In this document: in pieces, positions 1-64,000 of the stretch
How the letters are laid out: each line of letters begins with the position of its first letter
Position numbering within the stretch: the stretch's first letter is position 1
Source: Nitrosopumilus sp.
GTDB lineage: Archaea > Thermoproteota > Nitrososphaeria > Nitrososphaerales > Nitrosopumilaceae
Assembly (NCBI GenBank): GCA_965223425.1
Contig: OZ245003.1
Coordinates: forward strand, 1,728,001 to 1,792,000
Direction of reading: 5' to 3'
DNA: 64,000 nt
The notes under the pieces: generated by a model
What the model was told of the DNA's origin: nothing
Databases searched by the model: none
The model's input: only the letters and a program-made list of their open reading frames with translations
Position numbers and translations under genes: made by a program

Positions 1-32
1 TATGCAAACCGCGCAGGAGAGGTCAGAGCACA

Positions 33-521
33 ATGACATGCATATCTGAATATAAAAAACAGCTTGAATTCTACAGTTCATCAAGCGGTAACCAATATGC
101 CGATGTGGAAACGGCAATAGAGATGTTTGCCGAAGTGCGTCTGTCCCCAAGAGACCTGGCATATCAGGTAAAGGAGTTTGCAGATTCCACTGGAACAAAA
201 CTGGAGGATGTGGATGCCTGCTATGTTGCATATGACCACATATTGCAGATGGCAAGAGACAAAATCATCAAAGTCCTGGACTTTGACATCGTAAATGACA
301 TCACAGACGGAACGGAATTCTACACATGCGGAAGCGGCATGGACACCTCGTTTGACTACTCCCAGAAGGCAAAGGATCAGCTGGTGAAGGAGCTGATAAA
401 TGAGGATGTGGAACTGTGCGAAGTCGGAAAAGTTCTGAGGGATGATTTTGTCAAAGTTTTTCTGGAATACGTGGATATTGATACCACAGACATCAGAATG
501 CACAGGAGGCTAAAAAAATAA
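33..521 (+). CDS. Hypothetical protein, acidic (mobile-element operon)
   Basis: 162-aa ORF with GGAG upstream; stop overlaps the next ATG (TAATG). No family recognised. Confidence 0.7.
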   Translation: MTCISEYKKQLEFYSSSSGNQYADVETAIEMFAEVRLSPRDLAYQVKEFADSTGTKLEDVDACYVAYDHILQMARDKIIKVLDFDIVNDITDGTEFYTCGSGMDTSFDYSQKAKDQLVKELINEDVELCEVGKVLRDDFVKVFLEYVDIDTTDIRMHRRLKK

Positions 522-1270
522 TGTCGGGAATCCACTTTGACTGGTCAAAGAACTGGAATGAAGAAACCGGGGAAGACATTATGGATACCGTGTGTCCAAA
601 CAGCGAACACCACGAGAAATACGGCCGTGACTGGGAAACAGAATACGATTCCACAACTGATCTGAACGGAAACCCGTGCGAGCCATACAATGGATGCCCA
701 TGCTGTGAGGATGATTCAGAAAGAATCGACGTAATGTGGAATGTAATCTGGCCGCTGGACTATTCAGGAATGGTAGATGACGGATATGACGAATCCAGCA
801 AAAAAGAGAACCGCCTGAGAAGAATAAGGATACTGAACGAGACTCCGTGCGCATGCATTGAGAATGTCGAGACCGGCCAGTGGTTCATGTGTCTTAGAGG
901 TGCGGGAATGGACTTTGGTCCTGAAATAGCATATGCGTTCCATCTGGCACAAAAATGGATCCCGGATTGGCTGCTAATGGAAATAGACATGGAGTACTGC
1001 AAGCAGCTATTATCCAAAAAGCAATTCAAGACACTGCAAAGAATTGCTGGACAGCAGATAGTACGTGGGCAGAAGGAGTTTGCACAAATGCGGTCAAAAT
1101 GGAGTGTGGGCGGCATAAAAAAGCGGCACACGGAGGAGTCCGGGTATTCGGATGGATACTATTCCCAAAGGACACCGGCTGAGAAGAGGATCCTGGACGG
1201 GATTAATTTACTGGGCCCCGTCGCCACGCCACCAAAACAAAAATCCATAGGGAGGAAAACGCGGAGATGA
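521..1270 (+). CDS. Hypothetical protein (Cys-containing, GAGMD motif)
   Basis: 249-aa ORF coupled to neighbours on both sides (TAATG, ATGA) with a GGAGG RBS. Confidence 0.7.
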   Translation: MSGIHFDWSKNWNEETGEDIMDTVCPNSEHHEKYGRDWETEYDSTTDLNGNPCEPYNGCPCCEDDSERIDVMWNVIWPLDYSGMVDDGYDESSKKENRLRRIRILNETPCACIENVETGQWFMCLRGAGMDFGPEIAYAFHLAQKWIPDWLLMEIDMEYCKQLLSKKQFKTLQRIAGQQIVRGQKEFAQMRSKWSVGGIKKRHTEESGYSDGYYSQRTPAEKRILDGINLLGPVATPPKQKSIGRKTRR

Positions 1271-1530
1271 AGGCGGCAAAGTTTGGGAACGGGGATGCGA
1301 TAGAGAGATACATACACTGTTCGATGTGCTTGGACACCGTCCCTACCGGACAGAGCCCGCAGGAATGGTCGCGCTATGAGGTGGGGTTAACAAAGTGGGG
1401 AATTCAGATATGGTGCGCACGCCACAAATGCAACATAATGCACATAAACTTTGAGGGAGAGAGGCACCCGGCAGACATGACGGCAACAGAGCCGAGCAGA
1501 AAAAGCCGTCAGATGAAGGAGGAGGAATAA
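1267..1530 (+). CDS. Small putative Zn-binding protein
   Basis: 87 aa with HCxxC and WCxxH motifs; ATGA overlap with the upstream gene. Confidence 0.7.
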   Translation: MKAAKFGNGDAIERYIHCSMCLDTVPTGQSPQEWSRYEVGLTKWGIQIWCARHKCNIMHINFEGERHPADMTATEPSRKSRQMKEEE

Positions 1531-1925
1531 TGGTGGGAACAAACGCGCTGGCAAAGACATTTGAGGCACTGGACCGGCACGACTCACACATGAGAACATT
1601 TCGTCGTCTGTACTGCGAGTCAGGACAGACAGCAAGAAAGGCGTACATGTTTGTCAATTCCTCAACAAAAACAAGGATTGAAAAAATAATGAAAAAGTGT
1701 GAGAGCTGCAAGTACACAAAGCTGCAACCGAGAACAATAGTGCTGGTCTACGAGGCATTGGCCGCCAAAGGTGAGATAGAGGTTCTGGCAGAGTTGTGCA
1801 GGCAGATCAGTTCAAAGAAGGCATACAGGCTATGCAACAAAAGAACCCAGAGGACAATACAGACGCTGTCCCAAGATGTGAAGGGAAAATCACACAAAAC
1901 ACCAAAAAAACAAAAAAGGGAATAA
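1530..1925 (+). CDS. Hypothetical basic protein
   Basis: 131 aa with a strong GGAGG RBS, TAATG coupling, a CxxC motif and a K-rich C-terminus. Confidence 0.65.
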   Translation: MVGTNALAKTFEALDRHDSHMRTFRRLYCESGQTARKAYMFVNSSTKTRIEKIMKKCESCKYTKLQPRTIVLVYEALAAKGEIEVLAELCRQISSKKAYRLCNKRTQRTIQTLSQDVKGKSHKTPKKQKRE

Positions 1926-2505
1926 TCCCCCTGATGATTCTGTAGCAAATAAAATGAGCCTCCATACCGGGGTGTTGTTTGCTGCAGATGCTTGACTGTC
2001 GTTGTATGACGAGAGTCGGGTGGCCCAGTCCACACGGGCTTGGCCGAAACCATGAGAGTGTGCCGATGAACATCGGCATACTGATGATGGCAGCAATGTC
2101 ATCAGATGCACAGATATTGTGCAGTCATGGTCGGGGAAAAAGAATCAGACTAACAGAATAAATCAACTACTTGCTCCCCATGATTCTGAGGCAAAGGAAA
2201 AGTTATCACCAAAAAAACAAAAAAGGGAATAATCCCCCTGATGATTCTGTAGCAAATAAAATGAGCCTCCATACCGGGGTGTTGCTTGCTGCAGATGCTT
2301 GACTGTCGTTGTATGACGAGAGTCGGGTGGCCCAGTCCACACGGGCTTGGCCGAAACCATGAGAGTGTGCCGATGAACATCGGCATACTGATGATGGCAG
2401 CAATGTCATCAGATGCACAGATATTGTGCAGTCATGGTCGGGGAAATAATAATGATCACGTAATAATCAAATCGTCCTTACTTACCCTGATTCTGAGGCA
2501 AAGGA
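1901..2505. repeat. Tandem duplication, period 307 bp: conserved structured scaffold, 41-nt variable window, 18-nt conserved tail
   Basis: 1901-2139 matches 2208-2446 with one substitution seen. 2140-2180 and 2447-2487 differ. TGATTCTGAGGCAAAGGA follows at 2181 and 2488. Confidence 0.9.
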
Positions 2506-2770
2506 GAAACGGCCCCACAAACGTGGTGCCGGCAGGCCGTACAAGCTGCATGCCATTCAATGTTTTGTATTTGATAATATGTCAAATGCGCAAGCTGCAT
2601 CTGCTGATTGCAGACCCGCGCGTGTTTACGTGAATCGTTCTCTCTTGGAGTGGGACATTAAATGAGGACGATCCTCAAATGGGATCGCCTCCCACACTGC
2701 AAGCGCAGGGTTAGGCATGTCGTTTTGGAGTGCTCTTTGCGTCAACCGGGCCTCAGCTCGGTTCTATCCT
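1918..2770 (+). ncRNA. Candidate structured non-coding RNA block (strand uncertain)
   Basis: Dense hairpins, including TCTGTAGCAAA/TTTGCTGCAGA, GTGTGCCGATG/CATCGGCATAC, CTGATGA/TCATCAG, TGCACA/TGTGCA, CCATGA/TCATGG and CTGAGGC/GCCTCAG. No credible ORF. Confidence 0.5.
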
Positions 2771-2906
2771 GCAATCCAAAAAAAAGAATGAGTTAAATGA
2801 AAGATCCGGACATTCGAATGTGAGTAAGCTTAAAAGGAATTGTGGATTGTAATGATGTTGCAGAAAATCACCCAAAAATCAATATTGTCTGACATTATAA
2901 ATTCAG

Positions 2907-3051
2907 ATGATCACAGTACAGGAAAAGACATGGACGTATTGACTTGGTTCTCAGCACCTGCGCCGTCTCCGGCACCATGTAATCACAGTACAGGAAAAGA
3001 CATGGACGTATTGACTCTTATTGCCAATAACATACGTCTGGCTTGCGTGAA
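2907..3051 (+). CRISPR. Putative mini-CRISPR array (2 repeats, 1 enclosed spacer, possible trailing spacer)
   Basis: Identical 35-mer ATCACAGTACAGGAAAAGACATGGACGTATTGACT at 2910 and 2982 (period 72). The 37-nt reading GTAATCAC...ATTGAC has CRISPR-like ends. No cas genes in the window. Confidence 0.5.
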
Positions 3052-3100
3052 ACCAAGTTCACCCAAGTTCACCCAAGTTCACCCAAGTTATAATAAGATA
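3051..3100 (+). promoter_or_regulatory. Four 10-bp direct repeats (ACCCAAGTTC) ending in a TATA-like box upstream of the Type ISP gene
   Basis: AACCAAGTTC-ACCCAAGTTC-ACCCAAGTTC-ACCCAAGTTA then TAATAAGATAAAA, about 25-30 nt before the inferred start. Confidence 0.55.
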
Positions 3101-3122
3101 AAATTCACGGGGTGTCCATAAA

Positions 3123-7279
<4,157 letters not shown>

Positions 7280-7280
<1 letters not shown>

Positions 7281-7909
7281 TGCAGGACAATATCACCGAC
7301 TTTGCCCTTGAAGAGTACAGGGAACACTACAAGAACGATAAAATAGAAAAAAACGACATCTTCTTCTACATCTACGGCATTTTACACCACGGCGGGTACA
7401 GGAAGAAATATGCAAACAACCTGACACGTGAGCTGCCACACATTCCCATGGCACCGGACTTTTTAGCATTTTCAAAAATTGGAAAAGAATTGGCAGATCT
7501 ACATTTATCATATGAGACATGCAAGAGATATGATTTGGGAAAACCAAAATCAGAATTTGGCAGATACGCAAAGATGTCGTTTGCAAAAAAGAAGGAAAAC
7601 GGCAGGCAGGTAACTGACACTACAACCCTGAGGATCAACGGGATAACCGTCTTTGAGAATATCCCTGATGTCAAGTACAGGGTAAACGGCAGGACGCCAT
7701 TGGAATGGGCCATAGACCGCTACAGGAGAACAGTAGACAAGGACAGCGGCATAGTAAATGACGCAACAGACATTGACGTCATACCGCTCATTGAAAGGCT
7801 CATACATGTAGGGGTGGAATCAGACAGGCTGGTATCCGGACTTCCAAAGGAGTTTGAGCCGAAAAACTGGGACCCGAAAAAAACAGGAATGGACAAGTTC
7901 ATTGGTTGA
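7280..7909 (+). CDS. Type ISP enzyme C-terminal domain (separate frame)
   Basis: DNITD...IFFYIYGILH...YANNLTRELPHIP...YRVNGRTPLEWAIDRY is typical of LlaGI-like C-termini. TGATG overlap with the upstream ORF; frame is open from 7109. Confidence 0.85.
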
Positions 7910-8081
7910 AATTTGACTGAGATTGTCAAGTTGTGTGATCCATGCAGGTGCCCCCCAAAATGTGACGAAAGGCCCATCAAAATCTGATACACACCACAAG
8001 GTCACCACAGAATCAGACCACAGGAACAGTCGGCATCAGAAAAAAAGACGCACTGAATACAACCACGTCAGATATCAGGTG

Positions 8082-8462
8082 ATGCCAAAGCTGCACATGA
8101 TACAAAAGACGAAAAAAGAGACCTACAGAACCACAAGGCACGAGTCGTACAGCATTGTGATACCGTATGAAATATCCAAGAGTTTTCACATAGCAGACGG
8201 TATGACTCTGCATGCAACGGTATCAGAGGACACGGGAACAGTGAGGTTGCACAGGAATCCAAAGGAAAACTCCATGCGAGTTTTACTGCGACACAAACTC
8301 ACAAAGACCTACAAGAAACAGAAATACCACTCCACGCGAGTCACGATACCGATCGAGATTGTCAAGAGGCTGAAACTGGCAAAGGGGGATCAGATCGACG
8401 TTACAGAGTCAAAAAACAGCCTTGTTCTAAGGAAGACAAAACTGCACCGAAATTTGCCATAG
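8082..8462 (+). CDS. Double AbrB/MazE/SpoVT-type DNA-binding protein
   Basis: Two copies of the motif: YSIVIPYEISKSFHIADG and RVTIPIEIVKRLKLAKGDQID. Start position uncertain. Confidence 0.7.
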   Translation: MPKLHMIQKTKKETYRTTRHESYSIVIPYEISKSFHIADGMTLHATVSEDTGTVRLHRNPKENSMRVLLRHKLTKTYKKQKYHSTRVTIPIEIVKRLKLAKGDQIDVTESKNSLVLRKTKLHRNLP

Positions 8463-8489
8463 TCCGCAAAAACCCGCTTTTTTTCTGAT

Positions 8490-9510
8490 GCCGTCCAATT
8501 AACATTAACCGTTTCCATTTTTTCTTAAATTAAATTTTTCTGATACCGTGATTAGCCTGAAGGAACGACATGAAAATTAAAAAAATTAAACTCACGCCGT
8601 TAAATTGAACGTTCCCCCCCCCCTCACTAATTTTACAGTCAAATTTACACCGCTTAAAATTAATTATTCGCCCTGCCCTTCCGCCTGATCACTCTAGAGA
8701 ATTCCGCCCTGCCAGTCAAAATTAACTTATTTTTTCCATTCCATTCTTCCGTTCCAAGAATCATTTCACTCCAAAGAACCATCCTCCGGGAACCGTTCCA
8801 AAAAGTCATTCCATAGAACCGTTCCATTCTGCTCCTCAAAAAATTAAAAAAATCACTTCAAAAAATCATTCCATCATTCCTCCAAAGAATCATACCATTA
8901 CTCCAAAAGTTATCCATTCCTCCAGGAACCATACCTCTAGAACCGTTCCATCATTCCTCCAAAGAACCGTTCCAAAAAGTCATTCCTCTAGAACCGTTCC
9001 ATCATTCCTCCAAAGAACCGTTCCATCGTTCCTCCAAAGAACCGTTCCATCATTCTATTCCAGGAATCACTCCAAAAATCATACCCTCAAAATTATCCGT
9101 TCAAGTGCGCCCCCCCCTGTTTTAATTTTAGCCGGAATAAATTTTAGTTTAATTTTGTTGAATTTTAATTTTAACTTTATCCTGCCGTTCCGTCATTCCA
9201 TTCCGTTTAATTTTAATCGAGGCTGTTCTGTAGAATCGTTCTGTAGAATCGTTCTGTAGAATCGTTCTGTAGAATCGTTCCATCATTCCTCCAAAGAATC
9301 GTTTTAGTTTATTTTTTAAATTTTAATTTAACTTTATCCTGCTGCCGTGGAATTATTTCGTGGAATAGTTTCATAGAGCTGTTCCAAAAGGGGATTGGGG
9401 GGGATAGTAGAATGACTTTAAGATTTTTTAATTTTATTGGTGTTGATTGGGGATGTTAATTTTAATGCCATCCTTCCATCCGTCGGGGGAGGCTATGGCC
9501 AGAAAATAAT
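8490..9510. repeat. Low-complexity, strand-biased repeat region (possible origin or element end)
   Basis: Several copies of AGAACCGTTCCATCATTCCTCCAA (about 8800-9060), GTTCTGTAGAATC x4 (9225-9276), A/T tracts, C and G runs. No ORF. Confidence 0.8.
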
Positions 9511-9677
9511 GTGGAATGTGTGAGTGTGTGGGGGGCTATGGCAACATGTCACATTACGGTGAGGCAGTATGGCATCTTGTGACTTGGCTGCCAAATACAC
9601 ATCAGACATTTTGGCAGCTGTCTCCTCTCCGAATGATATCACTGAGAAAAATAAAAAAAAGATGGCAGAATATTCTG

Positions 9678-9959
9678 CTATCTTGCACTGCAGAGCAGTT
9701 TGGCCCTTTTCTGTGCATTTAGAACCTCGTTTTTCTTCCTTGTGGCTGACTTTTCGGCAAGACGTGTCTGTTTTTTGAGAGACTTTATCTTTGCCAGTGC
9801 CTTTGCATGATCACGCTTTCTCCTGGTGACTGTCATGTTGGCGTTGCGGCATGCCCTTCCTGCAGGTTTTCGTCTTTTGGAGGGACTGCGCTTTGGGGCC
9901 GCCTTGCTCTTGGCCACTTTTCTTTTGGATTTCTTTTGGGTCATTGATTTTTGCACCAT
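9678..9959 (-). CDS. Small, very basic K/R/A-rich protein (possible nucleic-acid condensing protein)
   Basis: 93 aa, e.g. KKSKRKVAKSKAAPKRSPSKRRK, with very few acidic residues. Confidence 0.6.
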   Translation of the reverse strand: MVQKSMTQKKSKRKVAKSKAAPKRSPSKRRKPAGRACRNANMTVTRRKRDHAKALAKIKSLKKQTRLAEKSATRKKNEVLNAQKRAKLLCSAR

Positions 9960-10199
9960 TCTGTCGGATTAAAAATACCGTTAATTGAGATACTGCAAGT
10001 TTGAGATTAAATAATTTTACACAAAATGACTATTCGATCGTACCTAGCTTGAAAAAATTCTATTGGCTCAGCTGTTTTGTGAACCCACATCATGCCCATG
10101 ATTGAATGGTGGGAAATGTTCCGAGTTTGGAGCGTGCTTTACAGTGTTTTGTTGGAACAGTGGGTTGTCCGAGTTCCTTGTAAACCGCCCATATTTTGG

Positions 10200-10403
10200 T
10201 CAATAGCCAACACATGGCTTATTCTGATTCTTACATCCGAGATGTATTTCCATGTTGCGTGCGTTTGGCGGTAATTTTTTGTTGCACTTTATGCAGATTC
10301 CCTTACTCTTACGCCGTGCGGCCTCCTTGGTGCAGTCAGGACATATCTTTTTGGAAAGAACAACATTCTTCTTTTTTCCACAAGCCACACATTTAATGGA
10401 CAT
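10200..10403 (-). CDS. Small Cys-rich zinc-finger protein
   Basis: Three CxxC motifs plus HxxC in 67 aa; TTTAAATAA upstream on the minus strand. Confidence 0.65.
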   Translation of the reverse strand: MSIKCVACGKKKNVVLSKKICPDCTKEAARRKSKGICIKCNKKLPPNARNMEIHLGCKNQNKPCVGY

Positions 10404-10445
10404 GCAATATTGTATGAATTGTTATTTATTTAAATTATGTCACAT

Positions 10446-10529
10446 GGTTCTGTGTAATCTTCGAGGGATGAAACATGGATCTTCTCCTGATTCACATCTA
10501 TGACTATACCACGATAATGTTACAGAACC
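10446..10529. mobile_element. 84-bp MITE with IS6-like ends
   Basis: GGTTCTGT...ACAGAACC termini, related to the copies at 40689 and 41205. No TSD. Confidence 0.7.
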
Positions 10530-10563
10530 CTGATAAGGAATGGCTCCAAAGTATTTCTAGAAG

Positions 10564-11433
10564 GTGTTAGTTGATTTGGAATGCAGTCACAACTATATAT
10601 TCACTCAAGGATGTTTTGAATGCACAAAGTGTGGTAAGTGCTCCTATGGCAGATCAAACAAGGGAAAACAATGGGGTGAAATTACAGCGGGAATAATTGT
10701 TGGTTTTGTTGTTGTGCTAGGAATTTTTGCCTATTCAAACGGAATACTTGAGATTAATCAAGAAAATCTAGAGCAGTCCTTACATAAAATATATGATTCT
10801 GTTCCTGTTGGTCTTTTAGATGATACAACAAATGCGATATCAGAAATCAAGATTCCAGAATCTGCTGAAAAAATAATTGATGACACTGCAGACACAATAT
10901 CCAAAATTGAAATCCCTGATGTGCCAGTCTCGCCACCCATAAGATTGGAATCCGGATTTGACAGTGCACTGATTGAAAAATATATTTTTGAACTTACAAA
11001 TGATGAACGACAACAAAGGGGATTTTCATCACTAACCAGGGTTTCTGCTATTGATTCTATTGCAAGAAATCATAGTTTGGATATGTCCAACAGAAATTAT
11101 TTCTCACATTATTCTCCTGAGGGAAATGACCCTACTGATAGAGGAAACATGGTAGGCTATACATGTAAAAAGGACTATGGCTCATATTATACCGAAGGAT
11201 TGGGAGAAAATATTTTTCTGAGCCCTACATATTCGTCTTACATGACTAAAGGCGCTACATTATCCTACAATTGGTTGGAAGATGAAGAAATAGTTGCAAA
11301 AGGACTCGTTGATGGTTGGATGGACAGTCCCGGACATCGAGAAAATATTCTAGATGGACAGTATGATAGAATTGGAGTAGGTGTTGTGATTAATTCTGAC
11401 GAGTATGTATATTCGACTCAAAACTTTTGTTGA
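10564..11433 (+). CDS. Membrane-anchored CAP/SCP domain protein
   Basis: TNDERQQRG, ARNHSLDM, YFSH, GENI, WMDSPGHRENIL and TQNFC motifs; N-terminal TM helix. Confidence 0.9.
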   Translation: MLVDLECSHNYIFTQGCFECTKCGKCSYGRSNKGKQWGEITAGIIVGFVVVLGIFAYSNGILEINQENLEQSLHKIYDSVPVGLLDDTTNAISEIKIPESAEKIIDDTADTISKIEIPDVPVSPPIRLESGFDSALIEKYIFELTNDERQQRGFSSLTRVSAIDSIARNHSLDMSNRNYFSHYSPEGNDPTDRGNMVGYTCKKDYGSYYTEGLGENIFLSPTYSSYMTKGATLSYNWLEDEEIVAKGLVDGWMDSPGHRENILDGQYDRIGVGVVINSDEYVYSTQNFC

Positions 11434-11439
11434 TGTAAA

Positions 11440-12072
11440 ATGTTGAGGCCATATCTTATTCAAATTCGATTAATGGGAGAACCGAAATATTTGGCCCGGC
11501 AGCTAATCTATGACTTATTTCACAAGTTTGGAGTCAGTGGACAGGTAAATAAAAGACCGGTTCCACATGTCACTCTGTTTGGTCCATTTGCATGCCGAAA
11601 TATTCGTAAAATAATTCATGATATCGGTGAGGTGGGTTCACAATATTCAGAATTGCCATATGATATTGATGGATTTGATTACTTTGAGTTGAAGAAAAAA
11701 TTTCTATTCATTACAACATCTACAAAGAAAAATGTCATTTATCTCAAAATTGTTCCTAGTGATGATCTAAAAGATTTTAGATATGATTTGGCAAAAAAAT
11801 TACTCAAATTCACTGATGCAGCAAAGGCATCACACAACTCTAAAAACAAATTCAGATTTCATGCAACTATTGCCATGAATGACATTCATTATAAATTTGA
11901 TAAGATTTGGGAGTATCTCAAAGGCTATGATATCAAAACTGAAGGAATGTGCTATAGAATTACTCTGCTAAAACGAGGCAAAATAATGTATGAATATGAG
12001 TTACAGACAAAGAGATTGCTTAATCGTAGGCAATCAATTGGTGGAAGAAGACCTGGAAGATTAAAAATTTGA
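11440..12072 (+). CDS. 2H phosphoesterase (2'-5' RNA ligase family)
   Basis: Two HxT motifs: PHVTL and FHATI. Confidence 0.8.
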   Translation: MLRPYLIQIRLMGEPKYLARQLIYDLFHKFGVSGQVNKRPVPHVTLFGPFACRNIRKIIHDIGEVGSQYSELPYDIDGFDYFELKKKFLFITTSTKKNVIYLKIVPSDDLKDFRYDLAKKLLKFTDAAKASHNSKNKFRFHATIAMNDIHYKFDKIWEYLKGYDIKTEGMCYRITLLKRGKIMYEYELQTKRLLNRRQSIGGRRPGRLKI

Positions 12073-12347
12073 TCATCCAAATTGTAATGTTGGTCTTAGA
12101 TGAGTTCTTTGAATTAATGAGGGGATCTTTGTGGAAATAGATAAAGTCACGCTGTCTGGTCGGTGCTCTCCGGGTTCGGTTTCTCCAGGGTTGATTTGTC
12201 ACATATTTGCATCTGTTTTTTGATTGCATCTGCCAGGGATTGCCTGCCATGCCTTGACAATTCATCCAGATACTTTTTGACTGCCAACATTACCGTTTTT
12301 CCTCATTTAGATTTGAAAATTAATATTGGCTGGAGGTCCTTTACTCA

Positions 12348-12971
12348 ATGATGACCCCTTCGTCTGATTTTGAAACTGATAAACAAAGATTAGCCGATTT
12401 ACTAGTGGAAACTAAAGCATTTCAATATTCACCAGAAAAACCATTTCAATTGGCATCTGGAGCAACCAGTCCATATTACTTTGATCTAAAATTACTAAAT
12501 GGACATCCAGAAGGAATCAATACAGTTGCCAAAGTATTCTATCATTTAATCAAACAATACCCTGATGTAGAAGCAGTTGGCGGTTTAGAATCCGGTTCAA
12601 TCTCGATTGCAACAGCAGTTTCACAATTAAGTTACTTTGAACATGAAAAAGATCCTTCAAATCCTTTAATCACATCATTCTTTGTGCGTAAGGCACCAAA
12701 GAAACATGGAACTCAAAAATTAATTGAAGGGAGAGTCAATTCCCCAGTAGTTATCATTGATGATGTAATCACTAGTGGAATGTCTGCAATAATTGCAGTA
12801 CGTGCAGTTGAAGAAATGGGATATGAGTGTAAATCTCTAATGTCTATAATTTTTAGAGGAACTAAAGAACATCGTCAAAATGTCGAAAAGGAAAGTACAT
12901 TACAGTATATCTTCCACAAAGATCAATTCATTGAAGAATTCAAAAAACAATTCAAAGAATTAACTGCATAA
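12348..12971 (+). CDS. pyrE: Orotate phosphoribosyltransferase-like protein
   Basis: FQLASGATSPYYFD, VRKAPKKHGT and the PRPP motif IIDDVITSG. Confidence 0.85.
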   Translation: MMTPSSDFETDKQRLADLLVETKAFQYSPEKPFQLASGATSPYYFDLKLLNGHPEGINTVAKVFYHLIKQYPDVEAVGGLESGSISIATAVSQLSYFEHEKDPSNPLITSFFVRKAPKKHGTQKLIEGRVNSPVVIIDDVITSGMSAIIAVRAVEEMGYECKSLMSIIFRGTKEHRQNVEKESTLQYIFHKDQFIEEFKKQFKELTA

Positions 12972-12995
12972 TCGGTTCTGTTGCGTTAGTGGCTG

Positions 12996-13168
12996 TCAGC
13001 TAGAAATTTTATCCCTGTTGCGTGTCTAGTGTTTTTGAGGTATTTTGAATTATCGTCTTCCAGATTCTGCTGATCCGCTTCTGTATTCCACCATACGAAA
13101 TTGCTTCTCATGTGCAGGTTCAAACCGCCTACATGATCTCAGGCTTGGGACACATTTTGCTTAGCTGA
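12996..13168. mobile_element. MITE family B (TCAGCTA...TAGCTGA), next to an isolated IS6-like end at 12974
   Basis: Inverted termini. Its 3' part is near-identical to 29719-29754 and similar to the reverse complement of 34485-34597. Confidence 0.6.
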
Positions 13169-13359
13169 ACGCCAGGTGTTATCCAAATTGACTGATTTTG
13201 ATCAAATGAATAAACAAATTTTTACAGAGTTTGGATGATAAAATATGTGAAAAACATATGTACAAAATGCAATTTCATGAATTGAACATGGTGAAAAAAC
13301 GACATTAATTAAACGATTAATCAAAGACAATTAAATAAACTAGGAAACGGAGAAAAAAT

Positions 13360-13707
13360 ATGGCAATTTCCAAAGAGAACAAAGAATTCATTGACAGTTT
13401 AATTGAATATTACATTAGTGAATCAGAGTCATACAAGCAGATTGCAGAAAATTTTGTGGCAGAGGTGGAATCTGTTCCAGATACAGCATTTGGAATCATT
13501 ACAGGCTGTGTATATTCAGGTTTTTTGCAGGCATATCAAAATCAGCAACAGACTCCAAGTTTGGAAGATGTTCGAGAATTTAATGAAATAATAAAAGAAA
13601 ATGCCCCTAGGATCAAAAAATCAATAGTTGAGCCTGCCAATACACAAGAAACTCAAAAAGAGCCAGAAGACACATCTGACAAAGATCATCCTGAAGAAGA
13701 TCCATGA
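13360..13707 (+). CDS. Hypothetical protein
   Basis: 115-aa ORF with host-like composition; TTAAATA upstream. Confidence 0.75.
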   Translation: MAISKENKEFIDSLIEYYISESESYKQIAENFVAEVESVPDTAFGIITGCVYSGFLQAYQNQQQTPSLEDVREFNEIIKENAPRIKKSIVEPANTQETQKEPEDTSDKDHPEEDP

Positions 13708-14040
13708 TATTTTTGATGGAAGGATGCCCACTTGGAGCACCCCTCTGTTGGACGCTGGCATGCCATCGCAGATGTGGAATACGGGGCTGTTGACTTGCGA
13801 TATTAGAAAATAAGAATTTTCTACTAAAACACTTACGCAGAAATTATCACCAGAGCAATATCTGGTAAAACAGCAAATCAGTTACAGTTTAATGGCATTT
13901 ACAAGAGATGGCAAACATGAATGTGGATGGCAGTAAAATCATATTTGGTTTAGGAGTAGCTTCTGCTGTGGTGACTGCCATAGTTGCACTATATTTCTCG
14001 ATTCGTTAAAGATAAATCATCAAGAAAATATTAGAAACCA

Positions 14041-14361
14041 TTGTCAGCTGCAAATGAGTTTAAAGTTACACAAATGGTAGATAATGGCAAAATGATCCAA
14101 TTAACCCTAATTGAAAACGTTTCAACTGAGCCCATTTCACAAAAACAAATGATCATAGAAAATGTTGCAAAAAAACTGGATTCTGAAACCAAGGAACAGG
14201 TAATGCCGTTATTAGAGGCAATATTACAGGCCCAACCAACTGTAAATATCAAAACATATCAACAAACACAAATCACCATAGCAATGCCAAAATCAAGGTA
14301 TGACAGCATGGGGAAACCCCAAGTTGGAAATATAATTGCAGTAAATTTAAAAAAGTTCTAA
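14041..14361 (+). CDS. Hypothetical protein
   Basis: 106-aa ORF with TTG start and host-like composition. Confidence 0.7.
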
Positions 14362-16385
14362 AGATGCGAGTTTATCTCGTCCATGGTGCGTAATGGCAAT
14401 GAGCAAGAAAAATCCTTGCAGACAAAAACCGTAGTCTTATCTTCAAAAAGTTTTCCGGCAAAAAAAGGATATTCAGCCAACTTTTCTAGTTGATTAGAAC
14501 TTTGAATTGTAACCAAAAAAGAGTTGGGAGAATAGTTTGTTAGAAGAGATCTGCAAAGGCTGGAGTTTTCTGGATTGATTACAGTAATTTCTACAGGCTT
14601 TTGCAGGTAGATAGAAATGGTGTTAAGCAGATGGCCAAATCCAAATGGGTTTTCTGCTGCCATTTGTGCCTGAGATTCCATTATTTTTGTAGCAATTTCA
14701 AGGAAGCGTGACTCTTGGGACATGTGATACAATCGCAGCATGACAAAGGCAGAAACAGAGTTTCCAGAAGGCAAAGACAGGTCAAAGTTATTTTTTGGAC
14801 GAATGATTAGCTTTTCATGGTTGTCTGATGTCATAAAAAAACTAACGCTCTCCGAGTCCCAAAAGTGATCTACCAAGTGACGCCCAAGTCCTAATGCCAG
14901 TTTAAGATATTCAGGTTCAGGTTCAATCTCAAATACATCAAGTAGTGCATTTGCAAAATAAGAATAGTCCTCAAGGTATCCATCGATTTTTGCAACCCCA
15001 TTTTTGTAGGTTCGTAATAATCCCCCATTCACAGAGAGGTTCTTTTCGATAAAGTCAATGCAGTTTTTTGCAGCATCAAGATATCTCTGATCATTTGTTA
15101 CTCTGTAACCTTTTGCAAATGCTGTAATCATAAGAGAATTCCATGAAACTAAAATTTTATCATCTAATCCGGGAGAAATCCTCTCTGAGCGAATTTTTAA
15201 TAATTTTTCAGAGCATGTCTTTAAAATCTCTCGAACTTTGTCTTCTGAAATTCCAAAATTAAAAGCAACGGCAGAGATATTAAGATTATTACACAGGATG
15301 CTGTTTCCTTCCCAATTTCCCCCATCAGTGACATCATAGTAAAGACAAAACAGATCAGCGTCGCTGCCAAGAACTTCTTTGATTTCAGTTTTCTTCCAAA
15401 CATAGAATTTCCCTTCCACCCCCTCAGAATCTGCATCATATGCAGAATAGAATCCGCCTTCAGGGGACGTCATTTCACGTAAAACAAAATCAAGTGTTTT
15501 TTCTAACACATCAAGATAGAAAGGATCTTTTGTTATTTGATATGCCTCTACATAATTTACAGGAATTAGGGCATTATCATAAAGCATCTTTTCAAAATGA
15601 GGGACAAGCCATTTTGCATCAGTGGAATATCTGTGAAAGCCACCTCCAATTTGATCAAATATTCCGCCTTTTGCCATTTTATTGAGAGTTTTGAGCGCAA
15701 ACTCGTTGAATTTGGAAAGTCCTGAAAGTTGGGCATAGCGAAACAAAAAAGAGACATTTGCCGCATTGGGAAACTTGGGAGCAGAGCCAAATCCGCCAAA
15801 AGTTGAATCGCCTAGTTGAAACAGATTCATGGCAGCCTCGTCAAGAATCGTTCTTTCTAATTTTGACGGGGCCCTGACGGATTCTGCTTTTTGCAATGTG
15901 CTAAGAAAATTCCCAGCTGATTCTTCAACATCTTTTGGTTTTTCTTTCCATGCTTGTGATAATTGCCTGCAAATACTTCCAAAACCAGGACGTCCATAAG
16001 AATCCAGTACCGGAAAATATGTTCCAGCATAGAATGGTTTTTGATCTGGAGTAAGAAAGATACTCAAAGGCCAACCGCCCTGACCTGTTGCTGTTTGGCA
16101 GACTTTTTGATAAATATCATCAATATCAGGCCTTTCCTCCCTGTCAACTTTGATGTTCACGAAATTCTCATTCATGAATTTGGCAACCTCGTCGTTTTCA
16201 AACGACTCATGTGCCATCACATGGCACCAATGGCAGGAGCTATACCCAACACTTAGAAAAATTGGTTTATTTTCATCTTTAGCTTTTTTTAACGCCTCGC
16301 TATTCCAAGCATGCCATTGTACAGGATTATGTGCATGTTGAAGCAAGTATGGACTTGTTTCATTAATGAGATTGTTTTCTACCAC
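14358..16385 (-). CDS. Thioredoxin-domain protein, YyaL/SSP411 family
   Basis: [28 protein letters not shown] and [11 protein letters not shown] motifs. Confidence 0.95.
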
Positions 16386-16428
16386 GATTAATCAAATTCC
16401 TTAGAATATTTGTACTTGATTGAGCAAA

Positions 16429-16662
16429 TCAACTCCAGATTCCCTTTCCTTCAGTTAATTCGTAAATTCTGACATTGATTTTTCCAAGCAACTTGACTTT
16501 TGATTTGTGAGCTTTTTTGTCATGACTGTAATCCTTTTTTTCGACTAACTCCTGCAATCTCTTTAACTGTTCTAGGGAGAGCTTTTTGAATTCATGTTTT
16601 GAGCTTGTGATAAGCTGCAGTAGTTTTACCCGTTCACGATCTTCGCCTGCAGTTTTATCCAT
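16429..16662 (-). CDS. Hypothetical protein
   Basis: 77-aa basic helical ORF. Confidence 0.7.
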   Translation of the reverse strand: MDKTAGEDRERVKLLQLITSSKHEFKKLSLEQLKRLQELVEKKDYSHDKKAHKSKVKLLGKINVRIYELTEGKGIWS

Positions 16663-16735
16663 GAAATCATATAGGAATGGCCCTTTATTTTTCTAGTGAA
16701 CAAATCTTAAAATTTCGTGGTTGGTTTTGGAAATT

Positions 16736-17770
16736 ATGGAAAAAATGCGAGCAATGGTGCTTTCTGAGTGTGCTGCCATTGAAACAAAGCCACTCAAACT
16801 CACCGAGGTAGACAGGCACAAAATTCAAAGACCAAATGAGATTTTGCTGAAAATTGAGGCATGTGGTGTTTGTCATTCACAGCTTCATGGGATAGAGGGG
16901 GATTGGAAAGACATAGGGATTCCGCCAACTCTTCCAACGATTCCAGGTCACGAAGTGGTTGGAAAAGTAGTCCAAATCGGAGACAGTGTTGCAAAATTCA
17001 AGGTTGGGGACAGGGCAGGAATAACGCCACTTTTAGAGGCATGCAAAGACTGTCAATACTGCAAAGAAGGAAAAGAGTATCTTTGTGAATCATCAGTAAT
17101 TCTAGGAGAGTCCTTCAAAGGCGGATACGCAGAATACGTTACGGTGACAGAAGATTTTGCAACCAAAGTTCCAGAAAGTATGAAACCCGAATATGCCGCA
17201 CCATTGTTTTGTGCTGGAATCACAGCATACAAGGCAGTCAAAGCTGCAGAACCAGAATCTCATAAAAAAATCGGAATTTTTGGAATTGGCGGTGTTGGCC
17301 ACATGGCAGTACAGTTTGCCAAAGTAGAAGGTTGCAAGGTGATTGCACTTTCTCGAAGTCAAAATCATCTTGATGTGGCAAAGAGGCTAGGTGCAGTGGA
17401 TGCAATGGCCTTTTCTCAAAACCAAGAGGAATTTTTGAACAAATTAAAAGAAAAACACGGACTCTTAGATGCAGCGGTTGTTTTTGCACCAGCAGACGTT
17501 GTAACTGATACTGCAATAAAATCAGTAAAAAAAGGCGGAATGGTTGTGATTGCAACAGTTGGAGAAAACCCAGCATTTATGGCATTTGAAGAAAAGACTA
17601 TCAGAGGCACGCTAATTGGTTCAACAAAAGATATGGAGCAAGTAATCAAGATATGTGGTGAAAAAAATATCGAGGTGATTTCTGAGACGTTTCCGTTAGA
17701 AAGTGCAAACGAAGTACTCAAAAAATTAAAAGATTCGGAAATTCAAGCCAGAGGGGTTTTGATTCCTTGA
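16736..17770 (+). CDS. Zinc-dependent alcohol dehydrogenase
   Basis: CGVCHS, PGHEVVG, structural Zn CxxCxxC-7x-C and GIGGVG. Start position uncertain. Confidence 0.95.
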   Translation: MEKMRAMVLSECAAIETKPLKLTEVDRHKIQRPNEILLKIEACGVCHSQLHGIEGDWKDIGIPPTLPTIPGHEVVGKVVQIGDSVAKFKVGDRAGITPLLEACKDCQYCKEGKEYLCESSVILGESFKGGYAEYVTVTEDFATKVPESMKPEYAAPLFCAGITAYKAVKAAEPESHKKIGIFGIGGVGHMAVQFAKVEGCKVIALSRSQNHLDVAKRLGAVDAMAFSQNQEEFLNKLKEKHGLLDAAVVFAPADVVTDTAIKSVKKGGMVVIATVGENPAFMAFEEKTIRGTLIGSTKDMEQVIKICGEKNIEVISETFPLESANEVLKKLKDSEIQARGVLIP

Positions 17771-17807
17771 CTTTTGGCTTAAATATTAGGAAAATAGGTT
17801 TTGTGCT

Positions 17808-17960
17808 ATGAATTGCAAACGATGCCATCACACAGATGAGGCACACATCTCAAATGATAATAGTAATTCAATAATTAAGGCAGGAAAATGTCAAATTCCA
17901 ACCTGCACATGCCAGCAGTATTTAGATCCGATTCAAGAAATTGATGAAGAGTTATTGTAA
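17808..17960 (+). CDS. Small Cys/His-rich protein (50 aa, not in the ORF track)
   Basis: Translated by hand: MNCKRCHHTDEAH...KCQIPTCTCQQY...EELL*. TTAAATA upstream. Confidence 0.7.
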   Translation: MNCKRCHHTDEAHISNDNSNSIIKAGKCQIPTCTCQQYLDPIQEIDEELL

Positions 17961-17992
17961 CGATTCATATACCAAAATCTTTTCGGATAATT

Positions 17993-18226
17993 ATGGGCAA
18001 ACACAAGCCATCAGATGAAATGATAAAAGAACTAGACAACATATTATCAAAACTCAATGCTATGGAGATCGTTTCATCAGATGACTATCAAAAAAATTCA
18101 ATTAAAGTTATGAGGGCATTAGTAGAAGGACAAATACACTCAGTTAACGAATTCCAGCATTTGAAAAAAGCAATAGATTTGTTAACTTTGCAGTTATTTG
18201 ACGTTCAAAACAAAGTTAAGAGTTAA
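17993..18226 (+). CDS. Hypothetical protein
   Basis: 77-aa helical ORF. Confidence 0.75.
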   Translation: MGKHKPSDEMIKELDNILSKLNAMEIVSSDDYQKNSIKVMRALVEGQIHSVNEFQHLKKAIDLLTLQLFDVQNKVKS

Positions 18227-18755
18227 GCTTAGTGTCACTCATTCCACAACCAGTACAGCGAAAAAGAGTAGATTTTTCAAGAACTTTTTCGGGTTTCATC
18301 TCAGCCCCACAGCAAGGACACGGAAATTTTTCTGAATCCAAACTTGGTTCTTCTGTTTTTCGAACAGCATAATCAGGTTCTACTTTAGGGGCATCTGCAG
18401 TATTACATGGGGGCTTGTAATGGGTCAAAACTCTGTTAAGAATATTTTTTCTGGAACCGTTACTTGAGTCAAACATTGGCAATATTGCAAGATGCAAGGA
18501 TTTTTCAGGACCGGAGTGTTGAGCCCAGCATTTGAAGAGAGGGTGTTGAGCAAAAAAGGACTTGTCATTAGTCTTTTCACAATCACCGACATAGACAATA
18601 TTGAACCTGTCCTTGTCTCTGGCCATGATCAAATACACAAGTTTTTCCATGGGAGGTCCCCACTCATCAAGAGGGATAGGTCCGAGAAACTCGTATTGAA
18701 GAATCTGAATGCCCATGAGAGTATTTTTGAGCACTATCTTTTCTTTATTTCCCAA
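18216..18755 (-). CDS. Hypothetical protein with GIY-YIG-like N-terminus and C-terminal Zn ribbon
   Basis: LVY...IVYVG, CPCCG and CTGCG. The true start is probably downstream (MGIQ). Confidence 0.7.
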   Translation of the reverse strand: MGNKEKIVLKNTLMGIQILQYEFLGPIPLDEWGPPMEKLVYLIMARDKDRFNIVYVGDCEKTNDKSFFAQHPLFKCWAQHSGPEKSLHLAILPMFDSSNGSRKNILNRVLTHYKPPCNTADAPKVEPDYAVRKTEEPSLDSEKFPCPCCGAEMKPEKVLEKSTLFRCTGCGMSDTKLNS

Positions 18756-18878
18756 AAAATCATGCTAATATCGTATTTTGATCGCAAAATCCAAGTATAA
18801 AGCCATCCTCCCCTAGGTGATTTTGTACAAATCCAAACTTGAAAAGATTAAATTCAAGAGCTATGGATTTTTCGTTAA

Positions 18879-19127
18879 ATGAAAGAGCCCCACAATTATG
18901 CAAAAGTCGGGTATTCCATGATTGTAGTTTCTGCAAGTCTTGCAGCAATCGGACTATTGGCATTGGCAATTAGTGATGATGTGCTTTTTTCAGACAACAT
19001 ACAAAGAGAAAACACTGCTCATTTCAATGAATGCAAAGAAAACGATTTCAAAACAGATGGTTGTGAAAAATACTGGGATAGAATTAACAATAAAATCTCA
19101 GGAATTTATGTAGATCTTGACAAATAA
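18879..19127 (+). CDS. Small membrane protein
   Basis: One TM helix, two Cys. Confidence 0.7.
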   Translation: MKEPHNYAKVGYSMIVVSASLAAIGLLALAISDDVLFSDNIQRENTAHFNECKENDFKTDGCEKYWDRINNKISGIYVDLDK

Positions 19128-19129
19128 TT

Positions 19130-19840
19130 TCAAAGTCCATTGGCAAAGTCTTCTATCATATTTTGATTTTTTGTTAGCCTATTCATGGCATAAAATGCCC
19201 CACCAACAATTCCTGCCTGATAAAAGGTATACAAGAAAACACCTGAGAATGTTGGATCTGATCTGGTAAAACTTAGAGCAAGCATGGTAAAGAATACAAA
19301 CGTTCCAACAAAGGTCACCATTCTGTTTAAAAATCCAAAATTCATTCCAACAATTCTTTTAGTTGCTGCTGCCATCAATGTAATACTGGTAATTATGAGA
19401 AAAGTTGCACCGCCATTTGCTGTAATGAAATTATTTAACCAAACCAAAAGCCCGTCTTCCAATAGTGGGGTAGCAGGCATTATACTGCCCCCATTTATGG
19501 CAAAATTTACGGAGCTGAACATGCCGCCAATTACAAAAAAGAATAAAAAGATTTTTACAATTTTTCTTTTAAACGCACTACGAATTTCTGTGGGTTTTAC
19601 TGCCCGTTCTGTAATTCTAACTCCATAAAGAAATCCCACCGCCATGGCAGGAATAAACATGATGTTGATTAGAATTGGAGACTCTTTATTGACAGCCTCA
19701 ATTTGAGGATGAAAGACCAGAAATACGATTAGCGCAAGGGTAGCTGCAGACCCAAATAGTATCAAGCCCAGATGTCGGTATCCAGCTGGCTCGTAGACAT
19801 TGCCCCAATTCTGCATTTTATTGACTCTTGGGAAAATCAT
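19130..19840 (-). CDS. Multi-pass membrane protein
   Basis: About six hydrophobic segments. Confidence 0.8.
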   Translation of the reverse strand: MIFPRVNKMQNWGNVYEPAGYRHLGLILFGSAATLALIVFLVFHPQIEAVNKESPILINIMFIPAMAVGFLYGVRITERAVKPTEIRSAFKRKIVKIFLFFFVIGGMFSSVNFAINGGSIMPATPLLEDGLLVWLNNFITANGGATFLIITSITLMAAATKRIVGMNFGFLNRMVTFVGTFVFFTMLALSFTRSDPTFSGVFLYTFYQAGIVGGAFYAMNRLTKNQNMIEDFANGL

Positions 19841-19919
19841 TAAAGACTAAATCAAAAAATCATTTGGTCAAATGGTATAGAGATTTTACCCTTTTTAGTA
19901 GAAATAAAGTAAACTGTTC

Positions 19920-20138
19920 ATGAGAAGAGGCACTCCGTTAATCATCATAGGCAGCATAATCATGGTTTTTGGCCTGGTCTTTCAGTTTCAGGGCCAGTCA
20001 GCAATAGGGCCCGAATCCTCCTTTATGTATGCCAATCCAGAATGGATTACACGCGGAATTCAAATTGCAATAGCGGGCATCATCGTAGCCACTGCAGGCA
20101 TAGCAATCAGTACAATTAGAAAAAATGTAACTGTATAG
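19920..20138 (+). CDS. Small two-TM membrane protein
   Basis: Two hydrophobic helices with a QGQSAIGPESSFMY loop. Confidence 0.75.
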   Translation: MRRGTPLIIIGSIIMVFGLVFQFQGQSAIGPESSFMYANPEWITRGIQIAIAGIIVATAGIAISTIRKNVTV

Positions 20139-20172
20139 AGTTATGAAGCGGTTCTGAGATATTCTAGCATGT

Positions 20173-21544
20173 CAGTAGTTCCCAGATGTAGGTTTGTGCC
20201 CAGATGTAGGTTTGTGCCCAGATGCCGGTGCGTTACCGCATAACTGCAATGCAAAGATCCAGATTAGGCTACGGCGTGCAAGACGTCATGAAAGTCGAAT
20301 TACAAGACGATCTGATCGCACACCAGTACAATATAACATCAAACCGGTTTAAAATCCTGCGCTCGTCGTTTCAAAAGCTTGGCATGCCAATGTCTGAGAG
20401 GCACAACGCCGTATACGGATGCGGCGACATACTGGACGTGCCAATCAGGGCGTCTGAGAGAAACACGTTTGTAGAATCCCCCGTACGGCGCAGCAGGCTT
20501 CAAGACACGGGTGCACGTACGCCTGATGCAGGCCTGGTCATGTCTGCAGTCCGTGGCGTCGAACCGGCAGACGTGCAGGGCTGGTGTGCAAGGACGCTGG
20601 CACGCACGGTGCGGCACGCCCGCCATACAGGAATGCTGCAGGACATCGACGCCATTGCAATAGACGTTACGGACATACCATACTTGGAGAGCAGCTGCAG
20701 GAGCATACAGAAAAGTCGCGTCCAAAGGCAGGAACATCCACGTTTCTCTCGTATGTCGCAGTGCACGGAGTCGGCAGGGACTCCTCGCAGATTGTCCCAG
20801 AGTCGAAGCTGCTGCCGGCAAAGGAAAAACTGGCCGATTTTATAGCCAAAACACGCACGAAAATCCCCAGAGGGGGGGGAGCACACTCAAAGACCGTGTT
20901 CCTGTACGACCGCGCCTTTTACAGCGCTGACTGCATGACAGAGGCAGGAAGGGGCGGGTGCCGCTACATCATGCCTGTCATCATGAACTCCAAGATCAGG
21001 AGGATAGTCAAGATGTACAAGGACGGAAAGGCAAGCCAGGTATCGCAGCAGTCAATGACCAACAAAGACGGCGCAACTGTGACCTACAACCTTGTAATTG
21101 TCAAAAGAGACAGGAAGAAGAAGAAGAAAAAGGGGGAGGGGGAAGAGGAGGAAGAGGAGCAATACATTGCGTTTGCAACAAACATTCCCATCAGGAGCGC
21201 CAGAGCCATGACAGGCATCATACCGGAGCAGTACCGCAAGATGGGGCATCGAGACGGGGTTTCGCGTCATAAAGGAGATCATGGGCAGGACATGCAGCAA
21301 CTCCCTGTCTGTGAGGCTGCTGATGTTTTACATGCCGCTGCTGCTGTACAACCTGTGGAGGATTGCCAGGTTCTGCCTTGATGCGGGAAAGAGGCATGGA
21401 AGAGTGTCTTCTGCGGGAAAAAAACTCACCATGGCGTTGTTTATCGTGTACATTACAAGCAGAAACGAGTTGTTTGTCAATGATCGAGGCAAGTAGAACC
21501 GATGCCAGTTGCGGTTGCGGTAAATCTACATCTGGGAACTACTG
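20173..21544 (+). mobile_element. ISH3/IS4-like element, copy 1 (frameshifted transposase)
   Basis: TIR CAGTAGTTCCCAGATGTAG / CTACATCTGGGAACTACTG. Transposase is split over three frames and is near-identical to 59226-60594. Confidence 0.9.
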
Positions 21545-21547
21545 ACA

Positions 21548-21996
21548 TGAGTGAGCTTTCAAAGAAGGATCAAAAACAAGTCATACAAAATCTTGATTTT
21601 TCCTCATCTGATATTCGTGTTTGGTGTTTTCATGTTAATCGTCAACACATAGAAAATTACATATCAGATCATAAAAAATTAAAAAAATTTAGGTTTGAGA
21701 AAAAGAGAATACACAAAAACTTTGATCTCAATTGGTTTCGATTATTCAGAAATGAATTTGAAGTATTTGTGACATCACATGGAAAAGTTATTTCAGACAT
21801 TATAGTTCAGACTGATGCTGACATGCAACATACCATAACAAACTGGCGTATGGCAAATGAATACAAAGGAAGAGCTCATGAATTAGCTGATGCCGTAGTG
21901 TGGTGTAATCAAAAAAATATCAAAACCAAAAACTGTAAGGTAATGGATCTACGAGAAGATATCAAAAAAAGCATGAAGCGAGATTTGTTGGAATGA
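21548..21996 (+). CDS. Hypothetical protein, possibly a 5'-truncated DUF3800-like protein
   Basis: AT-rich ORF starting right after the IS end; C-terminal HELADAVVWCN. Confidence 0.55.
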
Positions 21997-22104
21997 TGAA
22001 ATTGTCAGAAACAATTGCCCCTAGTACCCTCGGTAGTCCCGTGGATCTAGAGGATAAGTATTCTGACAAACACACTACAGCATACCAATATAAAAAATCT
22101 CACC

Positions 22105-22605
22105 TCATTTTTGTGACTGATTTTTCACAGATTTGCTCTTCTTTGCGTTTATTCCATTTGGGATAAACCCCATAATTTTCTCCAGCATATTTTGTATCCG
22201 CCACCTAACGCTTGACGTGTTTTTCACTAGTGTAAAGACACTGCCTGCAATCAACGGAACAGTGACTAGTGCCATCAGGTAGGTATAGTCCTCCCTATAC
22301 ACTGCAACAATGTGTGAATCCCTGCTTGCAACAAAAGACACTACAGGCGAATCTGCATCAATTCCCTCCCAGTGATCAAACACGTCACGAATCAAAAACA
22401 AGACCCTGTCTTTGTCTGGTGCAGATATTTTGACTGTGTCGCCAATCTTATACACGCCAGAGCCCTGCCCGTCAACCACGTCAATCAGAATCTCCTCGTT
22501 GTACGATGCTGATATCCTTACATCCTGTGTTGGTGTAATGTGAAGATAATTCTCCTTGATCTCCTCACCGTTTACAGTCATCTTTTCAAATGTAGACTTT
22601 ATGCA
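22105..22605 (-). pseudogene. C-terminal fragment of a membrane-anchored surface protein
   Basis: GQGSGVYKIGDTVKISAP...VFDHWEG repeat-like domain plus a TM helix. The called N-terminal part is the antisense of a tandem repeat. Confidence 0.6.
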
Positions 22606-22713
22606 TAATTGAATCATAAAAATTTTTCCGAAAGATTTAGATCCATTTTGATCGCCGCAACAGGTAATGGAATCTTCAGAACAGACGATACGCAGGCTGC
22701 AAAGGGAGCTCAA

Positions 22714-22893
22714 GCAAAAGGACACAGCAATCAGGCAAAAGGACACAGCAATCAGGCAAAAGGACACAGCAATCAGGCAAAAGGACACAGCAATCAGGCA
22801 AAAGGACACAGCAATCAGGCAAAAGGACACAGCAATCAGGCAGAACAACACAGCAATCAGGCAGAACAACACAGCAATCAGGCAGAACAACAC
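22714..22893 (+). repeat. 21-bp tandem repeat (about 8.5 units) encoding QKDTAIR/QNNTAIR heptads
   Basis: GACACAGCAATCAGGCAAAAG units followed by AACACAGCAATCAGGCAGAAC variants, within ORF 22667-22897. Confidence 0.9.
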
Positions 22894-23014
22894 ATAGTAA
22901 GCACATAAAAAAACTGAATCATTTTGACAATTATTTTTGGCCAAAAGATCCAAGACCGGCCATATCGCACACACTGCATGTACAAACAAAAAAAGAGACA
23001 GGCTGCAGGGGGGC

Positions 23015-24047
23015 AAAATTTCTGCCAAACACCGGCGTTGCAGACCTCAAAAGGGCATACAAAAAAGAGACCGATCCCAGAAGGCGCGACAGGCTGCTTG
23101 CGTACATGCAGCGCAAGGACGGCGTGCCGCTAGACAGGATCGGAAGAATGCTGGGAAGGCCCAAGTCCACCATATCTGCATGGCTCAACCGCGCACAAGA
23201 CGAGGGAATACGCGCAAGGTTCGAGCGCAGCGGCAGGGGACGAAAGCGTTTGATAGACGGACTGCAGACAAGACAGCTTGCAGCAGACATGGATGCGGGG
23301 CCGGAGTCATGCGGCTTTGAGAGCAGCCTGTGGGATTCCAGCCTCGCAAGGCTGCACATCAAGCGAAAGTTCGGCGTGCAGTACAGCAAGGCAGGCGTGC
23401 TGCAGCTGGTCAGGGAGATGGGCTTTTCGTGGAGCAGGGCGCGTCCAAAAAACCCCAAGTCAGCCTCAAAAAGAAAGCAAAAAGAGTTTCAGGAGCGGGC
23501 AAAAAAACCCGTTGCAGAAAAGTCGGCGCAGGGATACACCGTACTGGCAAACGACGAGTCCTCGATTCAAAAGGCATCAAACAGGCCCGGCTACGGGTGG
23601 AGAAGGCGCGGCAGACATGCCACATCCCCATCTTTTTTGTCACGCAAGAGAAGATACATTTGGAGTCCTGTCAGCAAACGCATTTTACCTTATGTTCTAT
23701 GAAAAGCCAGACAGCGACGGCTTTTGCAGCTTTTTGGAACGGGTTCACAAAAGATTCGGCAGGGTGCTGCTGTCTGTGGACAATGCGTCATATCACAAAT
23801 CCAAAAAGGCAAGGGAGTTTCTGGAAAGATACAACGGCGAGACAGTTCTGGAATGCCTGCTGCCGTACACGCCGGAGCTTAATCCCATTGAGATGCAGTG
23901 GAGGGTGATAAAGCGGGTACTGTCTGCAAAGGTGTTTGGCACGCTAGATGAGATGGAGCAGTCAGTACGCAAGCTGTTTGCCAGAAAGGAGATCCTGCCT
24001 GTGAAAATGTTCAATTATTTAATATGCTAACTATGGCAGAGATTCTG
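23015..24047 (+). mobile_element. IS630-family element (frameshifted transposase)
   Basis: HTH, ANDES, VDNASYH and PYTPELNPIE motifs; frameshift near 23655. Imperfect IR CAAAATTTCTGCCA / TGGCAGAGATTCTG. Confidence 0.85.
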
Positions 24048-24837
24048 CCTACTGCAGACAGGATGACCCGTCTGGTAAAAAAGGCCGAGACATCAGAGCA
24101 GCTAGAGCAGCTAATGCCGGACAGAACCATCATAATTGACGGCACCGAGGCGGTGCCAAGGCAGCGCCAGCAGTACAGGGATAAAAGAAAAGACGCGTAC
24201 TCTGGCAAAAAGAAGCGCTTTACTATTAACACCACCATAACAACAAACAAGGCAGGCCTGATACTTGCAGCAGGCAGGTTCTTTGAGGGCGGGACGCACG
24301 ACCTTGCCATGATAAGAGAGGATCCGACAGACTGGCAGGTGGTCTGAATCCATGTACAAAAAGGACACGCCCGAAAAGGACAGGATACGGGTGCTTGCAG
24401 ACAAGGGGTACCGGGGATGCCAATCACTACACGGGAATAGCACTTGAGATGCCGGAAAAAAAGAGGCCGCGGACGGAGCTGACGCAGCGGCAAAAGGACT
24501 CCAACAAAAGGATCAGCGCCAAGAGGGTAAAGGCGGGGGAGCACGCCATCGGAAGAATAAAGCAGCGTGCAAGGATGACAGACCCGTACGACGGCACGAT
24601 GGAAGAGTTTTGCGAGGAGCTGCTGTGTGTACAGGCCTTGCAAACTTTGGTTTGCTGTGGGATGCAAAGAAAAAGCGGCCGTCACTTGATTGTTGACGGT
24701 ACGATACAGGGTGCATGATGCATGGAATGGTGTGTGCGCACATGTGCGCTTGAATTCTCCCGGATCTGTTGAGTGATCGTATATTTTGTGCCAGACGGGT
24801 CATTTTTTGGACCTGTCTTTGTATCTTGATGGCTTGC
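24048..24837 (+). pseudogene. IS5-like (ISL2/DDE_Tnp_4 type) transposase remnant
   Basis: IIIDGTE, YSGKKKRFT, ADKGY and RVKAGEHAIGRIK across several frames. Right end near GGACCTGTCT. Confidence 0.75.
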
Positions 24838-24996
24838 GCTGTAGAAAAAAAATTTGGCTGGTCAATTATGCATAATGTCTCAGACACTAGTCATTATGGA
24901 GCAAAAAAGAACCTGCAAGGGAATATGCAAGCAATTCAAGGTGAAAAAACCCAAAATCTTAGTACATTTTTATTGTATTGGAATAGATTGGGTTCA

Positions 24997-25890
24997 ATGA
25001 TTGTAAAAACAAAAACAGTACCGATTTTGATACTCCCATTATTGATGGTGTTGGTAGTTGCCAACATGTCAGTGCAAGCGGAACCAGACAACTGGAAGGA
25101 TGACCTCACTTCGTATGAGGTATTCGTACTGTCCAACATGCCAAATCTACAGAACGCCACAGACGCTGACCAAGAGAGCTACGTCAAGGACTTCAGGGAA
25201 GAATTGGCAAAGCTTACTGGATATGAAGCTGTGTATATTGATAAGATAAACGAACTTGCCAAGGCTCATTACACCCTAGAGGATGCCATAAAGGCCAACT
25301 TGAGCCAAGACAAAATAGAAGAGTATGAATCACAGAAGGCTCTCAAGTTCTTTGAACTGGAGGATCTGGGGATAACTACCCAAGATAGGTTTGATGCCAA
25401 TCCCGAATACTGGATAAACAAGGCCATAAATGCCAAACAAGACATCGAGAACCAGGATACAAAAAGCGTGTCTGGTAACAACGACTCCGACGGAATATAT
25501 TATGTCCACCAATCCGATCTGGCCTTGAAGAGGACCGCTATACTAACGTGGCCTTGTTGGCCAGGTGTACCGTGTCCGATAGTAAACCATGGATGGAATG
25601 CCGGCACTTCTACATCTGAGATATGGTTCGTACCTACCAACGGACAGGTATCGTTCCGACACGCTGTGTGTTTGGATGACGATACTCATCACGATAGCGT
25701 AAGTTTCAATGTGCGTATAAAACAGGACATACATAGTATCATACAAATGGAACTGCATGCGGTTGACTCGACATTCGGACGTACATTGTATGGTGAGGGA
25801 CAATGCTATCAGTCCGTTGACAACGAGGACATAGACGCAGGAAGTAGGGCAGGAATGAGTACTGGAATAAGCAACATATCGCTAAACTGA
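24997..25890 (+). CDS. Secreted hypothetical protein
   Basis: Signal peptide MIVKTKTVPILILPLLMVLVVANMSVQA; ATG at 24997 is preferred over the called 24769. Confidence 0.7.
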   Translation: MIVKTKTVPILILPLLMVLVVANMSVQAEPDNWKDDLTSYEVFVLSNMPNLQNATDADQESYVKDFREELAKLTGYEAVYIDKINELAKAHYTLEDAIKANLSQDKIEEYESQKALKFFELEDLGITTQDRFDANPEYWINKAINAKQDIENQDTKSVSGNNDSDGIYYVHQSDLALKRTAILTWPCWPGVPCPIVNHGWNAGTSTSEIWFVPTNGQVSFRHAVCLDDDTHHDSVSFNVRIKQDIHSIIQMELHAVDSTFGRTLYGEGQCYQSVDNEDIDAGSRAGMSTGISNISLN

Positions 25891-25891
25891 T

Positions 25892-26134
25892 ATGTTTACC
25901 TTCCTTTTTTATTTAGGATTAGGATTGATTTTTCTTTCAGGTATGATGTTCAGCTTCACAGGTGTAGTATCAGCGAACATTTTGTCCGAGGTTATAATAG
26001 AGGCAACCGAGCCTGCACTTGCTATAAAGCCCCAGTTCGACGAAAATTCACATAATAACGCCATATTGCAGGCAGTATACGCAATGCCGGTATTGGTGAT
26101 TGGTACGATCTTGGTAATCCGGAACAGAAAGTAG
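25892..26134 (+). CDS. Small two-TM membrane protein
   Basis: Starts 1 nt after the upstream stop; two hydrophobic segments. Confidence 0.65.
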   Translation: MFTFLFYLGLGLIFLSGMMFSFTGVVSANILSEVIIEATEPALAIKPQFDENSHNNAILQAVYAMPVLVIGTILVIRNRK

Positions 26135-27594
26135 ACGGCACCCTGTAGATAATGCTTCAGATTAAATCACCGAAAATGCTCAAAAGTCCTGATGGGTTAA
26201 CAGAACCTAACAAACTATTCGTGTTTAATTAATGGTAAAAACACTCGTTCGCAAAGAAGGATTCTGTAACGTTATGGTGACCTGAAATATGGATCTTCTC
26301 TGGATTGAAAATCTATACGCTCAACGATCAATTAACACTTGACAACATCTTAAAAAAACTATTTTTTGGTGATCAATTAGGGATTGTCGCCAAATTCGAC
26401 CAAATAATAATTTTGTAATTTTTCACGCATATTGATCAGATAGGCGTGGGTTCCCAATGACTCACCATAAGAAACGTGATCAGTACTGAAAGTACCATCA
26501 CGATGCCCACACCCGAGAACTGGATTTTCTCACATCCCATATAGTTTCTTTGATTGTGGAGAATCAGTCCTGTACATTAGTTTGTTGTAACAATTCGGAT
26601 TTCTGGAGTGAATTTTGGGGTGCCGAAAGAGATAAAGATCACGGCTAGAACACACATGTGATGCCGGCGGAGTTTGATCCTACCCGCGTAGACTGGAACA
26701 ACCAAGACACAAACTATCTCTTTAAGCATTTCAAATCAGTGTTTGATCAGGAGAGAAGAGAGAGAAGGTCGTTGGAAGAAAAAGTCAAGCAGCAAGGCGA
26801 CACAGTCAAGCAGCAAGGCGACACAATCAAGCAGCAAAATGATACAATCAAGCAGCTGGAAGAAGAGAACAGGCAGCTAAGGACAGGATCCACAACCCAA
26901 AAGCCGGCCAGGAAGGCAAGAAGCTACAATGTGAGAAAATTCAAGGAATATCCGCGGCCAAAAAGCGACAAAAATACCGGGATGCGCGGCAGGAAACAAA
27001 AGACTGACATCCCAGTCACAGACCACAGGGACGCAGACATTTCATATTGTCCCGGATGCGGTCTCAGACTTGCAGACAGCAGTGGTACCTATTACGACCG
27101 CGACATAACAGACATACAGGACGGCAAGGCGCGCCGCATCAGATGGAACGTGGCGCGCCGCTACTGCAGGAACTGTAAAACGTCACACTCTGCACGCATA
27201 CCAGGCACCCTGTCCGGCTCTCAGTATGGAATCACGATAATCTCCCAGGTCGTGCTGATGCGCTGCATGGGAATACCGTTTGAAAAGATAACCGACCTAT
27301 TTGACATGATACACGGGATACAAATCCCGGGTTCAACGCTGGTCTCCATGTGCGAAAAGGCGGCATGCCAGATGAGGCCAGTCTACGACGGACTGCTTGC
27401 AGGGATGATTCACAGGGCCCGTGCCATATACGGGGACGAGACTGGATGGTTTCTCAGCGGACTGCATTACTGGGTATGGGTTCTAGTCTCCGCACACGGC
27501 GTGATATACCACATATCATCGACGCGCAGCAAGCAGGTGGCAGAGGCACTGGCAGGTGAGTTTGACGGAACTGTAGTATCAGACTCGTATCTTA

Positions 27595-28792
27595 GTGTGT
27601 TGCATAACTCAGCATGACCACATCCTGTTCGTCCCAGGATCCATGCACTTGCTCCCCTACATTGCTGCTGCCACCCACCGGTTGTACATGGCAACCCTCA
27701 TCCTTACCTCTCTTACCATGCTCTCCCATTTGCGTGAGAGCAGATGCTCTCCGAACATACGCTTGAATGCGGAGATGATTACCTCTATTCTCCACCTTTT
27801 GCCGTACCCTACAGTCGACTTCCAGTATCTTCTGTTCTCCTTTTTCTGTTCCGCCGTCCGTCCCTTGACGTGCATGTCTGCGCTGCCTCCCAGCTGCTCT
27901 TTCACGGCCCGGTTCCACGCCTTGCCGTCATCGCCCCTGCCGCTCTCAGTAAAGTCCGGTTTGAGGGGCACAAGCGGCTCGATGCCCTTCTTCCTGCACG
28001 CATTCATGTTTTTCTTGGAGGCGTACGCGCAGTCTGCAAGCAGGCTGGCACTTGGCACTTCTTCTTCCCTGCCGCCTGCCGAACCGGCAAGCGGAGAGAC
28101 TCCGTCTGCAAGCATGTTTGGCCTCTTTCTCGCATCGTCCTTCCCGGTCTTGGCAAACGGTTCGGCTGCTGCCTGATCCAGCAGATCCTGCAGTACCGGC
28201 GAGTCGCCGGTTCTGTCGTCTGTGACTACGGCAGCCAGTATCATGCCGGTGTCCGCATCTGCCAGCAGGTGCATCTTGATGTATCCCTTGCGCACCACCT
28301 TCCACTTGTCGCGTATCCATTCTCCGCGGTTCCACTGTCTGAGTCCGGTGGCATCGGCCACCAGGGTTACGTGCCGGGATGTATCGTGAACGTATATGGC
28401 GTTGCCGTGAATGTTAATGTCAAATTTCTCCATTCTTCTGCACAGCGTGGTATAGTGCGGCGAGTCGTGTCCCTCAAGCATCTTATCTGCCATCCCGGAC
28501 AGCTGCCTGAATGGAACGCCGAGGGCGGTTCTCAGTGCGGCTGCCATCATGATCATGGTGTCTGCATACTGGAACTGGGCCCCCTCCTTGCCGCAGTTGG
28601 CCTGCTTTACCTCGCAGCTCCAGTCAGGGTTGTACTGCACCACCAGCTCTGCACCCCGCCGGACGTACTTTGCATTGTCGGCCAACACTTGGAGCATGCT
28701 GTCATGATCTAAAGCTTTTTCGGTCAGAAACATGTGTGTTTGTTGGTCAGTTTAAACTGCGTGGTGGATTTTAGGCGTGTTATGCAACAAGC
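27595..28792 (-). mobile_element. IS5-family element with intact 358-aa transposase (27657-28733)
   Basis: IR GTGTGTTGCATAAC / GTTATGCAACAAGC; VADATG, KMHL, ADCAY and YGKRWRIEVIISAFKR motifs. Confidence 0.9.
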
Positions 28793-28794
28793 TA

Positions 28795-29195
28795 ACGTCT
28801 GCCGGTTCGACGCCACGGACTGCAGACATGACCAGGTCTGCATCAGGCGTACGTGCACCCGTGTCTTGAAGCCTGTTGTGCCGTACGAGGGATTCTACAA
28901 ACGTGTTTCTCTCAGACGCCCTGATTGGCACGTCCAGTATGTCGCCGCATCCGTATACGGCGTTGTGCCTCTCAGACATTGGCATGCCAAGCTTTTGAAA
29001 CGACGAGCGCAGGATTTTAAACCGGTTTGATGTTATATTGTACTGGTGTGCGATCAGATCGTCGTGTAATTCGACTTTCATGACGTCTTGCACACCGTAA
29101 CCTAATCTGGATCTTTGCATTGCAATATGCGGTAACGCACCGGCATCTGGGCACAAGCATACATCTGGGCACAAATCTACATCTGGGAACTACTG
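28795..29195 (-). mobile_element. ISH3/IS4-like element, truncated copy (left end only)
   Basis: Near-identical to 60193-60594 and cut off by the IS5 element. Confidence 0.9.
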
Positions 29196-29796
29196 ACGTC
29201 ACACAAAGGCTGCAGGACAGGATAGACGCACTGGCACGGCAGTCATACGACGACGCGGACTGCCGGAGGTACGCAAAAAGGCTCAAAAGGGAGGGGGATC
29301 AGCTGCTGACGTTTCTGGAGCACGGCGTGGAATACCACAACAACAAAAGCGAGGGGGCCCTGAGGATGTTTGCCACCATGCGCAAGGTCAGCTACGGCAA
29401 CAGGTCCGAGAAGGGCATATACATCACAGAGACGCTGGCAAGCATATACGTCACATGCAGGATGCGCGGTGCAAACCCGTACAATTTTATCCTGGAATGC
29501 CTTGAGGGCGGCAGCAACAGAACCGACGGGATTCCCATGGCCTGTCCGGACAAAACTGCGGCAGTCAAAAAGTGTGTCTGTGCCTAAAACGCCGCAACAT
29601 CGACACATGGCGTGGGGCTGAGTGGCGTTTTTGCCGATTTTGAACTGTCACGGTATAACGGGGCGTGATTTGTCTGTCAAAATAAATCCCACACAACTCC
29701 ACAAATCTGAATAGTTACATGATCTCAGGCTTGGGACACATTTCGCTTAGCTGATATTGGTTAAATTCACTTCAAAACTCTACAGTTACGAAAAAA

Positions 29797-30027
29797 TTAA
29801 TTTGTCACACGAAGGGTGATAGTACTCCGAATTTTTTGCAGTTTTCTAATTTTTGAGGTAATTATTGCATTCATTTGGGACGGAGTGTCTGTAACAAATT
29901 CAGCAACAACGTCATAGCTGCCGTAAGTTATCAGACAGTTTTTGACTTCTGGAATGTCTTTCAGTTGGGAACAAAGTGAGTGCTCTTCCCCTATTTCACA
30001 GCTAATTAGCATGTATGCCTTGTCCAT
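29797..30027 (-). CDS. Lrp/AsnC ligand-binding domain protein
   Basis: KAYMLI, ITYGSYDVV and IRSTITL motifs. Confidence 0.9.
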   Translation of the reverse strand: MDKAYMLISCEIGEEHSLCSQLKDIPEVKNCLITYGSYDVVAEFVTDTPSQMNAIITSKIRKLQKIRSTITLRVTN

Positions 30028-30092
30028 CCCATCATATCTTAGGGATACACCAACTTAAAGACATCTGAGGAATTATTTCAGCAAGGCAGATC

Positions 30093-31289
30093 TCAAAAGC
30101 CAGCAAGCATGGGATCGTTTGGCTTCATTATCTCTCTTAGCAAAATTGTTGCAAAAGAACCTCTAGATAATGAAAACTCTACAGTATCGTCATATGATGA
30201 ATATTCAGAGCAATGTAGTGCAGCTTGTCTAAAACCACCCCCACTGCTTACTTCCTGCATTTCTTTTATGAAAAAATCTTTTGGTGCAATCTCCTCTTGT
30301 TTCAATATTTTTGAGATTTGATAATCAAATCTTGTTTTTTTATAATAGGAATATCCAACAAAGGGCAATGCTAAACGTTGATCTGATCCTTTCACATATT
30401 TTCCAATTATCCCTTTAGAGTCAAAACAGATATCACTTGGTTGTGCTTCAAAAAGGGCCTCACCATCAGAGAAAGCCAAACTTAGCGACTGGTTAAAGAT
30501 AAAAGACTGGTATGCTTGGACGTAAAACCTTCTTAGCGATATGGGAACAGAGCGAATTGAATTAAGAGTGTTGCCATGTTCAATCATCCCTTTTAGGACG
30601 ATTCTTTCAATGTCCATTTGAGGAGGAACTTGATCAAAATATTTTTCATAATTTTCTTTATCAGCAAGTTTTTCACGGATTTCAGTATTTTCCTTAGAAT
30701 CATAAGCAGACGTAAATGACAGTATTAATTCAACTGCCTTTTGGAAGTCTCGCTGTAAAATTGCTTTCCCAATAAGATGGGTGACGGGCCTTTTTGAACC
30801 AAATCGCTGATAGCCATAAAAATTTAGAATTTTGTCACATTCAACAAAAGAAGATAGGCCATCAGTGCCTTCAGAGACTTTTATTTTGAAATGATTTGCA
30901 ACCATATCTTTTTTTGACAATGGCTTTTCTACAAAACCAATTTTTTCAATAGAATATCTGTCTGTTGAAAAATTTTCAATTGCTTTTCCCTTATTTCCAG
31001 AACAAACAAATTGCTCAGTTATTGCAGAGGCATCTTTTAACCCAAGGGCCTTTAAACGGGTTCCTTTCTTCCGAAAAACATCAGACAATGCATGGTTGGT
31101 GTCAATCTTTTTCTTTTTTAGTTTGTAAACAGCATAACCTTCTTGATCACTTATGGAATTTTGTGCTTTCTGGGAAATTACTTCTGATACCTGAAAATCT
31201 TCAGGCTCGGCTCGAATTCTTCCACCGATTCCGCCAAATTTTGTGCTGTAAACACTGATACCAATCTGGGAATCTAGGTTTGGGATCAC
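30093..31289 (-). CDS. truD: tRNA pseudouridine(13) synthase
   Basis: PEDFQVSE, GLKD, NFYGYQRFG and GSFATILLRE motifs. Confidence 0.95.
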   Translation of the reverse strand: MIPNLDSQIGISVYSTKFGGIGGRIRAEPEDFQVSEVISQKAQNSISDQEGYAVYKLKKKKIDTNHALSDVFRKKGTRLKALGLKDASAITEQFVCSGNKGKAIENFSTDRYSIEKIGFVEKPLSKKDMVANHFKIKVSEGTDGLSSFVECDKILNFYGYQRFGSKRPVTHLIGKAILQRDFQKAVELILSFTSAYDSKENTEIREKLADKENYEKYFDQVPPQMDIERIVLKGMIEHGNTLNSIRSVPISLRRFYVQAYQSFIFNQSLSLAFSDGEALFEAQPSDICFDSKGIIGKYVKGSDQRLALPFVGYSYYKKTRFDYQISKILKQEEIAPKDFFIKEMQEVSSGGGFRQAALHCSEYSSYDDTVEFSLSRGSFATILLREIMKPNDPMLAGF

Positions 31290-32890
31290 TCTATTGTCAC
31301 TGTAATGAATTTACTAACTGCAATATCAGAAGACTGTGCCCCAAGCAGGATTTTGTACGTACCAGATATAGCATCTTCTGAGGCAGAAATTGTTGTGCTA
31401 ACCGGTATTGAAGAATCAGAATCTAATTGAAACTCCTGAAGAGTATCGTCTCCAAGTTCAACGTTAAGGAAATCATGGGTTGGAGACAAAATTAGTGAAA
31501 CGTTCATCAAGTCCTTTTGGGATTGAGAAGATGCAACAAAGTTGAAATGTTGCGAGCCTCCGGGACTAAGAGAGAGGGTATCAGATTCTAGCTGAATTTC
31601 TATTGGCAATGGCACCGAAGTGTCAACTACGCCAATATTGTTCTCGACCCATTCAGTAAACCAGATTTTGTCACCATCCACAGCAAAATCAAAGACCTGT
31701 GCCAAGCCACAGTCAGATAGCAGCACGCCAGTCCCAGGATCACAGTCGGCCCACAGTGGATTCTTTGAAGGAATTTGATATTCTACAAGAGACTGAGACT
31801 TTGGATCCATTACAGAGATGTTGTTTGCAGTTTGCGCATTAAAAACAATACGCCCTTGGTCATCTGTATCAATCCAATAAGGTCTAGATATCGGAGATGT
31901 TACAATTCCTGTTTGGTTGCCATACGTACTAACTAATGGTTCGGCAGTAACGTATCGAGTAAATTGCTCAGTCAAAGGATCAAAATTAAAAAAGAACGAG
32001 GAGGTCGTGTCTGCCAACCAAATTGTTCCATCATTGTCTATCACTGCCCCATTTGGAGTAAGTAATTCTGGAGGTAACGTGTAAAGTTCTACAAAATTAA
32101 GTAAAGGAAGAAATTCTTCGCCGGAAGTTGCAACAGCATCAGAATATCCATTTTGATTAAATTTAACCAAAACTCCGCCCTGTTGGAACAGCCAATTAGT
32201 ATACCAGACATTATCGTTTGCATCAACTGTAAAATCTGCAGTTACAGAACCATCAATAAGTGATGGAACGTTAAGATAATTCACATCGCCGCCTGATTGA
32301 GTTGGATCCAAGAACGTGAGTTTGTTTCCAGTAAAATCATTGATAATAATTTGAGAGCCATAGATTTGGAGTTTTTGAGGCAAAGAATTTCCGTTAGAAG
32401 GATATGCTAACCTTTCGTATTTTTCATCAAGGGTTGAAAATTTCCAAACGGAATCAAATGCTTCATCAGTAAACCATACTGAGCCATCTGGCGCATAATC
32501 AATTCCCCACATCATTGAGCGACTACCAGGCGGCCAAGAAGGATTATCATATTCGGTAAATGTTTCAGAGGTCGGATCAAATTTTGCTACTTTACCAGTA
32601 TTGGTCTGAGTGAACCAAACATTTCCATCATAATCAGTTGCAATCGCTAATGGATTTGTACACGGTGTTGGAATTGAGAATTCTTGCACATAATCAGTAA
32701 ACTTTGCATCACCAGAACCACAAAATTGTGCACGCTGTTCATCAGGAAAATTATCAGCCGGAGTTCCCGTGACGGTGGTATCAAGTTCGTCATTTGGGGT
32801 AAGTCCCGGAACTGCGATCGTAACTCCAGAAGTAACCATGATTCCGCCTAAAAACACAAATGCCAAAATTCCCTTAGTTTTCTTTTTCAC
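31286..32890 (-). CDS. Secreted Vgb-lyase-like beta-propeller protein
   Basis: Signal/anchor helix and repeated DGNVWFT-type blades. Confidence 0.85.
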   Translation of the reverse strand: MKKKTKGILAFVFLGGIMVTSGVTIAVPGLTPNDELDTTVTGTPADNFPDEQRAQFCGSGDAKFTDYVQEFSIPTPCTNPLAIATDYDGNVWFTQTNTGKVAKFDPTSETFTEYDNPSWPPGSRSMMWGIDYAPDGSVWFTDEAFDSVWKFSTLDEKYERLAYPSNGNSLPQKLQIYGSQIIINDFTGNKLTFLDPTQSGGDVNYLNVPSLIDGSVTADFTVDANDNVWYTNWLFQQGGVLVKFNQNGYSDAVATSGEEFLPLLNFVELYTLPPELLTPNGAVIDNDGTIWLADTTSSFFFNFDPLTEQFTRYVTAEPLVSTYGNQTGIVTSPISRPYWIDTDDQGRIVFNAQTANNISVMDPKSQSLVEYQIPSKNPLWADCDPGTGVLLSDCGLAQVFDFAVDGDKIWFTEWVENNIGVVDTSVPLPIEIQLESDTLSLSPGGSQHFNFVASSQSQKDLMNVSLILSPTHDFLNVELGDDTLQEFQLDSDSSIPVSTTISASEDAISGTYKILLGAQSSDIAVSKFITVTIE

Positions 32891-32935
32891 AAATGAAAAA
32901 TCATAATTGCCTTGTTATATCTTATTCCAAATAAT

Positions 32936-33289
32936 CTAGAGTAGTTTTAAATCGCCTGTTACTTTGTCTACCATGCTTTCAGGGGCAGGGCCAATAGATA
33001 CGCACGTAGTGGTTCCAGGAGCTATTTGGGTGTGTCCGGCATCGGTAACTTCAGACCAAGGAAGATTCAAGTCAATTGCATGTCTTTTAACTTCATCCAG
33101 GCTTTTTATCCCATCAACTTTAACTACAACCTTTTCTTGACCATTCCACCATTGTTCATACCATTCAGGATGGGACTTTCTTACATGCTCTGCGCCAAGA
33201 ACACAGGCATGCCCTACTTGAGCAGCTATCTTTCCCTTTCCCATCTCTAGATCAGTCCTAACAGCAATCACCTGTTTGATGTCACCCAT
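32936..33289 (-). CDS. pth2: Peptidyl-tRNA hydrolase 2
   Basis: MGKGKIAAQVGHA and DAGHTQI motifs. Confidence 0.95.
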   Translation of the reverse strand: MGDIKQVIAVRTDLEMGKGKIAAQVGHACVLGAEHVRKSHPEWYEQWWNGQEKVVVKVDGIKSLDEVKRHAIDLNLPWSEVTDAGHTQIAPGTTTCVSIGPAPESMVDKVTGDLKLL

Positions 33290-33355
33290 GTTGTTACCAG
33301 ATACAGGCTTAATGAAAAACTTTTGAATTAAATAATTGACAAAGAAACAAAATCT

Positions 33356-34492
33356 ATGGACTTTGATGTGGTAGTTGCCGGAGGCAGTGTTGCAGGGTTG
33401 TTATGTGCAAGAGAAGTTGCTTCAAACGGATTTTCAGTACTTGTGGTTGAAGAAGATTATGAAATAGGAACCCCTGAACATTGCGGGGGATTGGTAAGCA
33501 TGGCGGGGCTTGAAGAGCTAGGGGTAATTCCATTTAGAAAAACTTTTGATCATATGATAGAATCTGCTAAAATCACAGCACCGAATGGAAATAGTTTTAC
33601 GATTAATTCAAAGAAACAAAAAGTAGTCGAAATTAGCAGAAGAGAGTTAGACAAACAGATAGCTTTTCAAGCTCAAAAAAACGGAGCGATAATTAAAGTC
33701 AAGACAAGTTTCCAAGAGATCACAGAGACCGGGATTAGAACAAACGAGGAAACAGTTGTTTGCAAGGTTTTTGTTGATGCAAGAGGGGTTTCGTCACTGA
33801 TACAAAAAGACAGAACGGGATTTTTATCATCAGCACAGTATGAAATTTACGCTGATTGGGTTAAAAAAGGAAAAGTAGAAGTGGTTTTTGATCAAGAAAA
33901 ATATCCAGGATTCTTTGCATGGATAATTCCATCAAGTGGCGGTAAAGGAAAAGTAGGAATTGCTGGAAGAGGAATCAACGTAGCTGAAACGCTAGACAGT
34001 ATACTACAAGAAAAAGGAAACTATTCAACAATTAGAAAAATTTTTGCCCCAATCTGGGTAAAAGGCCCCATTGCAAAGTTTGTAGAAGGAAAAACAGTAA
34101 TCGTCGGGGACGCTGCAGGGCAGGCAAAACCAACCACTGCAGGAGGAATTTTTACAAGTGGGATGGGCGGAATTTATGCAGGAGAGGCAATATCCAAATT
34201 TTTAAAAACAAACAGCACAGCAGATTTAGAACAATATCAAAAAAAATGGACAGAACGGTTTGGCAAAGAGTTTGAAAAACAGGCATTTGCAAGAAAAGTT
34301 TTAGAAAGAATAGACAACGAAACAATCAACAAATTATTTGATTCAATTACACCAGAGATCGTAGCAGAGATTTCAGAAAAAGATGGTTTTGATTTTCATA
34401 CTGGTTCAATTGTCAAATTGCTAGGAATGAAAGGATCAATTAAGACAGCACAAACTCTAATTGGTGGAGAAATCAAAAAATTACTCAGCTAA
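33356..34492 (+). CDS. Geranylgeranyl reductase-family flavoprotein
   Basis: VVAGGSVAG, HCGG and VGDAAGQAKPTTAGGI motifs. Confidence 0.9.
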   Translation: MDFDVVVAGGSVAGLLCAREVASNGFSVLVVEEDYEIGTPEHCGGLVSMAGLEELGVIPFRKTFDHMIESAKITAPNGNSFTINSKKQKVVEISRRELDKQIAFQAQKNGAIIKVKTSFQEITETGIRTNEETVVCKVFVDARGVSSLIQKDRTGFLSSAQYEIYADWVKKGKVEVVFDQEKYPGFFAWIIPSSGGKGKVGIAGRGINVAETLDSILQEKGNYSTIRKIFAPIWVKGPIAKFVEGKTVIVGDAAGQAKPTTAGGIFTSGMGGIYAGEAISKFLKTNSTADLEQYQKKWTERFGKEFEKQAFARKVLERIDNETINKLFDSITPEIVAEISEKDGFDFHTGSIVKLLGMKGSIKTAQTLIGGEIKKLLS

Positions 34493-34597
34493 AACGTGCT
34501 CAAATTCCAGCTAGGCGAAATGCCTCAAATCTGAGATCAGATCAGCGGTTTGGTTCTGCACATGAGAGTGGTTTCCTTAATCATTTAGCTTAGCTGA
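34485..34597. mobile_element. MITE family B copy
   Basis: TCAGCTAA...TTAGCTGA termini; shares CTCATGTGCAG and TGATCTCAG cores (reverse complement) with 12996-13168. Confidence 0.55.
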
Positions 34598-34639
34598 ATT
34601 CTAAGGAAGGTATAAATGATGTTGGCAGAAAATCGGGAT

Positions 34640-35105
<466 letters not shown>

Positions 35106-35113
35106 GTGGTTTT

Positions 35114-37282
35114 TTGGTACGCAAAGAAGAACCTTTGCAGGTGCGAATTGGGGAAGCAAAGCAGAGAGACGTCGGCAAGAAACGTGCCAGGATTGGGCCT
35201 GAAGCCATGGATTTTCTCAAAGTAACTCCAGGGGACATTATTGAGGTGATGGGTTCAAGATCTAGCTGTGCAGTTGTTTGGCCAGTTGACGAAGACGAAA
35301 AATTTCCAGACATCATTAGAGTCGACGGACAGACCAGAAAAAACGTCGGTGCATCGCTAAATGATATTGTAAAGATTAGAAAAGTGACGTCAAAAATTGC
35401 AAAGACAGTCTCTTTAACACCCGTAAATGATTCAGTTACAGTAGACAAGGAATTTACTGATTTTGTTAAAAACAGATTGAAAGGATTGCCAGTTACACAT
35501 GGCGATGAGATTTCGGTGATGATTTTAGGAAATTCCATGGACTTTAAAATTACAAAAACCACTCCAAAAGGCGTAGTCAAGATAGACCGTTCTACAAATC
35601 TTAATATTTCAGCAGAAACTGCAGTTGACAGAAAAGTTCGTGTAACATATGAAGAAGTAGGCGGGCTTGGACACGAAGTCAAGGCAATGAGGGAAATTGT
35701 TGAGCTTCCATTAAAACATCCAGAGTTGTTTTCAAGATTGGGAATTGACCCACACAGCGGGATTTTACTTTATGGGCCGCCGGGATGCGGAAAAACGTTG
35801 CTTGCAAAAGTTCTTGCAAGCGAATCAGAGGCCAACATGTTTTCTATTAACGGTCCAGAAATTATGAACAAGTATTATGGCGAAACAGAGGCAAAGATTA
35901 GAGACATTTTCAAAGAAGCTAAAGACAACTCGCCAAGCATAATTTTCATTGATGAGATTGATGCAATTGCACCAAAAAGGGAGGAGGCTTATGGGGATGT
36001 TGAGAAAAGAGTTGTTGCCCAATTATTGGCACTAATGGACGGTCTTAATGACAGGGGGAATGTCATCGTGCTTGGCGCCACAAATAGGCCAGAAAGTGTT
36101 GATCCTGCACTTAGAAGACCGGGTAGATTTGACAGGGAATTTGAGATATCTGTGCCCAACGAGGATGAAAGGCTAGAGATTCTTTTAATTCACACCAGAG
36201 GAATGCCGGTAAGCGATGATGTGGATCTAAAGGACTTGTCGTCAGAACTGCACGGATACACAGGCGCAGACATCAAGTCACTTTGCAGGGAAGCTGCAAT
36301 GAAATCAATTAGAAGGTATTTACCAGAAATTGATCTTGAGACAGAGAAGATTCCTTCTGAAGTGTTACAGGCAATGCAGATCAAACTAATCGACTTTTAC
36401 GATGCTATGCATGAGGTAGTTCCTACAGCAATGAGGGAGTTTTATGTTGAGAGGCCAAAGATTTGGTGGAAGGATGTCGGGGGATTAGATGAGATCAAAA
36501 AGTCATTAACTGATAATCTCATTACGGCAATGAAAGAACCAAGTAAGTTCACAAAGATGGGCATCAGGGCGCCAAGAGGAGCTTTGATCTATGGGCCGCC
36601 AGGATGTGGAAAAACTCTCCTTGGACGAGCGCTAGCTACTGAAACTGGGGCAAATATGATTTTAGTTAGAGGTCCTGAAATTCTTTCAAAATGGATTGGG
36701 GAATCTGAAAAAGCAGTCAGGGAAATATTTAGAAAAGCAAAAGCGTCATCACCATGTGTAGTTATTTTTGATGAATTAGACTCGCTGGCACGTTACAAAT
36801 CAGGAGAGGTGGGAGTGAGTGAAACTGTTCTAAGTCAGCTGCTTACAGAAATTGAAGAGGGGGTTTCCTCGCGAGTGGTAGTAATTGGAATCACAAACAG
36901 GCCGGATATTTTAGATAATTCTTTGTTAAGAACGGGGAGATTGGATCTGGTCCTATATGTAGAGCCCCCAGATGAAAAAGGGCGATTGGATATTATCAAA
37001 ATTTTAACAAGAAAAATGCCACTGTCCAATGACATAAAACTGCAAGAAATTGCAGTAGCTACACAAAACTATACGGGCGCAGATTTAGCAGCGCTTTGCA
37101 GAGAGGCAGCAGTTCAAGCCATGAGAAATAACTCATCAAAAATTTCAAGTCAGGACTTTGCAAATAGTCTGAAGCAAGTCAAACCATCCATCACAAAAGA
37201 AGTGGATCAGTGGTACAATACGGTAAGAGAAAGTATATCTAACGTGGTGCCCAAGTCAGGAGATAAGACATTCTACGGGTAA
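35114..37282 (+). CDS. cdc48: CDC48/VCP AAA ATPase
   Basis: Two GPPGCGKT Walker A motifs, FIDE/FDE Walker B and RPGRFDRE. Confidence 0.97.
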   Translation: MVRKEEPLQVRIGEAKQRDVGKKRARIGPEAMDFLKVTPGDIIEVMGSRSSCAVVWPVDEDEKFPDIIRVDGQTRKNVGASLNDIVKIRKVTSKIAKTVSLTPVNDSVTVDKEFTDFVKNRLKGLPVTHGDEISVMILGNSMDFKITKTTPKGVVKIDRSTNLNISAETAVDRKVRVTYEEVGGLGHEVKAMREIVELPLKHPELFSRLGIDPHSGILLYGPPGCGKTLLAKVLASESEANMFSINGPEIMNKYYGETEAKIRDIFKEAKDNSPSIIFIDEIDAIAPKREEAYGDVEKRVVAQLLALMDGLNDRGNVIVLGATNRPESVDPALRRPGRFDREFEISVPNEDERLEILLIHTRGMPVSDDVDLKDLSSELHGYTGADIKSLCREAAMKSIRRYLPEIDLETEKIPSEVLQAMQIKLIDFYDAMHEVVPTAMREFYVERPKIWWKDVGGLDEIKKSLTDNLITAMKEPSKFTKMGIRAPRGALIYGPPGCGKTLLGRALATETGANMILVRGPEILSKWIGESEKAVREIFRKAKASSPCVVIFDELDSLARYKSGEVGVSETVLSQLLTEIEEGVSSRVVVIGITNRPDILDNSLLRTGRLDLVLYVEPPDEKGRLDIIKILTRKMPLSNDIKLQEIAVATQNYTGADLAALCREAAVQAMRNNSSKISSQDFANSLKQVKPSITKEVDQWYNTVRESISNVVPKSGDKTFYG

Positions 37283-37284
37283 AA

Positions 37285-37584
37285 ATGACTATTCCACTAC
37301 GAAATAAAATACATGATAAGATCAGGGAAGCAGGATCATCCATAACGGACGTTGATCTTTACAAAGTCTTGCTAAAAGAAGGGCATGTTCTTCCTGAAGA
37401 CAAGTTCAACAAGCTACTTTTGGATCTAGAAATACTTGGACTAGTCAAAGTGTCATGGATTACAAAAGATGAGCGCAGAATAGAAATCAACATTGCTGAA
37501 AAAGAAATAGACAAAGTTGAAGAGCAGAATGTAGAAATGGTGGAAAAAGACTACGAAGCCAGCTTCCCGGGATTTGAAAAATAA
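37285..37584 (+). CDS. Hypothetical winged-helix-like protein
   Basis: 99 aa directly after cdc48; LLDLEILGLVKV. Confidence 0.8.
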   Translation: MTIPLRNKIHDKIREAGSSITDVDLYKVLLKEGHVLPEDKFNKLLLDLEILGLVKVSWITKDERRIEINIAEKEIDKVEEQNVEMVEKDYEASFPGFEK

Positions 37585-37588
37585 CTAC

Positions 37589-38482
37589 TCAGAACAAAGG
37601 CATATGAAACGCCGCATCTAACGCAACGGCTACAAAAATTATTGTAAGGTACGGGGCAGTGACTTTGTACGCTTTCCAGGCAAATTCAGATGTAGGGGTC
37701 TTTGTTAGCTTGTAGTGATATGCAAGCATCAATCCGCCGGAAACTGCTGCAATTGTTGTGTAAAGAACTCCCAACCCATCTGGAATAAGCGAGAGTGCCA
37801 AAGAATAAGGAAGTAAAATTATTGTGTTGCCTAAAATGTACTTTGATGTTTTTTGCATGCCAATCACAACAGGCAACATTGGAACTTTTGCTTGTGCATA
37901 CTCGTCTTTAATCTTCATTGCAAGGCACCAAAAATGGGAGGGAGTCCAGACAAAAACCAAAAATCCAACCAAGAATCCCAACAAGTCCATGCTGCCAGTG
38001 GCCGCTGCCCACCCTGCCCAAGCTGCTGCACTACCGGCAATTCCTCCAATCACAATGTTTGAGGTGTTTAGACGCTTTAGCCAAACTGTGTAAATGATCA
38101 CATATGAAAAAATTCCAACGGCAATAAAGAAAGCAGAAACCGCATTTAATGCAAAGAAACCATAGATTACAGATACGCAGCTTACGACAAATCCATAAAT
38201 CAAAACATGAGACGCTGCCATTCGTCCAGAGGGGATGGGTCTAGTACTGGTTCTCTTCATTTTTGGATCAATGTCTTTATCATAATAGTGGTTCAACGCA
38301 CTAGAGCCTGCAGACGCTAACGCACCTGCAATAATTATGTGCAAGTAAGACCAATAATCAAGATCAGGGGCGCCATCAACTAGTTTACTTGCGGCATACA
38401 TCGAGGCGACTGCAGTAATAACTAGAAGAACTACTATCCGTGGTTTGGATATCTCCATTATTTCTTTAAATCCCAATCTCAC
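37589..38482 (-). CDS. ctaB: Protoheme IX farnesyltransferase (heme o synthase)
   Basis: NHYYDKDIDPKMKRTSTRPIPSG and WTPSHFW motifs. Confidence 0.95.
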   Translation of the reverse strand: MRLGFKEIMEISKPRIVVLLVITAVASMYAASKLVDGAPDLDYWSYLHIIIAGALASAGSSALNHYYDKDIDPKMKRTSTRPIPSGRMAASHVLIYGFVVSCVSVIYGFFALNAVSAFFIAVGIFSYVIIYTVWLKRLNTSNIVIGGIAGSAAAWAGWAAATGSMDLLGFLVGFLVFVWTPSHFWCLAMKIKDEYAQAKVPMLPVVIGMQKTSKYILGNTIILLPYSLALSLIPDGLGVLYTTIAAVSGGLMLAYHYKLTKTPTSEFAWKAYKVTAPYLTIIFVAVALDAAFHMPLF

Positions 38483-38573
38483 TCTATCCTATTCCAAAGC
38501 CATTTAATTTCTTCGTCTATAATCCATAATGTTTCAAAAGGAATAAGTATCTCAGTCCTACCAGCTATCTTAA

Positions 38574-39665
38574 ATGAGTAATTGGGATCTCATGATGCCA
38601 GGAATGGGATTAACGGCCATAGGTTTGGCAGGTGTTGTGATATCGTATGCAGGTATTGCACATACGTTCATTGATGGCATGCATGCTTTAACTGGGCTTA
38701 CTATGTTTGTAGGGCTAATTTTCTTAGCTGCAGGTATCTTGGATGGGGGGGTTTCAACTAGCAACAGAGCTAAAGCAACGACTCTGGTGATTATTTCAAT
38801 AGCGCTAGGGTTCGGAATGTTTGCGTTTACCATGAACACGTCAAACTACGTAATTACGATATCAGGAATTTTAATGGGAATTGCGTTTCCATCAATAATA
38901 ATAGCATACTTGGCAATGAAACATCCAACGATTGTAAAACCAGTCGGATCCATTGTTGCAATGGCAGGAGCGACAGGAATCATCATGTGGCTGGCATTTG
39001 GATTTGTAAGTCCTGACACATATATGATTCCTCAACAAGCTGCAGTCGAAGAAGCAATAGAGGAAGCTGCGCCAACAGGACCAATATTTTCAATTCAAAT
39101 TTTAGAAGGTTCTGCTGAACAAGGTAATCCTGATTACGAACCAGATGTTGCAGTTGTTCCGCAAGGACACATTGTTGAATGGACAAACATGGATCCAGTG
39201 GTGCATACAGTAACTAGCACAGAAGGTTTTGGTGAAATATTTGATTCTAGTTTAATTGATGTAGGCGGCGTGTATACGTTAGATACAACTGATTTAGAAG
39301 CTGGAGAATACGAATACCTATGTAGCTTACATGCTTGGATGGTTGCAACACTAGTCATTGAAGGGCCAAAAGAACCAGTCAAAGTTGTAATTCCAGAAGG
39401 AGCTGCGATTCCAGAAGAGGGGCAAATCTACTACGATCCTCAAGTAATTGACATACCAGTCGGGACAACTGTTGCATGGGATAATGTAGAGAACATGGTG
39501 CATACAGTAACTTCAGGCAAACCACCTGTAGATTCAGATGGGTTGTTTGACTCGGGAGTGATGGAAGCTGGGGATGTTTTTGAATTTACGTTTACAGAAC
39601 CAGGAAATTACGATTATTACTGCACATTCCATACATGGATGGTAGGAACTGTTAACGTAGAATAG
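38574..39665 (+). CDS. Membrane-bound blue copper protein with two cupredoxin domains
   Basis: Five TM helices, then HTVT...YLCSLHAWM and HTVT...YYCTFHTWM. Confidence 0.92.
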   Translation: MSNWDLMMPGMGLTAIGLAGVVISYAGIAHTFIDGMHALTGLTMFVGLIFLAAGILDGGVSTSNRAKATTLVIISIALGFGMFAFTMNTSNYVITISGILMGIAFPSIIIAYLAMKHPTIVKPVGSIVAMAGATGIIMWLAFGFVSPDTYMIPQQAAVEEAIEEAAPTGPIFSIQILEGSAEQGNPDYEPDVAVVPQGHIVEWTNMDPVVHTVTSTEGFGEIFDSSLIDVGGVYTLDTTDLEAGEYEYLCSLHAWMVATLVIEGPKEPVKVVIPEGAAIPEEGQIYYDPQVIDIPVGTTVAWDNVENMVHTVTSGKPPVDSDGLFDSGVMEAGDVFEFTFTEPGNYDYYCTFHTWMVGTVNVE

Positions 39666-39667
39666 AT

Positions 39668-40060
39668 TTGCAGAAAATAACTTTATCCCAATCAGATAAA
39701 AAAATTCTTGCTGAACATGCAGAAAATGAAAAGCCTAACGAATCATGTGCAATACTGTTTGGCAGAGGCAGCCTTGTCTCAGAGGTGTTCTTAACAAAAA
39801 ATATTGAAGAGTCTTCAGTTAATTTTACCATTTCAAATGAACAGTTAATTGAGGGGTACGACATTGCAGAAGAAAAAAAGTTGGAGGTGATAGGCATATT
39901 TCACTCACACCCTGATTCAGACGCATACCCATCAGATACTGACAAAAAATTCATGCAGAGCAATCCGGTAGCATGGATAATTTATTCAGGAGTCAGCAAA
40001 GACTTCAGAGCATATATTCTTGAATCAGACATTATGGAAATTCCAATCAAGGAAAAGTAA
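39668..40060 (+). CDS. JAMM/Mov34 metalloprotease
   Basis: PNESC and FHSHP...PSDTD motifs. Confidence 0.92.
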   Translation: MQKITLSQSDKKILAEHAENEKPNESCAILFGRGSLVSEVFLTKNIEESSVNFTISNEQLIEGYDIAEEKKLEVIGIFHSHPDSDAYPSDTDKKFMQSNPVAWIIYSGVSKDFRAYILESDIMEIPIKEK

Positions 40061-40061
40061 C

Positions 40062-40250
40062 TCAGGGCTTTAAGCTAAAAGTGGCACTTTTGCCATCTGC
40101 TTTGTTTAGAACGGTTTTGTCAGGAGAAATAATTTTGCCAAGAATATCAACAGGGGACGCGGGGATAATCTCTCCAGACTTTCCAATTGGGGTAGGACCA
40201 TAAAACAAGCATATTGCTTTTCCGCTTGTTGGTTGATAAATAATTTTCAT
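40062..40250 (-). pseudogene. C-terminal fragment of a cyclophilin-like (DUF369) protein
   Basis: GKAICLFYGPTP...PASPVDILGKI; the N-terminal half is replaced by AT-rich DNA. Confidence 0.6.
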
Positions 40251-40308
40251 TTTAATAATAAAACAATGAAAAAGAAGATGATAGATGTATGTCAAAGTTT
40301 GATATAAT

Positions 40309-40686
40309 CTAAAGATTTACTTGTTTTCTAATCTCTGTTGGAAAATCACAAACTATTCCAAATCTAGAATTTATTTCGTTAGTAACAACATCTGATTTTG
40401 TGCCGCCTTTAACTCTATGAGGTGAAAAAAATCCGGTATCACAAGATGCAATATAGAAGTTAACATGACCACTGTTTGCTTCGATTTGTCGTTTAATCGC
40501 TATTGCTTCAGCCAGAATTCTACTGTCTCCAAGATTAGGATGTTTTCTCATAAATTTTTCTACCTGAACAGCCTCACGGTTAACTTGTAATCTATGGGCA
40601 CGGTAGGCTTCAGCTTTTAAGCTAGCCTTCCATTTTGAATTCACTATAGACTCAGTTCTTCGTTTAGCCTCAATATTACGGTTCAT
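40309..40686 (-). CDS. PIN-domain-like protein, probably 5'-truncated by a MITE
   Basis: GDSRILAEAI...IASCDTGFF resembles the C-terminal acidic motifs of PIN; the ORF starts 2 nt from the MITE. Confidence 0.5.
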   Translation of the reverse strand: MNRNIEAKRRTESIVNSKWKASLKAEAYRAHRLQVNREAVQVEKFMRKHPNLGDSRILAEAIAIKRQIEANSGHVNFYIASCDTGFFSPHRVKGGTKSDVVTNEINSRFGIVCDFPTEIRKQVNL

Positions 40687-40688
40687 TG

Positions 40689-40774
40689 GGTTCTGTCAAG
40701 TTATCGTGTGTTTATGGATCTGAAAATTATATGATTCAGTATTTCATGCTAGCACACGACAACGTTACAGAACC
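40689..40774. mobile_element. 86-bp MITE with IS6-like ends
   Basis: GGTTCTGTCAAGTTAT...ACAACGTTACAGAACC; identical to 41205-41290. Confidence 0.9.
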
Positions 40775-40779
40775 TCAAT

Positions 40780-41157
40780 ATGATCAATTTTAAATATAGG
40801 TTGATTTTTTACAAGTCTGTGAACAAGAAACTTTTTGTTGTTTTGATGACAGTTTGTATGAGTGTGCCGATAATTTATGCACAGACTGATGACATGTCAT
40901 TATCAGAACAAATAAACAAACTAGAGAAAGAAATGGAAAATAAAGACATGTTAATTTTGGAGCAGGTGAAAGTTATAAATGAACTGTACCTACAGGTCAC
41001 AATGCAGTATGAACCCTTCTCACTTGAAAAATTCCCAGATACTGACGGATTCAATCCTCTGTGGCTTGAAAACGAACGTGATAAAATCCATCAGACATGT
41101 ATTGATGCTGAATCTGACGGATATCACAATTTAAAATACTGCAAACACATATCATAA
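40780..41157 (+). CDS. Secreted hypothetical protein between two MITEs
   Basis: Signal-like segment (VNKKLFVVLMTVCMSVPIIYA), coiled coil and two C-terminal Cys. Confidence 0.65.
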   Translation: MINFKYRLIFYKSVNKKLFVVLMTVCMSVPIIYAQTDDMSLSEQINKLEKEMENKDMLILEQVKVINELYLQVTMQYEPFSLEKFPDTDGFNPLWLENERDKIHQTCIDAESDGYHNLKYCKHIS

Positions 41158-41204
41158 TTTAAAATACTGCAAACACTTGATCCCATCACACGAAAAACAG
41201 AATA

Positions 41205-41290
41205 GGTTCTGTCAAGTTATCGTGTGTTTATGGATCTGAAAATTATATGATTCAGTATTTCATGCTAGCACACGACAACGTTACAGAACC
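41205..41290. mobile_element. 86-bp MITE with IS6-like ends (direct copy)
   Basis: Identical to 40689-40774. Confidence 0.9.
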
Positions 41291-41352
41291 GGCAAAAAAC
41301 CCTTGCGTAGTAAGAGTTGTGGAATTAAATATCCCTTTTTTTGAGGACTATC

Positions 41353-41610
41353 ATGGAAATTCACGTATACGACACCTATGTCAAGGCAGCAGACGGTCAT
41401 ACTATGCACTTTGATGTAATTACCGGTGAAAAAGATCACAACAAGGCCATAGCATATGGCAAAGAGTGGCTAAAGTCAGTTGGTGAAGGAGAAGCAGAGA
41501 TGACAACAAATGAATGCCAATTCTGCCACTCACAAGGTGCACCAGAGCCTGTTGAACAGGCAATTAAGGAAAACGGCTACTTTATCCAAAAAATGGAAGG
41601 CTGTCCTTAA
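41353..41610 (+). CDS. DUF2024-family protein
   Basis: HVYDTYV, MHFDV, CQFCHSQ and MEGCP motifs. Confidence 0.85.
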   Translation: MEIHVYDTYVKAADGHTMHFDVITGEKDHNKAIAYGKEWLKSVGEGEAEMTTNECQFCHSQGAPEPVEQAIKENGYFIQKMEGCP

Positions 41611-41667
41611 TCATTTTTCCTTTTTCTATAAGATCATATTTTTTAGATTAATCAATGCAGGGATAAC

Positions 41668-41850
41668 ATGTCCGAACACAAATATTCAAAGTGGACAGTG
41701 GAGGGGGAAAAGAAGACAGAATGGATTTGCGGGTGTTTCCTAACGGCAGACAACTATTTCAAATTCTGTGATAAACATAATGACACTTTGAAAAAAGCAA
41801 TTCAAGCTCAGATTGATGAGTTAGATATGACGCTAATCGTTGAGGATTAG
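41668..41850 (+). CDS. Small hypothetical protein
   Basis: WICGC...FCDKH motif. Confidence 0.7.
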   Translation: MSEHKYSKWTVEGEKKTEWICGCFLTADNYFKFCDKHNDTLKKAIQAQIDELDMTLIVED

Positions 41851-43886
41851 ATGGCAAGTACTGCGACAAATGCAGATACAAAGACGATTGCAATTGTGTT
41901 TAGTAATTTGATGACGGTGTTAAGTGCAGGTCCTGCAGTATCCTTGTATGGATCGCCAATAATATCACCTACTACTGCGACCTTGTGTACCTCGGAGCCT
42001 TTCTCGCCTTTCATCTCAACTAGTTTCTTTGCATTATCCCATGCGCCGCCAGTGTTTGCCAGATGGTATGCCAACAGGATTCCAGTGACAACTGAGCCCA
42101 TTAACAATCCTGCCACAGCAGTTGGGCCTAACAGTATTCCCAGAATTATTGGGGAAGTAATTGCTACAATTGCTGGCTTCCAAAGTTCTTTGATTGATGC
42201 GACAGTTGCAATATCCACACATTTAGCATAATCTGGCTTTGATTTTCCGGTAAGAATTTCAGGGTCTGATTTGAATTGTCGTCGGACTTCATCTACCATT
42301 TTTCCTGCGGCCCTAGACACGCCATTAATGAGTTGGCCTGTAATGATAAACGGAATCAGGCCACCGATCAACAAGCCAACAATAATGGCAGGGTTTGTCA
42401 AGCTGTAATCTAACTCTAAGATCCCTTCAAAAATATGAGATGCCTCAAATTGGAACGCCTGAATCATGGCCAAAGCAGCTAACGCAGCACTGGCAATTGC
42501 AAACCCCTTTGTAACTGCCTTGGTGGTATTTCCAACCGCATCAATTTCATCTGTGACTTTACGGTTTTCTTCTCCCATCCCAGTCATCTCTACAATACCG
42601 CCTGCATTATCTGCGATTGGGCCAAACGCATCAATGCTTAGAACAATTCCTGCAAGACTCAACATCGCCATTGCAGTTAATGATGTTCCAAAGATTCCAT
42701 AAAGAACCGGATCTGCGCCTTCAGGAGCTGCAGATGATGCAATTGTATAAGACAAGATGATTGCAACGACTAGTGCAATCATGAATGGTCCCGTTGACTG
42801 CATTCCTTTGATAATTCCCATCAGGATTAATGACGCATATCCCCATTTTGCCGAATCTGCGATTTCTTTGACAGGGCCTTTTTTGTAGCTTGTATAAGTG
42901 TCAGTGATTTTTTGGATAACAGGAACCAGTATTACGCCAATCACAGTAGAGCCAAACAAAGCGTATGCTGCTGTAGATTCACCAATGAATTGCGTGATAA
43001 AGACATAGTTTAGCCCAATTGCAATTGCAGCTGAAACGTAAAATGAGCGGTTAAGTGGCTTCATCACATCTGTAATGTTTTTGGAACCAACAATTACGAC
43101 ACCAATGATTGATGCAATCATTCCAGAAGAGCCAATTAAAATCGGATAAAGGAAAAAGTTTGGCGCTCCAATTAATGCCGCAATTAGCAGTGCTGCAAGT
43201 ATTGTAACAATGTAAGATTCGTAAACATCAGAGCCCATTCCGGCCGCATCGCCGACATTATCGCCTACGTTATCAGCAATTGTTGCAGGGTTTCGTGGAT
43301 CATCTTCAGGAATGTTTGCTTCAACTTTTCCTACCAAGTCTGCGCCCATATCTGCTGCCTTGGTAAAGATGCCGCCACCAATTCTAATGAATAGTGCAAT
43401 GAGACTTGCCCCAATACCAACACCTGCAATTGTGATTGGGTCTGGATAAACCAAGTACAATCCTGTAATTGCCAAGAGAGCCATTGCCGGAACCGCTAGA
43501 CCAACTGTAGCCCCTCCTCTAAAGGCCATGGCAAATGTTTGTCCCAATCCTTTGCTGCTCAGATTTGCAGCTCGAACTGCTGCTTTTACTGTAATTTTTA
43601 ATGAAATAATTCCTGCAACTGCTGAAAGCGCTGCACCTACTGCAAATGCCAATCCGTTTGACGGGGTTAGAAATGCGCCAATAATTACCGATAATGCTAT
43701 AGCGACAGGAACAATGATTTTCATTTCCCTTTTTAGAAATGCTCCGGCGCCTTCTTTGACAGCGTTGGAGATATCCATCATTTCTTTTGTTCCAGAAGGC
43801 TGTTTTGTGATCCATGCAACCAAACCGCCGGCAACTAAAAAGGATGCAATGCCTGCGCCAATTGGCAGAATTTCAGCAGTTTCCAT
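41847..43886 (-). CDS. hppA: Membrane-bound proton-translocating pyrophosphatase
   Basis: GGGIFTKAADMGADLVGKVE, DNVGDNVGD and GNTTKA motifs. Confidence 0.97.
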   Translation of the reverse strand: METAEILPIGAGIASFLVAGGLVAWITKQPSGTKEMMDISNAVKEGAGAFLKREMKIIVPVAIALSVIIGAFLTPSNGLAFAVGAALSAVAGIISLKITVKAAVRAANLSSKGLGQTFAMAFRGGATVGLAVPAMALLAITGLYLVYPDPITIAGVGIGASLIALFIRIGGGIFTKAADMGADLVGKVEANIPEDDPRNPATIADNVGDNVGDAAGMGSDVYESYIVTILAALLIAALIGAPNFFLYPILIGSSGMIASIIGVVIVGSKNITDVMKPLNRSFYVSAAIAIGLNYVFITQFIGESTAAYALFGSTVIGVILVPVIQKITDTYTSYKKGPVKEIADSAKWGYASLILMGIIKGMQSTGPFMIALVVAIILSYTIASSAAPEGADPVLYGIFGTSLTAMAMLSLAGIVLSIDAFGPIADNAGGIVEMTGMGEENRKVTDEIDAVGNTTKAVTKGFAIASAALAALAMIQAFQFEASHIFEGILELDYSLTNPAIIVGLLIGGLIPFIITGQLINGVSRAAGKMVDEVRRQFKSDPEILTGKSKPDYAKCVDIATVASIKELWKPAIVAITSPIILGILLGPTAVAGLLMGSVVTGILLAYHLANTGGAWDNAKKLVEMKGEKGSEVHKVAVVGDIIGDPYKDTAGPALNTVIKLLNTIAIVFVSAFVAVLAI

Positions 43887-43922
43887 GTTATACTTTGCTT
43901 GCCTAAATCTGGGAAATATAAA

Positions 43923-44300
43923 TCAATTAGGGAGGACTCGGTTTCGTTTCCTGTAAGGCGCAAATGTTTTTCCTCTCAGTCCCTGCCTTACCAACTTGTT
44001 GAATCTTTTACCATGGGCAAGATATGGGAATCTCATATGGATCAATTCGTGGACTATTGTGTTTTCAAGAGTCTTCTCATCAGGAATTTTTCGGATATTA
44101 AGAAAAACTAGATTATGCTGGAGGTAAGACACGCCATAATACTTGTAGGCAGATGTTCTGCACCCCTCTGTCATTTCACGGGGCATGTCAAGTACTTCTT
44201 TTGTAACAAACAAGATCTTGGGTTCTGAAATAGAAAATCTATTTGCATAAATTCCAACTTTCTCTAAGATTTGCAATTTAAGATCAGGATCAAGCTTCAC
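43923..44300 (-). CDS. Small SprT-like zinc metallopeptidase-domain protein
   Basis: TIVHELIH...HGKRF. Confidence 0.8.
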   Translation of the reverse strand: MKLDPDLKLQILEKVGIYANRFSISEPKILFVTKEVLDMPREMTEGCRTSAYKYYGVSYLQHNLVFLNIRKIPDEKTLENTIVHELIHMRFPYLAHGKRFNKLVRQGLRGKTFAPYRKRNRVLPN

Positions 44301-44451
44301 AGGAGAGCATCACATAATCTGTGTTTATTTGGAAATGTCAATAGTTGTACGATATTTGGTTTATTTTGGTTCTTCAATTGTGAATTAATAGGGTCAGAGG
44401 TTTTAGTAGTGTAATCATTAATCATACAGCCACCGTCTCATCACACCCCAA

Positions 44452-44955
44452 CTATTCCATTAAATCAAGTAGTCTTTGTATTTTACTTTTGATGTCTGGA
44501 GTAATTTTGACTATGACTAACCCCTCGTTTGGTTGGCCATACAAAACTACAGCGTTATTTGGGGCATAAATACAAACGGGCAATACCAAAAGATCTTCCT
44601 CACCATGAACATTTAGCCGTACAGGAGGCTTCATGGCAAGAGCTTTTTTGATAAAATCAATGCTTTGAGGAGTGATTTCTGCTGCGGGGTTGTCTACAGT
44701 CAGTTCTGTAGCATTTGCTAATTTTGGCGGTTCTCTTTTTTCTCTTTTTTCTTGGCCATCAATTATTTGTAAAGAGGGAATCAGGTCAAATTCAATCATT
44801 TTTTCAGTTGTTCTGTCACCTACAGTAATGATGTAGGGGTTTTCTGAGAGATGTTTTTTGATATTTGTTTTATCAGCTTGGCTTTCAGGCAAGAGCGTCC
44901 CTAAAGGAATTTTCAGTTGATCTCTTATAGAATCCGGTAGTTTCACAGAAATCAT
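44452..44955 (-). CDS. GTP-dependent dephospho-CoA kinase family (DUF359)
   Basis: TVGD, GEEDLL and YGQPNEG motifs. Confidence 0.9.
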   Translation of the reverse strand: MISVKLPDSIRDQLKIPLGTLLPESQADKTNIKKHLSENPYIITVGDRTTEKMIEFDLIPSLQIIDGQEKREKREPPKLANATELTVDNPAAEITPQSIDFIKKALAMKPPVRLNVHGEEDLLVLPVCIYAPNNAVVLYGQPNEGLVIVKITPDIKSKIQRLLDLME

Positions 44956-46073
44956 TACTGGTTGGAAGTACTCGCCTCTGGTGCAGCTTCTTCACCAGAA
45001 CTTTCAGATTCCGTTTCTTGTTGCAGTTTTGCTGCAAGAATACTACATTGTGCTGCAATATTTTTTGCACTTGCTCTAAATGCATTAGCACTTGGGGAAT
45101 CAGGAGTTGTAATCATAATTGGTTTGCCTAAATCAGAACCAGACATAATTCCGGAATTTAACGGAATCTCACCTAAGAAAGGCATCTTGAAATCTTCACT
45201 AATTTTCTTTGCACCTCCATTACCAAATATGTAGTGTTTCTCATCACAGTTTGGACAGATAAAGTGACTCATGTTTTCAACAACTCCAATAATTGGGACA
45301 TTTAATTTTTCAAACATTCCAATTGCTTTGACTGCGACATTGCTTGCAACATCTTGCGGAGTTGTGACAACTAGAATGCCAGTAATTGGAATTGTTTGTG
45401 CCAACGTCAATGGGATATCACCGGTGCCAGGAGGAAGATCTACAATAAGATAATCCAAGTCAGACCAGTTAGTATCAACTAAAAATTGTTTTAAGATTCC
45501 AGAAATAATCGGACCGCGATAGATTGCCGCCTGGTGCGATTGTTCTGCAAAGAAACCAAACGATACAACCTGTAGTCCATTTGATTCTGCCGGTTGAAGT
45601 TTGTTATCTTCTACTTCCATGTATCCATCTTTCATTCCAAGCATCAGTGGAATGCTAGGACCATAGATATCAGCATCTAACAGCCCAACTTTGGCTCCTG
45701 TTTGTTGTAATGCCAAAGCTAAATTCAGTGAAACAGTTGATTTTCCCACTCCACCTTTTCCACTTGCAACGCCAATAATGTTTTTGACAGTTGCCATTCC
45801 AGTATCGGCATCAAGTGAGCGGCCTTCCATTACTTTTGCAGTTACATTCATATCAAAATTTTTTAAATCAGAGATTTCGCCAATAACTTTTCTGACATCA
45901 TCTTCAATTTCGACATTGAAAGGACATGCGGGGGTTGTTAATTCCAAAGTAAATTTCAGATTACCATCATTTAGTTCAAGGTCTTTTATCATGCCCATTG
46001 ATACTATGTCTTTTTTCAAATCAGGATCAATTACTGTACTGAGTTTTTCAAGAACTTGATCTATTCCAACCAT
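44955..46073 (-). CDS. Mrp/NBP35 Fe-S cluster carrier ATPase
   Basis: TTPACP, GKGGVGKS, DLPPGTGD and ENMS..CPNC motifs. Confidence 0.95.
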   Translation of the reverse strand: MVGIDQVLEKLSTVIDPDLKKDIVSMGMIKDLELNDGNLKFTLELTTPACPFNVEIEDDVRKVIGEISDLKNFDMNVTAKVMEGRSLDADTGMATVKNIIGVASGKGGVGKSTVSLNLALALQQTGAKVGLLDADIYGPSIPLMLGMKDGYMEVEDNKLQPAESNGLQVVSFGFFAEQSHQAAIYRGPIISGILKQFLVDTNWSDLDYLIVDLPPGTGDIPLTLAQTIPITGILVVTTPQDVASNVAVKAIGMFEKLNVPIIGVVENMSHFICPNCDEKHYIFGNGGAKKISEDFKMPFLGEIPLNSGIMSGSDLGKPIMITTPDSPSANAFRASAKNIAAQCSILAAKLQQETESESSGEEAAPEASTSNQ

Positions 46074-46306
46074 TGCGTCAAAAAGTCAGTTTACATTATT
46101 TAAACTAAGGATCTATTGTAGGAATACCCCCTGTTGGTTTTTGGTGTTTTTTTGGAAAAAATTATTAAAAATCAATACAAATTTTGATAATTTTTTTGAT
46201 CATAATTCACAAAAATCAAACAAGCTGAAAAAAACTTGAAGAAACTAAAATAGAAAAAAGGCAGGTAGTCAAACACTATCTACTGCATGTGGGTTAGATC
46301 TTAAAC

Positions 46307-47608
46307 CAGTAGTTGGGATTGTACCGTTCCAAAACAGCCCACAAATCACCCGGTAGGCGGTGGCCACCTGGCATACACATATTCTGCAAACACGCGGATC
46401 ATCCTGTTTAAAACACCGGCAAGTGTCACATGATATCTTTGTCTGCCCGCCGTGCGACGCAGGCCTATCCAGATGTTGTTTAGCACCAGTGACAAGACAA
46501 ACAAAAGCATCCGTACGGAGGGGTTCCTGCTGGCAGTGCGCGCGCGTACGCTCTTTGCAGACCTGTACCCCGTTTCAATTCCCCACCGTTTTTTGTACTG
46601 CTCTGGGATGTACTTGACAACGTCCCTTTCATTCTCGCATGGCAGCGACGTTGCAAATGCGCGATACCTGTCAAACATGGTGCCGTCTTTTTTCCTGGCG
46701 TCATCCCTGATCAGAACCAGGTTGAACGTGAACTTTTCGGAGCCTGATTTTATGGTGTACCTAGAGACATCGCCGCGCATTCCTTGGGCGTGCTGTACAA
46801 TGGCGCGCTTGATGCCGGCATTCTTTTTTGCCGGCATGATAAAATGCCTGTGAAGCGATCTGACAGTCTGCATCACGTCTGTTGCGTAAAACTCCCTGTC
46901 AAGAAGGTAAAGATTGATTCCAAGGTGCAGCTTGGAGCACTTTTTGATGGTTTTACGCACGAATTCGCCGTTGGATGTACCCCGGGTGACCGGACTGAAG
47001 CACAGGTTGGCCTCCTTGCCGCCCTGCACTATCTTGGATGTCATGTATGACTCACCTGTACGTTCCTGACTCGTATTTTGACTGTATGAGGTGTTTGAGG
47101 TCGGGGTTTTTGTCATGGTGCGGAATCTTGTGCTTGTCTATTGCAGCTACCGTTGTTTCGTTGCTGATGCGTCGCCTCATGCTGCGGCATGCCGTGTTGA
47201 CCGTATCATGCATCATCTGGTCGCAGAAGCGGTTCATCTTGCCCTGCTTTATGATGCGCAGCTTTTTGAGCAGCCAGCTGCCCGACGGCATGCGGATGCC
47301 GGGAGAGCCGAGATCGCGTGCGCCGTTGGCGTATCCGTTGTAGCTGGCCATGACCAGAAGCATGTGCGCTGCATCCCTGAGGCTGTACAGCGTGTTGTGT
47401 CTTGTGCCAAAGGCAAGGTTCAGGTGTTGCAGTGCGGACTGGAAGATTTTAAATCCCCTGATGTCTTGGTTCTGTTGGTGTGTTTGCCCATCTTTTTCGT
47501 ACATGTTAAGGTGGGTGAGCATGCCTTGTATTTGGATCTGGTTGATCGTGTTTTGTTCTCAAAATGATCAGTTTGGCCTATATCCAAAATGTACAATCCC
47601 AACTACTG
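46307..47608 (-). mobile_element. Second ISH3-family element (frameshifted transposase, 5-bp TSD)
   Basis: Perfect 18-bp TIR CAGTAGTTGGGATTGTAC; TSD TAAAC on both sides; AAID, LLDREFY and YKKRWGIETGY; frameshift near 47060. Confidence 0.93.
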
Positions 47609-48081
47609 TAAACGATGGCAGGGTGTACATTCTTTGGATTATGCCTGATCAATCTTTCAAGTGCCTGAGAAGCCGCGTATTTGTTTGTATCAATATAAAT
47701 GCCCGCATGGGAATGGTTTTTGGGTTTTGGTCTATGTTTGATTTGTGGCATATGCGTCACCTCACTTACAGCGGTCTTGATATCTCCGACACCAAGAACT
47801 GCAAACATACCTCTCTTTCTAATCTCATAGCCAGTACCGGGAAATAATTCCCGAAGCTGATCTACAGCTTCAGACACATTTGACTGGACAAGAAATTCTA
47901 ACCAATTGACCGATAGAAATTCTTCTCCCTTGCGAAATCTAAATGCTGTAATTGTAGGCATATTATATTCATTAATGGTTCCAGGACTACAATATCGTGC
48001 CACGTTGTCTTTGTCGGGAATGTCTTTGTCGGGAATGTCTTTGTCGGGAATGTCTTTGTCGGGAATGTCTTTGCCGATCAC
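47609..48081 (-). CDS. Hypothetical protein, possible ART-like toxin; N-terminal (DIPDK)x4; IS inserted at its stop codon
   Basis: VARY...AF.FR..E.FLSVNW...HSHAGI pattern; 15-bp repeat at about 48006-48073. Removing the IS restores ...ATC GTT TAA. Confidence 0.65.
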
Positions 48082-48740
48082 TTGAGCATCAGCACATCCA
48101 TAAACGGTTTAACAATTCGCATTACTTCATTCATATCTTGGACACCGTTGGTAAATTTTGGGGATGCGTCTGATGATTGAATCAGAATCGAAAACATGAT
48201 GTCACCAGAGGACAGAAATTCCACGGATAGATCCCCATATTCCTCTATGAACCATTCTGCATTTATGAATCCATCAGGACTGACGGTGATTTGTGGGCGG
48301 GGCAGTTTAGGATTGTCCATAACAAAGTGGGCAAAGTTACTCAAAGACTCAAGGTCAATGGATTTTTCATACTGTGAATCTATTGGAAGTTTACGCAGAT
48401 AGTCCAGACGCTCAGCGATTAAATTCAAGCCACAATCTCGAATTTTGGTAATGACGTCATGCTCCGACATGATGAGATGCAGTATATCCATGCGCCACGT
48501 TTCCGGTAACAATTGCCAAAATGCATGTTCTTCCCGATGTATTGTTGATGGTGGAATATTGAGTGCCATATTCATGTCGGCATCATCTTTCGCCAGCGTG
48601 TTTGCTACTTGATCATTGGGTATCCTCCACATGAATTTACTTTCTCTCATGTCTTCTGAAATTTGATATACATTACCAGAAACTCCCTGTATCAATTGCT
48701 TATTTGATTGGGCATGTGGGGTCATTCCAATTCGATCCAT
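48078..48740 (-). CDS. Hypothetical protein coupled to the downstream gene
   Basis: 220 aa, 4-nt overlap with the next gene; PQITVSPDGFINAEW. Confidence 0.7.
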   Translation of the reverse strand: MDRIGMTPHAQSNKQLIQGVSGNVYQISEDMRESKFMWRIPNDQVANTLAKDDADMNMALNIPPSTIHREEHAFWQLLPETWRMDILHLIMSEHDVITKIRDCGLNLIAERLDYLRKLPIDSQYEKSIDLESLSNFAHFVMDNPKLPRPQITVSPDGFINAEWFIEEYGDLSVEFLSSGDIMFSILIQSSDASPKFTNGVQDMNEVMRIVKPFMDVLMLK

Positions 48741-48818
48741 ACACTGTTTACAACATCCAGTAATTATGTGATCTAATCGGAGATTGATTAGCCAGAATCA
48801 CACAGTTAAGGCCAATGA

Positions 48819-49259
48819 TCATGGTAAGGTACTTTTCATTAGAAGGGATATGCGATGGCCTACAAGATCTCTGATTTCAAGGATCCTTGCATAGCTGTTA
48901 AGTATAGAAATGTCTGATGGTTTTTTAGGCAGATATATAGTCAATGAAAAACCAAAAAATTTTTCTTTAGGGTTTGTAATTATACGATGTCTGATATTCC
49001 TGCTAGTTAGCAGATTTCTCAGTTCGTATTCTATACTACTTTGATATTTCTCATCCATATTCAAAAATTCCTCTACAATACTGTCACTGAATTTGTTTGT
49101 GTACTGCACTTCTATAATCTGGGTATTCTTGCGTATTAGAAAGATAACATTAGTCTTTTTAACGGCTGCCGCAAATTCGTATCCTGGTGGAGGAGTATTA
49201 AGAACCATACCTTCAAGTTCCGATTGCTTAAGCCAATCGGGCATACTAGCTTCGGTCAA
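48819..49259 (-). CDS. Hypothetical protein (DUF2299-like)
   Basis: 146-aa AT-rich ORF; family resemblance is weak. Confidence 0.6.
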   Translation of the reverse strand: MTEASMPDWLKQSELEGMVLNTPPPGYEFAAAVKKTNVIFLIRKNTQIIEVQYTNKFSDSIVEEFLNMDEKYQSSIEYELRNLLTSRNIRHRIITNPKEKFFGFSLTIYLPKKPSDISILNSYARILEIRDLVGHRISLLMKSTLP

Positions 49260-49311
49260 TTGCTAATCATGCGATATGTACACTATTAAGACTTTGGGCA
49301 TATTTCAGTTA

Positions 49312-50397
49312 TAGCGAAAAGATAAAGTTCGTGAACTAAATTATTCCAAAACAAAAGACTTTTTGATCATATTGTATGGTAAAACTCAATGAACAAACCA
49401 GAAGCACTTGACGCAGCATACAAAAAAGAAAATTCCAAGGCTACAGTAAGAATGCTTGCAGTGTTGATGATTCTAAAGGATGGGAAGGACATACAATACA
49501 CTGCAAAAACATTGCACCACTGCAAAAACCTGGTGAGAAGATGGGTGAGTCGTTTTGAGGAACACGGTCTTGATGGCCTCTACGACCTTCCAAGAGGCGG
49601 CAGACCAAAAACAATCTCAAAGAAAAGAATGGATTGTATCATGTCAAAAGCAATGCTAACTTTGTTCACTCCTGTAATGTTGCAGCAAAGTATCTTTTAT
49701 TCCACAGGAATAAAATTTCACATAGCCCACATCAGAAAAATAATGCATCAGTATGGCATGTCTGCAAAAACTGCACAAGGATACCACATCAATCATGCAA
49801 GTGTATCTGCTGTGAAAAGTTGGCAGCAACGCATCAAAAAGAGAGTTTCACTCCTAAAAGAAGACGGATTTGTCATTGGAGTGGAAGATGAGGCATTTTT
49901 TGTACGGGAACCCAAGACAGGAAAAAAATACTGGTCATTAATTGCCAAGAGAATATTTCTTCCACATGTGGGAGGACATCAAAATCTGGCAGTATATGGA
50001 ACAGTTACAGAAAATGGCAGTCAACTGTTTAGAGTTTATGATAAATTGATGCTGTAACATTTGTAGAGTATCTAAGAGTTACATTGGAAATATGGCAAGA
50101 TTGCAATCATGCTGGACAGAACATCAGTTCACAAATCAAAGAAAGTTAAGGGATATCTTACAGATAACAGTGATGTCAAACTAATCTGGTTGCCAAAGGG
50201 ATCGTCTTATCCAAACATGATAGAGCAGTGCTGGAAGACAAGCAAGTATGCATTGTTAGTATCAGAATATTATACAATGTTTGCAATAATGAACAAAGCA
50301 GTCTCTGAATATTTTAGAGTGACAAAGTTCAAGCTTGATGTTGCAAATCATATTTTTAGAAATCCTGCAAATGTTCACGAACTTTTGATCGTCGCTA
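49312..50397 (+). mobile_element. IS630-family element (pseudogenised transposase, TA TSD)
   Basis: IR TAGCGA...AAAGTTCGTGAAC / GTTCACGAACTTT...TCGCTA flanked by TA; DLPRGGRP, EDEA, LDRTSVH and NMIEQCW; frameshifts near 50050-50085. Confidence 0.9.
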
Positions 50398-50415
50398 TAA
50401 AACAGCTCCGACGTG

Positions 50416-50688
50416 CTACTTTTTGCGTCTTGCCTTTCTGTATTTTTTGACCTCGCCTACAATCTCCTTGTCTGAGACTTTCAGCTTCTTTGAGGCCATC
50501 TTCTTGAATATGCTATCCCACTTCTTCTTCACATCAGGAACACGAAGCGTTTTCATCACTATGATGTCCCCTTTGCGCATCACGACAAATCTTGTCTTTG
50601 TCTTCAGCCCCATCTCCTTTCTGAAGAGTTGAGGTATCACTACCTGGCCTTTCTCGCTCATGGTTGTTATTTCAAGTTCTTGTGACAT
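50416..50688 (-). CDS. AbrB/MazE/SpoVT-family DNA-binding protein (antitoxin-like)
   Basis: MSEKGQVVIPQLFRKEMGL. Confidence 0.9.
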   Translation of the reverse strand: MSQELEITTMSEKGQVVIPQLFRKEMGLKTKTRFVVMRKGDIIVMKTLRVPDVKKKWDSIFKKMASKKLKVSDKEIVGEVKKYRKARRKK

Positions 50689-50892
50689 CTTTCTTACCTG
50701 TAGTAATATTTTACTTTCTTACCTTATATAGTTCAGTATGATGTCAGTTAAGCGAAATGAACACAACAGCACTGGGGGAACTTTGCAATGCCCAGAATAT
50801 CATTGGAAGGTGCTGATGGTTTTAACAACTGGTAGCCCCTAGCGACAACCTGTTCCTTGCCAAAAAGATTGTCGGTGGTTTTAATCAAAAAA

Positions 50893-52047
50893 TTAAAAGA
50901 AATCAGACAAAGTTTTCTGCCTCATTAATTTTGAGATATTTCCATGGGAGAGCCATTCAGATTTACTTACGCTCATCTTACTTGATGCCAGAATTAGTGC
51001 GTCTTCAAAATTCTCAGTTATTGCGGGATTTTGCTTCATAGCCTCACGAATTCCTTCACGAACCTGCCATACGCCTACAGGAATGGAATACTCGGGCCGA
51101 ATTTCTCTAAGAATCACAACTCCTGCTTGAATTTTTTGTTTTGATAGATACTCAGTAACTCCCAACCTAGCTGCAAAATAAGCACCAGCTATTGCAGGAG
51201 GGTGATTAATGCCACGCGCATCTTCAAAATCAGATCCAAATCCAAGTATTCCATTAGAATACCAAGATTCAATCATCTCATATATCCATCTATGTGGGAA
51301 TAAAATAACAGAGAAAGCATTTCCTAAATGCTCATATGAAAAGACTTGACATGAGTCAATCAAATCATAATCTAAAATTTCATCTGTAAGAGACTTGGAA
51401 ACAATGTCATCAGTGGCAGCAATACTCCAACGTGTTGGAACTAATTTTCTTTTTTGTCCCAGCATTCCAATACTGAAACATTTTTGAATTTTGGAAATTT
51501 CAATTCCGGAATTATACAAGTTTAAAACCGCGTCTTGAGCTTTTAGATCCTTATCGTAGAATGCTTTTTCAATTGATTTTACAGAATGTGTATCAGAAAA
51601 TTTTGCAGATTTAACCTGACCAATTGGGCCAAAAGGGGCACTCTCCCCATCAAGAGATATGGAAGAAGGGGCTTTTTCAAATATCAAATCAGAGTCAGTA
51701 GGTTTTGAAGACATTGTGACTTCCTGAAGATTTTCAATATAGCGCCCATCGGTTTGAGAAATAGGAATTTTTTGTATGCCGCGAACTAAATTCAATCTAA
51801 AATTTACAATTTCCTCAAGCGACCTTCCTTTCCATTTTTCAGGATTGTCAAGAAGACTGGTGTCGCCATGAATTGGCGGAACCATTGGGCCAACAAAGAC
51901 TTTAGGATAATTGTAAGATCCTACAAAAACAGATGGGGGACTGGTGCCACTTATTGAATCAGAAGAAAATAGATTTCCATATTTTGATAAAGACTCGTGC
52001 CATTTTGCCAAAATTGAACGTCGGATGTCTTGAGAGTCAGATGACAT
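50893..52047 (-). CDS. nreA: Archaeal DNA repair protein Nre
   Basis: SPPSVFVG.YNYPKV, LVPTRWSI, PVGVWQVRE and C-terminal PIP box QKTLSDFF. Confidence 0.9.
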   Translation of the reverse strand: MSSDSQDIRRSILAKWHESLSKYGNLFSSDSISGTSPPSVFVGSYNYPKVFVGPMVPPIHGDTSLLDNPEKWKGRSLEEIVNFRLNLVRGIQKIPISQTDGRYIENLQEVTMSSKPTDSDLIFEKAPSSISLDGESAPFGPIGQVKSAKFSDTHSVKSIEKAFYDKDLKAQDAVLNLYNSGIEISKIQKCFSIGMLGQKRKLVPTRWSIAATDDIVSKSLTDEILDYDLIDSCQVFSYEHLGNAFSVILFPHRWIYEMIESWYSNGILGFGSDFEDARGINHPPAIAGAYFAARLGVTEYLSKQKIQAGVVILREIRPEYSIPVGVWQVREGIREAMKQNPAITENFEDALILASSKMSVSKSEWLSHGNISKLMRQKTLSDFF

Positions 52048-52145
52048 AATTTTTGTGCCTAAATTATGCCTATTAACTTGCCTAATCAAAGATTTTGATG
52101 GTTAGTCAACGTAGGGTGTTTAAAGATCAAAAACTAACAAATCAC

Positions 52146-53072
52146 ATGTCAATTAAAAAAATTGTTTCGTTTTTGCCCAGTGCAACTGAATTACTATATG
52201 AATTTGGGGTACAGGACAAACTTTATGGGGTAACACATGAGTGCAAATACCCGCTAGATGCAACATCAAAACCCCAAGTCATTAGTTCTGTGATGGATTC
52301 AGAGAAAATGACTAGTAAGGAAATCGATACGATGACTTGTCAATTATTAAATGATGGAAAAGATATTTTTGTTTTAAATGAAAAAAATCTAAAAGACGCA
52401 GAGCCGGACTTGATTATTTCACAAGAGACTTGTAAAGTATGTGCAGCATACACCAATCAAGTAAGCAAGGCAATAAAGATTCTCCAAAGAAAACCAGTAC
52501 TGCATTCTATGAATCCACATAACTTACAAGAAATCATAAACTCAGTTATAGAATTAGGGAAGATTTTAGAAAAAGAATCAAGAGCAAAAGAAATCACTGA
52601 TGGACTGGAGGAAAGGATTCAGAATATCAAGAAAGTCCAAAACGTACGGAAACCAAAAGTTCTTGCAATAGAATGGATTGAGCCATTCTTTACTGCAGGA
52701 CACTGGATTCCTGAAATGGTGCAAATTGCGGGAGGGACTAACTTGACAAGTAAAATCGGCGAGCATTCAAGGCGGTTAGACATTCAAGAAATTATCGAAT
52801 CAGAACCTGACATAATTATTATGATGCCATGTGGTTTTGATACAAAACGAACAATTTTAGAATATAACAAATCACTAAAAGAAAATACAAAATGGAATTC
52901 TCTAAAAGCTGTAAAAAATAATCAGGTTTTTGCAGTGGATGCAAATTCATTTTTCAGCAAACCTAGCATTAGAACCATAGGGGGATTGGAGATACTAGCC
53001 AAAATCATCAATCCAGAGAAATTCAGAGATATTGAGGTCTCCAGACTGTCTTATTCCAATATTGCAGTCTAG
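52146..53072 (+). CDS. Cobalamin/Fe-siderophore ABC substrate-binding protein (BtuF-like)
   Basis: IVSFLPSATE, GVTHEC, AGHWIPEMV and MPCGF motifs. Confidence 0.9.
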   Translation: MSIKKIVSFLPSATELLYEFGVQDKLYGVTHECKYPLDATSKPQVISSVMDSEKMTSKEIDTMTCQLLNDGKDIFVLNEKNLKDAEPDLIISQETCKVCAAYTNQVSKAIKILQRKPVLHSMNPHNLQEIINSVIELGKILEKESRAKEITDGLEERIQNIKKVQNVRKPKVLAIEWIEPFFTAGHWIPEMVQIAGGTNLTSKIGEHSRRLDIQEIIESEPDIIIMMPCGFDTKRTILEYNKSLKENTKWNSLKAVKNNQVFAVDANSFFSKPSIRTIGGLEILAKIINPEKFRDIEVSRLSYSNIAV

Positions 53073-53135
53073 GCACAAAAAACGACTGTCATAAGAGATA
53101 ACACACAACTGGCTATATCCATTTTTGGAAATAAC

Positions 53136-54425
53136 GGTTCTGTCAAGTTATGGGCACCTGAAAATTTTCAATTCACGGATAGGCATATACATAAATGCTC
53201 CAAAATCATATAATATTTGTTGAAGGCAACAAAGTCAATAGCACAAAAATATACGCCAAACTCTGACCTAATGGACATGATGGCCACATTCACAAAGATG
53301 GTCAATCATTGCATCAAGATAGGGTTAAAAGAAGACACTCACAATATGAAGAGGCTGTCCATGTTATGTTATCACGAATTACGTAACTATGACATTTTAT
53401 CGTCATACAAACTAAATGCAATATCAAGGGTTGCTGGCATATTATCAAACAGAAAACAGTCAATAAAACGTGGCATCATGGTTAGATACCCAAAGATAAC
53501 AAAGTCGTTTATCACTAATTGTTATGGTATAAAACACAATGGTGCACTACTCACAATCCCATACAAGAGTAGAAATCCAATCAACGTCTTGTTAAACCCA
53601 CATACCCAAAAAATCCTGTCTGATCCCGCCTTGACAGTACGCTCGTTTTCATTGACTGCCTTCAACATCAGTCTTTGTGTTTCAAAAAAAGTACAAGAGA
53701 TAGAGTGCACCAAGAAAGTTGGAATAGACAGAAACCTAAGAAATGTGACGTGTGGGAACGAGGAACAAGTAACATTTTACAAGACAAACAAGCTGTTATC
53801 CATAAAGGAGAACACAGTACACGCCAGGGCAGGCTTCCGCAGAAATGATCGCAGAAAAAAAGGCCGATTCTGGAAGATAAAACAGCGAAGAATGGCCAAT
53901 AGAACAAAACAATACATACACAGAATCTCAAAGGATATAGTGGACAACGCAGTCAAAAACAAGACTGTAATCGTCATGGAAAACCTGAAAGGAATAAGAA
54001 AATTGTACCGAAAAGGAAACAGTCAAGGTAACAAGTATAGGCGCAGATTAAACGGGTGGCAATTCTACGAGCTGCAACGCCAAATAGAATACAAAGCCCA
54101 ATGGGTCGGGCTCCCACCAGTCGAATATGTAGACCCAAGAAACACGAGCAAGATGTGTCCAAGATGCGGAAAGAAACTCCAAGAGGACATGCAACACAGT
54201 CGTAAAATGTCGTGTAATAATTGCGGATTGTTTATGGACAGGGATATTATCGCTGCCATGAACATATCACGCAAACTGTCCCCTAGGTTTAGGGATAGTA
54301 GAGATGACATAGGTAAAGCGCAGTCCGGTGTTTTTGAACCGGCGATGATGGAACCCTGCATACCGGTAATCCAGATAGTCGATATGTCAAAGTCGAGTGA
54401 TAGGTGCCTATAACTTGACAGAACC
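53136..54425 (+). mobile_element. Non-autonomous TIR element carrying only tnpB (IS6-like ends, 8-bp TSD)
   Basis: TIRs 53136-53159 and 54402-54425 match at 23/24; GAAATAAC at both 53128-53135 and 54426-54433. Confidence 0.92.
53217..54413 (+). CDS. tnpB: RNA-guided endonuclease TnpB (Cas12f-like)
   Basis: RuvC I VGIDRN, RuvC II VMENL, YKAQW, NTSKMCPRCG/CNNCG Zn finger, RuvC III DRDIIAAMNI. Stop codon lies inside the right TIR. Confidence 0.93.
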   Translation: MLKATKSIAQKYTPNSDLMDMMATFTKMVNHCIKIGLKEDTHNMKRLSMLCYHELRNYDILSSYKLNAISRVAGILSNRKQSIKRGIMVRYPKITKSFITNCYGIKHNGALLTIPYKSRNPINVLLNPHTQKILSDPALTVRSFSLTAFNISLCVSKKVQEIECTKKVGIDRNLRNVTCGNEEQVTFYKTNKLLSIKENTVHARAGFRRNDRRKKGRFWKIKQRRMANRTKQYIHRISKDIVDNAVKNKTVIVMENLKGIRKLYRKGNSQGNKYRRRLNGWQFYELQRQIEYKAQWVGLPPVEYVDPRNTSKMCPRCGKKLQEDMQHSRKMSCNNCGLFMDRDIIAAMNISRKLSPRFRDSRDDIGKAQSGVFEPAMMEPCIPVIQIVDMSKSSDRCL

Positions 54426-54568
54426 GAAATAACTAGCACGACGGCGCTAGTTAGTTAGTTATTAGTACAAGACACGACATGCCAATGGACTCAGAAACGT
54501 ATGATTTGCTACAAATGACAGTGATGTTTTAATGAGATTAAAGAAAAGTTCAACAAATTGAAAATTAG

Positions 54569-55780
54569 TTATTTTTTTGAAGCGCTAATTAATGAAACAA
54601 CATCTCTGTCTCTTAGTTGATAGTCAACTGGCAGTCTCAAATTGTATCTCAAATCTTTTCCATAAAGAAGGCCTTTAGTTAAATCAGAGTGAATTTCTTT
54701 TGCAAGATCATTGATTGTTGCTCCGTTTTTTAACAGGATCAGGTCAGGAAGTATCCGTCCCTTTTTGTCAGCAAGGTTTTTCTCGTCTGCAACAGGGTAT
54801 ATCGAATTCATTTTAAGCAGTTTGAAAACTGCAACGTTAATTGCAAATTGGACGCCTGTCCTCATGTATTCACCCATAATTCCTTTTTTGATAAAATTTA
54901 ATGCGTTAACTTGTTTCTCGTTTAATTCATCAGACTTGATTATTTCAAATTGTTCAGAACCAGGCGAATATTTTATGAGTCCTTTTTGTTCTGCACGTCT
55001 AAGACTAAATTCACTATCACCGCTAACCGGAATCACTATAGAGTCATTATAACGCTCTCTTAATTTAGAAAAATTTTTGTCGGCACCTTCAACATCAATT
55101 TTGTTAGCTACAATCAAAGTAGGTTTTGAAATTTGTCTCAGATATGATGCAAATTTCTTGCTATCAACAATATCAAAATCATCAAAATCTTTTTCCTCAA
55201 GTCCAGTTGCCAACAATGTATCTTTAACATGAGTTTTGTTAACACCAATACCACGGTAAAGATCAGTGATTGCATCCAAAATATCAGAGCCGGTTCTGAT
55301 CAGTTTGGATACTTTGTCTCTGTTTCCTTCTAAAATTTTATGATACCACATGATCAGTTCTTCTTCTATATCTGCAAAATCAGAGATAGGATCACCGGTT
55401 CCGACTTCGGTGATTTTTCCTGTTGAACCAATTCCGCCGGATGCATCAACAACGTGAAGTAACGCATCAGATTGTGCTGCAATAGATAGAAATTGATTTC
55501 CCAACCCTTTACCTTTCCATGCATCTTTGATGAGTCCTGGCAAGTCAATTAGTTCAATTGGAATGTATCTCCACCCTTCAACACATTTTGAATTATTTGG
55601 GTTATCTTGTACTTTGAATTCCGGGTGAACGCACAGGGATACAGCATGTGCCACGCCAGATACTGGCTTTTTAGTGGTGAACGGATAAGATGAAATTTCT
55701 TCGGAGGATAACGTGGCAGAGTTGAAGAAAGTTGTTTTTCCAGTATTGGTTTTACCAATTAGACCAAGCTTGATTGGCAT
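54569..55780 (-). CDS. ychF: Obg-family ATPase YchF
   Basis: GKTNTGKT, YPFTT, DLPGL, NKID and a C-terminal TGS domain. Confidence 0.92.
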   Translation of the reverse strand: MPIKLGLIGKTNTGKTTFFNSATLSSEEISSYPFTTKKPVSGVAHAVSLCVHPEFKVQDNPNNSKCVEGWRYIPIELIDLPGLIKDAWKGKGLGNQFLSIAAQSDALLHVVDASGGIGSTGKITEVGTGDPISDFADIEEELIMWYHKILEGNRDKVSKLIRTGSDILDAITDLYRGIGVNKTHVKDTLLATGLEEKDFDDFDIVDSKKFASYLRQISKPTLIVANKIDVEGADKNFSKLRERYNDSIVIPVSGDSEFSLRRAEQKGLIKYSPGSEQFEIIKSDELNEKQVNALNFIKKGIMGEYMRTGVQFAINVAVFKLLKMNSIYPVADEKNLADKKGRILPDLILLKNGATINDLAKEIHSDLTKGLLYGKDLRYNLRLPVDYQLRDRDVVSLISASKK

Positions 55781-55814
55781 ACAATAATTGCCAGATTAGA
55801 ATATTTATCTCTGC

Positions 55815-56184
55815 CTAGTAATTATTTGAAGAGTTTTTGATTTTGATTTTTTCAAGAGATTGATTGAGTTCTTTGATGGCCCACTCAATATCAGACACGT
55901 CATCGGCAGACAGTGAATCTTCCCATTTTTCTAAAACACCACTGGCAATTTCTGAACAGTTGTACAACAAGTTCCAATAGGGATGGTGTTCAGCTGTCGT
56001 ATATGCAAGTTCAGTCAAATCACCAAGACCATTTTTTGCTCTTGCCAATGATGAGATTTTTTCACCAAATATTTTGATAATGTCATTTTCAAGATCTTGC
56101 TCAATTTTTAGAGGAGTGTTTTGTTGCTCATATTTTTTTGCCAAATCAAGAAGGTCGTGATAAAAATTTTCAAAATTCGCCATG
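55815..56184 (-). CDS. Hypothetical protein
   Basis: Likely start MANFENFY, directly after the CoA-binding gene; AEHHPYW motif. Confidence 0.75.
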
Positions 56185-56595
56185 TCAATACAGTCTCTTG
56201 TGTTCTGCCAACATACATCTGTTAAAAACGACTTGAATTCCTTCTTTTCTTGCAAGCTCTTCAGCTTCTGCATTATGAATTCCTTCTTGCAGCCAAATCA
56301 CTCTAGGTTTTTTCTTTACAGCCTCTTGAACAAGCGGTAAAACCTGATCAGAGGGTCTGAATACATCTACGATGTCAATTTCATCATCAATTTCTGAAAC
56401 AGAACTGTAGCATTTTTTTCCTAAAATTTCATCAGCCATTGGGTTTACAGGAGTAATGTCATATCCATTATCAGAAATGTGTTTGGGGACATAGTGAGCC
56501 GCTTTTGATGGATTTCTAGACATTCCTATGACGGCGACTCTTTTCAAAGACAAGATATCATAGATTTGCTCATCAGTATGATGGTCTTGTTCCAT
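56185..56595 (-). CDS. CoA-binding protein
   Basis: VAVIGMS, PVNP, DIVDVFRP, WLQEG and NRCM motifs. Confidence 0.92.
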   Translation of the reverse strand: MEQDHHTDEQIYDILSLKRVAVIGMSRNPSKAAHYVPKHISDNGYDITPVNPMADEILGKKCYSSVSEIDDEIDIVDVFRPSDQVLPLVQEAVKKKPRVIWLQEGIHNAEAEELARKEGIQVVFNRCMLAEHKRLY

Positions 56596-56681
56596 ATAAA
56601 ACACACAGATAGGCAGAATATAATTTTTGAAGAACAGCAGTTGAGCAAAGAATATTTTAGGACTAGTAGAAATAGTTCATC

Positions 56682-57197
56682 ATGGAACCAGAACCAAAAG
56701 ATGTGATAGTTTTAGGTGCAATTAGACGTGGCGCAAAAAAATTTGATAAAATTCAAAAAACAACACAAATTAAACCTGAAGAGATCAATTCCATTCTAGA
56801 AAAATTAGAGGAGAAAGGATTCATTCAAGTACAAGAAAAGAAGGGGTTGTTTGGCAAAAAAATAGAATTAACAGTCACAGAGAAGGGATCCAAAGAGCTA
56901 GATGAACGAATTCACGAATTACAAGAAAAATGGAATAACATGTCGCAAATCTACCAAACAGGGGACAAACAAAAACTCCAGCAGGCCATGGATGAGAACA
57001 AGAGTTTTCTTCCCATGATGATGTTCTTTGGAGTAATGGATGTGATGATGTTTGGAATGATGTTTGGAATGATGGGAATGGCAATGTCAGATTATGTACC
57101 GGCAGAAAACATGCCAGAAGGTGCAGATGGAGATGCAGGCGACAGTATGGGTGGGGGCATGGATGATGGCGGGTTTGACTTTGACATTGGGTTCTAG
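56682..57197 (+). CDS. Winged-helix protein with Met/Gly/Asp-rich tail
   Basis: LEEKGFI...TEKG wHTH motif. Confidence 0.85.
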   Translation: MEPEPKDVIVLGAIRRGAKKFDKIQKTTQIKPEEINSILEKLEEKGFIQVQEKKGLFGKKIELTVTEKGSKELDERIHELQEKWNNMSQIYQTGDKQKLQQAMDENKSFLPMMMFFGVMDVMMFGMMFGMMGMAMSDYVPAENMPEGADGDAGDSMGGGMDDGGFDFDIGF

Positions 57198-57233
57198 CGC
57201 ATATTTTATACTTGAATTAAAAACAAACCATAG

Positions 57234-58232
57234 TTGATTTACAATTCATTTGATAATCCGGGATTAGTAAAAGTTCTAACATTTTTGCAAACCCACAATA
57301 CAGAATATTTGTCTGGACAAGACTTGAGTGATGTTCTAAGAATAAGCAGGGTTGCAGTGTGGAAACATATCAAAAAAATTCAAGAGTTAGGGTACACAGT
57401 AGAATCAAAGCAAAAATTAGGTTACAAACTAACTGCAAATTCAAATTCACTTTTTCCATGGGAAATTACTTCAGGTCTTAAGACAAAGGTTATTGGACAG
57501 AAGGCTTACTATTTTGATTCAGTTGACTCTACTCAAAATCAGGCATTAAAAATGGCAGACGAACCTGCAAACAATGGCGCGATAATAATTGCGGCAACAC
57601 AAACAGGAGGCAAAGGAAGGGCCAAAAGAAAGTGGATTTCGCCTAAAGGCGGAATTTGGTTTTCAATAATTTTACAGCCGAAATTTGATATTTCAATTAC
57701 TACATTGTTTCCAATTGCATCATCACTTGCATTATCAAACACATTACAAAAAACATTAAAAATTTCACCAGAACTAAAATGGCCAAACGATTTGACTATC
57801 AAAGGTAAAAAACTTGCGGGAATACTAGTAGATGCATCATTAGAGTCAAATAGGATTGAGAGTCTTGTTTTAGGCATCGGAATAAATTTTGATGTAGATG
57901 TAAAACAAATCGAAAAAGCACTCAAAGGTTCTCCAAATTTTTACGGAGTTGCATCACTTGGTGAACAAAAAAATAAAATCAGACCTGTCCAATTAATTCA
58001 GACATTTTTGACAGAATTGGAAAAAATATATGAATTGCTAAATAAAAAGCAGACCAAAAAAATTATTTCAGAATGGACAAAAAGATCATCAACAATTGGA
58101 AAGAGGGTAGAATTAAACACCACAGATGGAAAAATGAATGGAAAAGCAGTTAAAATTGATGAAGATGGGGCGTTAATATTAGATAACGGGGAAAGGATAC
58201 TGGCAGGAGACATCATTCACCTATCAAAATAG
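57234..58232 (+). CDS. birA: Bifunctional biotin ligase/repressor
   Basis: HTH ISRVAVWKHI, QTGGKGR, KWPND and KKLAGIL motifs. Confidence 0.95.
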   Translation: MIYNSFDNPGLVKVLTFLQTHNTEYLSGQDLSDVLRISRVAVWKHIKKIQELGYTVESKQKLGYKLTANSNSLFPWEITSGLKTKVIGQKAYYFDSVDSTQNQALKMADEPANNGAIIIAATQTGGKGRAKRKWISPKGGIWFSIILQPKFDISITTLFPIASSLALSNTLQKTLKISPELKWPNDLTIKGKKLAGILVDASLESNRIESLVLGIGINFDVDVKQIEKALKGSPNFYGVASLGEQKNKIRPVQLIQTFLTELEKIYELLNKKQTKKIISEWTKRSSTIGKRVELNTTDGKMNGKAVKIDEDGALILDNGERILAGDIIHLSK

Positions 58233-58233
58233 A

Positions 58234-58581
58234 TTATTTTTTGGCAGTTTTTGATTTAGTTTTTACCTTTGATTGTTTTTTTCTCTGAGAGGGAATCATA
58301 GAAGATTGTTCCTTTAAGATGTCTTTTAGATCGCTTTGTATGTCAAAGACAGTTGAGAGCAATTCTTCTAATGCATCAGAATACCGGACATACGCAGATA
58401 ACAGTTCAGTCTTTTTTTCATTTGCTTTAGACAGATACTCGTTAGATCTCAACAAGTTTGCCGAAACAATCAGTTCAGGAATGTCAGATACAGGCTCGCC
58501 CAACTGATCCAAATCAGATTGAACCTGTTGAATTTTTTTACGTAAATCATAGATAATCTCTCCTGCCCCAACTTTTTTCAT
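58234..58581 (-). CDS. Hypothetical coiled-coil protein
   Basis: 115-aa ORF with host-like composition. Confidence 0.75.
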   Translation of the reverse strand: MKKVGAGEIIYDLRKKIQQVQSDLDQLGEPVSDIPELIVSANLLRSNEYLSKANEKKTELLSAYVRYSDALEELLSTVFDIQSDLKDILKEQSSMIPSQRKKQSKVKTKSKTAKK

Positions 58582-58711
58582 TACAAAAACACGTAATCGT
58601 GAATAAATTAAAGACTTTCCAACACATGTGAGATAAAGGAAGTTCTGTAGGCTCAGTCATAAAAGAGAATGTAGGTAGAAATTATGGATAAACTATATCT
58701 AAAATCACAAT

Positions 58712-61527
58712 ATGAAAAAAACTGCAATGAATACTCTTTGTTTTGTGTTCATAATTTTGTTAAGCTCGTCAATTGTGGCGGGGGCCACATATGCACAAAC
58801 AGAAAATGATCTAGAGCCAATGTTTACTCAAGCCAGATCACATATCGTCAACGGGGATTACAAACAGGCTCTAACAATTTACGATGAGATCTTAGAGATT
58901 GCACCAAGCAATATTTCAACGCTAAAAATGAAAGGAATAGTACATAGTAATCTTGATCAACACGATAAATCCTTAAAACAATTTTTCAAAGTTTTACAAT
59001 ACAAGCCAGATGATGTTATTGCACTAACAGGTATGGGAGTAGGGTTTGGGAATCTAGGGGAATACCAGGCATCTAAAATTTATTTTGAAAGAGCATTGAG
59101 AGAGAAACCAGATAGTGTTGTGATCAACAACTATAATGAGTTTGTTGAAAATGTGATTTTAAAATATCCATACACCCCAACAGAAGAACCAAAAGTAAAA
59201 GAATTCGTGTCTACAATACCCAAATCAGTAGTTCCCAGATGTAGATTTACCGCAACCGCAACCGGCATCGGTTCTACTTGCCTCGATCATTGACAAACAA
59301 CTCGTTTCTGCTTGTAATGTACACGATAAACAACGCCATGGTGAGTTTTTTTCCCGCAGAAGACACTCTTCCATGCCTCTTTCCCGCATCAAGGCAGAAC
59401 CTGGCAATCCTCCACAGGTTGTACAGCAGCAGCGGCAGGTAAAACATCAGCAGCCTCACAGACAGGGAGTTGCTGCATGTCCTGCCCATGATCTCCTTTA
59501 TGACGCGAAACCCCGTCTCGATGCCCCATCTCTTGCGGTACTGCTCCGGTATGATGCCTGTCATGGCTCTGGCGCTCCTGATGGGAATGTTTGTTGCAAA
59601 CGCAATGTATTGCTCCTCCCCCTCCTCTTCCCCCTCCCCCTTTTTCTTCTTCTTCCTGTCTCTTTTGACAATTACAAGGTTGTAGGTCACAGTTACGCCG
59701 TCTTTGTTGGTCATTGACTGCTGCGATACCTGGCTTGCCTTTCCGTCCTTGTACATCTTGACTATCCTCTTGATCTTGGAGTTCATGATGACAGGCATAA
59801 TGTAGCGGCACCCGCCCTTTCCTGCCTCTGTCATGCAGTCAACGTTGTAAAAGGCGCGGTCGTACAGGAACACAGTCTTTGAGTGTGCGCCCCCTCTGAG
59901 GATTTTCGTGCGTGTTTTGGCTATAAAATCGGCCAGTTTTTCCTTTGCCGGTAGTAGCTTCGATTCCAGGACAATCTGCGAGGAGTCCCTGCCGACTCCG
60001 TGCACTGCGACATACGAGAGAAACGTGGATGTTCCTGCCCTTGGACGCGACTTTCTTGTATGCCCCTGCAGCTGCTCCCCATGGTATGGTATGTCCGTAA
60101 CGTCTATTGCAATGGCGTCGATGTCCTGCAGCATTCCTGTATGGCGGGCGTGCCGCACCGTGCGTGCTAATGTCTTTGCACACCAGGCCTGCACGTCTGC
60201 CGGTTTGACGCCACGGACTGCAGACATGACCAGGTCTGCATCAGGCGTACGTGCACCCGTGTCTTGAAGCCTGTTGTGCCGTACGAGGGATTCTACAAAC
60301 GTGTTTCTCTCAGACGCCTTGATTAGCACGTCCAGTATGTCATTGCATCCGTATACGGCGTTGTGCCTCTCAGACATTGGCATGCCAAGCTTTTGAAACG
60401 ACGAGCGCAGGATTTTAAACCGGTTTGATGTTATATTGTACTGGCGTGCGATCAGTTCGTCATGTAATTCGACTTTCATGACATATTGCACGCCGTAGCC
60501 TAATCTGGATCTTTGCATTGCAGTTATGCGGTAACGCACCGGCATCTGGGCATAAACCTACATCTGGGCACAAATCTACATCTGGGAACTACTGAAATGG
60601 ACAAAATCAATAATAAAATTATGGGCAGAAGGGGATATAGAAGATGCAGAGTTTATTTCAGCACTGTCATATTTGCTAGAAAACAAAATAATTCAGATTC
60701 CGCCAGTAGAAGTAGAAGTAGAAGTAATACGGAGTGAAATTCCAGAAGAGATAAGAGCCGATGCAGAATGGTGGTCAGATGATGAAACCGATAACGAAGT
60801 TATCGTAGCTGGTCTTCAACATATGATCAAAAACGGAATGATTGAGGCAAATACCCAACATATGCCTCAAAAATCACAAGAAGAGCTAGATCATGAATTC
60901 TACTTGTTTAAAAAATATCTAAGAGATATTGCAAACAATATATCCAAAGAGAAAAGATACATCGAATTTCCAAATCCTAGTCAGGATGTGATAAAAAAAT
61001 TCCTCAGAGACTACATCAAGTGGAATTTTGAAGAACAGGTCAAAACAGCATCTACAAGTTTTCCTAGTCCAACGTATGAGATAGTGGATGAAACAATAGT
61101 TATTTCCTATAGTGTATTCATAAATGAGCAACCATCAGGGCTTCCGTTAGATCATGTCAGCACATTAAAAAATTCTTTTGCATTTTGGGAGGAACAGGAA
61201 TTAAGTGCAAACAATCAGAAAGTCAAAATAAAATTTGAAATTACAAACTTGAAACACAAAGCTAATGTTTGGGTAACTTGGGTGGTTAGGGACATTGGAG
61301 AAGGAGTTCTTGGACATGCACATCTTGGAAAAGGGGTTGTAGAAGTGACACTTGGGGATTATAATTGTGATGGGAGTTTTCAGTTATATGATATCAACAG
61401 TGTTGAAACAATCATGACGCATGAGTTAGGACATTCTATTGGTTTGAAACATGTGACAGATGAAAATGACATCATGTATCCATCATATACTCCAGCATAT
61501 GCGTATTGTCTTCTAAAAGGAATTTGA
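58712..61527 (+). pseudogene. Secreted TPR + matrixin-like metalloprotease gene split by an IS
   Basis: Signal peptide and TPRs up to 59225. After the IS the frame continues KWTKSIIKLWAEG... to THELGHSIGLKH...IMYP. Confidence 0.88.
59226..60594 (-). mobile_element. ISH3/IS4-like element with intact transposase (59274-60545) and 4-bp TSD
   Basis: TIR CAGTAGTTCCCAGATGTAG; AAAT on both sides; IAIDVT, YDRAFY and YRKRWGIETGFR motifs. Confidence 0.95.
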
Positions 61528-61643
61528 AAAAATAAAACCACATTCTAAAAAACTAGAATAAGAATTAGCTTAACCTACATACAAACAACCTATGGAAAAT
61601 TGGTAAAATGAATAATAAGATAATATAGTAACTAGACTCAGCT

Positions 61644-62555
61644 ATGCTCAAAAATTCAATGATTACTGGTCCCAAGTGTCCAGCATGCGGAGATAAAAAA
61701 ATGGTCACAGATGAGAATACAGGGGAGCTGTTCTGCGGCAAGTGTGGTTTTGTAGTAACTGATAAAATTGCAGACACGGGTGCAGAATGGCGTTCGTTTT
61801 CAAATGATGAAGTGAACAAGGCAAGAACCGGAGCTGGAACTTCACTAACAATGCACGATATGGGATTATCAACAGTAATTGGTGCAGTTAACAAAGATTC
61901 AACAGGCAAACCACTATCTGCAGGTGTAAAAAGTTCCATTGAAAGATTAAGAACCTGGGACAGTAGAAGCCAAGCACATTCTTCTGCAGATAGAAATCTA
62001 AGACAGGCACTTAACGAAATGGATAAATTAAAAGATAAACTTGCATTAACGAATGCGGTAATAGAAAAAGCAGCCTACATTTACAGAAAAGCAATGGAGA
62101 AAAAATTAGTTAGAGGCCGTTCAATCCAAGGGTTAGTTGCAGCATGTCTTTATGCATCATGTAGAAATACTGAAACTCCCAGAACACTTGACGATATTGC
62201 CAAAGGAATCAATATCAGAAGAAAGGACGTAGCGCGATGTTATAGACTAATTTTCAGAGAACTCGAGTTAAAAATGCCAGTAGTCGATCCTGTAAAAGGA
62301 GTTTCAAGAATAGCAAGCATTGCAGAGTTAAGTGAGAAAAGTAAACGTAAAGCAATTTTAATTTTAAACCAGGCAAAAGAGATAGGGATGGTTGCAGGGA
62401 AAGATCCAATGGGGATAGCTGCTGCTGCACTTTATCTTGCATGTATTAGTACAGGAGAGGTAAAATCACAAAAAGACATTTCGATTGCATCAGGAGTCAC
62501 AGAGGTGACTATAAGAAACAGATGTGCCGGATTGAGAAAAATGCTCAACGACTAG
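61644..62555 (+). CDS. tfb: Transcription initiation factor IIB
   Basis: CPACG/CGKCG Zn ribbon, EWRSF, two cyclin repeats and GVTEVTIRNR. Confidence 0.97.
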   Translation: MLKNSMITGPKCPACGDKKMVTDENTGELFCGKCGFVVTDKIADTGAEWRSFSNDEVNKARTGAGTSLTMHDMGLSTVIGAVNKDSTGKPLSAGVKSSIERLRTWDSRSQAHSSADRNLRQALNEMDKLKDKLALTNAVIEKAAYIYRKAMEKKLVRGRSIQGLVAACLYASCRNTETPRTLDDIAKGINIRRKDVARCYRLIFRELELKMPVVDPVKGVSRIASIAELSEKSKRKAILILNQAKEIGMVAGKDPMGIAAAALYLACISTGEVKSQKDISIASGVTEVTIRNRCAGLRKMLND

Positions 62556-62974
62556 AATGTTTTCATTGTGTTTTTTTTAAGCGGTTCAATTATTTTGAGG
62601 GTTTGAAATGAAAGTTTCCAAGTAGGTTTCTTTTTTTCAAGATACTAAAAATACACCATCATCGGCCAATGAAAAGATCATTACAATGACATCTCTGCAT
62701 GGCAGAAATGCACCTTGCCAAATTCATGCCTCATCCTTGCACGTAAGTCAAGTTATACGAACATCATTTCATCCTGCTTTTGAGCCTCAGAGTGAACAAT
62801 CATTCTTTCATTCCACCTGCAGTAGATGGTCTCACTGCTGATGAATATCTAGACGCATCTTAGAATCTAATTTTGCGATTGTTGGCACGTTTTTTTTTTC
62901 AAGCCCCTCGACAGTTTGCATTTGTTTAACTAAACAAGCGATCTATTTATTGCGATCTGTACTAACAGATATCT

Positions 62975-63559
62975 GTGCAATCAGAGCCATCTAAAGATAA
63001 AGACATTACCGACTATTACAAACACTTGTCGCTTTTCTGGACAGATATCATACATTTGATGTCAAGCAAGCCACAAGCACTAACATCAATTGGGCCAATG
63101 AGGGCTTTTACGGCCAACTCTAAGAAAATTTCCACAGAACTAATTGAGATCAACGAAGTGTTAATGGAGTTTAATCAACACTTGACAGAATATTACAAAC
63201 AGCTTTCAGAAACTTGGGTGGATGCACAAAAGAAAGTAAACATAAAGGCACCTGAAGTTCCGCAAGATGTTGAGCAAATAGAGGCATTCAAGAGAATTTG
63301 GATAGATATTTTTGATAATGATTTTACAGAATTATTTGATTCTGGAAAATTTGGAGAAAATTATGGAAAGCTGGTTTCAAAAGAACTTGAATTGACCAAA
63401 CATTGGAATAATATCACCAATGTAATTTTACAATCAGTTAACCTTCCAAGTAAGGAAGAGATTGATGAAGTTTACAAAGAAATACATTCTCTTAAAAAAA
63501 GAATTGGAAGGTTGGAGTTAGAACTAAAGAAAAAGGAAATGAAAAAAAATGCAAAGTGA
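62975..63559 (+). CDS. phaE: Class III PHA synthase subunit PhaE
   Basis: NLPSKEEIDEVYKEIHSLKK motif, directly upstream of phaC. Confidence 0.88.
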   Translation: MQSEPSKDKDITDYYKHLSLFWTDIIHLMSSKPQALTSIGPMRAFTANSKKISTELIEINEVLMEFNQHLTEYYKQLSETWVDAQKKVNIKAPEVPQDVEQIEAFKRIWIDIFDNDFTELFDSGKFGENYGKLVSKELELTKHWNNITNVILQSVNLPSKEEIDEVYKEIHSLKKRIGRLELELKKKEMKKNAK

Positions 63560-64000
63560 ATCAATAGTAGATCCAAAAATAATTGAAGAGGTTTTAAAAT
63601 TCAGTAAAAATGTAATAGACGCTCCAAAACTAGTTTCTGCACCTGATGAAATTAGTTTGGAAGTAACGCAGCACGATGTGGTACAGGAAATGGACAAAAC
63701 AAGGCTCCTACGCTATAACGCTCTTACAGATAAACAGCATAAAACGCCTTTGTTAATTTCATATGCGTTAATTAACAGATATCACATACTTGATATTCAT
63801 CCAGAAAAAAGCTGGGTGAGAAGCCTTCTCCAGCAAGGATTTGATGTGTATATGTTAGATTGGGGGACGCCAACTAGTTTGGACAAGTATCTTGATTTTG
63901 ATGACTATGTTAATGGCTACCTGGATTCCTATGTAGAGTATATCAAAAACGAGTCATCTACTGAAAAGATTTCATTACAGGGATACTGTACCGGTGCAAC
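63549..64000 (+). CDS. phaC: Class III PHA synthase PhaC (runs off the window end)
   Basis: Translated by hand: PLLISYALINRYHILD, GFDVYMLDWG and the lipase box GYCTG. Confidence 0.92.
   Translation, partial: MQSESIVDPKIIEEVLKFSKNVIDAPKLVSAPDEISLEVTQHDVVQEMDKTRLLRYNALTDKQHKTPLLISYALINRYHILDIHPEKSWVRSLLQQGFDVYMLDWGTPTSLDKYLDFDDYVNGYLDSYVEYIKNESSTEKISLQGYCTGA

Follow-up and report, generated by a model that had tools for sequence, protein, structure and literature searches.

A new family of structured RNA, tandemly duplicated, in integrated elements of Nitrosopumilaceae

The window analysed here is a stretch of 64,000 nucleotides on contig OZ245003.1 of a Nitrosopumilus sp. (assembly GCA_965223425.1). 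Near its start lies a gene of the ORF131 family on the forward strand (1530..1925, from the ORF list), which encodes an orphan protein of 131 aa and whose stop codon falls within the first bases of the first of two RNA copies described below. These copies occupy a tandem repeat at 1900-2505. Further downstream, on the same strand, are a Type ISP restriction-modification gene in two overlapping ORFs (3141-7280 and 7157-7909; 3141..7909 as a whole, assigned by Pfam and backbone comparison) and an AbrB/SpoVT-like gene (7923..8462; Pfam PF04014; BLASTP 50% identity, E 1e-42). A separate mini-array-like unit was seen at 2910-3016. No tRNA or tmRNA was found in the window.

The original prediction, made from the sequence, had described two units with a period of exactly 307 bp, and two methods agree on it: Tandem Repeats Finder reported one array at 1900-2505 (period 307, 2.0 copies, 94% matches), and a separate repeat search placed the unit starts 307 apart. 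Together with a base-by-base comparison, they define unit 1 at 1900..2206 and unit 2 at 2207..2513, both on the forward strand, the repeat proper stopping at 2505. The constant part was as foreseen, with one substitution: positions 1900-2139 and 2207-2446 (240 nt) are identical at 239 of 240 bases, the single mismatch being 1978 vs 2285. It is followed by the predicted 41-nt differing stretch (2140-2180 vs 2447-2487), which aligns without gaps and differs at 26 of 41 positions, and by identical 18-nt tails (2181-2198 and 2488-2505). The source genome holds only these two copies of the RNA. Considering that such a layout might be an assembly artefact, Logan contigs from four public runs of two studies were inspected, among which one run may be the sample behind this assembly. 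In these contigs the 240-nt piece common to both units is covered about twice as deeply as its flanks, one single-depth piece (2110-2236) links the repeat end, window 1 and the repeat start, and another (2417-2800) runs from the repeat end through window 2 into the downstream DNA. To the extent that contigs can tell, the tandem repeat is no assembly artefact. No RNA run is listed among the public runs that contain this stretch.

Each repeat unit contains one copy of a structured RNA without an Rfam family. A covariance model matched copy 1 at 1917..2148 (cmsearch, 192.9 bits, E 1.8e-39), with the scaffold proper extending from about 1918 to 2141, and copy 2 at 2224..2455 (189.9 bits), both on the forward strand, to which all elements of the fold also belong. 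The architecture is a short closing helix, P0, around a five-way junction with four arms, P1 to P4. The MFE fold of copy 1 forms P0 (CCCC/GGGG; 1929..2136) by pairing 1929-1933 with 2132-2136, and in the alignment this helix extends via the invariant CCCUGAU.AU / AU.GGUNGGG; its pairs are 95% kept, and covariation is almost absent because both strands are nearly invariant. P1 (1939..1988) is a long hairpin (1939-1952/1975-1988) that contains an internal loop and carries a further hairpin at its tip (1958-1962/1969-1973), and 14 of its 15 pairs show compensatory changes. The substitution at 2285 in copy 2 changes a P1 A-U pair to A-C, as seen when the folds and the mismatch are compared. P2 (1990..2021) is a hairpin whose sequence varies among species and which was present at the same place in all 15 copies folded separately (MFE). 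P3 (2022..2045), the most conserved arm, has compensatory changes in 6 of 13 pairs and is followed by the invariant GCCGAAAC. P4 (2049..2131) is a four-way junction here: folding reproduces the hairpins and the junction closed by CCATGA/TCATGG that had been described beforehand, with helix 2049-2055/2125-2131 enclosing three hairpins (2057-2082, 2085-2104 and 2107-2123). Elsewhere P4 is a plain hairpin or a different branched form, depending on species. The junction strands UGAUGAU, GCCGAAAC and GGUNGGGGAAA are nearly invariant, and CUGAUGA pairs with AUGGUNGGGG in the covariation model.

The proposal of a conserved structured scaffold was confirmed by covariation among homologues. An alignment of 19 copies shows compensatory changes in 23 of 41 pairs, and none of 500 shuffles reached any of the covariation measures. 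Of the 728 alignment cells, 96.2% are paired, vs 34-45% with slid partners. The alignments were fitted to a model, which biases them toward structure; independent MFE folds offset this bias, and the same P0 and four arms were found in 15 of 15 copies folded in this way. The conserved P0-P4 architecture, with compensatory changes across species, defines a new RNA family. Its RNA is on the forward strand, because five invariant U-G pairs would become C-A on the opposite strand and because the forward-strand fold has a z of -7.2 (0 of 100 shuffles as good) vs -2.75 for the reverse strand.

Comparison with Rfam 15 covariance models gave no match at the gathering score in the 64-kb window, and at E up to 10 nothing on the forward strand of the scaffold, with chance-level matches only. 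The loci of six relatives likewise gave only chance-level matches, the nearest being tpke11 at 23 bits vs 43. GOLLD, ROOL, OLE and raiA are large orphan structured RNAs of phages and mobile elements. Compared through Rfam, they resemble the present RNA in having elaborate folds supported by covariation and in often lying in prophages or islands, but this RNA is archaeal, smaller, differently folded, without an Rfam match, and tied to a small protein gene. A likeness to box C/D sRNAs is seen in the C-box-like CUGAUGA at the 5' side and the CUGA in the tail. Two matches stayed below threshold, one to sR35 right after the G188 copy (E 0.024, 24 bits vs a gathering score of 60) and one to sR11 on the reverse strand (E 2.8), with none significant on the forward strand of the window. 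In the covariation model, the C-box-like motif pairs with AUGGUNGGGG and not with a D box, and a terminal stem and D box, judged by eye, are not conserved in relatives. Readings of CUGAUGA...GAAA...CUGA as a K-turn or hammerhead were rejected, since the helices do not fit. Both core motifs of a hammerhead ribozyme, CUGAUGA and GAAA, are present, but no Rfam hammerhead model matched at E up to 10, and the helices, assessed by eye, put no stem II between these motifs.

In total, 19 full copies were found at 17 places, distributed over 11 of 151 Nitrosopumilus genomes, another two genera of the same family and two stand-alone contigs (one metagenome contig and one 10-kb contig). The covariance model was run within a sample of the family, Nitrosopumilaceae, and there the RNA occurred in 4 of 151 genomes (the source genome among them), spread over 3 of the 27 genera. 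Contig L015/L048, the one of 10 kb, is neither circular nor bounded by terminal repeats, and viral contigs gave no match for the protein and none for the RNA pattern. Across the family the RNA measures about 145-230 nt, the shortest members being of the G036 or G150 type, and it is a single copy at 15 of the 17 places.

The RNA is linked to ORF131. Of 14 other places tested, 10 have a homologue of this gene upstream of the RNA, and at 8 of these it overlaps the RNA or is no more than 35 nt away; none was detected upstream in G251 and G214 or at L028, L029 and L030. As a protein partner, ORF131 would then not be universal. The protein belongs to no Pfam, PHROG or NCBIfam family; its own family comprises 18 representatives among 1.84 billion proteins, a word-based protein search returned two relatives besides the protein of the window, and phage records gave none. 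Four cysteines are invariant, and the AlphaFold model is all-helical (pLDDT 84), without a PDB fold match (best Foldseek E 0.55) and without a usable match in the ESM Atlas. The close succession of gene and RNA would also fit a 3' UTR element belonging to the ORF131 operon. As such, the RNA would be a compact fold that terminates the upstream mRNA or shields it as a nuclease-resistant end, without acting in trans. For this speak the ORF131 stop codon within the start of the RNA in the window, where no TATA-like box precedes copy 1, and the eight places at which ORF131 is at most 35 nt ahead. However, the junction strands hardly vary across three genera, and for a stabiliser the fold would be unusually elaborate. 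Moreover, the RNA occurs at several places without a detectable ORF131, and most relatives have a TATA-like box of their own about 27 nt upstream. We give this explanation a slim chance.

The genes around the RNA follow a shared backbone order: a PCNA-like gene, two paralogous proteins of about 770 aa, an ArdC-like gene, ORF87, ORF131, the RNA and the AbrB-like gene. The PDB contains no sequence match to the 762-aa backbone protein. Backbone genes were also found at loci of two other genera, and the claim that the RNA follows orphan genes in a mobile element is borne out by this common backbone and by the lack of any family for ORF131. Because a backbone gene, the AbrB-like one, lies downstream, the RNA is internal to the element. 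The Type ISP gene, judged from this comparison, is cargo between the RNA and the next backbone gene.

The same observations bear on the question of whether the conserved unit acts as DNA, that is, as a single-stranded fold at an origin, transfer or recombination site, or as an attachment site, and not as RNA. Several comparisons do place recombination break points at the 3' border of the scaffold. In G007 and G172 the shared segment ends 0.3-1.5 kb from the RNA, and the element has an ArdC-like gene, as conjugative elements do. Against this stand the position inside the element that the downstream backbone gene gives the RNA, the absence of any direct repeat of at least 14 nt between the left 70 kb and the right flank, the duplicated segment of 19-23 kb in G172 that ends without repeats, the lack of a tyrosine recombinase within about 150 kb, and the P0 3' motif, which is single in G007. 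The invariant G-U pairs and the many compensatory changes seen in four arms agree with a folded single strand, for which RNA is the simplest candidate, and a role as DNA is highly improbable. An attachment site in particular was rejected, with no flanking repeats, no integrase nearby, and a third match of the P0 3' motif in G172 that lies within a protein gene. The G163 locus, considered as a site occupied by other DNA, is better explained as a remnant of the element cut by insertion-sequence debris.

Downstream of the RNA the neighbours are variable: an AbrB-like gene, a 191-aa membrane protein, purD, or none. The AbrB-like orthologue is found 400-700 nt past the RNA at five other places (L023, L024, L032, L028 and G251), and the intergenic DNA between them at these loci has no nucleotide match in the window. 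The RNA could be imagined as a cis-regulatory leader, a riboswitch-like and sometimes tandem aptamer for downstream genes such as the AbrB-like regulator, in which the 3' strand of P0 pairs alternatively with a downstream look-alike of its 5' strand. Tandem aptamers are known for some riboswitch classes. The complex junction fold with invariant junction bases, the TATA-like box ahead of the RNA in most relatives, the co-oriented AbrB-like gene that follows at six places (the window among them), and the 5'-strand look-alike in the trailers of the window, L020 and L028 would all suit a leader. Yet the downstream genes vary, whereas the upstream ORF131 is the constant partner, and the next gene is 325-924 nt from the RNA elsewhere and 5.4 kb from it in the window. 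Beyond the trivial match to the next unit, the look-alike is significant in 3 of 18 copies and the energy of the alternative duplex in 4 of 18, and a general switch in which the tail imitates the 5' strand was rejected for the family. Neither a single class of downstream gene nor a competing expression platform was found throughout the family, as would be expected of a riboswitch or leader, and we regard this role as unlikely.

The two 41-nt windows (2140..2180 and 2447..2487, forward strand) are A-rich trailers. Window 1 contains the TATA-like hexamer ATAAAT at 2158-2163 and window 2 contains TAATAA at 2461-2466, in both cases of a kind and in a position typical of promoters in this genome; genome-wide, ATAAAT, TAATAA and AATAAA peak 26-35 nt ahead of start codons. 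The constant tails of unit 1 (2181..2198) and unit 2 (2488..2505), also on the forward strand, were defined by repeat search and base-by-base comparison. The first resembles the 5' start of the RNA, a likeness confined to this lineage. The 41-nt window was not hypervariable in relatives, a check that the original prediction had proposed. Two dispersed copies in G172 share the trailer at 45 of 45 positions and about 800 nt more, and in three species (L015, L023 and L025) trailer identity is 89-91% vs 82-91% for the scaffold. The copy at L020 has a scaffold like that of L021 (84%) and a trailer like that of L028 (76%, vs 55% in the scaffold), and G163 has kept only the last 15 nt or so of the scaffold, together with downstream DNA. 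From these comparisons, the trailer is inherited with the scaffold in relatives, or swapped as a block by recombination. Nevertheless, the common length of 41 nt and the 18-nt tail, the same in both units, suggest a constraint on spacing or sequence, and 'just spacer' is an incomplete description. A scaffold identical at 239 of 240 positions beside a window identical at 15 of 41 (ungapped) needs a special history, either gene conversion with sharp borders or recombination between element lineages.

The search of the 41-nt windows against host and viral sequence, suggested beforehand, gave no significant match. In the own genome nothing exceeded chance length (best 17/18 and 16/17; several 13-mers are expected by chance). 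The tail has many 12-14-mer matches, which fall in insertion sequences of 22-27 copies; each set represents one chance match because it lies inside a multi-copy insertion sequence. Among 150 genomes of the genus only short matches were found, the best being a promoter-like 17-mer in the same sense. This 17-mer of window 1 (2150-2166) is identical to a site in at least 34 genus genomes, among those listed, and matches a site in the own genome at 16 of 17 positions, 21-37 nt upstream of a gene start and in the same sense. No match was obtained in 50,697 phage records. Guide machinery was distant or missing. PF00078, the reverse transcriptase domain, had no match in the genome, which is 99.99% complete (controls were positive in 3 of 14 genomes). 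Of 17 TnpB-type matches over the cut-off (PF07282), the nearest lies 52 kb downstream, the nearest of 28 IS110-type matches (PF01548) is 76 kb away, and Cas1 is about 366 kb away.

The original prediction had likened the 41-nt window to the programmable segment of an omegaRNA, bridge RNA or retron. The omegaRNAs or reRNAs of IscB and TnpB (IS200/605; Rfam HEARO motif) share with the present RNA a scaffold of 150-250 nt in a mobile element and an adjoining stretch that varies among copies. They differ in that no Rfam match was obtained here, the upstream gene is the ORF131 orphan, with TnpB sought by profile only, and the variable stretch does not border a transposon end, since a backbone gene follows, and is co-inherited with the scaffold in close relatives. 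A guide that is the flank of the insertion site was not found, the dispersed G172 copies having their trailer and the following DNA in common. The IS110 bridge RNA is similar in that it is folded, belongs to a mobile element and has segments, internal or terminal, that vary, but the present RNA is linked to ORF131 and not to a DEDD recombinase. A 12-13-mer shared with the 22-copy insertion sequence is at chance level. Retron msr-msd and DGR template RNAs are structured RNAs with paired ends, or have tandem or paired constant and variable repeats; in contrast, this genome has no reverse transcriptase domain and the two windows also differ at bases other than adenine. Constant and variable blocks in a mobile element likewise alternate in CRISPR arrays and virus-borne mini-arrays, but a CRISPR array has repeats of about 25-40 nt, unique spacers of similar length and usually at least three units, vs a multi-helix constant part of 240 nt in two units of 307 nt here. 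The repeat of the host's CRISPR array (36 nt) is unrelated, and none of the spacers in that array is directed at the element.

A programmable RNA array would combine the constant scaffold with a guide or template to nucleic-acid targets, in the 41-nt window or perhaps in P4, and its tandem units would carry different specificities. Several features suit it: near-identical scaffolds beside unrelated windows of equal length and a constant tail, the setting in a mobile element, and the reassortment of scaffold and trailer among genomes. A tandem pair in another genus (G251) also has constant and variable blocks: 107 nt are shared, P4 differs, 16 nt are shared, and the trailer differs. However, the RNA is a single copy at most places, close relatives inherit the trailer with the scaffold, the windows are A-rich with TATA-like boxes, and neither targets nor the enzymes of such systems were found where they would be needed. 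We consider an array very unlikely. The constant scaffold that had been proposed stands, by covariation in 19 copies; the programmable segment is not supported, though the G251 pair is one point in its favour.

Tandem pairs with constant and variable blocks were found at 2 of 17 places, in two genera, which goes beyond a single accident and suits a modular design. The RNA could accordingly be a modular specificity RNA, with a constant five-way-junction core bound by a protein of the element (e.g., ORF131), with an exchangeable P4 and 3' trailer that set recognition, and with tandem versions that widen the range. This would explain the tandem constant/variable pairs in two genera, the conserved window length and the break points at module borders. 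We attach a small probability to it.

As a whole, the best explanation, which we regard as reasonably probable, is that the repeat is a tandem-duplicated gene of a new structured RNA borne by a mobile element, with the trailer probably as spacer. The RNA would belong as a constant module to a single family of integrated elements in Nitrosopumilaceae, with P4 as a variable peripheral arm. Transcription is predicted from the forward strand, via the upstream ORF131-family gene or from the TATA-like box that most relatives have about 27 nt upstream. The 41-nt window would be an A-rich trailer or intergenic spacer that holds the end of one transcript and the TATA-like box for the next. The elements appear to be mosaic, and a recent duplication or gene conversion may have kept the scaffolds identical or made them so. 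The two trailers would differ in descent because recombination and cargo insertion probably concentrate immediately behind the scaffold. Most tentatively, the RNA might act as a folded scaffold, rather than as a guide, with the co-inherited ORF131 protein in the element's own biology, be it maintenance, regulation or counter-defence; this function is a guess.

Complex archaeal structured RNAs with strong covariation are few, and none is known to be described for mobile elements of Nitrosopumilaceae. Literature searches found no such RNA, and the text of the main survey of thaumarchaeal integrated elements has 0 occurrences of 'ncRNA' or 'non-coding'. The newness lies at the level of the RNA family and of the RNA-protein module. 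The invariant junction bases across AT-rich and GC-rich genera, the small protein neighbour and the conserved backbone offer a handle on the biology of these elements, by which genes (in this case a Type ISP restriction system) travel between ammonia oxidisers that are abundant worldwide. Should the modular reading be true, the RNA would represent a new class of programmable RNA; if it is false, it is still a well-supported new family of archaeal RNA.

Tandem Repeats Finder reported one array of two copies at 1900-2505 with a period of 307, and the 307-nt spacing was confirmed by a second repeat search. A base-by-base comparison found 240 nt common to 1900-2139 and 2207-2446, with a sole mismatch at 1978/2285. 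Over the 41 nt that follow (2140-2180 and 2447-2487) the units differed at 26 positions, and the 18 nt behind them were identical (2181-2198 and 2488-2505). The original prediction of two units with this period and one substitution, followed by a differing 41-nt stretch and an identical tail, was thus borne out. These are the only copies in the own genome. An assembly artefact had been considered possible; however, in Logan contigs from four public runs of two studies, one of which may be the source sample, the shared 240-nt piece had about twice the depth of its flanks, and single-depth pieces spanned repeat, window 1 and repeat (2110-2236) as well as repeat, window 2 and downstream sequence (2417-2800). 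Therefore, as far as contigs can show, the tandem duplication is genuine.

The + strand of one unit folded at -116 kcal/mol, with z = -7.2 against shuffles, compared with z = -2.75 for the - strand, and folding reproduced the four-way junction claimed earlier, in which 2049-2055/2125-2131 closes three hairpins. No Rfam family reached threshold within the 64-kb window, relaxed searches of the window and the relatives' loci gave chance-level matches only, and no tRNA was found in the window. Short BLAST matches of the unit led to homologous loci in two relatives (G036 and G009), where a similar sequence lies downstream of a homologue of the window ORF at 1530-1925, and more copies were obtained by scanning genome contigs with a protein query. 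Metagenomes scanned with a DNA pattern yielded one match, while protein and DNA pattern scans of viral contigs yielded none. A covariance model made from 7 sequences detected the RNA in 11 of 151 genus genomes and, when the family was sampled evenly, in 4 of 151 genomes and 3 of 27 genera, the own genome being counted both times. In total, 17 places supplied 19 full copies, and G153 added one 3' fragment.

All 15 copies that were folded separately gave one common plan. A short helix, P0, closes the structure (CCCC with GGGG); inside it come the 7-nt strand UGAUGAU, the long hairpin P1, the hairpin P2, the highly conserved hairpin P3 followed by GCCGAAAC, and the variable arm P4, whose form ranges with the species from a plain hairpin to a branched arm. 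In the alignment of the 19 copies, 96.2% of 728 cells were paired, against 34-45% when partners were slid by 1-3 columns; compensatory changes occurred in 23 of 41 pairs, and none of 500 shuffles attained any of five structure measures. This alignment was fitted to the covariance model and so favours it, and the separate folds serve as the independent check. The constant structured scaffold that had been proposed, together with its covariation among homologues, was therefore confirmed and extended. Read on the opposite strand, five invariant U-G pairs would turn into mismatches, so the folded strand is the + strand; beside this, the reading of the repeat as a DNA-level element is highly improbable. 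P0 and the junction strands hardly vary among members whose composition ranges from AT-rich (35% G+C) to GC-rich (64% G+C), which points to sequence-specific recognition or tertiary contacts.

The complex + strand fold is conserved and co-inherited with ORF131, the orphan gene directly upstream, within one element family. A homologue of ORF131 was present upstream of the RNA at 10 of 14 other places tested, and at 8 of those 10 it lay within 35 nt of the RNA or overlapped it; the places without it were L028, L029, L030 and L033, the last a fragment. G188 showed a broken homologue, and none was detected in the loci of G251 and G214. The ORF131 family comprised 18 representatives among 1.84 billion proteins and had four invariant cysteines. 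Its predicted model was all-helical (pLDDT 84) and matched no PDB fold (best E 0.55), and the protein belonged to no family in Pfam, PHROGs or NCBIfam. Judged from sequence, we predict an RNA in its own right, which in the own genome would be read through from ORF131 and in most relatives would be transcribed from a separate TATA-like box that lies about 27 nt in front of it. Among the rival readings, a cis-regulatory leader seems unlikely and a 3' UTR element quite unlikely.

The 41-nt stretch had been taken for a programmable guide or template segment. No reverse transcriptase was matched in the own genome, the nearest of its 17 TnpB-type genes was 52 kb off, the nearest of 28 IS110-type matches was 76 kb off, and Cas1 with the host CRISPR array, which has a different repeat, lay about 366 kb away. 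Searches of both windows against the own genome, 150 other genus genomes and phage records found no targets; the many 12-14-mer matches of the tail sit in multi-copy insertion sequences and were at chance level. The trailers behind the scaffolds are not hypervariable in relatives. Two dispersed copies in G172 had identical trailers (45/45) with similarity continuing for about 800 nt, and at L015, L023 and L025 the trailers were 89-91% identical, compared with 82-91% for the scaffolds. The scaffold of L020 resembles that of L021 (84%), and its trailer resembles that of L028 (76%, scaffold 55%). In G163, which has neither the RNA nor ORF131, the scaffold's final ~15 nt and the following 340 nt remain beside insertion-sequence debris. 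In a second natural tandem pair of the RNA, from another genus and GC-rich DNA (L051, G251:C2 1501-1979, - strand), the copies are identical over the first 107 nt, then have unrelated P4 arms, become identical again for 16 nt in the 3' strand of P0, and end in unrelated trailers. Scaffold and trailer thus reassort as blocks. With no guide machinery nearby, no targets, and trailers inherited or block-swapped, a programmable RNA is very unlikely. Tandem pairs that combine constant with variable blocks arose in two genera, and for this reason exchangeable modules on a constant scaffold are retained as an outside possibility.

Both windows are A-rich, and they carry ATAAAT (2158-2163, window 1) and TAATAA (2461-2466, window 2), hexamers that peak 26-35 nt before start codons in the own genome. 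A 17-mer of window 1 was identical to a site in 34 listed genus genomes, and in the own genome its counterpart stands, in the same sense, 21-37 nt before the start of a gene. We suggest that the 41-nt window is a trailer or spacer behind the RNA with a promoter-like box for the next transcript, so that the box of window 1 would serve copy 2 and that of window 2 some further transcript. The windows would differ because element lineages recombined at a module border, and a recent duplication or gene conversion would account for the identical scaffolds; this presumed history only partly explains the conserved 41-nt length and the identical 18-nt tail.

That tail resembles the 5' start of the RNA in a repeat search. 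A general alternative-pairing switch was rejected, the similarity being significant in 3 of 18 copies and the duplex energy in 4 of 18. An attachment site was also rejected (no flanking direct repeats, nearby integrase or second core motif). A hammerhead RNA was rejected and a box C/D RNA appears unlikely, because the helices misfit the CUGAUGA, GAAA and CUGA motifs and Rfam gave no support. Just behind the RNA of G188 (L049 1737-1794) there was a weak sR35 box C/D match (E 0.024; 24 bits, below the gathering score of 60), and C-box-like motifs were read by eye behind the RNA in L020 and L028 too.

A same-strand run of orphan genes precedes the RNA: one is PCNA-like, two encode paralogous proteins of ~770 aa, one is an ArdC-like anti-restriction gene and one a DUF2958 gene. 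Several of these also adjoin the RNA in the other two genera. The PCNA-like gene followed by the ~770-aa pair (L018 423-5819, G000:C1:1708423-1713819; also L053, L054 and L055) is conserved beside the RNA in three genera. The pair had no match in Pfam, NCBIfam or PDB sequences; its conserved N-terminal motifs, by eye, presumably resemble those of GHKL-ATPases. Downstream, a 130-aa AbrB/SpoVT-like gene stands 400-700 nt from the RNA in L023, L024/L032, L028 and G251. Its window orthologue is at 7923-8462 (50% identity, E 1e-42), and therefore the local backbone order is ORF131, two RNA copies and the AbrB-like gene. Between them lies, as cargo, a Type ISP restriction-modification gene (3141-7909) with Mrr-like nuclease, helicase, methylase and specificity domains; since this gene falls into two overlapping ORFs (3141-7280 and 7157-7909), it may be frameshifted. 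The placement of the RNA after orphan genes in a mobile element, as originally predicted, agrees with ORF131 and this upstream run. Within the mosaic integrated element the RNA forms an internal module and not an end.

Two tRNA-Ile(GAT) genes 1.1 kb apart, ~32 kb upstream of the RNA (L019 8868-8955 and 10002-10091; G000:C1:~1696868 and ~1698002), may mark an old integration site and the left element border. The site upstream of purD (phosphoribosylamine-glycine ligase) is an integration hot spot (L035/L041 in G163, L034 in G007): the RNA-bearing element occupies it in G007, an HNH gene together with IS5- and IS66-type fragments is found there in G163, and in G000 a tyrosine recombinase lies 1.2 kb from its own purD. 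A casposon at the phosphoribosylamine-glycine ligase gene is mentioned in the main text of a published survey (PMC6563490). Insertion-sequence families of G000 have 22-27 near-identical copies each (e.g., C1:294980 and C1:851686), and such abundance, with the 28 IS110-type and 17 TnpB-type matches, fits a genome large for the genus (2.64 Mb).

Identical 35-nt direct repeats at 2910-2944 and 2982-3016 enclose a 37-nt unique segment, whose reverse complement matched a coding stretch of the same element (34/36, G000:C1:1715688-1715723) and two paralogues of that stretch (30/34). The 35-nt repeat did not occur in 150 other genus genomes, nor is it similar to the host CRISPR repeat; the unit at 2910-3016 has the appearance of a mini-array with a single spacer or of an antisense unit against element genes. 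The host array (G000:C1:1357368-1362452, 36-nt repeat) adjoins Cas1 (1363612-1364484), and none of its spacers matched the 45 kb around the RNA. Short perfect tandem repeats with periods of 10-24 nt were scattered at 3053-3089, 8852-9055, 22710-22884 and 48006-48073 (Tandem Repeats Finder).

The RNA does not share the defining features of omegaRNA, bridge RNA, retron RNA or CRISPR arrays. Literature listings and abstracts contained no description of such an RNA, and the main text of the survey of thaumarchaeal integrated elements had no occurrence of 'ncRNA' or 'non-coding' (PMC6563490). We rate it as a putative new RNA family and RNA-protein module. In what is the most tentative step of our proposal, the folded RNA would serve as a scaffold together with a protein, for which ORF131 is the simplest candidate, and may help the element in its maintenance, in regulation or in counter-defence.

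Follow-up and report, generated by a model that had tools for sequence, protein, structure and literature searches.

How an intact tnpB gene came to lie between inverted repeats and an exact short duplication, which enzyme moves such an element and what the nuclease contributes to its persistence are the questions raised by one locus of Nitrosopumilus sp. The window analysed here, the whole stretch of 64,000 nucleotides from contig OZ245003.1 (assembly GCA_965223425.1, positions 1,728,001 to 1,792,000, forward strand), holds the element between two convergent gene ends and not at a promoter. The earlier note on this DNA had described 24-bp inverted ends matching at 23 of 24 positions, an exact 8-bp duplication (TSD), and tnpB as the only gene, with all three RuvC acidic residues and a stop codon inside the right repeat. 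Direct reading, a repeat search and the list of open reading frames bear out this anatomy:

53136–54425: tnpB element, 1,290 bp (direct sequence reading)
53136–53159, forward strand: left terminal inverted repeat, GGTTCTGTCAAGTTATGGGCACCT (repeat search)
54402–54425, reverse strand: right terminal inverted repeat (repeat search)
53128–53135, no strand: left copy of the 8-bp TSD, GAAATAAC (direct reading; single-copy at the empty site of the relative G007)
54426–54433: right copy of the 8-bp TSD, GAAATAAC, exact (direct reading)
53217–54413, forward strand: tnpB, intact, 398 aa, with RuvC residues D171/E255/D343 and a CxxC...CxxC zinc finger

On direct reading the 24-nt inverted repeats differ by one mismatch, and the repeat search returns arms of 25 nt that are 96% complementary. 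Both termini of the window copy carry GGTTCTG, with G at positions 1, 2 and 7, and the sole long reading frame within the element, that of tnpB, closes on a TAA at 54411–54413. A 16-nt end motif occurs eight times in the window (at most three mismatches) against 0.82 expected, a count reached by none of 100 shuffles. Contigs from public DNA reads of three runs cross the filled allele at its left and right junctions; among them no flank-to-flank contig skipping the element was found.

Family models, the RuvC D-E-D triad and the zinc finger identify the product as a TnpB/OMEGA protein. It matches Pfam Cas12f1-like_TNB (PF07282) at E 1.3e-21 and the ISDra2 TnpB structure 8exa at E 3.7e-9, and scores 126.7 bits against the NCBIfam model guided_TnpB (NF040570, cut-off 100). 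D171, E255 and D343 do not vary among the 14 sequences of a family alignment. Several sources label proteins of this tnpB family 'IS200/IS605 accessory protein' or assign them to the IS1341 group.

The tnpB element is a member of a mobile family. Further copies and an empty site, which the earlier note had thought worth seeking in related genomes, were both found. This genome (G000) carries 11 uninterrupted and three interrupted copies, and a congener (G077) at least 23. Homologous copies might have lacked the inverted ends and duplications; instead, 35 of the 39 loci inspected have both ends, and the TSD is exact in 23 and bears one mismatch in two, giving 25 with at most one mismatch. GGTTCTG ends, with at most one mismatch, are present in all 35 copies having both ends, and subfamilies that differ in the left repeat differ correspondingly in the right one. 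Across the ammonia-oxidising archaea, relatives with identity as low as about 45% retain GGTTCTG...CAGAACC ends and 8-bp TSDs. An anchored end search located both ends at 20 of the 44 distant genome loci, with the ORF end 21–143 nt from the element end where ends were located; of 80 metagenome loci at 42–65% identity, 50 have a ...CAGAACC right end no more than 300 nt from where the ORF ends. In the relatives G007 and G017 the two flanking genes adjoin and a single GGAAATAAC / GGAAATTAG marks the junction, so the TSD was created by insertion. Two copies of this genome (G000:C1:1325308 and G000:C1:1451399) have swapped flanks, compatible with inter-copy recombination or with intramolecular replicative inversion.

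An omegaRNA had been predicted over the 3′ tail of the gene and the right repeat, and covariation among copies supports a structured RNA scaffold that would overlap the tnpB 3′ end and reach the right end of the element:

54186–54425, forward strand: predicted omegaRNA scaffold of eight covarying helices and a terminal hairpin (covariation; 5′ boundary approximate)
54392–54419, forward strand: terminal hairpin formed between GTCGAGTGATAGG at the 3′ end of the ORF and CCTATAACTTGAC in the inner right repeat, with AGAACC (54420–54425) unpaired

The predicted scaffold covers the last ~200–240 nt of the element. RNAalifold predicts 48 pairs from 12 copies, and 19 of these show compensatory changes; the paired share of alignment cells is 97%, compared with no more than 43.5% for slid partners, and the observed score was reached in 0/500 shuffles. 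Of 22 distinct right ends folded, 21 adopt the terminal hairpin at minimum free energy; they come from different end subfamilies, between which changes in the inner repeat are matched in the ORF segment that pairs with it. A search of 53000–54600 with Rfam families returned no match at E up to 1. In one RNA library, contigs fall on 53288–53558, 53949–54102 and 54209–54391 with 90–100% likeness; these contigs are uninformative on transcription, ends and strand.

Six miniature derivatives (208–388 bp) have lost the ORF and kept the RNA scaffold, and the window itself contains smaller gene-less elements:

40689–40774, no strand: miniature element, 86 bp, gene-less, with the end GGTTCTGTCAAGTTATCG... 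as in the tnpB element
41205–41290, no strand: second miniature element, 86 bp, identical, 516 bp downstream of the first
10436–10529, no strand: miniature element, 94 bp, with ends GGTTCTGT...ACAGAACC and a subterminal GGATCTTCTC motif as in transposase-bearing elements

The presence in the window of gene-less elements with the same ends, and the likeness of the right-end hairpin to IS200/IS605 ends, could suggest that an ordinary IS200/IS605-type (IS1341) tnpB element is nested in an unrelated miniature inverted-repeat element, whose outer shell supplies the ends and the TSD. We hold this to be very improbable, since the right repeat takes in both the tnpB stop codon and the end of the covarying scaffold, and the inner repeat covaries with its partner in the ORF. 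The location of a right end close to the gene at metagenome loci (50/80) and of both ends at distant loci (20/44) argues in the same direction, and a nested element would predict a constant guide and give no reason for a flank motif. Moreover, the Y1 transposase model (HUH, PF01797) has no match in G000 (99.99% complete), G077 (98%) or G004; its sole match in G033 is a 35-aa fragment interrupted by two stop codons.

The enzyme that moves the element would have to be sought elsewhere, as the ORF list contains no transposase gene inside the window element. IS6-like zinc-finger DDE transposases are present in the same genomes, and their elements have GGTTCTGT... ends like those of the tnpB element together with 8-bp TSDs, which supports the IS6-like reading already proposed from the ends. 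These transposases of 340–345 aa bear extra zinc-finger domains and score 44.8–52.7 bits against Pfam DDE_Tnp_IS240 (cut-off 27); against NCBIfam IS6 they reach 111–122 bits, below the cut-off of 125, and IS6 is still their best family match. The elements that encode them measure 1.9–3.3 kb, and one encodes a DNA methyltransferase. No tnpB was found within 1.5 kb of IS6-like transposase genes at 46 loci. As these genomes encode such transposases within matching ends and never beside tnpB, the most plausible movers of the tnpB element are IS6-type zinc-finger DDE transposases acting in trans from separate elements.

The expectation of an IS6 transposase with the very same repeat held in part. 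Elements with the same type of end were found: the first 18 nt of transposase element L060 are common to the TnpB subfamily L045/L055, and the right end of the IS6-like DDE element at G000:C1:915423-918405 (TSD CAATAGAG), whose 345-aa transposase is encoded at G000:C1:917303-918340, is identical to the first 14 nt of the window left repeat. The left end of this DDE element diverges from the window repeat after 8 nt, however, so its transposase is at most a candidate for the exact cognate one. A longer autonomous transposase-bearing element had also been suspected from upstream DNA common to copies L002 and L003; the common stretch is only ~80–100 nt, and what lies upstream proved to be an unrelated insertion sequence of 1.36 kb (~35 copies) and an IS110-family gene.

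The flanks of the copies bear on the role of the nuclease. A T-rich TAM before the TSD had been postulated, and the copies support this and refine it to 5′-WTR:

53125–53127, forward strand: candidate TAM, TTG (family consensus 5′-WTR), abutting the left TSD on its 5′ side
54426–54445, forward strand: predicted guide, composed of the right TSD copy (54426–54433) and the next flank, from the geometry of the left-flank motif, with a length of ~20 nt assumed

WTR occupies the three nucleotides before the left TSD in 33 of 35 copies and the mirror position on the right side in 2/35, copies from one genome not being independent; its genome-wide frequency is 7.9%. Other left-flank offsets have it in 0–4 of the 35. 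Where the TSD has at most one mismatch the figures are 25/25 on the left and 1/25 on the mirror side, and with a TSD matching at 7/8 or better the motif is found at 9/9 distant genome loci and 11/11 metagenome loci. The two exceptions among the 35, CTG and AAA, are both copies without a matching TSD. Scaffold-only miniature elements follow suit, with WTR in 4/4 of those with a TSD and lacking in 2/4 of those without. The duplicated 8-mer has no conserved sequence among copies; with the motif lying outside it, the TSD would form the first 8 nt of both target and guide. On this sequence evidence WTR fits a TAM, with a guide that would start at the right TSD.

WTR could instead reflect the transposition machinery's own target preference for AT-rich sites, terminators or promoters, with TnpB as an idle or otherwise employed passenger. 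Left flanks are indeed AT-rich (79%, against 66% on the right), and the extra zinc-finger domains of the transposases could read DNA. We nevertheless judge this quite unlikely, as a taste for AT-rich DNA would not confine the motif to the −3 offset (33 copies against 0–4/35 at neighbouring offsets) or place G, rare in such DNA, at position −1 in 19/35 copies. WTR is also tied to the orientation of tnpB and scaffold despite near-perfect inverted-repeat ends, and the window copy, between convergent gene ends, occupies no promoter site. In a small control set of 13 transposase-bearing elements with the same end type, WTR stands on 0/26 sides. This lack of the motif in transposase-bearing relatives, set beside an oriented WTR at nearly all copies with nuclease or scaffold, indicates that TnpB would either filter the insertions that persist or help in the choice of site.

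Help in site choice would mean that TnpB, binding the TAM independently of a guide, melts or marks the adjacent 8 bp for an IS6-like DDE transposase and fixes the orientation of insertion. The fixed offset of WTR, abutting the future 8-bp TSD in a single orientation, agrees with such assistance, as does its absence from the tnpB-less relatives. Near-identical young copies (95.7–98.9% identity) already have WTR in 7/8, so that slow purging of motif-less insertions explains the bias poorly. We nonetheless find assisted insertion unlikely: there is no known physical link between TnpB and a transposase, orientation control requires a transpososome able to tell the element ends apart, the help must act in trans given that scaffold-only miniature elements bear WTR too, and selection after insertion accounts for the same counts. 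If true, each new copy would be born with a working TAM–target pair, and the family would represent a natural minimal coupling of TnpB with a DDE transposase outside CRISPR-associated transposons.

Selection after insertion is the reading that we consider probable: a non-autonomous IS6-like element carrying TnpB and its guide scaffold would be moved in trans and maintained through TAM-based homing or retention, and insertions with a TAM would survive. The element would belong to an archaeal IS6-like lineage and have as sole cargo tnpB and the overlapping scaffold. As the scaffold would end in the hairpin that contains the right inverted repeat, the guide would be read from the right TSD copy and its flank. 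In the empty allele, the guide-matching target would be preceded by the left-flank 5′-WTR, read as TAM; in the occupied allele merely eight matching bases would follow the TAM, which would spare it from cutting. TnpB may thus cut empty alleles, into which the element would be copied back by homing or retention, a behaviour already demonstrated for IS605 elements. TnpB helps IS605 and IS607 elements to survive their own scarless excision, and the transposase there guarantees the TAM. Here the TAM would not be supplied by the transposase, and the visible insertions would be those with a TAM in the right orientation. IS6/IS26 elements, according to the relevant sections of PMC6807381 and PMC7986276, are copy-in (cointegrate) transposons without excision, which would lessen the need for restorative homing.

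With the IS1341 group of IS200/IS605 elements, the family shares the type of TnpB, a scaffold over the 3′ end, a predicted guide from the right flank and a left-flank motif as candidate TAM. IS200/IS605 elements depend on a Y1 transposase, which itself inserts next to the TAM; no Y1 was found in G000, G077 and G004. The serine recombinase TnpA of IS607 has no counterpart either, PF00239 (serine recombinase/resolvase) being unmatched in G000, G077, G033 and G004. IS200/IS605 elements have neither inverted ends nor TSDs, as stated in the portion of a 2026 review used here (PMC13565253), whereas the present elements have inverted ends, 24 nt long in the window copy, and an 8-bp TSD that separates the candidate TAM from the element. 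The analysis shows that genes labelled 'IS200/IS605 accessory protein' are misfiled as to transposon family.

The resemblance to IS6/IS26, as described in the sections of PMC7986276 and PMC6807381 drawn on here, lies in an initial GG and a G at position 7 of the ends, and in the 8-bp TSD; some IS6 members also have N-terminal zinc-finger extensions (340–350 aa). IS6/IS26 elements encode a DDE transposase, and the best family match of the putative partner enzymes here, encoded outside the tnpB element, is likewise IS6/IS240. A typical IS6/IS26 element has ~800 bp and one gene, according to the same sections, whereas here transposase-bearing elements extend to 1.9–3.3 kb and tnpB elements are transposase-less. 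Those sections of the IS6 review (PMC7986276) name a single passenger-carrying member and contain no occurrence of TnpB, and PMC6807381 argues in the part used here against counting archaeal 'IS6' elements as true IS6/IS26 members.

Fanzors in eukaryotic DDE transposons likewise combine a TnpB-type nuclease with inverted ends, TSDs and a scaffold running into the end repeat. There, according to the corresponding section of PMC13565253, the 5′ TSD is part of the TAM and the 3′ TSD part of the scaffold, whereas here the conserved motif lies outside an unconserved TSD.

Among prokaryotes, the DDE-associated TnpBs (DDE-1 to DDE-6 and solo TnpBs; Altae-Tran et al. 2023 PNAS, PMC10691335) also have tnpB between inverted terminal repeats, so that the contrast with IS200/IS605 drawn in the earlier note stands for the inverted ends and TSD and was overstated as to novelty. 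The sections of that paper considered here put at most 250 bp between the 3′ end of tnpB and the transposon terminus, and the stop within the right repeat agrees; they also describe solo tnpB elements that have their ends in common with elements encoding a transposase and are presumed to move in trans, as proposed here. In some of its members a DDE gene lies beside tnpB, unlike at the 46 transposase loci of the present family, which have no tnpB within 1.5 kb; as the two genes were never found together here, a gene-neighbourhood survey could miss their link. The DDE families named in the parts of the sources at hand are IS630 (PMC10691335) and ISL2, IS630 and IS1031 (PMC13565253), IS6 not being among them. 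The role of TnpB for prokaryotic DDE transposons is put as an open question in the pertinent section of PMC13565253. With transposase and nuclease in separate elements that have the ends alone in common, the present family offers a natural test case and also a TnpB that is compact, of archaeal origin and predicted to recognise a short TAM, WTR. Previous work has described TnpB in DDE transposons; what is new here is the WTR motif before the left TSD.

By its sequence, the 398-aa product of the sole long ORF in the element is a TnpB. It matches the Pfam family Cas12f1-like_TNB (E 1.3e-21), NCBIfam guided_TnpB (126.7 bits, cut-off 100) and ISDra2 TnpB (E 3.7e-9), and the residues D171, E255 and D343 are invariant among 14 aligned family members. 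Inverted repeats of 24 nt that differ at one position bound the element (25-nt arms, 96% complementary, by repeat search), and the window has 8 occurrences of a 16-nt end motif where 0.82 are expected. The inverted ends, the 8-bp duplication and the position of the tnpB stop are all as the earlier note had described them.

Features of the TnpB element, in window coordinates
53128-53135: GAAATAAC, left duplication copy, preceded by the left flank ...CATTTTTG (direct sequence reading)
53136-54425: element (direct sequence reading)
53217-54413: tnpB ORF, 398 aa, stop within the right repeat
About 54186-54425: predicted guide-RNA scaffold
54392-54419: terminal hairpin (minimum-energy folding)
54426-54433: GAAATAAC, right duplication copy (direct sequence reading)

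The 8-bp duplication is real. A 3-kb query across the locus, searched against 31 genomes including the window's own, found the flanking genes adjacent in several congeners, and the empty site suggested as a check by the earlier note was recovered in two of them. The flanks align as far as a single GGAAATAAC in genome G007 and as far as GGAAATTAG in G017, with no element between. Intergenic DNA beyond the 8-mer has diverged on the right, so that the empty site is exact only at the left side and the 8-mer. Directly after the right duplication lies an 18-nt near-palindrome, CTAGCACGACGGCGCTAG (54433-54450), within about 45 nt that are not shared with either empty site; it would fall in the predicted guide or just past it.

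The element belongs to a mobile, multi-copy family. The window's genome (G000; 2.51 Mb plus a 123-kb contig, C2) holds 11 uninterrupted full-length copies, three interrupted or frameshifted ones and two fragments. Eight copies form a main subfamily, 95.7-98.9% identical among themselves, to which the window copy is 85-86% identical; its identity to a frameshifted sister is 91%. The small contig carries three distant tnpB genes (G000:C2:36379-47200), 27-31% identical to the window's tnpB; its G+C content is 47% vs 41% for the chromosome (C1). Genus-wide (81 genomes including G000), matches at E <= 1e-30 occur in eight genomes and relatives of at least 62% identity in four, namely G000, G077, G033 and G004. 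At least 23 copies reside in G077 (23 of 74 candidates scored).

From 39 loci examined, 35 copies were retained, three loci having no ends and one a spurious end pair. GGTTCTG...CAGAACC-type ends with at most one mismatch are found in all 35, and the inner repeat varies by subfamily, left and right always matching each other. The duplication is exact in 23 copies and has one mismatch in two, the remaining 10 having unmatched flanks. Two of the unmatched copies, in opposite orientation (G000:C1:1325308-1326598 and 1451399-1452689), have their 8-bp flanks, TAGAAACT and TTATGTTA, exactly swapped, which implies that the ~126 kb separating them was inverted, either through recombination or through intramolecular replicative transposition.

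Concerning the enzyme that moves the element, whole-genome searches revealed no Y1 transposase (PF01797) in G000, G077 or G004 and no resolvase-type recombinase (PF00239) in G000, G077, G033 or G004, while both searches gave matches in control genomes. The only PF01797 match in G033 is a 35-aa fragment with stop codons. PF13610 (DDE_Tnp_IS240) has nine matches in G000, and the intact proteins (340-345 aa) have a zinc-binding domain at the N terminus. IS6 is the family that they match best, with Pfam scores of 44.8-52.7 bits (cut-off 27) and NCBIfam scores of 111-122 bits, below the cut-off of 125; the runner-up, IS1, scores 56-59 bits. The earlier note had also pointed to an IS6 transposase with like ends as a check, and two elements answer this description in part. 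The first, G000:C1:915423-918405 (2,983 bp, GGTTCTGT ends, exact duplication CAATAGAG), has a right end equal to the window's repeat over 14 nt. The second, the 1,970-bp transposase-bearing locus L060 of G077, has its first 18 end bases in common with the TnpB subfamily of loci L045 and L055. From these shared ends only, the best reading is that the element would be mobilised in trans by IS6-like transposases. Within the family-level group, 60 of 201 genomes and 17 of 27 genera have the transposase, a tally that takes in three unpublished genomes (G166, G180, G181), and tnpB was found within 1.5 kb of the transposase at 0 of 46 transposase loci.

The element at G000:C1:915423-918405 encodes a 345-aa DDE transposase and, on the opposite strand, a 475-aa ORF that we take to be DNA methyltransferase-like, by eye from its DPPFN and FDPFCG motifs. 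Passenger genes are rare in the IS6 family according to passages of a review (PMC7986276). In G033, the 8-mer TGTTTCGA flanks each of the neighbouring IS6-like transposase elements L067 and L069 (G033:C1:1779155-1789900), whose outer flanks start with more element-type end sequences, an arrangement resembling the arrays described for IS26.

Other mobile sequences were observed nearby and elsewhere in the genome. Window positions 40689-41290 hold a pair of identical miniature elements of 86 bp, 516 bp apart and in direct orientation, whose ends are those of the tnpB element; they bracket a 430-bp stretch, and neither each element nor the pair as a whole is flanked by a matching 8-bp duplication. 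A 1.36-kb insertion sequence of unrelated type (20190-21562, 28795-29178 in part, and 59225-60577) has about 35 copies in the genome at 92-97% identity, and the one ORF scanned gave no Pfam match. Several 47-bp units, for example at G000:C1:333429-333475, 770705-770751, 1181214-1181260 and 1454291-1454337, contain nothing but two inverted ends that abut each other, GGTTCTGGAAGATTTTGGTG...CACCAAAATCTTCCAGAACC; they represent the paired ends of a different family of GGTTCTG-type elements.

A guide-RNA scaffold is predicted from 12 copies (62-100% protein identity), aligned over their last 260 nt. The consensus comprises 48 pairs in eight helices, with compensatory changes in 19 of the 48. On it 97% of cells pair, and sliding the partners by 1-3 columns lowers this to 28.6-43.5%. 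The observed covariation score was reached by 0 of 500 shuffles, in sequences that come from few lineages and therefore record few covariation events, though inside a coding region. Outside this consensus, the ORF 3' end pairs in each subfamily with the inner right repeat in a terminal hairpin, leaving (AC)AGAACC unpaired ahead of the flank. Of 22 distinct ends folded, 21 have this hairpin as their minimum-energy structure; their sequences differ and their loops range from 4 to ~70 nt. No Rfam family matches the scaffold region of the window. Six miniature elements of G077 (208-388 bp) have lost the ORF and kept the left end and the scaffold, and G000 has one scaffold-keeping miniature element without the ORF.

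A short motif recurs in the left flank. Copies were oriented by tnpB, and end-finding scored the repeats and the duplication, never the motif. The three nucleotides before the left duplication are TTG in 15 copies, TTA in 11, ATA in four, ATG in three, and CTG and AAA in one each (n=35), with T at -2 in 34 and a purine at -1 in all. WTR, the candidate TAM, occurs at the mirrored right position in 2/35, at other left-flank offsets in 0-4 of 35, and genome-wide at a frequency of 7.9%. Among copies whose duplication has at most one mismatch, it is found at the left in 25/25 vs 1/25 on the mirror side. The duplicated 8-mer has no sequence preference. The T-rich left flank of the window copy is not a promoter, since convergent genes end on both sides of this copy.

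The motif extends to distant relatives. From a species-representative genome collection, 44 of 80 loci were analysed (46-72% identity; Nitrosotenuis, Nitrosotalea, Nitrososphaera and others), 34 close copies of one record and two loci without upstream flank being left out. Both ends were present in 20 and a duplication of at least 7/8 in nine, all nine with WTR at the left and one on the mirror side. Of 80 metagenome loci (42-65% identity), both ends were located in 33 and such a duplication in 11, with WTR at the left in 11/11 and on the mirror side in 1/11; two of these 11 have common flanks and one repeats a genome-set insertion.

The earlier note had proposed a guide read from the right duplication and a T-rich TAM at the left, a geometry that appears to fit, WTR preceding the left duplication in 33 of 35 copies. 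The RNA would exit the element at its right end, so that the guide would consist of the right duplication copy and the flank. In the empty allele, the guide-matching sequence comes directly after WTR; in the filled allele, WTR is followed by eight matching bases and then the element, and the predicted guide template has AACC directly before it. We put first, as the source of the bias, homing or retention by selection. The near-universal WTR, which the transposase appears not to impose, extends to young copies. IS6 and IS26 elements are described, in parts of PMC6807381 and PMC7986276, as copy-in without excision, and this makes an account by restoration after excision alone less convincing. 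TnpB-assisted site choice is placed second. A preference of the transposase itself comes third. Thirteen transposase-bearing relatives without tnpB and with a clean duplication (two G000 elements, L060, L061, L067, L069 and another seven, of other genera) show WTR on 0/26 sides. Fisher's test of 33/35 vs 0/12 gives p = 1.7e-9, with L067 not yet included and copies that are non-independent. Scaffold-bearing miniature elements have WTR in scaffold orientation in 4/4 with a duplication (L081, L082, L083 and G000:C1:1199933) and in 2/4 without one; in six small or unclassified elements with GGTTCTG-type ends and a duplication, for which no scaffold block was noted, it is present on 3/12 sides.

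The reading of the earlier note, an IS6-like element carrying TnpB, was largely right. TnpB on DDE transposons with inverted ends was already known from sections of Altae-Tran et al. 2023 (PMC10691335), which report six such branches and solo TnpBs sharing ends with transposase-bearing elements. Parts of a 2026 review (PMC13565253) name ISL2, IS630 and IS1031. A 2021 IS6 review (PMC7986276) has no occurrence of TnpB or Thaumarchaeota. Thaumarchaeal mobile elements were surveyed in 2019 (PMC6563490), with HUH and serine transposases tied to IS200/IS605 and IS607; excerpts of this survey mention no inverted ends for elements of these kinds, and neither TnpB nor OrfB appears as a term anywhere in it. 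A search of full-text literature, with most subscription journals outside it, yielded no publication that connects TnpB with elements of IS6 type. Three things are new: partner elements that encode the transposase and have matching ends, miniature derivatives of the scaffold-only kind, and a WTR motif that is orientation-specific and missing from transposase-bearing relatives. The proposed geometry of the window element also differs from that of Fanzors, for which parts of PMC13565253 report the 5' duplication in the TAM and the 3' duplication in the scaffold.
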